Of a DNA stretch of 36,772 nucleotides, positions 1 through 36,772 are shown in pieces (the first letter of the stretch is position 1; each line of letters begins with the position of its first letter). The notes under the pieces were generated by a model, which was not told the DNA's origin, did not search any database, and was given only the letters and a program-made list of their open reading frames with translations. The position numbers and the translations under genes are program-made. The stretch is from a virus. Lineage: Duplodnaviria > Caudoviricetes. The stretch spans positions 1 through 36,772 of IMG/VR virus record IMGVR_UViG_3300025389_000049. One strand, 5' to 3'.

Positions 1-72
1 ACGCATTTTTTTTTTGATATCTCTAGTATATTTATGGTATTATACAGAACATTTGTAATATAATCAATCGTC

Positions 73-128
73 TTGATTTATATCAGTAGAAACACTAATA
101 TGCTAAATACTCAGTAGAAACACTGAGT
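73..128 (+). promoter_or_regulatory. Control region of micro-ORF cassette: sigma70-like promoter, TAAATA core, 14-bp direct repeat
   Basis: TTGATT(73-78)-N17-TAATAT(96-101); TAAATA 104-109; TCAGTAGAAACACT at 83-96 and 111-124. Confidence 0.5.
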
Positions 129-159
129 TTCATTTACACACACTTAAAGGAGACACAAA

Positions 160-318
160 ATGTCAAAAATCATTCAAGGACTCAAAAAGTTCTTTAAACA
201 AAGCCAAATGAGCGGCTTAGAAGCTTATATCGTCAGTCACAAACCACAAAACGCCGCAGACGTAGATCGTTTACAGCGTGAATACACACAGAAATTTGTA
301 TGGGGCCGTGGACTATGA
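160..318 (+). CDS. 52-aa hypothetical protein (MSKIIQG...LEAYIVSHKPQNAADVDRLQREY), paralog of 33369-33524
   Basis: Hand-translated; AAAGGAG RBS; LE.YI.S..PQ.AADV..L.RE motif shared with second copy. Confidence 0.85.
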   Translation: MSKIIQGLKKFFKQSQMSGLEAYIVSHKPQNAADVDRLQREYTQKFVWGRGL

Positions 319-416
319 AAACTATCCAACAATTTTTTGTTGATTTTTACGAAATCATCAAAGCAGTTCAGTCTGCTCGTGCTGAAGCTGTGCTCAAAGG
401 ACAGCATTGGATATGA
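315..416 (+). CDS. 33-aa micro-protein (MKTIQQFFVDFYEIIKAVQ...)
   Basis: ATGA overlaps at both ends. Confidence 0.65.
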   Translation: MKTIQQFFVDFYEIIKAVQSARAEAVLKGQHWI

Positions 417-511
417 TTAGAACGCTTGAACAATTTGAAGCCAAATACGGACAGCAAATTGCTGTAGTAGCCATTGTTGCTATTGTTACCTATTTGTTAA
501 TAGCGCAATGA
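413..511 (+). CDS. 32-aa single-TM micro-protein
   Basis: ATGA overlaps; hydrophobic IAVVAIVAIVTYLLIA. Confidence 0.65.
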   Translation: MIRTLEQFEAKYGQQIAVVAIVAIVTYLLIAQ

Positions 512-585
512 ATACATGGCAACCAATGACCGACGAAGATGTCGATTGGGTAAACAACCCAACTAAACAGCCCACTAAGGCATAA
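508..585 (+). CDS. 25-aa micro-protein (MNTWQPMTDEDVDWVNNPTKQPTKA), paralog of 33193-33288
   Basis: ATGA overlap; W.P.TDE......NNP.KQ motif shared with second copy. Confidence 0.75.
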   Translation: MNTWQPMTDEDVDWVNNPTKQPTKA

Positions 586-634
586 TTGTGCGCCGCCAGG
601 CGCACTAAATACATACACACAGGAGGTCTTATAG

Positions 635-1051
635 ATGACTACAAAATTTTCACACGTCAAAGGTTCTGAAGCCGAATTCAAAGGAGGCGGCTTGAGAGAT
701 TTTTTCTTGTATAAAGATCTAGGAGTAGCAGATGCTACTAACGGGCGTGTCCTAGCACACATTACCAAAGCTAACTTACCTCCGGAAAATTCGGGCGGTA
801 CAGGCTGGCACATTCACGTAGCTGAGTTCCAAATCGTTTATATGTTAAAAGGTTGGGCTAAGTTTATGTATGAGGACAAAATCCACTTAGTTGAAGCAGG
901 CGATTGCGTACAGCAACGTCCAGGCATTGTACACTATTTGTACGACTATAGCCCTGACATGGAGTATTTGGAAATCATTACACCGGCGGACTACGGAACG
1001 GAGCCGGCAGACGGGCCTTGTGAAATACCACCGCCAAGTGCTTGGGAATAA
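635..1051 (+). CDS. Cupin-domain protein
   Basis: GWHIH..EFQIVYMLKG and GD..QQRPGIVH cupin motifs; AGGAGG RBS; TAAATA at 606-611. Confidence 0.85.
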   Translation: MTTKFSHVKGSEAEFKGGGLRDFFLYKDLGVADATNGRVLAHITKANLPPENSGGTGWHIHVAEFQIVYMLKGWAKFMYEDKIHLVEAGDCVQQRPGIVHYLYDYSPDMEYLEIITPADYGTEPADGPCEIPPPSAWE

Positions 1052-1054
1052 TCA

Positions 1055-1630
1055 ATGACACTAGTTTACATTCATGGTGCCAGTGCCACAAGTGAAAGTT
1101 TCAACTTTCTTAGAAGTAAACTGGGCAAGGGCATAGACATCAACTATGACAGCCGTAATGGGTTTGAAAATAATCTAGCAGAAATCATAGCCCAATTGAA
1201 AGATGTTGAAGACATGGCATTTATAGCACACAGCTTGGGCGGTATTTACGCACTACATGTGGCCAATGCCATGCCTGACCAAGTCGTAGGTGCTGTTACA
1301 TTGAGCACACCTTATGGTGGTGCTGAAGTAGCAGACTATGCCAAATACTTTTTGCCTTTCAGCAGATTGATGCGTGATATTGGCCCCAACTCGTGGGCTT
1401 TCAAACAAGCAGATAAGATTAAAATCCAACATCCATGGACCAACATAGTCACAGTCAAAGGGCAAAGTGCGTTCATGCTGGCACACAATGATGGAGTTGT
1501 AACAGTGGCTAGCCAAAAGCATCATGCGGACATGGAACTGTTAGAAGTAGACTACAATCACTATGAAGTTGTACTAGCAGAACCCGTAGTTAAGATCATC
1601 AAGGAAAGAGTAAAGAAGTTTAAAAAATAG
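1055..1630 (+). CDS. Alpha/beta-fold hydrolase (lipase/esterase-like)
   Basis: IHG oxyanion region, AHSLGG nucleophile elbow, TPYGG, NDGVV, C-terminal His; ends in TAG. Confidence 0.85.
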   Translation: MTLVYIHGASATSESFNFLRSKLGKGIDINYDSRNGFENNLAEIIAQLKDVEDMAFIAHSLGGIYALHVANAMPDQVVGAVTLSTPYGGAEVADYAKYFLPFSRLMRDIGPNSWAFKQADKIKIQHPWTNIVTVKGQSAFMLAHNDGVVTVASQKHHADMELLEVDYNHYEVVLAEPVVKIIKERVKKFKK

Positions 1631-1640
1631 TTCATTCAGC

Positions 1641-1674
1641 TTTACTAACAGTTTTGTATACTGTATAATAAATA
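1641..1674 (+). promoter_or_regulatory. sigma70-like promoter with overlapping TAAATA core
   Basis: TTTACT-N17-TATAAT(1664-1669); TAAATA 1669-1674. Confidence 0.6.
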
Positions 1675-1726
1675 CTAGACAGCAATAGTGCTGTTACACA
1701 CAAACATAAACACACAGGAGAAAAAT

Positions 1727-1942
1727 ATGTTTAATATTGAATCAATCATCGACGCCGTTAAAGGTGCTCAAACATCTTTCGTAGAGACCTACGTTACAGA
1801 TAAAACCACACAAAAGAATCTAGTCAAGTTGCTTGACTCACAGGCCTCTTTTGCCAAGACCACTTATAAGAACAGCGTAGAGCTAGCTGAAACTGCTGTT
1901 AAGAATTTCAACGAAATCATCTACTCTAAAAAGGCAGCTTAA
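1727..1942 (+). CDS. 71-aa phasin-like amphipathic helical protein, paralog of 33528-33800
   Basis: Start moved to ATG after CACACAGGAG RBS; shared IDAV and D.Q....K motifs; phasin call from size and composition only. Confidence 0.6.
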   Translation: MFNIESIIDAVKGAQTSFVETYVTDKTTQKNLVKLLDSQASFAKTTYKNSVELAETAVKNFNEIIYSKKAA

Positions 1943-1944
1943 TC

Positions 1945-2211
1945 ATGACAATCGAAACACCAAAAATGCCAGAAGTTAAGTTTAGCAAGAACGGATATGA
2001 AATCCGTACAGACGTGTTAGCCATGGCCAAAGACGCTGTTATGGACGAATATCATATGAAGTTCAAAGGCTGGGAAATGTCAGTTGCTCGTGATGAGAAA
2101 ACTGGACAAGTTGTCAGCACAGTAGCCATGCCAGAGTTTCCAGGTTTGGAAAAGATCATGGAAGCCGCTGAAAAGTTCTATGGGTTCGTAAATACGGGCA
2201 CAAAGAAGTAA
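1945..2211 (+). CDS. Conserved hypothetical protein (KNGYEIR family), paralog of 32817-33098
   Basis: Extensive identity with second copy (PEVKF.KNGYEIR.D.LAMAKD...RDEKTGQ...MPEFPGLEK). Confidence 0.9.
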   Translation: MTIETPKMPEVKFSKNGYEIRTDVLAMAKDAVMDEYHMKFKGWEMSVARDEKTGQVVSTVAMPEFPGLEKIMEAAEKFYGFVNTGTKK

Positions 2212-2249
2212 TCTAGCATAGCTATTTCGCAGAAGTGCGTGACACTACT

Positions 2250-2278
2250 CAAAAGGCCTTGACGGGCCTTTTGTTTTA
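2250..2278 (+). terminator. Rho-independent terminator
   Basis: CAAAAGGCC-ttgacg-GGCCTTTTG followed by T-rich tract. Confidence 0.75.
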
Positions 2279-2288
2279 GCTATATAAT
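2259..2288 (+). promoter_or_regulatory. sigma70-like promoter for the tRNA unit
   Basis: TTGACG-N18-TATAAT, ending 8 nt before the tRNA 5' end. Confidence 0.65.
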
Positions 2289-2296
2289 ATACACAT

Positions 2297-2371
2297 GCGC
2301 CTAAGGCTAAATGGTATAGCAAGGGTCTCTAAAGCCCGAGACAGCAGGTTCGATTCCTGTTAGGCGCACCA
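2297..2371 (+). tRNA. Amber suppressor tRNA, anticodon CUA
   Basis: Acceptor GCGCCTA/TAGGCGC, D stem GCTA/TAGC, anticodon stem (A)GGGT/GCCC(G) with loop CT-CTA-AA, T arm GCAGG-TTCGATT-CCTGT, A73 and encoded CCA. Confidence 0.85.
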
Positions 2372-2386
2372 TTTAAGGAAATTACT

Positions 2387-2530
2387 ATGTTTATCGGATT
2401 AATGGGTGTGGCCAGCGACGGTACGCTGTATACACCAAGCGGTAATAAAATTTGCAAAGTGCCTCAATGGGCGGTATGGCGCATTCAAAGAGCCCAGCAT
2501 TGGGTAGCCCAACTAACTTGGAGAAATTAA
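2387..2530 (+). CDS. 47-aa hypothetical protein (MFIGLMGVASDGTLYTPSGNKICKVPQW...)
   Basis: Hand-translated; AAGGA RBS; fills the gap after the tRNA. Confidence 0.7.
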   Translation: MFIGLMGVASDGTLYTPSGNKICKVPQWAVWRIQRAQHWVAQLTWRN

Positions 2531-2532
2531 AA

Positions 2533-3126
2533 ATGACACAATAGATCGAATATGCTTGTAAAGACCTAGTCTTCCACTTTAACAAGAAACATTTAGAAGA
2601 CGAGACCATTCCAATGTGGGTCATTAAAACACATGGAGAATCCTTTTACGTTAACCACGTAACAAGTCAGCTTAACTGGACAACTAAAGAAACTCCAGAC
2701 AACGAGCGCACCAAAGGCAGCATCAAGTTCAAAGAATGCCTACTAACCATAGATCCAGATAATAACGCAACTATCAGCACATTATCATTGTTTGATAAAG
2801 TACGACTTCGTAATCAAAAGCTGGGCATAACTCGCATTATGTTTACTGGCTATCAATTTGAAAAGGTATTAGCTGAACGTGGTATCAAACACAGTCCATT
2901 CAAACGTGTACACGGTGCTTGTAGTACTGCTTATACTGTTTGTGACTTACTGAACAAACGTCAGTTACCATTCTTACAAATTGAGTTCCCTGGCATGTTC
3001 CGTGTGCTAATGCCAAATGAACCTCAGTACAAGGCCTATGACGACAAGAAGCTTTGGACAGAGTTGCAGAACGAATATGATTTGGAAGAATATCCAGAGG
3101 ATGATGACGAAGAAGATGTCAACTAA
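2533..3126 (+). CDS. Hypothetical protein with in-frame amber codon at position 4 (MTQ*IEYACKDLVFHFNKKHLEDETIPMWV...)
   Basis: GGAG RBS before ATG 2533; TAG 2542-2544; frame open and continuous with track ORF 2614-3126, whose ATG has no clear RBS. Confidence 0.8.
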
Positions 3127-3150
3127 ACTAGTTCCTTAGGCGTTGTATAT
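3118..3150 (+). promoter_or_regulatory. Bipartite motif GTCAAC-N17-CGTTGTATAT (ECF-sigma-like promoter), copy 1
   Basis: Same boxes and spacing at 34326-34358 upstream of the paralogous locus. Confidence 0.6.
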
Positions 3151-3172
3151 GTATATGCCTAAGGAGGCTTAT

Positions 3173-3334
3173 ATGTTAATGAGGACTAGGAATGAAACGG
3201 ATTGCTTTAGCAGTAGTTATAGCTTTGATGATAAACCTGGAAAATACGAGCGCGAATACACTTATTCCTGCCGTTGCCCAGATTCGTCATGCGACCAAAA
3301 GCGTTCAACTGCATGGCGCAAAACCAAAAATTAG
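3173..3334 (+). CDS. Possible 53-aa overlapping ORF (MLMRTRNETDC...)
   Basis: Perfect AAGGAGG RBS 5 nt upstream; overlaps 3192-3536 in another frame; ends in TAG. Confidence 0.35.
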   Translation: MLMRTRNETDCFSSSYSFDDKPGKYEREYTYSCRCPDSSCDQKRSTAWRKTKN

Positions 3335-3536
3335 ATTGAAGAGCACCTTAGTAACACTACCACTAACACCTGAAGAAGTCATAGTGGATGACGATATAGT
3401 TTTTGGCCGTAATCGTAACAAGATTGAAATAGTTACTGAGAAGGAAGAAGAACTCTCAGACTATGTTAAGATACGTTTGATGCTTGCACGTATGAAAGCC
3501 ATGAAGGCTTATTCAATGGCTTCTTTATCAAAATAA
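3192..3536 (+). CDS. Hypothetical protein with signal-peptide-like N-terminus; C-terminal domain paralogous to 33890-34177
   Basis: MKRIALAVVIAL; LSDYVKIRLMLAR vs ISDYAKFRLFLAR. Confidence 0.75.
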   Translation: MKRIALAVVIALMINLENTSANTLIPAVAQIRHATKSVQLHGAKPKIRLKSTLVTLPLTPEEVIVDDDIVFGRNRNKIEIVTEKEEELSDYVKIRLMLARMKAMKAYSMASLSK

Positions 3537-3919
3537 TCAGGATGCTTTTTGCCCCAGTTGCGCATGATAACTGCGGCTTCTGCATTGGCTTCATTTTCCT
3601 GTGGGCTACCTGTGGCGCCAGCATCTTCGTCATCTAACTCATCGTTCAAGTCTTGTTTGAAATGTACCAATTCGTGTGCTAGTGTACGGCACACATCCAT
3701 GATGTGGCGATTTTTAACTGTGATAGTAATATGTTCTGCACCAGGCATATAGCCGCCAAAGCTCTTGCGTTCTACACTGCCTTTGTTATCAAACACAAAA
3801 TCAAATTTGGGCAAACTATCTAATTCAAGATGTTCGGCGGCAAACTTTACAAAGTCGTGTAGGATCTTGTAAGTATCTTTCTTTTGTAGGCCTTCCGTGA
3901 GTATTTCTGTTACTTTCAT
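3509..3919 (-). CDS. Zincin-like metallopeptidase (HExxH), probable capsid-packaged protein
   Basis: RTLAHELVH...ENEANAEA; MKVTEILTE leader; TAAATA 5 nt upstream. Confidence 0.7.
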   Translation of the reverse strand: MKVTEILTEGLQKKDTYKILHDFVKFAAEHLELDSLPKFDFVFDNKGSVERKSFGGYMPGAEHITITVKNRHIMDVCRTLAHELVHFKQDLNDELDDEDAGATGSPQENEANAEAAVIMRNWGKKHPDYFDKEAIE

Positions 3920-3923
3920 ACAG

Positions 3924-5732
3924 TTATTTATCAGCAGTTAGGCTAGCTACTATAGCTTCTAGTTTTTCTACTTTGTCCAGCAGGTGTTTGATAACTTCGT
4001 GATGATATGGAATAGCTTCCATATAATTTAGGGTCAATTGTGCCTTATCTGGGCTTGTGAACCCATCAGCATCAGTTGATCCTTCTACACGATCATTTGG
4101 CACAGGAACAACCATATGATCAAACCCAGCTTTGTATACACCTTGAGCACTAAAACCTGATTTTAATCCTTCGTCGCCAAATCCTGGCTTCCAAGTATAC
4201 AAGATACCATCTACGGCTCGAACAAACTGCAAGGCTTTATCTAAAGGAATAGTTCCCTGTATGTTTTTTAATCGTTCGTCTGAAGGAACGTCAATTTCGT
4301 TACTTTGAATACGTCCACTACAATATAACGAAAAGCCAACAGTACCTGTTGATCCGCCACTGCCAATACTACCTGCGCCACCGCCGCTCAAGTATCCGTA
4401 AGAGCCGCTGATATTGTAAGAGTTTGACGAGTTAATACTAACATAGGCAGTTTGGCTACCCCCACCAATCAACATTTGTTTGTTGACTGTTACGTTGGTA
4501 TTATTTAAAACCAATAACTCATTAAAACTACTGCTGGATCTAAATTTGAATGTTCCGTTAGGAGTACTGCCAGTGCTAACGTCAAAGTACATAGTGCTGG
4601 CCACTGTACTTGTATCACGTACAGCCATATTGGCCGCTGTACCTGCTGTGCCAGAATCCAACTGTAGTGCTACGCCGCTGACAAGATTGGAACCTGATGA
4701 TATAAATGCTGTGGCCGCACCGCCTGCGCCATAACTCTTTACAGCACCCTGTACGTTTAAGCCACCGCCAGTAATACCACTTGGCATCTGTGTATTGATG
4801 TTTACTGCGGAACCGTCATTAGCATTAATCCAAACGCTACCAGTTTTACTAGTAAGGTGATAGTTACCATCGTCATAGATGTAACTGTTGCTGTTCATTG
4901 CTATACCATTGTTAGTCGGTATACCATTGCTAACACCTGTTGCGGTATTGATAGCAACAAATCCAGTATCAGTAATAGAAAGTATAGTAGCATTGTAAGC
5001 ACTATTCAATATTTCCAATGTGCCAGTACTGTTCAAACGCATAGTCTTACTACCGTTAGTAACACCGCTGGTAGTGTTGGTTATTTTGAAGAAGTCAAAG
5101 TATCCAGTACCGCCTACGCTATCTTTACCTGTGGCTAGTATTGCAACACCTGTTCTTGTAGCAGGAGTATAAGTTACAGTCACTGGCGTTGCTGAACTGT
5201 TAGTAATTGCTAAACTTGTTAGTGTACCTAAACTGGTTAAACTACTTGAAACCACAGTTGAGTTTAATGTAGTACCTGCTAATGATCCAGCATTAGCTGT
5301 AATAACTCCACTGCTGATTGTAATACTTGTGCCGTCTGGTTTAACTAAACCAAGTGCGCTAGTAGTTGCTGTTGGTACACTAATAACGCCGCCACTACTA
5401 ATTGTAATTGTAGTTCCGTCTGGTTGTACGCCGCCTACGTTACTTGTAGTTGCTGTGCCTTGATACGCTGTTAATTGTATACTACCATCCGGCCAACTCA
5501 TCCAACTAGCCGCTGATCCTAAACCTGTTGCTGTCTTGAATGCCCAAGTTTGATTGCCAGCAGGAATGTACGGTGTACCGGTAATACTAAATGTTGTTCC
5601 GCCTGCGCTACTTGTATTAGCTATGGAACTAGCACTAGTTGAACTGACTGCTAGAGCTGTAACTACTTGGCCACTAGTATTAATAGCAAGGGTTTCGTTT
5701 ACAGTTAAAGAATCTTTTATTTGGAAAGTCAT
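3924..5732 (-). CDS. Tail fibre/spike protein with C-terminal intramolecular chaperone (peptidase S74-like)
   Basis: S/T/G-rich body; SDERLKNI...GFSAQ...LNY and terminal coiled coil. Confidence 0.85.
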   Translation of the reverse strand: MTFQIKDSLTVNETLAINTSGQVVTALAVSSTSASSIANTSSAGGTTFSITGTPYIPAGNQTWAFKTATGLGSAASWMSWPDGSIQLTAYQGTATTSNVGGVQPDGTTITISSGGVISVPTATTSALGLVKPDGTSITISSGVITANAGSLAGTTLNSTVVSSSLTSLGTLTSLAITNSSATPVTVTYTPATRTGVAILATGKDSVGGTGYFDFFKITNTTSGVTNGSKTMRLNSTGTLEILNSAYNATILSITDTGFVAINTATGVSNGIPTNNGIAMNSNSYIYDDGNYHLTSKTGSVWINANDGSAVNINTQMPSGITGGGLNVQGAVKSYGAGGAATAFISSGSNLVSGVALQLDSGTAGTAANMAVRDTSTVASTMYFDVSTGSTPNGTFKFRSSSSFNELLVLNNTNVTVNKQMLIGGGSQTAYVSINSSNSYNISGSYGYLSGGGAGSIGSGGSTGTVGFSLYCSGRIQSNEIDVPSDERLKNIQGTIPLDKALQFVRAVDGILYTWKPGFGDEGLKSGFSAQGVYKAGFDHMVVPVPNDRVEGSTDADGFTSPDKAQLTLNYMEAIPYHHEVIKHLLDKVEKLEAIVASLTADK

Positions 5733-5733
5733 A

Positions 5734-8127
5734 TTACACTACAATAAGTTCGCGACTGATATTTATAGTAGCAGACGATGATGAACCCATAGTAGCGAGT
5801 AACTGTGCGTTTCCACCAGATATGTTTGAAGTAAATGTAACAAGACTACCATTGGTTTCTAACACACTATACTCAGTCTTGTATGTTGTTGTACCGTCTT
5901 GTATAATCATAATTTCGTGTACGCTGTAGTTAGTACCTTGTGTAACTTGTACCAAATATTTGGCTGAACGGTAAGTGGCAATTGCCCAAGTATCAACGGC
6001 TGTTGCTGTTGTAGTTGATAGTGTTGATTGGGTAACACTTCGATTAGTAATATTAGTACCACCACTAGTTTTAGTATTAATACTCTGAGTACTAATATTA
6101 CCCGATACTGTAGGAGCACTAAATGCACCTGTACTTGGATTAAAACTAAATGTGCTAGTTGTTGAAAGTGCTTGATTACCGCTGGTATTGCTGGCTACAA
6201 ATCCAATGTAGAATGTGCTATTAGTACTTACACTACCAGTAGTTGCTATATTAGTTGCGTTAGTTGCCGATGTAGCATTTGATACTGCTGTAGAACCAAT
6301 AGCACTTACAATGTCACTGGCTGTTGCTACACTGATAGCACTTGTGCCATTACCTTTTAATAAACTACCGCTGGTAAATGATGTAGCACCAGTACCACCA
6401 TATGGAACTGTAACTGCTGTTCCATTCCAAACACCAGTACCAATCGTACCTACACTAGTTAAGCTACTGTTAACAACACTGGATCCTAGCGTAGTTGCTG
6501 ATAACACACTTACACTATTAATTTCATATACTTTGCCTGAAGCTAGACTAATATGTTCGCTACTGGTCCAAGCTGAGTTACTTGATAGCCATTCAAATGT
6601 TTTGTCTGTAGTACCATGCAATATGATACCGCCTTGGTTGGCTGTAGTATCAGTTGGGCTGGCAACTTTACCTAGTTCAAGATTAATATCTTCAATAGCA
6701 ACTGTTGTACTGTTAAGTGTTTCTGTAGTACCATTAACTGTTAGTGTACCAGTAATAACAAAATTGTTATTGACTGTAGTTGTTCCTGAACTAGCGCCAA
6801 TGTTAACTGTAGTAGCCGCACCACCAATGTTAACTGTAGTAGCATTGGCATTAACAATATTTGCTGTTGTAGCTGTAGTTGTTAAACTACCACCATTGAC
6901 TGCTATGTTTCCTGCTGTATTAAAACTACCGCCATATACCGCACCGCTAATACCTGCACCGCCATAAACAACTAAAGTACCAGTTGAAACACTTGAACTT
7001 GTTGTGCTAGGTGCTTGAATGATTGCGGCTAGATATTGATTTGGATTACTGCTGGTAGTTGCTAGTCCGCCTACATTGAATTTAACAATCTGGCTAGGTG
7101 TACCAGTACCAATAACTAAATTACCGCCAGTTAAAGCGTTAGTACCATCTGTTCCTTGTACATACAAGTAACCATCATTTGGTCCTAGTGCATAGGCTAG
7201 ACTGGTGCTTTGTGTACCATTCCAAGCAGAGCTGGTAATACCCATGTCGATAAATCCAAATGTATCTCCACCATTTGGACTTGTTGCTGTTAAATCGCTT
7301 GATACTTGCGCACCAACATTGTTGTTAGTTATGTTATTCTGTGCATAACCATTAATACTAGCTACAGTTGTAATTACAGTATCGGCTAGGGTTGCTCCAC
7401 CAGTGGAACCAGCATAGATAGCACCAAAGCCATGGCTGTCACCGTTGAATGTACCACTGTTGGTTGTAATATTGTTCTGTGTTACTGTACCAGTATAATT
7501 AATACTTCCATCAACTGTTAAGTTACCTTCGACGTGAGCATTTGAACTTACTGTTAGTGTTGTACCAACTGTTACAGCACCGCTGGTTGATAAACTAGTC
7601 AATGTTCCAACAGTGGTTAAACTACTGGTAACGATGCTAGAACTTAGTGTTGTTCCAATTAAGCCACTTGAGTTAGCCTGTATTACTCCTGCTGATACAC
7701 TGATACTAGAGCCGTCAACTTTAACGCCACCTAGTGTGCTTGTGCTGGCTGTTGGAAGTGTGTAACTGATAACACCACTTGTGGCTACAATAGTTGTACC
7801 ATCAACTTGTAGCACACCTTTCTGACTACTTGATCCTGTTGGCAAATAAGTGGAAGTGATTACGCTACCATTCCAAGTACCGCTAGTAATTGTTCCTACA
7901 CTGGTTAAACTACTGGTAACTACAGATGAATTTAGTGTAGTACCTGTTAATGTACCAGCTGCCGCTGTTAGAGTGTAAGTTGAACTGCTACCATCAAAAC
8001 TAACTCCGTTGATAGTAGTTGCTGTGGCTAATTTTGTTGCTGTTGGTGCGTTTACCAATAGGTTTGCGCTACTATCAAATACGTTTGTAGTACCTATTGC
8101 AATCCCGTCTTTTATCTTAAATGCCAT
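5734..8127 (-). CDS. Tail fibre-like structural protein
   Basis: 797-aa S/T/G-rich repeats (TTL.S.VV.SSLTSVGT); N-terminus similar to neighbour (M.F.IKD); TAAATA 8146-8151. Confidence 0.8.
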   Translation of the reverse strand: MAFKIKDGIAIGTTNVFDSSANLLVNAPTATKLATATTINGVSFDGSSSTYTLTAAAGTLTGTTLNSSVVTSSLTSVGTITSGTWNGSVITSTYLPTGSSSQKGVLQVDGTTIVATSGVISYTLPTASTSTLGGVKVDGSSISVSAGVIQANSSGLIGTTLSSSIVTSSLTTVGTLTSLSTSGAVTVGTTLTVSSNAHVEGNLTVDGSINYTGTVTQNNITTNSGTFNGDSHGFGAIYAGSTGGATLADTVITTVASINGYAQNNITNNNVGAQVSSDLTATSPNGGDTFGFIDMGITSSAWNGTQSTSLAYALGPNDGYLYVQGTDGTNALTGGNLVIGTGTPSQIVKFNVGGLATTSSNPNQYLAAIIQAPSTTSSSVSTGTLVVYGGAGISGAVYGGSFNTAGNIAVNGGSLTTTATTANIVNANATTVNIGGAATTVNIGASSGTTTVNNNFVITGTLTVNGTTETLNSTTVAIEDINLELGKVASPTDTTANQGGIILHGTTDKTFEWLSSNSAWTSSEHISLASGKVYEINSVSVLSATTLGSSVVNSSLTSVGTIGTGVWNGTAVTVPYGGTGATSFTSGSLLKGNGTSAISVATASDIVSAIGSTAVSNATSATNATNIATTGSVSTNSTFYIGFVASNTSGNQALSTTSTFSFNPSTGAFSAPTVSGNISTQSINTKTSGGTNITNRSVTQSTLSTTTATAVDTWAIATYRSAKYLVQVTQGTNYSVHEIMIIQDGTTTYKTEYSVLETNGSLVTFTSNISGGNAQLLATMGSSSSATINISRELIVV

Positions 8128-8151
8128 TATTCACTCCCGTTGCTATATTTA

Positions 8152-8835
8152 TCAGAGCATTTTACGAAATGTAAACACATAATTTGCTGTGCCGCGTGTT
8201 GCGTTGTTACTGAACATTTGTAGGCTTAGATAGGTATAATGTGCGCTTCTTAAAGTGCGTAGATAAAGACCACCATCTTGGCTAGCGCCTGTACGGTGTA
8301 GCTGTATTTCGTCTGTAGGTAATTCTTGATTAGAATCAGTTACACCACTAAACCAACTCATAATTCCACTGTAATATTCTGTAATGTTTTGCCCGCCTGC
8401 TGATATATCATTAGCATATAATTGTACTAGCCAAGTTCCAGTGCTAAGATTTGGGCCAGTTATTCCAGTATCTTGCCAACTGGTGTTCAATTGCATACTT
8501 ACTGTAATAGTTACGATTGTATCGCTTCCGCCACTTTGTCCTGTGTAAGCAGTAATTTGTCTAGTACTATCTGTGGCAAAGATTAACGGGCCTGAGATTG
8601 TTAATGCACCAGTATTATCTAGCGTAGCTGTTTGTGTACCATCTGGACTGATAAGTTCGTTTGATGGTGTACTTGACCCGCCACTACTAACTGCTATGCC
8701 GCCAGGTGTTATGCCATCACTAATTCTAAATGTATTTGAACCAGAGTCGTACCAAATACGGTTAATTTCGCCGATACGTGAATCGCCGTCGTCATAACCG
8801 TGATAACTTGTGAATAATTTTTGTACGAATGCCAT
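8152..8835 (-). CDS. Probable virion structural/fibre-associated protein
   Basis: GE...WYD...FRISDGITPGG N-terminal motif typical of phage fibre proteins; TAAATA 8855-8860. Confidence 0.65.
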   Translation of the reverse strand: MAFVQKLFTSYHGYDDGDSRIGEINRIWYDSGSNTFRISDGITPGGIAVSSGGSSTPSNELISPDGTQTATLDNTGALTISGPLIFATDSTRQITAYTGQSGGSDTIVTITVSMQLNTSWQDTGITGPNLSTGTWLVQLYANDISAGGQNITEYYSGIMSWFSGVTDSNQELPTDEIQLHRTGASQDGGLYLRTLRSAHYTYLSLQMFSNNATRGTANYVFTFRKML

Positions 8836-8857
8836 TAGAATACCCTAGATAGAGTAT

Positions 8858-9127
8858 TTATCGGCGTATGAGTTGTTTGATTTTATCTAGCAAATCGTCA
8901 TCTTCAGAGCCTATAGTGTCGTCAGATGTAAGTTTATCAATAACTGGGCTTTCTTTACCTTGTGCGGCTTTAGCTAGTTCTAAATGCTGTTGTAGCGGAG
9001 GAACCATTATAGGGTTACTTTGAAGTTCAGGTTCTTCGTGGTCTTGACCTGCTGAAACTTCAGGCTCGCCATCACCATTAATCTTAATGTTGATAGGAAT
9101 ATTAATAGTGAATTCTTTTGCTCTCAT
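8858..9127 (-). CDS. Hypothetical acidic protein, probable internal head protein
   Basis: MRAKEF leader; TAAATA 5 nt upstream. Confidence 0.7.
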   Translation of the reverse strand: MRAKEFTINIPINIKINGDGEPEVSAGQDHEEPELQSNPIMVPPLQQHLELAKAAQGKESPVIDKLTSDDTIGSEDDDLLDKIKQLIRR

Positions 9128-9138
9128 GGTAGTATTTA

Positions 9139-9699
9139 TTAGAAGCCGTTAGTCGCTGGGTTATAATATAATAAGTTAGTCCATGTATCTGAGTTAGTTG
9201 CATGACTGTTAGTGTAAAGTATTGACAGGCTACCTGTGCCTTGATTGTTAGCATACTGAACACGAATTGGATAGTATGTTCCTGCGTTCAAGTTAATATT
9301 GCCGCTAGTTCCGGCAGTATCTGATAAGTTTAGAACAGCGTTGCCAGTTGTAAATCCACTTACGGCATTTGATCCAATCCAAACAGTAACAGTATCATCA
9401 GGGCTTGCGTAGATAGACCAGTTACCTGAATAGTTTGGCTTAATGTATCCTAACCATTGATAAGCTATATTAACTTGTGCGGCAGTTAACGACACATCAA
9501 AGTTGTTTACTACAGAGTGTCCAGTAACTGTTCCTGTTGCAAAGAATGTAGGACTGGCAGTATTTTGGCTAGGCCATCCACTGTAGGCTGTTCTATAAAT
9601 ACCAGCTGTATATTTGTTCGCAGAGGCAGTGATTTTGGCCGGAGTAGTTACGGCTTTTTCGTGCAAAGCACCTAGTGTGCGCCAACCAAATCCTGGCAT
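9139..9699 (-). CDS. PA14/GLEYA-like carbohydrate-binding protein
   Basis: W.GYI.P..SG......PDD...VWIG...L.AGTYYPIRVQY pattern. Confidence 0.75.
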   Translation of the reverse strand: MPGFGWRTLGALHEKAVTTPAKITASANKYTAGIYRTAYSGWPSQNTASPTFFATGTVTGHSVVNNFDVSLTAAQVNIAYQWLGYIKPNYSGNWSIYASPDDTVTVWIGSNAVSGFTTGNAVLNLSDTAGTSGNINLNAGTYYPIRVQYANNQGTGSLSILYTNSHATNSDTWTNLLYYNPATNGF

Positions 9700-9700
9700 G

Positions 9701-10018
9701 TTAGGCTAGCTCAGTAATTGTAATTGGGCCAGTTGAACTGTTGGCCGCAAATGCTACCATTGTTTGGCCGGGAGTTGCTACAAAGAACTCCACACCGCCC
9801 GCTGGAATTAAAAATGCATTGTTGTTGGCAATGTTACTGGTAACTGTAAAGCTACTAGTTGTTAACCCTGTGCCTACTAGCACCCAAGTATCTTGGTTCA
9901 CCGCTACGCGAATAATACTACATGTTGAGCTAACAGTTGAAGATACTGCGCATGATGTAGTTGTTGTAAAACTTTGTGTTGTGCCTGGGTTATAAGCACC
10001 TTTTCTAACTGTTAACAT
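9701..10018 (-). CDS. Small beta-rich putative structural protein
   Basis: AAGGA RBS; T/S/V-rich; TAAATA 10049-10054. Confidence 0.7.
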   Translation of the reverse strand: MLTVRKGAYNPGTTQSFTTTTSCAVSSTVSSTCSIIRVAVNQDTWVLVGTGLTTSSFTVTSNIANNNAFLIPAGGVEFFVATPGQTMVAFAANSSTGPITITELA

Positions 10019-10048
10019 ATCTTATCCTTTTTGAAGGTTTCTTAGTGT

Positions 10049-10064
10049 TATTTATCGTTAAATA
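10049..10064. promoter_or_regulatory. Back-to-back TAAATA late-promoter-like cores
   Basis: TATTTA 10049-10054 (minus) and TAAATA 10059-10064 (plus) between divergent genes. Confidence 0.6.
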
Positions 10065-10071
10065 GCTGACT

Positions 10072-11274
10072 ATGATTAACAAAGAACCATTCGAACGACT
10101 TATACAAGAACTAAAAGAAAACGGCAAATATCGTGTGTTTAATGATATTGTGCGCGAAGCGGGTAAATTCCCTACTGCTATTTGGTATGGGCCTTATAAC
10201 ATTAAAAACATAGTTAATTGGTGTAGCAATGACTACTTGGGCATGGGCCAGCATAAAGTTGTATTAGATGCCATGCATACCGCATTGGATCATACAGGAT
10301 CAGGTTCAGGTGGTACACGTAACATTGGCGGAAGCAGTCATTATCACAAAGCACTAGAGCATGAAATTGCCACGCTACACAAAAAGGAAAGAGCTGTATT
10401 GTTTAGTTCAGCTTATGTAGCTAACGAATGGACACTAATTGCTCTAGCTAAGATTATTCCAAATATAGAGTTTATATCGGATGCTAACAATCACAATAGT
10501 ATTATTGTAGGAATACAACATAGTCGTGCAGACAAAGTCATATTCAAACATAACGATTTAGAAGATCTAGAACAAAAGTTAAAGATTAGTTTTGCACAAG
10601 GTAAAACTCCATGTATAGTATTTGAAAGCGTCTACAGTATGGATGGAGATATTAGCCCGATGGCAGAAATATGTAAGCTGGCTGAAAAATACAAAGCCAT
10701 TACCTATATTGATGAAGTTCATGCAGTAGGGTTGTATGGTAAAACTGGCGGCGGCAAAATTGAAGAACTCGGGCTTGAAGACAAGATAGACATAGTCAAT
10801 GGAACCTTGGGAAAAGCCTTTGGAGTACAAGGAGGCTACATTGCTTGCGATAGCATTGTGGCAGACGCTATTCGTAGTGTTGCCGCTGGTTTTATCTTTA
10901 CAACTAGTATGAGTCCTGTTAGTTGTGCTGGAGCACTAGCCGCAATCAAATATTTGAAAGATCATAACTGCATTAGAGACAAGCATCAGGAACGTGCTCG
11001 CAAACTTAAACATAGATTGAAGGTAGCAGGGATACCTGTAATGGAGTGTAGTACTAGTCACATTGTTCCTGTGCTAGTAGGAGATGCTAAAAAGTGTAAA
11101 GCTATGAGCGATGCATTGTTAAATGACTACAACATTTATGTGCAACCAATTAACTATCCTACAGTTGATGTGGGAACGGAGCGGTTGCGTTTTGCACCTA
11201 CTCCGTTTCACGATGATGGTATGATTGAAGACCTAGTTAATGCTTTAACTGATGTCTTTAAGCGTACATACTAA
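10072..11274 (+). CDS. hemA: 5-aminolevulinate synthase (PLP-dependent, Shemin pathway)
   Basis: [56 protein letters not shown] motifs. Confidence 0.95.
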
Positions 11275-11494
11275 TAAGTTCCATAATACCAAAGAACAAT
11301 GCAGCCTTGACATGATCAGCATTAGCTTGCTCTTGTAACTGCTGAGTGTTAATCATATCTTGTAATACTTCTTTGGCTTCACTAGGACTCATTTGTCCTG
11401 ATTGTACCGCTTGATTAACTTGTAGTGCATATTGCGCACGTTCTGCGGCCCATTGGTCGCCACTTTGTGCTACTTGAATTAATTGATCGCTCAT
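11258..11494 (-). CDS. Hypothetical protein
   Basis: 78-aa ORF coupled to the upstream lipoprotein. Confidence 0.75.
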
Positions 11495-11874
11495 TAGAAT
11501 CTCCCTTGTACGGTTGTTGCGATAATGTCAGCTTGTTGTATCAAGACCTTTTTCTTCATATCACAGTAGATAGGACTAACTGGGCCTTGCGCTGTTCTGT
11601 CTTGGAACTCCTTAATGGTATCCATCATGACTTGATCCAACTTAGCCATGTCTCTGGTACCTTTGGTATTGGCATATAAGTCATACCATTCTACTTTCAT
11701 AAACAAATCATGTAACTGCGGCTTAACATCTCCTGTGCAGTCAATATGTCTAGCAGACTGTTGCATGTCTGTAACTATCTTACTTTGATTAGGATCCCAA
11801 AAACTAGGAATCTGATCTTTAATTGTTGTACAGCCTGCCAGTGATACTAATAGAATCAATAATAGTTTTTTCAT
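11494..11874 (-). CDS. Putative lipoprotein
   Basis: MKKLLLILLVSLAGC lipobox. Confidence 0.8.
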   Translation of the reverse strand: MKKLLLILLVSLAGCTTIKDQIPSFWDPNQSKIVTDMQQSARHIDCTGDVKPQLHDLFMKVEWYDLYANTKGTRDMAKLDQVMMDTIKEFQDRTAQGPVSPIYCDMKKKVLIQQADIIATTVQGRF

Positions 11875-12698
11875 TTTTTGTGTCCTGATTTCATGTTAGC
11901 CATCCAATGTGCTAACTGTGCCGCACGACCATGATGCCCTTTAGCAAACTTACGTAAACTCGTTACACTACCTTTAGTTGGCACATGATAACGTTTGCTA
12001 TCTCCTTTGTCTTCGGGATGACGTCCGTCAGCAAAGTTTTCAAATGGTATGTTAAAATTTATGCCAGCTCTGTGAGGAGCAATATACGTAGACACTGTGT
12101 TGTCGCCACCGCTTATTGGAGCAGAATATCTTAATGTAGGTTTAACATCATCTGCTCCAATAGGTTTGCCAATACCTATAGCAAATCCATGTCGGGGATC
12201 ACCTAAACCTACAAACTTATCACCTGCTTGATTAATACCTTTGAGTCCTGTTTGTGTAGATATTTCTGCACCAGGATTTTTTGGATCACGGGGGTTGCCC
12301 ATATCCTCGCCCATCTCTCCGTGGAATGGTTTGACCCAAGTAAATCTAGTATCGGCTGGAATCCACTTAGCTCCTAATCCTCTGGCACCTTTGGCAGGGT
12401 CAGTATCGATTAGTAACCATCCCTTCTTATCACTAAATTGCACATCATGTGCTTTGCGAAGTATTCTAACTATTTTTCCATTAGATTCTAGTTTGCCCAT
12501 GAAGGCAACATCTTCACCGTGTTCTTCTTCCATAGGAGGAGTAAGCGCAGGATATTCACCCATGCCAGGCTTTTTCATATTGGCTAGATTTTCTTTTATC
12601 CTCTTGCCATCTTTGTTATACTTGCCAGATTTCTTTTTAGAAATAGCTATCGCAGCCTGAATGGCCGCGGCATTTTCTGTAAACTCTCTGGCTCGCAT
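11871..12698 (-). CDS. Modular hypothetical protein, probable internal head polyprotein
   Basis: MRAREFTE leader; basic modules separated by Glu-ending linkers. Confidence 0.7.
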   Translation of the reverse strand: MRAREFTENAAAIQAAIAISKKKSGKYNKDGKRIKENLANMKKPGMGEYPALTPPMEEEHGEDVAFMGKLESNGKIVRILRKAHDVQFSDKKGWLLIDTDPAKGARGLGAKWIPADTRFTWVKPFHGEMGEDMGNPRDPKNPGAEISTQTGLKGINQAGDKFVGLGDPRHGFAIGIGKPIGADDVKPTLRYSAPISGGDNTVSTYIAPHRAGINFNIPFENFADGRHPEDKGDSKRYHVPTKGSVTSLRKFAKGHHGRAAQLAHWMANMKSGHKK

Positions 12699-13330
12699 TA
12701 TCCGCCACCTACCAAATCGCCTGCTTTAGCTGGGCCGCCTTTTCCAGGTAACATGCCTTTACCATTAATCTTGTTCTTTTTACTGCCTGTAAATGTACTG
12801 GCTGGCATCATGCGTTCGTCGGTCCTACCTGCAAGTCTTTTTAAATCTCGCTTGATCATGGCAATTAATTCTTTGGCTCCACCATCGCCCCATTCAATAC
12901 TTTTCACAATAGCGTGTACGCCTTCTTTTTCAATTTGATCTAATATATCTCTAGCCAAATGTGGAGTAAGATGTTTCAGTCCTTGTTCATCGCCTTCAGC
13001 TTCATAGATGCGTTGATTGGCTGTAATGTATAACTCGTCAAGACTTTCACAGTTCCAACGACGTAGAGCCAATGCCTTAGGTGTAGGCTTGCCATTAGGC
13101 TTTTTCATAGGACCTTTGTTACCACTCATGCGGGCACAAAAACTCTTACGACGTTTGGCTGCCTTGGAGCCTTTCTTTAGCTTGCTTGGTTTGGTAGTAA
13201 CAGCAGTTTGTAAATGACTGCCTGGATGCTCATGACGATAAGCATTAACGGCTTTTTGACTAAGTCCGTTAGTCTTATCGTGATGATTAACTTTATTCCA
13301 GTCTTCGTTTAATAATTCACCGATCTTCAT
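12698..13330 (-). CDS. Basic modular hypothetical protein (RRKSFCARM...LRRWNC), probable internal head protein
   Basis: MKIGELLNE leader; AGGA RBS; Lys-rich domain. Confidence 0.75.
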   Translation of the reverse strand: MKIGELLNEDWNKVNHHDKTNGLSQKAVNAYRHEHPGSHLQTAVTTKPSKLKKGSKAAKRRKSFCARMSGNKGPMKKPNGKPTPKALALRRWNCESLDELYITANQRIYEAEGDEQGLKHLTPHLARDILDQIEKEGVHAIVKSIEWGDGGAKELIAMIKRDLKRLAGRTDERMMPASTFTGSKKNKINGKGMLPGKGGPAKAGDLVGGG

Positions 13331-13383
13331 AATAAATTCCTGCTAGTCCGCATCCTAATCTTGCTAGACCCTGGTAAATGTCT

Positions 13384-13485
13384 TTACACAGGGCTATAAG
13401 GATTTCTCGGACGGTCTGATCCATCATCTTCTGGATATACTGGATATTTATCAGTATTATCGTTTGGATCAATCAGTGGATGCAT
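13384..13485 (-). CDS. 33-aa acidic/Pro-rich micro-protein (MHPLIDPNDNTDKYPVYPEDDGSDRPRNPYSPV)
   Basis: Hand-translated; overlaps the nuclease 3' end and fills the gap. Confidence 0.5.
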   Translation of the reverse strand: MHPLIDPNDNTDKYPVYPEDDGSDRPRNPYSPV

Positions 13486-14293
13486 TAGCACCGCACTTAG
13501 CACGTTTAGCGTTGGTTAAAGCACCAAAGTCTACAGGCCATTCTTTACCTGGTTGTAGTTCAACTGCACCTTGTGGGAAAGCAAATTTGATACCTGAATC
13601 AGCTTCAATAGTAGCAACTGGAACACGGAATTTAGTTAGGTCATTACCCAAGTTTGGATATGGTGCTACGTGTGGGAATCCCCAACCTGCAATTTCTTTA
13701 GTTTGATTATTGATAACAATTTTGTAGAAACCATGTGGAACAACTACACCTTTACCAATTGTCTTATCACCAGGGCCATATAACCCGCCAGCAATAACTG
13801 TGTATGATTGATTGCGTTGTACTGCCCAACCACGTACACTTGTTTCTAACAACTTCCAAATACCGCGATTCAACGAACCAGCTTGTGGGCTCATGTTAGT
13901 CATTAGGAATGATTCGTATTCGACTTGTGGATCCCAGCTTAGATCGCCGTCTGGAGCCATGTGTCCTTTGTCGTAGCCTGTTGCGGCATAGTCTTGTGGA
14001 ACGGCGCCGTTAGGTACAAATTGATTAGCGGCAAATGCGTTGGTACGTGCTACACAACCTAAGGCGTTTTGTGGCAATAGTTCGTACATAACATAGTTAG
14101 GTAACTTAGCGGCTGCATCGTATCCAACTAGATATGCTTGTTGGCATAATGGTTGTAGTTGACGTTGTGTCTGTGGAAAGCCGTAAGGAGCATGTGCTTG
14201 GCACTGTGCTGGTGGAAATGGTGCTCGTTGTGTCCATGCGAAACTGCTAACACTAACTAAGGCTAGAACCAAGCCTAAAAGATATTTCTTCAT
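13469..14293 (-). CDS. Secreted DNA/RNA non-specific endonuclease (NucA/Serratia type)
   Basis: Signal peptide; GYDKGHMAP, TNMSPQ..SLNRG.W..LE, VP.GFYK. Confidence 0.92.
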   Translation of the reverse strand: MKKYLLGLVLALVSVSSFAWTQRAPFPPAQCQAHAPYGFPQTQRQLQPLCQQAYLVGYDAAAKLPNYVMYELLPQNALGCVARTNAFAANQFVPNGAVPQDYAATGYDKGHMAPDGDLSWDPQVEYESFLMTNMSPQAGSLNRGIWKLLETSVRGWAVQRNQSYTVIAGGLYGPGDKTIGKGVVVPHGFYKIVINNQTKEIAGWGFPHVAPYPNLGNDLTKFRVPVATIEADSGIKFAFPQGAVELQPGKEWPVDFGALTNAKRAKCGANASTD

Positions 14294-14294
14294 G

Positions 14295-14327
14295 AGTAGT
14301 ACTCCTGTTATAAAGTACTACTATTTA
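14295..14327 (-). promoter_or_regulatory. RBS-overlapping hairpin with TAAATA core at its 5' edge
   Basis: Perfect 9-bp inverted repeat 14295-14303/14314-14322; AGGAG at 14302-14306; TAAATA 14322-14327. Confidence 0.65.
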
Positions 14328-14332
14328 CTCTT

Positions 14333-14761
14333 TTAACGCAACCAGCCTACTTTTTTACCTTCAGCTATGCGATTATCATGATCTTCTTCACTTTTAGGAT
14401 AACGTAATGCCCACACACAAACAAAAAACATTAATAAGCCTGTGCCTAGTACTGCTTTCCAATTATGAGTAGTAAACCACATGATAATTAAACTTGAATC
14501 CATCATTAGGACCATAAACCAACGGGCCTTAACTGGAAACACACGTTTCTCTGCCCAGCCGCGAAGAAATGGACCAAAAATCTTATGATTCATGATCCAA
14601 TTGTGCATACGTTCAGATCCTTTGCTAAAACAGTAAGCGGCGCCTACTGTTGGAGTGCTAAAAGGAATACCGGGAGTTACTAGTCCTATGTAGGCTAACC
14701 CTAGGCATATAAAGCCTAGAGTCATCCACATTGCTTTTTTTACTTTAGAAATTGTAGCCAT
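14333..14761 (-). CDS. YbaN/DUF454 inner-membrane protein
   Basis: LG....LA.IG...PG.P........AAYCF.K.S.R.HNW..H..FGP.L..W pattern; TM segments. Confidence 0.85.
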   Translation of the reverse strand: MATISKVKKAMWMTLGFICLGLAYIGLVTPGIPFSTPTVGAAYCFSKGSERMHNWIMNHKIFGPFLRGWAEKRVFPVKARWFMVLMMDSSLIIMWFTTHNWKAVLGTGLLMFFVCVWALRYPKSEEDHDNRIAEGKKVGWLR

Positions 14762-15255
14762 TCTTGATACCTTACGTTGAAGTCTTGCTTCTTACGCTTA
14801 TTTACTAATTCGTAGAAGTCTGGCTTGTAAGGTTTGATCTTTGGCTTCCATCCTTTGGTCTTGTCACTCTTGTTTGAGTTGCAAGGAGCACAGGCTGTAA
14901 CACAATTTTCCCATACGCTTTTTCCGCCTTTTGAAACAGGCATCACGTGATCCAAAGTTGATTCGCTACGACTAATATAATTGCTACAGTATTGGCATTG
15001 TCCATTATCTCGTAGGTATACATTACTGCGACTAAAACGAACAGTAACTTTTGGTTTCATGTATTCACGTAGGATCATAACGCTAGGCACAGCAGTTTCC
15101 CATGTGGCTGAATGTACGATCCAATTTTCGTGCCAAAATAATACATCGGCCTTGTCTAAGACCATGTATTTGATAGCGTCTTCCCAAATAAGGGTGCTCA
15201 ACGGCATGTATGAAACAGGATTTCCGTCAGCATTAAGTAGCAGAGTATCTGCCAT
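14740..15255 (-). CDS. HNH endonuclease (McrA-like)
   Basis: RD..CQYC...TLDHVMP.SKGG...WEN.V.AC..CN..K. Confidence 0.92.
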   Translation of the reverse strand: MADTLLLNADGNPVSYMPLSTLIWEDAIKYMVLDKADVLFWHENWIVHSATWETAVPSVMILREYMKPKVTVRFSRSNVYLRDNGQCQYCSNYISRSESTLDHVMPVSKGGKSVWENCVTACAPCNSNKSDKTKGWKPKIKPYKPDFYELVNKRKKQDFNVRYQEWLQFLK

Positions 15256-15305
15256 TTGATTTACCTCTTTCCGATTGTGTTACAGACCCAACCTATGAAG
15301 TATAT

Positions 15306-15334
15306 ATTATACGCTCATACTGTATTTAAGTCAA
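15306..15334 (-). promoter_or_regulatory. sigma70 promoter with embedded TAAATA
   Basis: TTGACT-N17-TATAAT; TAAATA at 15323-15328. Confidence 0.75.
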
Positions 15335-15340
15335 CTATGA

Positions 15341-15889
15341 TTACAGAAAGATGTTTTGGGCAAATTCTTGGGCACTTTGATCAATAGCATTGCACCATTG
15401 ATCATTATGATCGTTTCCAAAAACCAATTCTATATTACTAGCAGTAGTACACCAACTGTTTTCATGTTTGAATGGAGAGATTCCTTCTATCTCGCCTTTT
15501 AATTGTCCCGGAGCCCAGCCAGCAACTCCTAATATTATTCGCCATCGTTCAGGAAGATCTCCAGCAGCCATTCTTGCAATCATATCGTGACTACTGCTTA
15601 GACTAAACGAGTCATTGATGCGTAAAGTGTTATTGCAACTCCAATCATTAGTATGCAAAAAACTAAGACTCTTTGGGTTAACAGGGCCGCCAATATAAAC
15701 AAACCCGGGAAGATCTACAACAAATCCCATTTGTCTGGCAAAATCAACAACACTTATATTGCTACGTTTGTTAATGACTACGCCTACAGTCCCATGTGCA
15801 TGATCTTCTGTGACCATAATTACTGTTTTTTGCCAGAAGCTATTTTTAACAGCTGGCGGTGATATTAATAAATTTCCTACTAGATTCAT
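15341..15889 (-). CDS. YqgE/AlgH (DUF179) family protein
   Basis: F.KTVI...GTVGVVIN, GGPV, G.AGWAPGQL.GEI...W motifs. Confidence 0.9.
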   Translation of the reverse strand: MNLVGNLLISPPAVKNSFWQKTVIMVTEDHAHGTVGVVINKRSNISVVDFARQMGFVVDLPGFVYIGGPVNPKSLSFLHTNDWSCNNTLRINDSFSLSSSHDMIARMAAGDLPERWRIILGVAGWAPGQLKGEIEGISPFKHENSWCTTASNIELVFGNDHNDQWCNAIDQSAQEFAQNIFL

Positions 15890-15897
15890 AGTATAAT

Positions 15898-18609
15898 TTA
15901 TTCTTTTTTGCGGGGCTTGTAAAATAATTGATCAATATAAGCTGTACGACCTAACACTGCCGTATGACTTATGTCGTGCGGTTTTTCATAAATTTTCATC
16001 CAATCTTCTACAGCTTCTTCAGCGGTTGCTGAATTACGTTTGAGATAAGCTCTTGTTTCAGGTTCTTGCGATAAAAAGTCTAATTGTTTCTGCCAATTTT
16101 TCTGCCAATTTGCCATGCCGCCACAAAATTCAACCATATTCCAAAATCTTTCATTATGCCATTGGCAAAGGCCGCCACTAGGACCTGCGGATTTGTATAC
16201 AGGGTTGAGTATCTTTTCGCCTCGAGGATTTGTAATATATTTGGCTTCATGTGTATCGTGTTCGACATATTGACCGGGATCACAACTAGATTCTGCGGCC
16301 ATGTTAGCCATTATACCTTTTAATTGAGGAATGGTCATTTTAGGTAATTTATCTAAAAGATATGTAGCGATATCTGTCAATCCTGACGGAGTATTCATGA
16401 TCCAAGGACTAGGATCTCTTGAATTCTTAGGAATCCAAGGAGGAACTTTTGAGTCAGTAGTAGTTGTTGTAGTAGGAGCCGGCTCTGGAGTTGTTTTAGT
16501 TGGCTCTGGAGTTGTTTTAGTTGGCTCTGGAGTTGTTTTAGTTGGCTCTGGAGTTATCTTAGTTGGCTTAGTCGGTGTGGATACTATATTGCTTGGAGCA
16601 AGTTTAGGATATTTTTTTATATAATCGTTAAGTAACTCAATGGTTTCTTTGTTAGGTAATCCATTAGGTGTAAGGTATGCTTGTTTTTGTAATTCTTTTA
16701 ATGCATTTTTAGTTGGAGTATCAAGTATCCCTGTAAGTTTAACATCATCGTACAATAAATTTATTAAAATAGTTTGTATTGCTTTAATTGGTTCTGCATC
16801 GTAACTTGAAACAGGGATCTCCAAAGATTCCTTAAAAATGCTAGGTGCAGATGGCATTTGCGTACTAGGATTTGGAGGCAACTTGCTAGCATTATCAGTC
16901 TTGCTAGTAGTTTTAGATGGAGCAGAGTCATTTGATGTTGCTCCAAACATTGATAATGCTTTTTCTCCGGCACTCTTATAAGCAGAAGGCGTAGCATGAA
17001 CACCGTCTGCTAGTTTACTTCCTTCTAAATCAATTATAGGTACACCTACTGCGTCTCTAAGAGCATTTCTTACTTTTTCTTGATATGGGCCTCCATACCA
17101 TTTCTTAATATCTGGATCTCCGTTAGGAAATAACAAAAATATAACTTTACAGTTCTTAGCTTGTATTTCACTGATTAGATTGACAACATGTCCTGCAATC
17201 TTTTGTGGAGGAACTAATGGAGTTTTTGCATTGCTTTCCATATTCATCCTTAGACTAGTGGCAGCATCGTTGCATCCTTGTGCTAAGATTACAAAAGAAT
17301 TATCAGGTATATTTTCTATGCCTGTAGGATGTCCTTGCCATGTGCCTGATAAATTGCTAGTACTAGTGCTAGGTTGGCCGCCATGAGCGCGATTGATAAT
17401 GCCTTTAGCATAGCATATACCTTCAGCATGACTGTCACCTACTGCATAAACTTGAGGTGCATTACTTTCTTCTAATTGATTTTTACGTGTGCCGTAATCA
17501 GGCAATGGACCACCATACTTTTTGCCTTTGATTTTTTTGCCACCTACTGTGATGCGCACTTTTCTAGCACCATGTGTAATTAAGTGGCTCTTCTCACCAT
17601 CTCTAGCACGAAGCCCTTGGCTCTTACAACTAGCTAACTGACTAGCACCTAATGCACTATCAGGACGGCCACTTGTACATAAAGCACGACTTGCTCGACC
17701 TTCTTCTTCTAAACTGCCACCACAATCTGGACAAAAACGTTCTGCTACTTGTTCTGGCTCTTCTATGTCCGCATCGGCTTTTCTAAATGGGTTTACGTGT
17801 TTTAACATTTCCCATTGTTTCTTCAAATATTCTTTAACGTACATAGTACGTTCGTCTTTGCCGCTTTGATGATTACCGCCCTGAACTGCCGCGGTAACAG
17901 CATCGCTTGCACCTTTAACACCTTTGCTTACACTGGCTGCTAATTTTGGCCAGACACGCTCATTCCAATAGTGATAGCATACTACCGCTGCCACATCAGG
18001 TTTTAACATTAAATCTGGGTTCTTAACTATATCTGGATGTCCGGATATACTTCCAAAATGTTCGTAGTTATAGCGTCCGGTAATATGTATAAATCCACGG
18101 CCTCTAAATAACTTTCCATCTCCTGGATAAATGTTACCCAAATGCTTGCCACCCGGTGTTCCTGGTTCATATTTGGCAAAGTGATTGCCGTCATCCCATT
18201 CTTCCAAACTCTGAAAGTGTGCAGTTTCTTTTTTAACATTAGCCATGTAATATGGCACTTGTGGCTCTGGCATTCCTAAATTTCTTGCTACTTTTTCAGC
18301 ATAAGCACCTAAAGGATTATCTTCTAGTGTTTGTCCCGGAGGAAGTGTTTTACCAGCAATATTCGGAGTTACAGCAGGTTGTTTATCAACGGGTTTAGAT
18401 TTAGTTTTAGATTGATCAGCAGTTGGAGTTTTAGACTGTAAAATAACCTTTTGCCCAATCTCAAGCCTAGTATCTTTATTAAAATTATTAAGTTTATACA
18501 ATGCAAGCGGGTCTACATTATACTTTCTAGCTATTGAATAGACAGTTTCGCCTGGACCTGCAGTAACATAAGCAGGAGTTGATTCCGTGATAATTGATAA
18601 AATCTTCAT
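15898..18609 (-). CDS. Multi-domain virion-associated muralytic protein: LysM, GH19-like lysozyme, SGNH-like esterase, PG-binding, tail-lysozyme-like domains
   Basis: GETVYSIARKY; ET..F..LEE...FRGRGFIHITGRYNY; GDS...G.ND...DGVH; T.NALKELQ...L.P.G; GIMANM.AES...GLCQW...QLDF. Confidence 0.8.
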   Translation of the reverse strand: MKILSIITESTPAYVTAGPGETVYSIARKYNVDPLALYKLNNFNKDTRLEIGQKVILQSKTPTADQSKTKSKPVDKQPAVTPNIAGKTLPPGQTLEDNPLGAYAEKVARNLGMPEPQVPYYMANVKKETAHFQSLEEWDDGNHFAKYEPGTPGGKHLGNIYPGDGKLFRGRGFIHITGRYNYEHFGSISGHPDIVKNPDLMLKPDVAAVVCYHYWNERVWPKLAASVSKGVKGASDAVTAAVQGGNHQSGKDERTMYVKEYLKKQWEMLKHVNPFRKADADIEEPEQVAERFCPDCGGSLEEEGRASRALCTSGRPDSALGASQLASCKSQGLRARDGEKSHLITHGARKVRITVGGKKIKGKKYGGPLPDYGTRKNQLEESNAPQVYAVGDSHAEGICYAKGIINRAHGGQPSTSTSNLSGTWQGHPTGIENIPDNSFVILAQGCNDAATSLRMNMESNAKTPLVPPQKIAGHVVNLISEIQAKNCKVIFLLFPNGDPDIKKWYGGPYQEKVRNALRDAVGVPIIDLEGSKLADGVHATPSAYKSAGEKALSMFGATSNDSAPSKTTSKTDNASKLPPNPSTQMPSAPSIFKESLEIPVSSYDAEPIKAIQTILINLLYDDVKLTGILDTPTKNALKELQKQAYLTPNGLPNKETIELLNDYIKKYPKLAPSNIVSTPTKPTKITPEPTKTTPEPTKTTPEPTKTTPEPAPTTTTTTDSKVPPWIPKNSRDPSPWIMNTPSGLTDIATYLLDKLPKMTIPQLKGIMANMAAESSCDPGQYVEHDTHEAKYITNPRGEKILNPVYKSAGPSGGLCQWHNERFWNMVEFCGGMANWQKNWQKQLDFLSQEPETRAYLKRNSATAEEAVEDWMKIYEKPHDISHTAVLGRTAYIDQLFYKPRKKE
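16481..16564. repeat. 21-bp coding tandem repeat x4 (PEPTKTT linker)
   Basis: GGCTCTGGAGTTGTTTTAGTT three exact copies plus one with 2 mismatches. Confidence 0.95.
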
Positions 18610-18648
18610 ATAAGATATTTATCTAGCCCTAACCGCAGAATCTAATTA

Positions 18649-18990
18649 TCAACTAGGCAGTACGTAATGATCCGATTCTTTATTAGGAGTGCCTACTTCA
18701 AATATCACACTATCTTCTAATGCTACTAATTTATGCGGTTCTAAGGGCATACTGCGCCAAGTATCACCTTCTTTTAACAACTCTGTATGTATCGAAGCGT
18801 CAGTGGTATCTATATATACAACTTCAACACTGCCCTCTAACAGTACCCAAGTTTTATCTTTTTCCTTGTGGAAATGCATTCCAAATTCTCCGCCTTGGTG
18901 CATATAAATTATCTTGCCACAATATAAATCAGTATCAGCAAAGATATATTCTCCGCCCCAGCGCTTTGTTACAATTCCTTCATGCCTCAT
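18649..18990 (-). CDS. Cupin, sugar-isomerase-like
   Basis: K.WG.E, MHFH..K......LEG, GD....P..PH motifs; adjacent to the epimerase. Confidence 0.8.
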   Translation of the reverse strand: MRHEGIVTKRWGGEYIFADTDLYCGKIIYMHQGGEFGMHFHKEKDKTWVLLEGSVEVVYIDTTDASIHTELLKEGDTWRSMPLEPHKLVALEDSVIFEVGTPNKESDHYVLPS

Positions 18991-19804
18991 AATCTAACCA
19001 TTCATAAACATTTAACCACTTGCGCTTGCCTATTGTTTCTTTCAAATGAGTTAGGTCCGCACAGGTTTTTGTACGCATACGCTGTTGTTCTTCTAAGGGA
19101 ATAGGAACGAACTCTACAGGTACATTCTCTTGTTCTGCTATATATTCTGCAATATCTAAGAAGCTATGTGCAAGTCCACTGCCCACATTCCAAATGCCAC
19201 TGCCTTTAACTGTTGTTAAAAAATCTAAATGTAATTGGCAAACATCTCCGGCAAAGGTCCAATCTCGTTTGATATTCTCTGCACCTTCCCATACTGATAT
19301 TTTGCCTTCTTTGCGAGCTTGCTGGCGCCATTTAAAAATCACATTAGCACGTTTGCCACGTAAGTGCATCCATTTGCCGTAAAGATTAAAATATCTAAAC
19401 CCTTGTACCATTATGTGTTGCTCTTGTTGAAACACCCAACGGTCAAATAGATATTTTGAATATGCGTATGGACTTTGCGGATAACAAGGTGCAGTCTCGC
19501 TAAAATCTTTGGTGTTGCCATACACACTACTTGAACTAGCATATTGTAAGTGTGTTCCATGTTGATTACATTCTGTAAACAATCTTTGGCTAAATTCTAA
19601 ATTTTGTCGCATTACAGAATCTACATCTCTGCAACTCATATCTGCGATAGCTCCTAAATGCACTACCCAATCATAATTTTCTACATTAGGAAATTCATTA
19701 GGATTCCAATCATATCCATCAATATGCCACCCTTCTTGTTGACTTAAGAAGGATGACATATTTTTACCCAGAAAACCCAGGTGCCCAGTTACCAGTATAT
19801 TCAT
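18980..19804 (-). CDS. hldD: NAD-dependent epimerase, ADP-L-glycero-D-manno-heptose 6-epimerase-like
   Basis: TG..GF.G, HLGA, YASS.SVYG, YAYSKYLFD, GFRYFN.YG. Confidence 0.8.
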   Translation of the reverse strand: MNILVTGHLGFLGKNMSSFLSQQEGWHIDGYDWNPNEFPNVENYDWVVHLGAIADMSCRDVDSVMRQNLEFSQRLFTECNQHGTHLQYASSSSVYGNTKDFSETAPCYPQSPYAYSKYLFDRWVFQQEQHIMVQGFRYFNLYGKWMHLRGKRANVIFKWRQQARKEGKISVWEGAENIKRDWTFAGDVCQLHLDFLTTVKGSGIWNVGSGLAHSFLDIAEYIAEQENVPVEFVPIPLEEQQRMRTKTCADLTHLKETIGKRKWLNVYEWLDYEA

Positions 19805-19812
19805 GCAGTTAT

Positions 19813-20325
19813 TTAACTCATGTCAAATAGCTCAGAAAATAAATTATTGTACAATTTTTTAGGTAACTCTTTTGCATTACCATACTGACTATGTACTAGA
19901 TCACTTAAATGATCGTGTGATTTATTCTCTGAAGGTATTTTAAATGGGCAGTTACCTGAATTACTTGCAGAATAAGGAGTATCGAGCTTTACTAATCCAA
20001 CTTGTAATTTGTTGTCAACAATCATTTTGTTAACATTGTATACAATAGCTACTGCTGACATTTTAAACATTTCAGTTTGCGCTGAAATGCTATTCACAAA
20101 TGCACCGCTATTACGATAAAATCGTTTTTTAAATAATTCCTCTAGGTGATTTATATGACTAGGATGACCGAACCACAGTTGAGTTAGCTCAAATCTTTTA
20201 CTGCAAAATTTTTGTCTAGCTCTAACAACAGTATATGGAGTCATACCTTTGCCTAATTTTTTCCATTCGGGATCTCCGCTTAAATCATCATGCAAATAAA
20301 GGAAGAAGCTTTTTTCAGTTGTCAT
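19813..20325 (-). CDS. Divergent GIY-YIG/T5orf172-like protein
   Basis: FLYL...KLGK...R..Q...LE..FK..F...TEMF pattern. Confidence 0.55.
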   Translation of the reverse strand: MTTEKSFFLYLHDDLSGDPEWKKLGKGMTPYTVVRARQKFCSKRFELTQLWFGHPSHINHLEELFKKRFYRNSGAFVNSISAQTEMFKMSAVAIVYNVNKMIVDNKLQVGLVKLDTPYSASNSGNCPFKIPSENKSHDHLSDLVHSQYGNAKELPKKLYNNLFSELFDMS

Positions 20326-20704
20326 TGCTTAACTCCTTTTCTATACGTACAGGGTTCCAAGGGCCTGGGCCACAATCTACAATCTCTATGTTTGTATCTT
20401 TACAGATTAGCAATACATAGTCTCTAATTTCTTGCCAGGTAGTTTCCACTACCCACTCGGTCATGCCAGCACCGATGCCATATGCACGACTCCTAAAATG
20501 TCCTAGCACACTTTGTTCTATCCATTTGATAACTGCTATATCAGGATGGTAACACAGCCAAGTGTAATGAGCTTCCCAGCAAGGGCCAAACGGCAATTGA
20601 TATTTGCCCAGTCGTCCGATAGGACTGCTATCAGTAATACCTGGCTTGGTATTAAACTCTCCTCCAATTTCTTTTGGTGGATTAAATGTATAGTACCATG
20701 CCAT
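20315..20704 (-). CDS. Divergent GIY-YIG/T5orf172-like protein
   Basis: YY...KPGIT...RL..YQ...IE..V...F...TEW pattern; start moved to MAWYY. Confidence 0.65.
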   Translation of the reverse strand: MAWYYTFNPPKEIGGEFNTKPGITDSSPIGRLGKYQLPFGPCWEAHYTWLCYHPDIAVIKWIEQSVLGHFRSRAYGIGAGMTEWVVETTWQEIRDYVLLICKDTNIEIVDCGPGPWNPVRIEKELSNDN

Positions 20705-20706
20705 AA

Positions 20707-21825
20707 TTAGAACCCTACCTTCCAACTACGTACTTGATCTCGTACACTAGGAATACCTAGGCCAAAACAAATATGTTTAAGTCCATTACTAACTAGATAG
20801 TTGCTGTCTAGTTTAGCATACTGGGGATTGTTCCATTGCGGGCAAGCATCCTTAATTTGTAACTGTGCTTTATTAGCAGTATTATAACGATTATTCAATT
20901 CTGCCGCTAGTGCATCTTCCTGTTGTTGTGTCCACACAATGCCATTGTCTTGATTTTCTTTAACTAAGATAGCAAAGCTAGTTAACAAACAACCATCAAT
21001 ACTTTGATGTGGAAAGTTGCGGTCAAGCCATTTAAGACTACGCTCTAAATATGCACCAGTGTTATCTAGTGCAAAAGTCATGTAAGTTTCATTCAAGTTA
21101 TGAATTGCACCTGTAATCTTATTACCTGCACGACGAATCATAATGCCTGGAATGTTATCTACAACTGCTTGTATCTGTGGCGCTGGATAAATGCCGCAAG
21201 CAACTTTGATAAAGTGTTGGTCAAAAATATCTACACCACGCTTGTTACGTACATTAATTGCAAGGAACAAGTGCCCAGCAATAAACAGTGCCAATTCGTG
21301 AGTGTCGTCAAAATTACCTTGATCTGGAACATCTGCTACCCAGAACGGTAACAGTTCGTCTCCTTTGCGAATACGATTTACTCCAGTGTGTGTTGTGTCT
21401 GCATTATAAACAGCACCACCATACTTGGCTGGCATTTTAAGTCCCAAGCCTGTCATGGCAAATTGATCTAACCAATCCATTTCTAATTTAATACAATGGT
21501 TTGGGCTAGTATCTCTATTAAAGCTAGGGTGGCTAAACACATTGTCTACTGGAACCATTTCAAAGTGTGGCACAAGGTTAAACAAGGTTAATGTTTTACC
21601 TGCAAGTGTTGTTGAATTATATTGATTAACTCGTCCTTGCCAAGGACCTTCTACAGCATCTACAGCCTTTGCAAGATCCGTCATAGGAATCAAGCCATGC
21701 TGATAGTTTTTGCTCATCTCTTTACAATCGATGAACGCTTCTTCTACATCAAACTTGTGTTTAAATCCGGACAAGAACTGTCCAAGTGAATTGTGCGCAA
21801 GTGCGCGACGTTTGGCTTTAGCCAT
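20707..21825 (-). CDS. ParB/sulfiredoxin-like domain protein with altered motifs
   Basis: VPV......FNR (QR-like), Y..DTTHT (DGQH-like), F.AIN; AAAGGAG RBS. Confidence 0.55.
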   Translation of the reverse strand: MAKAKRRALAHNSLGQFLSGFKHKFDVEEAFIDCKEMSKNYQHGLIPMTDLAKAVDAVEGPWQGRVNQYNSTTLAGKTLTLFNLVPHFEMVPVDNVFSHPSFNRDTSPNHCIKLEMDWLDQFAMTGLGLKMPAKYGGAVYNADTTHTGVNRIRKGDELLPFWVADVPDQGNFDDTHELALFIAGHLFLAINVRNKRGVDIFDQHFIKVACGIYPAPQIQAVVDNIPGIMIRRAGNKITGAIHNLNETYMTFALDNTGAYLERSLKWLDRNFPHQSIDGCLLTSFAILVKENQDNGIVWTQQQEDALAAELNNRYNTANKAQLQIKDACPQWNNPQYAKLDSNYLVSNGLKHICFGLGIPSVRDQVRSWKVGF

Positions 21826-21908
21826 TGATAACTCCTTTATGTTTTCTCTAACCTAGTAGGTTACTTAAAATATAGTTTCTAGCAGGATTGCTCTCAAACT
21901 ATGTACAT

Positions 21909-21939
21909 ATTATATGTTGACTTTAATGTGTTGTCAACA
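21909..21939 (-). promoter_or_regulatory. Perfect sigma70 promoter with overlapping inverted repeat
   Basis: TTGACA-N17-TATAAT; TGTTGAC-N11-GTCAACA at 21915-21939. Confidence 0.85.
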
Positions 21940-21947
21940 CATATCAT

Positions 21948-21973
21948 AAAAAAAGGCTACCTAAGTAGCCTTT
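21948..21973 (-). terminator. Rho-independent terminator
   Basis: AAAGGCTAC-ttag-GTAGCC followed by T7. Confidence 0.85.
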
Positions 21974-21993
21974 ATCTTACCAAACTTTAATAA

Positions 21994-22266
21994 TTAAAGT
22001 GTAATGCCCATTGCCTTAGCTTTGTAACCAAGTGCAACGATTTCACGGCTTGCATTGCCCATTTCGTACTCAGTAACAGTTACACCATTACCAGCAACAC
22101 GGCTCTTGCTATAAACAGCATAACCTGACTGACGAATACGTGAAGCTTCAGCGGCAATGTTCTTGATGCCAAAACGCTTTGATGCTTCTGCGGCAGTTAC
22201 TTTCTCACCATTGTATAATGCGTTGAACAATTTGTAAGTTTTAGTTTCTTTAGAGATAAATTTCAT
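21994..22266 (-). CDS. Small basic winged-HTH-like DNA-binding protein
   Basis: L..G..VT..EA..RFG......ASRIR..GY pattern; AAAGGA RBS supports start at MKFISK. Confidence 0.7.
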   Translation of the reverse strand: MKFISKETKTYKLFNALYNGEKVTAAEASKRFGIKNIAAEASRIRQSGYAVYSKSRVAGNGVTVTEYEMGNASREIVALGYKAKAMGITL

Positions 22267-22310
22267 TTTTGTTTCCTTTATAAAAGACACTGTCTTTAAC
22301 AGCTAAGACT

Positions 22311-22339
22311 ATTGTAACAAACTTGTAGTACAATTTCAA
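22311..22339 (-). promoter_or_regulatory. sigma70-like promoter
   Basis: TTGAAA-N17-TACAAT. Confidence 0.6.
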
Positions 22340-22698
22340 GCTGTTTGGTGATCTTGTTTAAGACTTGGATGCCAAAATGTCTTGCCTGGGAAACGTTGAC
22401 TGGCTATTCTAACAGCCTGTTCAATATCATGTGCTTGGGACAGGAACTCGCCAGTTGTCTTGCTGTAAGCGTAGACATAACCGTTAACTTGTTCAATTTC
22501 CAAAGGAATAGCATCTTCGGGCATGCCATTATCTTCTACTTCAGCGTTGATTTCTTTAATTTTATTAAGAATAGCAATCATGCGATCTGGATCTCTACTA
22601 AGGTTTTGTGAAAACGTCCAGGTTGCCCAATGTTTCCCAAATGTAAATGCCGCAATAGCAACAAACACGTAAGGAATATACTCATATATGAATTCCAT
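22336..22698 (-). CDS. Hypothetical protein with N-terminal TM anchor
   Basis: GGAG RBS; hydrophobic N-terminus. Confidence 0.75.
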   Translation of the reverse strand: MEFIYEYIPYVFVAIAAFTFGKHWATWTFSQNLSRDPDRMIAILNKIKEINAEVEDNGMPEDAIPLEIEQVNGYVYAYSKTTGEFLSQAHDIEQAVRIASQRFPGKTFWHPSLKQDHQTA

Positions 22699-22728
22699 AT
22701 AATTCTCCGGTTAAGTTATTTACAAAAA

Positions 22729-23022
22729 TTAGTCTTTCATGCTTTCTAACATAGCGATTTTGCCAATTTTGGCACCAAAATCCTCGTCACTGCCGATAAT
22801 ATAGAGATCGTGATAGTTACGATCCTTTTGACGATCAAATCGGCTAAACTCTACAATTTTACCACCACGAGCATTGTAAACTTTGAAACGCATAGTAGGA
22901 TCACTGCTCATGTGTTCGTGATCCTCGTCTATAGTAATAGCATTCGCACCTCGTAGTCTGGATGCTTTGACTGAGTCGTCAGCCAACAACCAATTTCTTA
23001 ATTTATTTTTAAACCAGCTCAT
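22729..23022 (-). CDS. Hypothetical protein
   Basis: ATGA-coupled ORF in operon. Confidence 0.8.
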   Translation of the reverse strand: MSWFKNKLRNWLLADDSVKASRLRGANAITIDEDHEHMSSDPTMRFKVYNARGGKIVEFSRFDRQKDRNYHDLYIIGSDEDFGAKIGKIAMLESMKD

Positions 23023-23186
23023 ACCTGTTTGCCTTTTTTATCTTGTTGATTGGTCATGTACTTTTCAAGTGCTTCTTTATATTGATCTTCGGTGAGACCA
23101 TGCCATCCACAGCATTTGCCATCTGGACTACGGCCGCAACCACACTTGCCAAACTCTTCTGCATTTTCTTTAACTCTTATTTGCAT
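23019..23186 (-). CDS. 55-aa CDGSH-like metal-binding micro-protein
   Basis: Hand-translated MQIRVKENAEEFGKCGCGRSPDGKCCGWHGL...; GGGAG RBS; ATGA overlap downstream. Confidence 0.75.
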   Translation of the reverse strand: MQIRVKENAEEFGKCGCGRSPDGKCCGWHGLTEDQYKEALEKYMTNQQDKKGKQV

Positions 23187-23772
23187 TTTGTTCTCCCATG
23201 TCTATAAATGCTTTTGTAGTATCAAACACTAACGATCCGGTTAATGAATACTTGTCTTCTTTTTCAGATACAACTGTACGAACAGTATGTGTCCAATCAG
23301 CAGGCCAAATTAATGTAAGTCCTACTTCTGGTTTAACGGATAATTTTTGATGGAAGAATTCCAATTCACCACCGTCATTAACATCATTTAAAAATGTGAT
23401 ATAAACTAGATGCTTGTTGCTATTTTCAATCACTCCATTATTTTGACAGTGCCAATTATCGGCTCCTTGATTAGGAGCAAAATGATTGACTTTAATATCT
23501 CTGCGTAAGGTCCAAAAATCTAAATTTTTATAAGCATATTCAAATTCATCTTTGTATTGTTTGAGAGACTTGGCAAGTTCTCCAACCCAAAATTTTGTAC
23601 ACATAGGTCCAAAATTTTCTAGTCTTGTAACTGTAAAATCTCTATTAAATTCTTGAACAAACTTATCAGCATTGCGTTTAGATTCTTCTATGATTACTTC
23701 ACAAATTCCAGTATCAGTATAGTATCCTCTAATAAAGGGATTAGTTTTGTTTATTTCATGTTCTCGTAGCAT
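23170..23772 (-). CDS. 2OG-Fe(II) oxygenase-fold protein
   Basis: WHC., FLNDVNDGGE.EF, WPADWTH, KY..TG motifs. Confidence 0.8.
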   Translation of the reverse strand: MLREHEINKTNPFIRGYYTDTGICEVIIEESKRNADKFVQEFNRDFTVTRLENFGPMCTKFWVGELAKSLKQYKDEFEYAYKNLDFWTLRRDIKVNHFAPNQGADNWHCQNNGVIENSNKHLVYITFLNDVNDGGELEFFHQKLSVKPEVGLTLIWPADWTHTVRTVVSEKEDKYSLTGSLVFDTTKAFIDMGEQNANKS

Positions 23773-23938
23773 TCATTATCCTTTTAATAATTTCTTGTGC
23801 CTCTGCAAACTCTTTGCGTTCGAGTTTAGCTTCGATTATCTTTTCATATTCTTCTCTAAGCTGGCGCATGTACGGCCGCATTTGCTCAGTAGGATATGGT
23901 TGTGTCCATTTGATAGTGTATAAGTGTTCACGTTTCAT
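23756..23938 (-). CDS. Hypothetical protein
   Basis: Coupled ORF. Confidence 0.7.
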   Translation of the reverse strand: MKREHLYTIKWTQPYPTEQMRPYMRQLREEYEKIIEAKLERKEFAEAQEIIKRIMNATRT

Positions 23939-24147
23939 TTTCTAATTCCGTACATAATGTAAATGCTGTTGCCTAAATCTTCAAGTGTTTTTTGAGCATC
24001 AATTTGAGCGTGAATGTCACGCACAATCAACTCGGCAAATTTTTCATCTCGGATACGTTGATAACGAACAATTTCTCTTAAGTCGGGTTCTATCGCCCTT
24101 GCAAGGTCGTCTGCTTGTCGGGCTAACAAATAAATTCGTTCGTTCAT
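23935..24147 (-). CDS. MNERI/KFAELIV family hypothetical protein
   Basis: Paralogous motifs with 26665-26919 and 26923-27165. Confidence 0.8.
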   Translation of the reverse strand: MNERIYLLARQADDLARAIEPDLREIVRYQRIRDEKFAELIVRDIHAQIDAQKTLEDLGNSIYIMYGIRK

Positions 24148-24170
24148 TCTTCAACTCCGAAATGTTGTTT
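24144..24170. repeat. 27-bp dispersed repeat (RBS/stop/start junction), identical to 36444-36470
   Basis: TCATTCTTCAACTCCGAAATGTTGTTT; partial copies at 24290, 26665, 26916, 36751. Confidence 0.9.
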
Positions 24171-24293
24171 AAACAGGTCGAGCCGTATACTGTTATCTTT
24201 ATACACACGAGATACTTCGACACCGTTCTCTACTACAGTGGTCATATTATCCCAGATGATGGTAGCACGATAGTTTAACTCTGGCTCGTTCAT
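24144..24293 (-). CDS. 49-aa hypothetical protein ending KQHFGVEE
   Basis: Hand-translated; ATGA overlaps at both ends. Confidence 0.7.
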   Translation of the reverse strand: MNEPELNYRATIIWDNMTTVVENGVEVSRVYKDNSIRLDLFKQHFGVEE

Positions 24294-24646
24294 TCTTCAA
24301 TTCCTTCTACTCGTTTGCCTTCTTTAAGTGTTCGCATCAATTGACGATTGCGTTCTTTTTGTTCAGCTGTGGCACGTTTTTCGTCATTAGAAAGTTTAAG
24401 CATCATATCGTATTCACGTGCCCATCGAACACCATGAAGCCAGGTTTCTAATCCTTCCACGCTACCTATATACAGTTCAGCATCGCGACTGTAGATTGGC
24501 AAAGCATCTGGATCTTTTGGCTTGAGACTCAAGGCTCCGTGATCTTCAGACCAATCACTATGTTTGCTCTTGGCGAACTTGAATCCAAGTTTATCAATTT
24601 CTACTTCAAGACGTCGAATTCGTTCAATTGTATTCCATCCTGCCAT
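24290..24646 (-). CDS. Hypothetical protein, paralog of 28688-29041
   Basis: Shared KPKD...LPIYSRDAE...WAREYDMML.LS...EQ.ERNRQL. Confidence 0.85.
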   Translation of the reverse strand: MAGWNTIERIRRLEVEIDKLGFKFAKSKHSDWSEDHGALSLKPKDPDALPIYSRDAELYIGSVEGLETWLHGVRWAREYDMMLKLSNDEKRATAEQKERNRQLMRTLKEGKRVEGIEE

Positions 24647-24675
24647 GATACATCTCTGCTAATTAAGATGTAATT

Positions 24676-24704
24676 ATTATACTATAACTTGCTCTTTGCG
24701 TCAA
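24676..24704 (-). promoter_or_regulatory. sigma70 promoter
   Basis: TTGACG-N17-TATAAT. Confidence 0.75.
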
Positions 24705-25011
24705 GCTCGTGCCCCCATTTGATCCACCAATAGGTATAGTTTTTGGGCGTAAGTTCTGCTCGAATTGAATAAGCATAACCAAGAGTATTGGGATCGGGAG
24801 CTCTATGCCAGCTAGGAGTTTGAACAGCATTATCCATTACCCATTTTCCCATTTCACTCGTTTGCCATTGCCAAAGTGGTTCACCTGCATATAGGTCTGG
24901 GTCTTCTACATCACCCATTCTAAATCTATGAACTACTACAGTCAATGGGCCGTGTTGCTCAATATGCTCCACAGTAGTAAAGTCTCCGTTTGGTAATGGC
25001 AATATAGTCAT
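24682..25011 (-). CDS. Hypothetical protein
   Basis: Coupled ORF; ends in TAG. Confidence 0.8.
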   Translation of the reverse strand: MTILPLPNGDFTTVEHIEQHGPLTVVVHRFRMGDVEDPDLYAGEPLWQWQTSEMGKWVMDNAVQTPSWHRAPDPNTLGYAYSIRAELTPKNYTYWWIKWGHELDAKSKL

Positions 25012-25820
25012 AAGGGCATATCAAATATAATCGGATCCTTACGTTCTACCTGTACTGGCTTTGGAGGCAAAGGTTGTGCTGTAATCAATTCGTTGGCTAT
25101 CTCACTACGCTGTTTAACATTCTTTTGTCCTAGCACAATGATACCATATTCCCTATGTTCTTTTTCAACTAGCATGACTACACAACGGCCTGCGGGATTG
25201 GTAAAGCCTGTCTTACTAATTAAAATGTTATCAAACTTAAAGATGCTAGGATTAGTATTGTGCAGTCTAACATGAATATATTTTTTACCTTTAGGTACAA
25301 AGATCTCTGCTGTCTTATCATCTGCATAGTTACGCAATGCTTGATTGCCTCTAATAGTTCCAATGAAACTAACTAGCTCTGAAGCTGTGCTTACATTGTT
25401 GCGACTTAGGCCTGTGGGCTCTTCGATGTATGTGTGTAGTAAGCCACGACCACGAATATAATCATTAGTATCTTCTATGAACTTGTTAAAGCCACCAGGA
25501 TACGTATTGGCCAGTGTTTCAGCCGCACGATTATCGCTAGAGATTAACATGGCCTGCATTAGATTATGTCTAGTAACCATCATGCCATTAGGGAAATGCC
25601 CTGAGCTCTTGCCTTGTACACGGACCTTTTCATCTAGTTCTACACCACTACGTAGGATTGTATTGGCTGTAAACAGTTTGCTGATACTGGCAATTGGACG
25701 TTGTTCATCTACATCATATGCAACTTGGTATTCACCGCGTTCGTAATCATACAAGGCAAAGCTACCTTGTTCAGCGTGTGCGGTTGCACAAAATAATAAG
25801 AGTAATAATAGTTTTTTCAT
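25008..25820 (-). CDS. Peptidase S11 D-Ala-D-Ala peptidase (PBP7/PbpG-like)
   Basis: Signal peptide; ASISK (SxxK), SDN (SxN), KTG motifs. Confidence 0.9.
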   Translation of the reverse strand: MKKLLLLLLFCATAHAEQGSFALYDYERGEYQVAYDVDEQRPIASISKLFTANTILRSGVELDEKVRVQGKSSGHFPNGMMVTRHNLMQAMLISSDNRAAETLANTYPGGFNKFIEDTNDYIRGRGLLHTYIEEPTGLSRNNVSTASELVSFIGTIRGNQALRNYADDKTAEIFVPKGKKYIHVRLHNTNPSIFKFDNILISKTGFTNPAGRCVVMLVEKEHREYGIIVLGQKNVKQRSEIANELITAQPLPPKPVQVERKDPIIFDMPL

Positions 25821-26110
25821 TCTGGCCACATCATCTTGTATATTGTGTGTAACTTTTCATCACGAAACATGAAGACAAATTGTCTATTAACACTGACTCC
25901 GCCTGATTGGAATGGCAACTCAGCACCAAACCATTTGCCAGCCCAAGCATCAGGATATAGTTGTGAATATCTAGGACCAAAGGTATCTCTACACCACATG
26001 GCACGCTCTCGGCATTCCATAACTGATAGATCAGTAATGTCATGTATCCAACCCTCTTGTTTGAGTTGCATAGCTAGTTGTATTTCTTCTCGTTCGTGTG
26101 TTATTGCCAT
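25817..26110 (-). CDS. Hypothetical protein
   Basis: WC..TFG...W...FRDE motif shared with neighbour. Confidence 0.75.
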   Translation of the reverse strand: MAITHEREEIQLAMQLKQEGWIHDITDLSVMECRERAMWCRDTFGPRYSQLYPDAWAGKWFGAELPFQSGGVSVNRQFVFMFRDEKLHTIYKMMWPE

Positions 26111-26111
26111 A

Positions 26112-26309
26112 TCATGTTCTCAATTCAAACCACATCCAATCTCGTTCATCTCTGAAATAGATTTTATTCCCATTGTAAAACCAACGAGTACCTGGATTTC
26201 CAAATGACTCTACTAGCCAATCATGTACAAGTGTACGATCATTAATTTCTACTACAGTATATTCGTGATCAAGTACTAGATCGTTATGTAGCGGCATCAT
26301 GTGCGGCAC
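26112..26309 (-). CDS. Hypothetical protein
   Basis: WL..SFG...RW...FRDE motif; start could be 26300. Confidence 0.75.
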   Translation of the reverse strand: MPHMMPLHNDLVLDHEYTVVEINDRTLVHDWLVESFGNPGTRWFYNGNKIYFRDERDWMWFELRT

Positions 26310-26668
26310 AACTCCAATAGTGTACAGTAATGCTGATAGGCTTTTTCCACAGCAGGATTGTTTAGTCTAACTACACGATCTCTTTCATATCTAGCCATTA
26401 GCTGGCGATCAGTTGTGTGTTTTTCTATTTCAGATTCTGCATATTTGATATAGTTGATAATAGTTTCTAATCTATCTTTGGGCATGAATATTTCTACGCA
26501 AGGCGCATCCTCTGCGTATACTTGTTGATATAGCACGTCGTCGGACATGGTAACATCCCATACATTTACCTGTGGTAATGTCGGTCGTCGTAGCCTACGC
26601 AATGTGCGATTGCTATCTCTAACATACATTTCCATTCGGTTGTAGAATTCTTGATTAGGATCTTTCAT
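26297..26668 (-). CDS. Hypothetical protein
   Basis: GGAG RBS supplied by the junction repeat. Confidence 0.8.
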   Translation of the reverse strand: MKDPNQEFYNRMEMYVRDSNRTLRRLRRPTLPQVNVWDVTMSDDVLYQQVYAEDAPCVEIFMPKDRLETIINYIKYAESEIEKHTTDRQLMARYERDRVVRLNNPAVEKAYQHYCTLLELCRT

Positions 26669-26919
26669 TCTTCAACTCCGTAAGATTCTTTAATGGCGTC
26701 AATCATTTTTTCACAAGCACGGTCATACCCAATAACATAATGTGTATCAGTTGCTGGTTTTCCTCTAACCTCAAAGGCAATGTCTAAACAGTCTCTGACA
26801 ATCAACTCGGCGAACTTGTTGAATGTTTCTTCGGTGCTGACAAAGTAGTTGATACCATTACCAAACTCAGCAGATCCTACTTGTGCCTTTTGAGCAAGTT
26901 CCCTAATCCGTTCATTCAT
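26665..26919 (-). CDS. MNERI/KFAELIV family hypothetical protein
   Basis: MNERI...KFAELIVRD...YGVEE. Confidence 0.85.
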   Translation of the reverse strand: MNERIRELAQKAQVGSAEFGNGINYFVSTEETFNKFAELIVRDCLDIAFEVRGKPATDTHYVIGYDRACEKMIDAIKESYGVEE

Positions 26920-26922
26920 TCT

Positions 26923-27165
26923 TCAACTCCTGGGAAATCTTGTAAACCCATAGTTTTTCAAAACTTCTCGGGTAACATCAATCTCTGGATCAATGCCTTG
27001 TGTTTGATATGCCTTTGTTAGACGACTAAATTCAGCAACTTGGTCTAATGTATCACGCACAATCAACTCGGCAAACTTTACAGGATCCAACTCACCTGCC
27101 ACGTAGTCGCCATTGCCTTCTAAAATGGTTGCTTGGTCATATAGTTTTGCGATTCGTTCGTTCAT
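26923..27165 (-). CDS. MNERI/KFAELIV family hypothetical protein
   Basis: AGGAG RBS; MNERI...KFAELIVRD; GVEE tail now out of frame. Confidence 0.85.
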   Translation of the reverse strand: MNERIAKLYDQATILEGNGDYVAGELDPVKFAELIVRDTLDQVAEFSRLTKAYQTQGIDPEIDVTREVLKNYGFTRFPRS

Positions 27166-27195
27166 GTTGAACTCCTGTTTTGTTACTATGACTAT

Positions 27196-27224
27196 AGTAT
27201 AGCACCAAATTCATTTATTGTCAA
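27196..27224 (-). promoter_or_regulatory. sigma70 promoter
   Basis: TTGACA-N17-TATACT. Confidence 0.8.
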
Positions 27225-27243
27225 GTATTTGGCATAAATAATT

Positions 27244-27399
27244 GTGTCATGTCCACATTGTAATGCTACTGGTGGCAAATCAGCGATGGTTCGTTGGCAC
27301 TTTGATAACTGTAAATCACTTATCGTCACGGAAACGGACAAATCGAGGGAAACGCAAACTGTATGTACCGTCTTGGTTCTGTGTGATAACGTCACATAA
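27244..27399 (+). pseudogene. Isolated CCHC zinc-finger ORF or homing-endonuclease C-terminal remnant
   Basis: Hand-translated VSCPHCNATGGKSAMVRWHFDNCK (C-x2-C-x12-H-x3-C); TAAATA 27235-27240. Confidence 0.6.
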
Positions 27400-28662
27400 G
27401 ATTTCAGCAGTACGACCAATAATCAAATTGCTATTAGCCCAGTATTCATCACGGTCACCATCACTAAAGCCGCTACCAACATTGACTGTAATTTCTTTAC
27501 CATCATCAACACCATTACATACCAATGCACCAAGACGACCTTGATTGCGTCCTGTACCTTCTTCAATACCAATAACTTCTAAGTCAACGGTAATAGTTGG
27601 CTTCCACTTCATCCAAAATGTATTACGCTTACATTCATAAGGCGCACTTACATCTTTAATCATAATGCCTTCAAACCCTGCGTTAACTTGATCTTTAGCA
27701 TAACGCATTAATTGATCCTTGCCTTCATATGTGTCAAGGTTGACCATGAGATGTGGCAACAGTTCAACATTGGGTAGTGTATCAGTCACACTACGAATTG
27801 ATTCTAAGATATCAATACGCTTACTCAATTGTGCGTTCCAATAACCTCGACGGAAGTCACTCAACGGAATAATATCAAACACATTGAATACGCTGTCACT
27901 AGCCTGTACATTTTCTTTGCGGCGAGCCTGACGCATAAGTTCTTGGAATGTGTTGCCAATCACTTCACCATCAAGTACAAAGCCTTCAGTTAAGAATCGA
28001 CCTTGATCAGCCTTGTATGCCGCACGACACAACTTTGTAAATGAAGATTGAATTTGTTCTTCAATGTGACTAAAGTTTTCAAACACTTTACCATTACGGC
28101 TATAGCAAACAGTAGTGATACCAAAGTCACTGGGAATAACCATAAGCAACACACGCACACCATCTAGTTTAGGTTCTAGACGTTTAATGCCCTTCATCTC
28201 AGGGCGACCTTCGCTATTAGTTGCAAGTTGGCAACCAAATACAGGAATCTCGTAATCAGTCTTTTTACAGATTTTGTTAATGGTCTTGTCACTAATACCC
28301 GCACGTAAGTCACGGCGAATAACAGGAGCACAAAAATTATTCCACTCATCACTATCAAATCGTTCAGCCATTTCCTGAATAGCATCACGTGCCGCATGAC
28401 CAGTTAACCCACGTTGACCTAACTCATTCAACAGTTGATTAAAATCATCCCAGGGATTTTCTGCATCGGTAATGCCAATAGTATCAGGGACTTGACGAAC
28501 ACCAAACGTGACATATGGGTTATAGCAAACCTTGGTAAGCGTTAGAAAATTAATAGCATTATTGCTACCAAGGACACTTGCCTCAAGCGCCTGACGAATA
28601 ACATCTTCCTTGTGTAGACGGCTGTCACTCTCGTTTAATTTATTGATCCAACTTGCACTCAT
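27316..28662 (-). CDS. ATP-dependent DNA ligase
   Basis: EPKLDGVR (motif I), LDGEV, VFDII, EGIMIK, WMKWK, LRFPRF. Confidence 0.95.
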   Translation of the reverse strand: MSASWINKLNESDSRLHKEDVIRQALEASVLGSNNAINFLTLTKVCYNPYVTFGVRQVPDTIGITDAENPWDDFNQLLNELGQRGLTGHAARDAIQEMAERFDSDEWNNFCAPVIRRDLRAGISDKTINKICKKTDYEIPVFGCQLATNSEGRPEMKGIKRLEPKLDGVRVLLMVIPSDFGITTVCYSRNGKVFENFSHIEEQIQSSFTKLCRAAYKADQGRFLTEGFVLDGEVIGNTFQELMRQARRKENVQASDSVFNVFDIIPLSDFRRGYWNAQLSKRIDILESIRSVTDTLPNVELLPHLMVNLDTYEGKDQLMRYAKDQVNAGFEGIMIKDVSAPYECKRNTFWMKWKPTITVDLEVIGIEEGTGRNQGRLGALVCNGVDDGKEITVNVGSGFSDGDRDEYWANSNLIIGRTAEILCDVITQNQDGTYSLRFPRFVRFRDDK

Positions 28663-28728
28663 TCCATATCCCTTACTTTTTCGTTCTTTAAAATTCCATA
28701 TCCCTTACTTTTTCGTTCTTTAAAATTC
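28661..28728. repeat. Exact 32-bp tandem duplication
   Basis: ATTCCATATCCCTTACTTTTTCGTTCTTTAAA x2 plus ATTC. Confidence 0.95.
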
Positions 28729-29041
28729 TTACCAATTGACGATTGCGTTCATCTTGCTCTTTGCGTTGTCGTTTTTTATCGTCACTTAATCTTAGCATCA
28801 TATCATATTCACGGGCCCAGGATACACCACGAATCCATGTTTGAAGTTGTTCTAGTGTGCCTACGAACACTTCAGCATCACGACTGTAAATAGGCAAACT
28901 GTCTTGATCCTTGGGTTTGATTGCAACTCGATCACCGTTCGATTCCCAATTTCCATTTTTAGGTGCGCAAAGCATAAAGCCAAGTTCGTCTATGGCTTTT
29001 TCAAGCCTACGAAATTCTAATACTGCATCATAGCCTGCCAT
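28688..29041 (-). CDS. Hypothetical protein, paralog of 24290-24646
   Basis: Shared motifs; AGGA RBS. Confidence 0.85.
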   Translation of the reverse strand: MAGYDAVLEFRRLEKAIDELGFMLCAPKNGNWESNGDRVAIKPKDQDSLPIYSRDAEVFVGTLEQLQTWIRGVSWAREYDMMLRLSDDKKRQRKEQDERNRQLVRILKNEKVRDMEF

Positions 29042-29053
29042 TATATAATCCTA

Positions 29054-29179
29054 TTACCGTGTTTGTTCAATAGTAACTTCTTTAAGTTTGTCTACACCTT
29101 TGTCTGCCATTTTAGCGATACCGCTAAAACCTACAGTAGCAACAATAATACCTACAATAACGCCTGTCAAGAAATTCAT
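29054..29179 (-). CDS. 41-aa single-TM micro-protein (MNFLTGVIVGIIVATVGFSGIAK...)
   Basis: Hand-translated; ATGA overlap; AAGGTG RBS. Confidence 0.7.
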   Translation of the reverse strand: MNFLTGVIVGIIVATVGFSGIAKMADKGVDKLKEVTIEQTR

Positions 29180-29832
29180 ACAATCACCTTTACACGATTA
29201 AGTTGGGTGCTGTTGTCACGATGTGCTTTAACAGTACCGTAAATATCAAACATCTTACCTACAGGCAGTTCTTCCTTGTACGCAAAAAACACAACCTGAT
29301 CATCACTATTAATACCAGTGATATAATTTGTATTCCACTTCATTGAGTACACGGACTTGAGTACTTCAATTGCAGTAGACACCTTGTCATTTACCTTGCC
29401 AATAAACCCACCGGTAGCAAACGCAACTCGTTGTTCTACCGTTTGGCGCTTGATGCCACGATCATATACTGAAGGCAAACTTGCGATAACTGCAATGTCA
29501 TAGGCACTATCAATTGTGTCTCTGTTTGCAAGTAACATTGAGGTGTTATCAAACTCACTCAAACGAATACCCTTAAGTACTTTGAAGGTATAGCCCTGAA
29601 AGAAACTACGAACCTTAAGACCTTGTTCACGATCATCGTCGGTGATACATGTAGTATCAGCCAACAGTTCCTGAACAATCATACGATTGGACTTTTTAGT
29701 CAGGTCGGGATCGGAATCAGAAATAACACTCAGTTTAACATAACTGCCATTGATACGCTGTGCGGCTACTGCCGCGGCCCAAACATCATCGGCGTTGTGA
29801 TTAAGAGGGATAGGTTTTTGATAGCGAGCCAT
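29176..29832 (-). CDS. Hypothetical protein, possible C-terminal OB-fold
   Basis: GTVKAH....TQLNRVK terminal pattern; GAGGA RBS. Confidence 0.75.
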   Translation of the reverse strand: MARYQKPIPLNHNADDVWAAAVAAQRINGSYVKLSVISDSDPDLTKKSNRMIVQELLADTTCITDDDREQGLKVRSFFQGYTFKVLKGIRLSEFDNTSMLLANRDTIDSAYDIAVIASLPSVYDRGIKRQTVEQRVAFATGGFIGKVNDKVSTAIEVLKSVYSMKWNTNYITGINSDDQVVFFAYKEELPVGKMFDIYGTVKAHRDNSTQLNRVKVIV

Positions 29833-29841
29833 GATTAATCC

Positions 29842-30060
29842 TCAAACAAAATCAAAAGCAAACTCGGGAAGTTCAGGGGCATTTATAGGACCACTGACTT
29901 GAACCTTACCAAGACCATAATCTTTGCTCAGTTTGTGAAACACCTTGCGTGCCTCAGCCTCTGAACACTCAACAAAAAGAGTACCGCAAGTAAAACTTGC
30001 ACGGTTGTCATCTTTAAGAACCTTAGCAACTTTGTCTAAAACGATCTTTTCGAAAGCCAT
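29842..30060 (-). CDS. Hypothetical protein
   Basis: AAAGGAG RBS; first gene after promoter. Confidence 0.8.
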   Translation of the reverse strand: MAFEKIVLDKVAKVLKDDNRASFTCGTLFVECSEAEARKVFHKLSKDYGLGKVQVSGPINAPELPEFAFDFV

Positions 30061-30093
30061 TGTGTACTCCTTTAATCAACTGTCTAAGATTCT

Positions 30094-30122
30094 ATTGTAC
30101 ATGAAACCCGAATTAAAGTCAA
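30094..30122 (-). promoter_or_regulatory. sigma70 promoter
   Basis: TTGACT-N17-TACAAT. Confidence 0.7.
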
Positions 30123-30703
30123 GCTATTTTTTGATAGGCCTCTAGATAGGGAGCAAGTCTAAGTTGTTGATTTGCAACGGATTTTTTGTGATATTCTAAT
30201 AATCCTGCAGGAATTGGTTCTTGGGTTATATCAGATATTTGACTTAATACTGTTTCTGGATTATTTAAAATATCTTCCAGTTTAATAATATATTTAGGAC
30301 CATTATATCCTTCAATTTGTCTCATTAATGATTCTTCACTACCATTAAATAAATCATATCTCCCGATAATATAATTCATACTATTATATACGTGTTTAGC
30401 CCAACTTTCAGGAGTAATGTCTTCTGGTTTATTGCATTCTTCAGTGCCACTATAGTGAACGATAAACCCATCCCATATATCTTTATTACCAGAACTATGT
30501 GCATCTGATACTATTTCAAGAAAATGGCTAGTCATTACATGTGGAAATAAATCATATCCATATGTAACCAATACTGCATTTTTAATTCTATCTACGTTTG
30601 GTGTAATAGCATTATCACAACTAAAACCAAATTCCCAAAATAAAGTTTGTATTAGGGGACTACTTGATCCTGATCGTGCTATAACATTATAAATTGCTGC
30701 CAT
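30119..30703 (-). CDS. Sulfotransferase-like (P-loop fold) protein
   Basis: N-terminal RSGSS and IKLEDILNNP...L..I patterns. Confidence 0.5.
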   Translation of the reverse strand: MAAIYNVIARSGSSSPLIQTLFWEFGFSCDNAITPNVDRIKNAVLVTYGYDLFPHVMTSHFLEIVSDAHSSGNKDIWDGFIVHYSGTEECNKPEDITPESWAKHVYNSMNYIIGRYDLFNGSEESLMRQIEGYNGPKYIIKLEDILNNPETVLSQISDITQEPIPAGLLEYHKKSVANQQLRLAPYLEAYQKIA

Positions 30704-30876
30704 TAATCTTCTTCCTTTGCATCTTCGATGTATCTATCAATTTTTTTAGCCTGATGATTGCACAATGAGGCTACAGTTTTAAGTGTCTTGCTAACATCCT
30801 CAGGTGTACCATTGGCAATACGCTCAAGTGCATTATTGATTTGATTAATCAATGTGTTCAATTCATTGGTGTTCAT
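30703..30876 (-). CDS. 57-aa helical hypothetical protein (MNTNELNTLINQ...)
   Basis: Hand-translated; GAGGA RBS; overlaps neighbours at both ends. Confidence 0.7.
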   Translation of the reverse strand: MNTNELNTLINQINNALERIANGTPEDVSKTLKTVASLCNHQAKKIDRYIEDAKEED

Positions 30877-31061
30877 GCATAATCCTCGTTATAAGGCACA
30901 GGCTCTTCCTGATCATATACCTCATAGTCCATGTCTTCACGATTGAGAATGGAAAAAACTTCAATCACAGGAACATTTAACATGGTTGCAATACTATAAG
31001 GGTTGTAACCTTCGCTGGCCAACTCCATTACTTCAACATCACGACTAGCATAAAATCCCAT
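30873..31061 (-). CDS. Small HTH-like protein
   Basis: EL..EGY....IATMLNVP...V pattern; AGGAG RBS. Confidence 0.7.
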   Translation of the reverse strand: MGFYASRDVEVMELASEGYNPYSIATMLNVPVIEVFSILNREDMDYEVYDQEEPVPYNEDYA

Positions 31062-31091
31062 AAATATTCTCCTATAATTAACAATATATAA

Positions 31092-31120
31092 AGTATACTA
31101 TATTGCGTTATGTTTGTCAA
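31092..31120 (-). promoter_or_regulatory. sigma70 promoter
   Basis: TTGACA-N17-TATACT. Confidence 0.8.
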
Positions 31121-31123
31121 GCC

Positions 31124-31324
31124 TTAAACATCATCTGGGCTAGCAGTAAATTCTAATCTAGCCATTTTACCTAAGTAGACCTTAGACTTAATATTGTAAG
31201 TCATTTCAATCACTTGCCCTGTTGGAAACCTAACCCAAATCTTGTTTGTTTCTATATCAACAATTGGGCAATTAATTCCCTTACCAGCCTCACTCTTAAC
31301 AGTAATCATTTCACCTTTACGCAT
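31124..31324 (-). CDS. Hypothetical protein
   Basis: GGGAG RBS. Confidence 0.75.
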   Translation of the reverse strand: MRKGEMITVKSEAGKGINCPIVDIETNKIWVRFPTGQVIEMTYNIKSKVYLGKMARLEFTASPDDV

Positions 31325-31325
31325 A

Positions 31326-32711
31326 TTAACTCCCTGTAAACCAATGTTTAATAATAGCCTCTGCAGGCTTGCCTCTTACACTTGCACTTATATTTGGAAA
31401 CCCTTCGTAATTTGGAACAATTGTATCACTTAACCAATATCCACCAAGATCAACTCCAAAAACTGTGAATAGTGTTTGTTGAAATACTGTTCGCAATATA
31501 CCTTCATCACCTATTGCTTGTGCTGAAAAATCTGTAACATATGTCAACTCTACACAACTAGAGGTTGTTGCACCTGTCGTCAACACACTTGTTCCAGTTC
31601 CAATACTTGCATTAGCAGTAGACGAATTACAAAAGCCATCTTCTTCCCAACCATTTAACCAGTATGTATTAGTACTTTGTACTCCAGCATTAAACATTAT
31701 AGGTACTTGCTTAGTTGAAGGGCCATTGGGACCACAATTGATTGATCCAGTACTAGCACCTAAACAATGATATGCACTATAAAAATCATTCAATTGTTTG
31801 GTCATATAACTTTGCACAATTTCTGGTGAAAGATTTGCGTTATCACTTGCGCTAAATCCACCACCCATAAAACTAAATAGAATCACATCGATTTTATCAA
31901 TGATACGTGGATCACTCCATGGTCTACCTTCTTGTCCGTATACTAGTGTTCCAGAAAAATTCTGTCTTACATGGTCAATGGTTGAACTTAAACTGTTTGC
32001 ATAAATTTCGTGTAATACAGGATCATTAAGATTGTTTATAGTATACGCACTCCAATCAATCATCATGCCTTTCATTCCAACACTTTGTGAAAATTTTGCC
32101 ATTTCAATTGCTTGAGTATCCCAGCCATTCATAATCTTTGTTAATGTTGCCTGATCAACTTTTCCATTAATAGGTGAAACAACATTTCCATTGCTGTCAG
32201 TTGGTTGTATCTGAAATGAATAATAGACATCGATGTTTCTTTGTTTTGCTTGTTGCACAAACCATTGAACCATGTATTCAGGAATAGCATATTTACTGAT
32301 AGTTAAATTAGTTGCGTATGCACTATCCCAATATCCATAATTTGTAAACCACGTAAATGTAACACCATCTTGCTTTAATTTGTCTAATGCTTGTGTATAC
32401 ATCAACTCTGCATATTGGTCTTCTGTACAGTTATGTATTTTATTGGCACCTGTTGTTTGATCATTGTAATATACCCAATAAGGGCTGTAGTCTTTTAAAT
32501 CAATTGATTTTTGCCAACTGTTTGGAAGTACTCCGTTTGCGGTTGGTATTGCATGTGCACCTAAATATGAACTTGGGTATGTTGCTGTGTAATCAACGTA
32601 GCAATTTTGGGTTACAGGAGTTACAGGAGTAGTTGAACTTTGTGAACTACCACCACCGCCCCCACATGCTGTTAAAAATAATGCAGAAGCCAATACCAAA
32701 TATTTGAACAT
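31326..32711 (-). CDS. Lipoprotein with possible glycoside-hydrolase-like TIM barrel
   Basis: LTAC lipobox plus Gly/Ser linker; alternating beta/alpha pattern, aromatic-rich; family not certain. Confidence 0.55.
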   Translation of the reverse strand: MFKYLVLASALFLTACGGGGGSSQSSTTPVTPVTQNCYVDYTATYPSSYLGAHAIPTANGVLPNSWQKSIDLKDYSPYWVYYNDQTTGANKIHNCTEDQYAELMYTQALDKLKQDGVTFTWFTNYGYWDSAYATNLTISKYAIPEYMVQWFVQQAKQRNIDVYYSFQIQPTDSNGNVVSPINGKVDQATLTKIMNGWDTQAIEMAKFSQSVGMKGMMIDWSAYTINNLNDPVLHEIYANSLSSTIDHVRQNFSGTLVYGQEGRPWSDPRIIDKIDVILFSFMGGGFSASDNANLSPEIVQSYMTKQLNDFYSAYHCLGASTGSINCGPNGPSTKQVPIMFNAGVQSTNTYWLNGWEEDGFCNSSTANASIGTGTSVLTTGATTSSCVELTYVTDFSAQAIGDEGILRTVFQQTLFTVFGVDLGGYWLSDTIVPNYEGFPNISASVRGKPAEAIIKHWFTGS

Positions 32712-32774
32712 GATAAATCTTTAAAAGTATTACACAATCGATATAGTAGCACTTTTTAGATTAAAATGCAAATG

Positions 32775-32799
32775 GAAAACGCCCAATTTGGGCGTTTTC
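32775..32799. terminator. Rho-independent terminator (symmetric)
   Basis: GAAAACGCCC-aattt-GGGCGTTTTC. Confidence 0.8.
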
Positions 32800-32816
32800 G
32801 TTTAAGTAAGTAAAAA

Positions 32817-33098
32817 TTACTTTTTAGATGACTGAGTTGTTTGGTTTACAAACTCATACATTTTCTGAGCGGTTTCAAGAACCTTTTCAAGACCCGGGAA
32901 CTCGGGCATACCAACCGTAGTAACATATTGACCAGTCTTCTCGTCACGTTTTGCTGTTAGTTCCCATCCAGCAAACTTAGTTGAATATTCTTGCTGTACC
33001 ATATCCTTAGCCATTGCTAAAATGTCAGCACGAATCTCGTAGCCATTTTTGTTAAACTTTACTTCTGGCACTTTTGGTGCCCAATCTTTATCGCTCAT
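32817..33098 (-). CDS. KNGYEIR family protein, paralog of 1945-2211
   Basis: Start moved to MSDKDW after AAGGA RBS. Confidence 0.9.
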   Translation of the reverse strand: MSDKDWAPKVPEVKFNKNGYEIRADILAMAKDMVQQEYSTKFAGWELTAKRDEKTGQYVTTVGMPEFPGLEKVLETAQKMYEFVNQTTQSSKK

Positions 33099-33099
33099 T

Positions 33100-33192
33100 T
33101 TACTTCCTTTTATAAGTATTGTACTCGTCAACCATAACAAGTGCCATTGGCACAACGATATTAGTAACGCATAGTAAGCCAAGAACAGCCAT
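33100..33192 (-). CDS. 30-aa hydrophobic micro-protein (MAVLGLLCVTNIVVPMALVMV...)
   Basis: GAGGAG RBS; abuts both neighbours. Confidence 0.6.
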   Translation of the reverse strand: MAVLGLLCVTNIVVPMALVMVDEYNTYKRK

Positions 33193-33288
33193 TTATTTCT
33201 CCTCTAGTTGCTTGGGTTGTTGTTTGGGAGGATTGTTTAGATACTCCCATTCTTCATCAGTATAAGGCCACCAATTCAATTTATTCAT
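33193..33288 (-). CDS. 31-aa micro-protein (MNKLNWWPYTDEEWEYLNNPPKQQ...), paralog of 508-585
   Basis: GAGGT RBS; shared motif. Confidence 0.75.
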   Translation of the reverse strand: MNKLNWWPYTDEEWEYLNNPPKQQPKQLEEK

Positions 33289-33365
33289 GGATGTACCTCA
33301 TACTGTTCCTTTGACCATTCAATGATATATCGAATGGCTTGATAGAATTCATATAAATTGTACAT
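33285..33365 (-). CDS. 26-aa micro-protein (MYNLYEFYQAIRYIIEWSKEQYEVHP)
   Basis: ATGA overlap; positional equivalent of 315-416. Confidence 0.55.
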   Translation of the reverse strand: MYNLYEFYQAIRYIIEWSKEQYEVHP

Positions 33366-33368
33366 AAT

Positions 33369-33524
33369 TTATACCATTCTATTAAAGGTCATTTTATTAT
33401 TGAATTCACGTGTTAGAACTTCAACATCAGCCGCAGTCTGTGGATTACGACTATTGATATAATCTTCTAACGCTGAATATTTGCTGTCAAATATTGACAC
33501 TAAAAAATCTATGATTTTATTCAT
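33369..33524 (-). CDS. 51-aa protein, paralog of 160-318
   Basis: SALEDYINSRNPQTAADVEVLTREF; AAGGGG RBS. Confidence 0.85.
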   Translation of the reverse strand: MNKIIDFLVSIFDSKYSALEDYINSRNPQTAADVEVLTREFNNKMTFNRMV

Positions 33525-33527
33525 TGC

Positions 33528-33800
33528 TTACCCCTTTACAGGTAAGAATGCTTTCATTTGTGATTGAATAGCATCAAATGACTTTTGATAAAAAGACTTA
33601 TCCATCAATAGATCGCCAATGTCAGTGCCAACTTTAACTGTGGCATCAAAGGCTTCTTTGGTGTAGGTAGTTTGCAAGTCTACAAACTTGTTAAGTGCTT
33701 TTGCTAATTCTGGGCTAGTTTTTTCTAATGTGGCATCAACTGCCAATTTCTTAGATGTTTGAACCGCATCAATGGCGGTATGTGCGATAGTTTTGAACAT
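33528..33800 (-). CDS. Phasin-like protein, paralog of 1727-1942
   Basis: ACACAGGAG RBS; IDAVQ...FVDLQTTYTK. Confidence 0.6.
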   Translation of the reverse strand: MFKTIAHTAIDAVQTSKKLAVDATLEKTSPELAKALNKFVDLQTTYTKEAFDATVKVGTDIGDLLMDKSFYQKSFDAIQSQMKAFLPVKG

Positions 33801-33825
33801 ATTAATCTCCTGTGTATGTGTGTTC

Positions 33826-33863
33826 TGTAGAATGATTCTACATTAATATTTAGTCCATGTCAA
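33826..33863 (-). promoter_or_regulatory. sigma70 promoter with embedded TAAATA and palindromic operator-like site
   Basis: TTGACA-N17-TAGAAT; TGTAGAAT-n-ATTCTACA at 33826-33842. Confidence 0.75.
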
Positions 33864-33873
33864 GGACTTTTTC

Positions 33874-33903
33874 AAAAAGAAATGGGGTATTATCCCCATT
33901 TCT
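33874..33903 (-). terminator. Rho-independent terminator
   Basis: AGAAATGGGG-N6-CCCCATTTCT plus T run on the minus strand. Confidence 0.8.
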
Positions 33904-34177
33904 CATTGTACTTCTTTAATGCCAATGTCCTTGCTAAAAATAATCTGAATTTAGCGTAGTCACTTATTTCGATAAATTCACTCTTAACATGGTCTAATCT
34001 TCGGCGATCAATAATGAAGTCTTCATCATCATATTGAAAACCTTTTTCATCTCCCAAATTAAGAAGTGATAACCTAAATGGATTACTTCTTAGGAGTTTC
34101 GGCTTTCTTGGTATCTTTATGTTTGGCCTTGCTTTTAGCAGGCTGACTTTTAGTGTGGTCCACCTTCTTAGCCAACT
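33890..34177 (-). CDS. Start-less 95-codon open frame homologous to the C-terminus of 3192-3536; possible +1 frameshift extension of 34083-34283
   Basis: ...RKPKLLRSNPF...DDEDFIIDRRR...EISDYAKFRLFLARTLALKKYNEKWG; no ATG or GTG in frame. Confidence 0.7.
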   Translation of the reverse strand, partial: SWLRRWTTLKVSLLKARPNIKIPRKPKLLRSNPFRLSLLNLGDEKGFQYDDEDFIIDRRRLDHVKSEFIEISDYAKFRLFLARTLALKKYNEKWG

Positions 34178-34283
34178 TCATTTCTTTTGCTGGTGCTTGA
34201 GCAGGAGCGGCTGCTGGTGCAGGTTCTGTGGCAAATGCACTTACTGTTACCAATGTTGCAAGTAATGTTACTAGAGTTTTCAT
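34083..34283 (-). CDS. 66-aa secreted Ala/Pro/Lys-rich protein
   Basis: AAAGGA RBS; signal peptide ending SAFA. Confidence 0.85.
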   Translation of the reverse strand: MKTLVTLLATLVTVSAFATEPAPAAAPAQAPAKEMKLAKKVDHTKSQPAKSKAKHKDTKKAETPKK

Positions 34284-34325
34284 TTGGATTTCCTTTAAGT
34301 TAATAACAGAATTATTCTCTGTTAT

Positions 34326-34358
34326 ATATACAACGCCTGTCAAGTCATTTTCGTTGAC
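34326..34358 (-). promoter_or_regulatory. Bipartite motif GTCAAC-N17-CGTTGTATAT, copy 2
   Basis: Identical boxes and spacing to 3118-3150. Confidence 0.6.
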
Positions 34359-34381
34359 TTTGACAAACACTATTTAACCCA

Positions 34382-34546
34382 TTATCCACCACGGCCTGTT
34401 CTACGTACTACATTGGCTCCACCAAAGCCCTTGCTTGCTTTGGGAACAGGTTTGCCACCTGCTTGGTTGATTTGAAATACTTGTTTTGCTTTTTTCTTTG
34501 CAAGAATTTCTGCTATTGGGTTTGGTTTGCTTTCTTTCTTATCCAT
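34382..34546 (-). CDS. 54-aa basic protein ending RRTGRGG
   Basis: Hand-translated; AGGAG RBS. Confidence 0.75.
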   Translation of the reverse strand: MDKKESKPNPIAEILAKKKAKQVFQINQAGGKPVPKASKGFGGANVVRRTGRGG

Positions 34547-34555
34547 GATATACTC

Positions 34556-34963
34556 CTATCTGATAGAATTTAAATAGTCTCTTATGTTGCCGTATAATGT
34601 TACAACCATTGCAATTTTACTGTCAAAGATTCTAACATAAGGACCTTTTTTGTCCCCATCTTTATTTACACCCAAATAAAATGGGCACTTAATTTTCTTA
34701 GATAGTTCATGTGTAATCAATTCTGGTTTTAAGAACTTATCTTTTTTGTTCCATAAACTTCCCAGTGGGAATTCATAATATTCAATCTTTGCTTGAACAA
34801 AGGCACCGATCCCCTCTTCAGATAATCGTAATCCTTCACCACCTCTGCCTGTGACCCACCAACGAAAAACCACATCATCTAAAGGCAATTCATGCCAAGA
34901 CGTATGTGGTAGTTCGGCCAATATGGCTTTAGTGATTTGGTGTTTAGATTTGTGATAAGTCAT
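34556..34963 (-). CDS. Hypothetical protein
   Basis: Operon ORF; ends in TAG in frame with the next gene. Confidence 0.8.
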   Translation of the reverse strand: MTYHKSKHQITKAILAELPHTSWHELPLDDVVFRWWVTGRGGEGLRLSEEGIGAFVQAKIEYYEFPLGSLWNKKDKFLKPELITHELSKKIKCPFYLGVNKDGDKKGPYVRIFDSKIAMVVTLYGNIRDYLNSIR

Positions 34964-35249
34964 CGGGATACACAGTGCGCCCCGAATTCATAAAGACTAC
35001 TGTAAACTTATCTGTTTTGAACTGTGCATTCAATTTACGACATAGGTTTCGTGCATGACCTGGATTACTAAAACTAGTCTTTTTATATTTGGGAGCAGAA
35101 TCATTGTGCAGGTAGTGAGAAGACTTTAGATTAATAGGTTGGTCTTCATAGAACACAGCCCAGATACCAGACGCCTCTACAATTTGGTCACACTTGTACG
35201 TAGTTTTTTCTACATACTCTAATAAAACTTTTGGTTGTGTTCTGCTCAT
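34944..35249 (-). CDS. Hypothetical protein (KYKKTSFSNPGHA)
   Basis: Coupled ORF. Confidence 0.8.
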   Translation of the reverse strand: MSRTQPKVLLEYVEKTTYKCDQIVEASGIWAVFYEDQPINLKSSHYLHNDSAPKYKKTSFSNPGHARNLCRKLNAQFKTDKFTVVFMNSGRTVYPDDLSQI

Positions 35250-35458
35250 TTGAAAGACCCGCCTTTAATCTGTACCTCAATAATCTCGTTTACTTTATTT
35301 TCTTTTTCCTCTTTATTAAAAGAAGTCAAGTCTGCTAACAATTTAGCAATCTCGTCACGTAGCCCTCTGGCTTCACTTATCGGCAAAACAACATCCTTAC
35401 CTTGTTTTGATTCGACAAGCGATACCTTATCTACGAAACGCTTAATTTGAATCATCAT
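35246..35458 (-). CDS. Hypothetical protein
   Basis: Coupled ORF. Confidence 0.75.
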   Translation of the reverse strand: MMIQIKRFVDKVSLVESKQGKDVVLPISEARGLRDEIAKLLADLTSFNKEEKENKVNEIIEVQIKGGSFK

Positions 35459-35463
35459 AATCT

Positions 35464-35919
35464 CTATATATTTATCTCATTCTGTGCGTCTGTTTCGGTT
35501 TTATACGGTCCTTTATAAGGATAACGCTGGATAAAGATGTATTTAGGGCAAAAAACTACCTGATTTACACCGTTTTGTTCAATAACAAACCAACCTGCAA
35601 CATGATTGCACTTGCTTTTCTTAGATTTAGTGTATAAATGTAGTCCACGTTTGATATTAAAAACTGAGTTATATACCTTAGCAGTTGTGGGATATTCTGG
35701 ATAGGGCATTTCTGCCTTAGTATTGTTAGACTTCAAGGGTTCAAATCTAATTTTGGTAGACTTTTTAATCTGTTCGGTGTTATCAAACTGAATAAAAGTA
35801 CCGTTGAGTTGTACCCCATAACCTTGATGGTTAGCAGTTACATTGCCAACCTTCTTTTCACCATCAGTAACAATCCAAAACTGATTCTTTACCACTGGCT
35901 TTGCGATTAGTTCACTCAT
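35464..35919 (-). CDS. Hypothetical protein
   Basis: GGGAG RBS; ends in TAG. Confidence 0.8.
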   Translation of the reverse strand: MSELIAKPVVKNQFWIVTDGEKKVGNVTANHQGYGVQLNGTFIQFDNTEQIKKSTKIRFEPLKSNNTKAEMPYPEYPTTAKVYNSVFNIKRGLHLYTKSKKSKCNHVAGWFVIEQNGVNQVVFCPKYIFIQRYPYKGPYKTETDAQNEINI

Positions 35920-36223
35920 TCACTACTCCCCTTGTGATTGCTAAAAATAAATCTTTTTTGTGTTTAGGTGTCCAGTGATTACCATTAGGACCGCAGTCAC
36001 TTTCACGTATCCTGTAGACACCACATGATTCGTAATGAGCCTCTACCTTTTTAGGGCCTATTACAGGATCATACTCAATTACGTTTTCTTTATATGATAG
36101 TTTGCATTTGTAACTAGACCTGGGTAAAGTAGCAAAAAATAATGTGCTTGCTATCTTATCACCTAAGGACACCATGCTGTGTTTACAATCTTTACACAAC
36201 AGTTTACTTTCTACTTTTTCCAT
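35912..36223 (-). CDS. Cys-containing hypothetical protein
   Basis: CKDCKH...C...C...C, possible Zn binding; GAGGA RBS. Confidence 0.75.
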   Translation of the reverse strand: MEKVESKLLCKDCKHSMVSLGDKIASTLFFATLPRSSYKCKLSYKENVIEYDPVIGPKKVEAHYESCGVYRIRESDCGPNGNHWTPKHKKDLFLAITRGVVNE

Positions 36224-36447
36224 TTAAGTTCCTCAATTAGTTTTTTAGCCATTGAATAATCTGTTACTTGTTGGTCAAGAATTTCTAAATTGACTAATTC
36301 ACTTAACAATATAACTTGTTTAAGATTAGATAACGTCAATGTTTCTTTCCATTCATCAAACTCTTCTTGTGTGTCTTTAGACCACATTTCATTTAGCAAA
36401 ATTACTTGCTTTGCAGTTAATCCGGTAAGTGTAATATCTTTGGTCAT
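36211..36447 (-). CDS. Hypothetical protein
   Basis: RBS supplied by the junction repeat; ends in TAG. Confidence 0.75.
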   Translation of the reverse strand: MTKDITLTGLTAKQVILLNEMWSKDTQEEFDEWKETLTLSNLKQVILLSELVNLEILDQQVTDYSMAKKLIEELKWKK

Positions 36448-36470
36448 TCTTCAACTCCGAAATGTTGTTT
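36444..36470. repeat. 27-bp dispersed repeat, here intergenic
   Basis: Identical to 24144-24170. Confidence 0.9.
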
Positions 36471-36754
36471 TATCCCAGTTTCTCCAAATCATGTTTAAGG
36501 CGCCGATGAAATGAATCCTCAGCGTCATCACCGCTTACCAGCCAATCAATACGTTGAGTATAAATGTGGGCTTGGCGCAGGATTAGAAGTCCTTTTTTAA
36601 ATTCTGCGATAGTCTCTGGTGTAAAGTGATAACCTCGACGGTCGCCATATTCGTTTACTTCTTCGCTATCGTTGTCGATAATCAATTGCTCAACTTCATC
36701 AGCGATATTGCCGATTTCCCATTGTTTATATTGAAAGTGTCCACCGCTCATCAT
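36470..36754 (-). CDS. Hypothetical protein (MSGGHF...RIDWLVSGDD)
   Basis: GGAG RBS from junction motif. Confidence 0.8.
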   Translation of the reverse strand: MMSGGHFQYKQWEIGNIADEVEQLIIDNDSEEVNEYGDRRGYHFTPETIAEFKKGLLILRQAHIYTQRIDWLVSGDDAEDSFHRRLKHDLEKLG

Positions 36755-36772
36755 TCAACTCCAAAGTGTTTC
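36751..36772 (-). CDS. 3' end of a gene running off the window (...KHFGVE)
   Basis: AAA CAC TTT GGA GTT GAA TGA matches the HFGVE(E) tail. Confidence 0.55.

Follow-up and report, generated by a model that had tools for sequence, protein, structure and literature searches.

An in-frame amber codon and a phage-encoded tRNA(CUA) as a probable gate on a small phage gene

The locus

The window, meaning the whole stretch of DNA that was analysed (36,772 nt), is the whole of a 36.8-kb virus record (IMGVR_UViG_3300025389_000049) that is present in freshwater metagenomes and belongs to a phage with relatives whose genomes reach 330–374 kb. A tRNA gene with anticodon CUA is followed on the same strand by a short open reading frame (ORF) and by a gene whose frame is interrupted by TAG at its fourth codon (Table 1). 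This gene reads ATG, ACA, CAA and TAG and then continues through 193 open codons to TAA at 3124–3126; the original prediction of GGAG, nine nucleotides, ATG ACA CAA TAG and an open frame beyond was thus confirmed, with 197 codons in all. The internal ATG at 2614 lies 27 codons into the frame and, as had been claimed, has no Shine-Dalgarno (SD)-like motif upstream. A start at this position would drop the first strand and helix of the protein, including a conserved FHFNK motif.

Left out of the earlier account was the 47-codon ORF between tRNA and gene, which stops 2 nt before the ATG at 2533 and contains the SD-like motif of the downstream gene; this stretch matched only 7 loci. No terminator-like site was found in the window between the tRNA and the gene. 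By search, 3 sigma-70-like sites were found against 3.2 expected in shuffled sequence, and boxes similar to those upstream of the window tRNA precede many related tRNAs in relatives.

Assembly error at the TAG was ruled out by four further runs without a variant. Contigs of all four runs that were not marked as possible sources carried no alternative letter at 2542–2544 or in the anticodon, pieces from three of these runs span the TAG, and the CAG or AAG at 2542 that the original prediction named as a sign of error was not seen. Three RNA runs, in which only 4% of words were shared, were excluded as evidence.

Table 1. Features of the tRNA-gene locus (window coordinates)
Feature	Position	Strand	Basis
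Terminator-like hairpin closing the upstream genes, overlapping the -35 box	2250..2273	+	1 found vs 0.7 expected in shuffles, weak alone
Sigma-70-like promoter, 11/12 consensus matches, 18-nt spacer, ending 8 nt 5' of the tRNA	2259..2288	+	Position; similar boxes
Amber suppressor-type tRNA, anticodon CUA (2329-2331)	2297..2371	+	ARAGORN, Rfam RF00005, folding
47-codon ORF with its own SD-like motif, Trp-rich	2387..2530	+	Between tRNA and gated gene
SD-like GGAG, 9 nt 5' of ATG 2533	2520..2523	+	Sequence
Probable amber-gated gene; 197 codons on read-through, fMet-Thr-Gln on termination	2533..3126	+	Reading frame, homologs
In-frame TAG (probable gate), codon 4, +4 = A	2542..2544	+	Sequence; TAG in 154/154 self-gated homolog regions
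N-terminal all-beta domain with FHFNK motif	2545..2790	+	Predicted structure, homologs
Internal ATG, the gene callers' choice	2614..2616	+	Sequence, model
C-terminal ferredoxin-like (ACT/RRM-like) domain, then acidic tail	2818..3054	+	Predicted structure

The suppressor-type tRNA

The complete cloverleaf with a CUA anticodon that had been read from the sequence was also called by ARAGORN, and both Rfam and folding agree with it. It scored 61.6 bits with RF00005 against a cut-off of 29, and its minimum free energy of -27.1 kcal/mol (z -2.83) was equalled by 1 of 200 shuffles. The CCA end is encoded, the anticodon loop has 7 nt and the variable arm is short. Its ends carry G1-C72, C2-G71, G3-C70 and A73, and the anticodon stem contains an A27.G43 mismatch as well as a U31.G39 wobble. 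For comparison, 136 distinct CUA tRNAs were collected with relaxed ARAGORN, a set that includes a few false calls; within it, G1-C72 is found in 127, C2-G71 in 113 and A73 in 122. The 31:39 pair is non-Watson-Crick in 99 of the 136 CUA tRNAs versus 52 of 512 other short-arm tRNAs, and this loose pair may reflect tuning toward weak suppression.

The nearest isotypes of the 136 tRNAs are scattered (Arg 35, Met 30, Val 16, Trp 16), and the inserted amino acid therefore cannot be read from the tRNA sequence; the window tRNA also lacks the U1-A72 pair, which 20 of 28 phage tRNA-Gln have. tRNA-Pyl has one base linking the acceptor and D stems, lacks G18G19, and carries a 3-nt variable loop, a 6-bp anticodon stem and G73. 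Identity with tRNA-Pyl was ruled out by the two linker bases, the GG in the D loop, the normal variable loop and A73 of the window tRNA, and the 'Pyl' label given by ARAGORN and GenBank derives from the anticodon. Initiation at UAG by the CUA tRNA was likewise ruled out: its 1:72 position is paired, and SD spacing in relatives varies less when measured to the ATG (sd 1.6 nt) than to the TAG (sd 3.7 nt).

In a cell-free screen with E. coli enzymes, according to the published account, 90 of 162 phage CUA tRNAs were active and 42 of 162 stayed near background (PMC12636597). CUA tRNAs with odd D or T arms escape ARAGORN at default settings (L032:3834-3908; also L002 and L034-L036), and the apparent absence of a CUA tRNA from L002, L032 and L034-L036 was ruled out as a series of such misses. 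Counts of suppressor tRNAs in phage surveys are probably too low.

Conservation of the in-frame TAG

A word-indexed search returned 1192 relatives of the window protein. At the DNA level, 306 loci with the domain motif yielded 179 distinct gate regions, with 21 of 327 loci lacking the motif, whole-genome stretches and L372-L386 omitted from the counts. The gene itself carries an in-frame stop within codons 2-10 ("self-gated") in 154 of the 179 regions, always TAG and never TAA or TGA; clustering at 90% identity leaves 100 clusters, 79 of them self-gated. Homologs do not all start at MWV, the sequence at the internal methionine. The +4 base after the gate TAG is A in 135 of 149 regions, and true TAG stops show no such A bias (A 7, C 8, G 3, T 7). 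Across the 23 codons after TAG, 480 synonymous versus 126 non-synonymous differences were counted in 58 segments, a sample that is motif-selected and hence biased.

The co-occurrence of TAG and tRNA that had been anticipated was found in relatives. A CUA tRNA flanks 134 of the 154 self-gated regions and 106 of the 121 with at least 2.9 kb on each side. The 20 gated regions without one include 15 with long flanks, and in genomes without a nearby CUA tRNA a genome-wide pattern match was obtained in 5 of 5 checked, one of them doubtful. Phages infecting Rhizobium, Sinorhizobium, Tenacibaculum and Mycobacterium all retain the gate. In the cultured Rhizobium phage RHph_I1_18, a short form of the gene lacks annotation; its TAG is codon 6, and the tRNA follows directly downstream. 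Many database homologs are annotated from an internal Met. Others have Q where the DNA of related loci reads TAG, and this Q is probably the product of code-15 gene calls.

Other layouts of the control

A script classed 25 of the 179 regions as not self-gated, and 23 of these have a stop gate upstream, located in the peptidyl-tRNA hydrolase (Pth2) gene of the operon (19), in a leader (3) or in an inserted gene (1). The two remaining regions are L176, which is probably self-gated, and L218. In 13 regions the gene follows a Pth2 gene with a stop at its own codon 3-4, which is TAG wherever the codon is known (all but L224); the gated Pth2 neighbours of L223, L225, L227 and L228 match PTH2 (PF01981) at 29.6-34 bits against 23. 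Of 7 fusions of the beta domain to a preceding helical domain, 6 have a gated Pth2 gene two genes upstream. The read-through frame of the amber leaders L232:5885-5983, L255:5897-6004 and L365:1808-1927 crosses a terminator-like hairpin before an ungated gene; the pattern of a leader-peptide attenuator, a translated leader overlapping a terminator, is thus present in these three and absent from the window. In L370, the gated 5' end is retained on an inserted ORF that is endonuclease-like by sequence reading. Since stop control persists upstream where the gene lacks TAG, it is the dependence on read-through that is conserved, and not a residue.

Codon and anticodon also change together. Within the fusion group, Phosso and G013 combine a TAG gate with a CUA tRNA, and no UCA tRNA was found in them; Atu_ph07, G014 and G015 combine a TGA gate with a short-arm UCA tRNA, and no CUA tRNA was found in them, G015 being 68% complete. 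These five jumbo phages are kin, and in a poorly resolved tree the co-switch may represent one or two changes only. TGA-gated Pth2 genes were noted at L040:2932-3381 (Atu_ph07), L219 and L220, and the UCA tRNAs L372, L376 and L377 are labelled SeC by ARAGORN. Judged by sequence, the TGA-gated Pth2 with its UCA tRNA is likely an opal version of the amber gate.

A TAG immediately 5' of the Pth2 match, with a CUA tRNA no more than 3 kb away, was also seen in Bxz1, Myrna, pT24 and two huge-phage records. For Bxz1 gp154 (L336:3980-4360), Myrna gp84 (L337:1983-2345) and pT24 BPT24_235 (L338:2962-3915) the tRNA lies 0.1-2.5 kb from Pth2, and a start codon plus TAG sits just upstream of the annotated start or match. 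No TAG/CUA tRNA pattern was found at the Pth2 match of Xoo-sp13, and gating was not seen in the Pth2 genes of G010, G011 and RHph_I1_18. As a separate observation, in the Pth2-like gene at L237:5517-5999 a start-TAG segment is followed by a second one in the same frame, which may make a double gate.

The RF1-type neighbour

In one lineage, a short RF1-type gene with PxT and GGQ motifs (for example L225:2148-2848) lies 1.3-3.7 kb 5' of the tRNA. Its frame is broken in all 18 loci (L344-L361), by a +1 shift at CTT-TAG in 5, by an in-frame TGA in 12 and by both in 1, a count that treats in-frame TGA as a stop. The TGA occupies one or two fixed positions, and the frame joined across the CTT-TAG +1 site aligns with homologs without a gap (5 loci). 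We take this site to mirror the CTT-TGA of prfB. A CUA tRNA accompanies 11 of the 18 loci and a TAG-gated Pth2 lies downstream in 12; furthermore, the L121 contig, with the long gated form, also carries a TGA-interrupted RF1-type gene (L360). In the lineage of the window, no Pth2 was found by Pfam in G005, G008 and G009 or by tblastn in G001, G004 and the window, and no RF1-type gene was found, G004 holding only a short GGQ-domain ORF. With neither found in the near-complete genomes of the window's own lineage, the link to translation rescue is one of guilt by association, drawn from other lineages.

The protein

The AlphaFold model of the window protein comprises two confident domains (pLDDT 87), and the beta domain alone reaches pLDDT 96. 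The beta domain can stand by itself, be paired with the ACT-like domain, follow a helical domain or be fused behind Pth2. The natural Pth2-beta fusion P0228 aligns to the L223 Pth2 (E 5e-16) and not to the Phosso Pth2; its DNA was looked for and not found. A complex of Pth2 and beta domain predicted for the L223 pair scored 0.14 against a mark of 0.32.

The window protein had no match in Pfam (including PTH2, PF01981), PHROGs or NCBIfam, no relative among PDB sequences (best E 0.17) and no usable match in an Atlas search. Neither the whole model nor the beta domain had a Foldseek match in the PDB at E<=0.001, and BFVD matches are uncharacterised phage proteins. An OB-like or ADP-ribosyltransferase fold was not accepted for the beta domain, with a best Z of 3.3 in VIA and tied rows. 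For the C-terminal domain, the best match is the regulatory subunit of AHAS (Z 5.9, rmsd 3.6, 76 aligned), which is a common arrangement; ACT domains rank at the top, with RRM and other ferredoxin-like folds close behind and no Pfam match.

Genetic code and further observations in the window

The 903-, 797- and 602-aa ORFs of the window are open under code 11, and TAG terminates 5 of 66 hand-picked genes (1630, 24682, 34556, 35464, 36211), the same positions from which it had first been argued that the code is not code 15 throughout. A scan for an SD, an ATG, an early stop and a long ORF gave a single candidate in the window, the gene at 2533, and, in G001 and G004, one convincing early-TAG gene each; the search for further such genes thus found none in the window by a scan that is crude and overlooked a known gate in W03. 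Real TAG stops persist, and code 15 is therefore excluded: a TAG-recoded phage was ruled out by the long code-11 ORFs, the genes ending in TAG and the single early-TAG candidate in this 37-kb fragment.

Several features of the window were noted independently of the locus. At 34382-34963 (-), a 135-aa gene ends in TAG and is followed after three codons by a 54-aa basic ORF in frame, and read-through would fuse the two; no homolog was found in G001, G004 or W03. Similar gene sets occupy 1727-2211 (+) and 32817-33800 (-), each with a KFxKNGYEIR protein and a small helical protein that is presumably phasin-like; a third small gene (160-318) resembles 33369-33524, in an apparent duplicated cassette. 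Host-like genes encode a class I/II aminotransferase, ALA-synthase-like by sequence reading (10072-11274, +), an AlgH-like DUF179 protein (15341-15889, -), a D-Ala-D-Ala carboxypeptidase S11 (25008-25829, -) and a DUF454 protein (14333-14761, -). Three short genes (23935-24147, 26665-26919 and 26923-27165, all -) start with MNERI, and several genes are preceded by nearly the same SD context (CGGAGTTGAAGA or similar), which suggests a repeated gene family or start cassette. Outside the window, permuted tmRNA genes occur near the module in L007, L008, L014 and L021 and at W03:15429-15752.

Interpretation and alternatives

Conservation of the TAG, co-occurrence of the tRNA, protein-level conservation from TAG to the internal ATG and the joint change of codon and anticodon all support the local switch, dependent on the phage tRNA, that was originally proposed. 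From these patterns, the UAG at codon 4 is very probably a programmed read-through gate that needs the phage tRNA, a reading that takes in the start at 2533 and charging of the tRNA. In the mechanism proposed here, a single transcript from the promoter at 2259-2288 would carry the tRNA, the 47-codon ORF and the gated gene, and ribosomes would start at ATG 2533 and mostly release fMet-Thr-Gln through RF1. A host synthetase would charge the tRNA with an ordinary amino acid, and its insertion at UAG would yield the 197-residue protein. U35 suppressors usually default to Lys or Gln. The loose 31:39 pair would keep suppression low, allowing true UAG stops to survive, and output would rise with the ratio of charged tRNA to free RF1. 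Together with Pth2, the beta domain would then help to recycle peptidyl-tRNA or ribosomes.

Because the other gated products are Pth2 and a release factor, a termination gauge feeding rescue is favoured. That the gate is a termination sensor, switching on a translation-rescue helper when termination is weak, appears to stand at about even chances or slightly above. The broadest form of this reading is put forward tentatively, as possible and somewhat short of probable: in large phages of several bacterial phyla, a weak self-encoded suppressor tRNA would couple the release-factor capacity of the host to a small rescue set of Pth2, an RF1-type factor with a CUU-UAG shift and the new-fold protein, through a gauge that would have taken the form of in-frame stops, of coupled operons and of attenuating leaders and have been shifted in its tuning from UAG/RF1 to UGA/RF2.

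The same gate may instead be a timer or dose limiter, which would allow protein only after the tRNA has been cut out, modified, charged and accumulated, with no sensing of the host; low output would make sense for a product that is harmful in excess or too early. The tRNA and gene are usually neighbours on one strand (tRNA upstream in 115 of 129, within 500 nt in 81), the anticodon stem is loose, and stop recoding has been proposed as a timing device (10.1101/2021.08.26.457843), all of which suit this explanation. However, a weak ribosome-binding site or a late promoter would be a cheaper route to the same effect, and gates on Pth2 and beside stop-interrupted release-factor genes point to termination as the measured variable. 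A timer or dose limiter is therefore rated unlikely, with an appreciable share of the probability nonetheless.

It is less likely again that the gate acts as a sentinel, closing when a host anticodon nuclease cleaves the tRNA or when the tRNA is uncharged, such that the gene is on only with healthy translation. This behaviour follows from the layout, the module often lies within tRNA clusters, and in Atu_ph07 it sits downstream of an RNA ligase gene. Yet Pth2, the best-known gated product, would be needed more when tRNAs are damaged, given the role described for Pth (PMC8012679).

An incipient or relic genome-wide reassignment of TAG, or a selfish pair in which TAG merely prevents loss of the tRNA, is improbable to a degree that leaves it little weight. 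TAG is the rarest stop among long SD-led ORFs (9/164 in G001, 4/135 in G004, 11/95 in W03), as in the route to recoding proposed by Borges et al. (10.1101/2021.08.26.457843). Against this stand the crude scan, which found a single convincing early-TAG gene in each of G001 and G004, and a gate that keeps to codons 2-10, has passed between genes and leaders and changes to TGA along with its tRNA. In addition, a single point mutation would free the gene, yet 0 of 172 non-fused regions are free of an in-frame or upstream stop gate. The incipient reassignment that the original prediction had entertained thus fits poorly with a gate limited to one or two genes, kept in diverse phages and shifting between layouts.

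Very little probability attaches to UAG being the true stop of a mini-ORF, with restart at AUU/AUC immediately after it or at ATG 2614 and the tRNA as a bystander. The codon after TAG (n=149) is ATT in 100 regions, ATC in 15, GTA in 7, ATA in 5, AAT in 5, AAC in 4 and others in 13; ATH in 120 of 149, together with GTG directly after TAG in the Bxz1 and Myrna Pth2, would suit reinitiation. Elsewhere, however, TAG is followed by non-start codons (AAT, AAC, ACT, AAA, CAA, CCC), TAA never occurs as the stop, every mini-ORF lies in frame, the gate codon tracks the anticodon, and a start at ATG 2614 would cut the conserved motif. Scarcely credible is a special, pyrrolysine-like residue needed by the protein, for which the 'Pyl' label speaks, since the codon precedes the folded domain at a variable distance, also turns up in unrelated proteins and in leaders that are not conserved, and is missing from the protein itself in 24 regions, and since the tRNA lacks the features of tRNA-Pyl.

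Comparison with known systems

In the autoregulation of RF2 (prfB), an early in-frame stop at CUU-UGA ties output to weak termination. The likeness is that output follows weak termination, and a CUU-UAG +1 site is found in the RF1-type neighbour of relatives; the window gene differs in staying in one frame, in needing a tRNA and not a shift, and in having no RF domain, and frameshift autoregulation of the RF2 type was ruled out for it on these grounds.

Code 15 and code 4 phages use their own suppressor tRNA to read in-frame stops in a standard-code host, and a regulatory role has been proposed (Borges et al., 10.1101/2021.08.26.457843). The present gate shares with them a phage suppressor tRNA reading in-frame stops. 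In the recoded phages, as there described, many structural and lysis genes are recoded, whereas here one near-start codon in one or two genes is involved, TAG still ends other genes, and the control also takes the form of leaders (10.1101/2021.08.26.457843, PMC13037316). The code-11 jumbo phage XacN1 encodes CUA tRNAs and a peptidyl-tRNA hydrolase gene, and its authors tried read-through of annotated gene ends and, as far as the available account goes, found no target (PMC5852040). Gates near the 5' end would escape such an approach.

In Streptomyces and its phages, the bldA tRNA and the rare codon UUA gate expression, both in coding regions and in short upstream ORFs (PMC10732093). Both systems rest on one rare codon and its tRNA, but UUA has a sense meaning and its tRNA comes from the host, while here a stop codon, a competing release factor and a phage tRNA are involved. 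A synthetic AND gate, in which output needs both an amber T7 polymerase mRNA and the supD suppressor tRNA (PMC1964800), is engineered and uses two separate promoters; the present arrangement is natural and usually forms one operon. Finally, the lambda bar minigenes, messages with a start and then an early stop, are described as causing peptidyl-tRNA drop-off that is cleared by Pth (PMC8012679). A closed gate amounts to such a minigene; unlike it, bar ends in UAA and has no read-through product and no suppressor.

A literature search, with most subscription journals outside its reach, found no description of such a gate. As read from sequence, the gate is a widespread form of codon-gated control that belongs to none of the bldA, RF2 and supD systems.

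Significance

The gate offers a target for the suppressor tRNAs of standard-code phages, which was sought without success in XacN1 according to the published account (PMC5852040). It presents stop codons as regulatory devices of single genes, apart from genome-wide recoding, and recoding may start from such a state. It also marks an annotation blind spot, as databases carry a truncated version of the gene and RHph_I1_18 has no annotation for it. Furthermore, it yields a large family of natural suppressor-type tRNAs and a domain without a clear fold match, and it occurs in the cultured phages Bxz1, Myrna, Phosso and RHph_I1_18, all of which grow on laboratory hosts (M. smegmatis for Bxz1 and Myrna). 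If the gauge reading is true, the window protein would represent a new rescue factor whose ACT-like domain senses amino acids.
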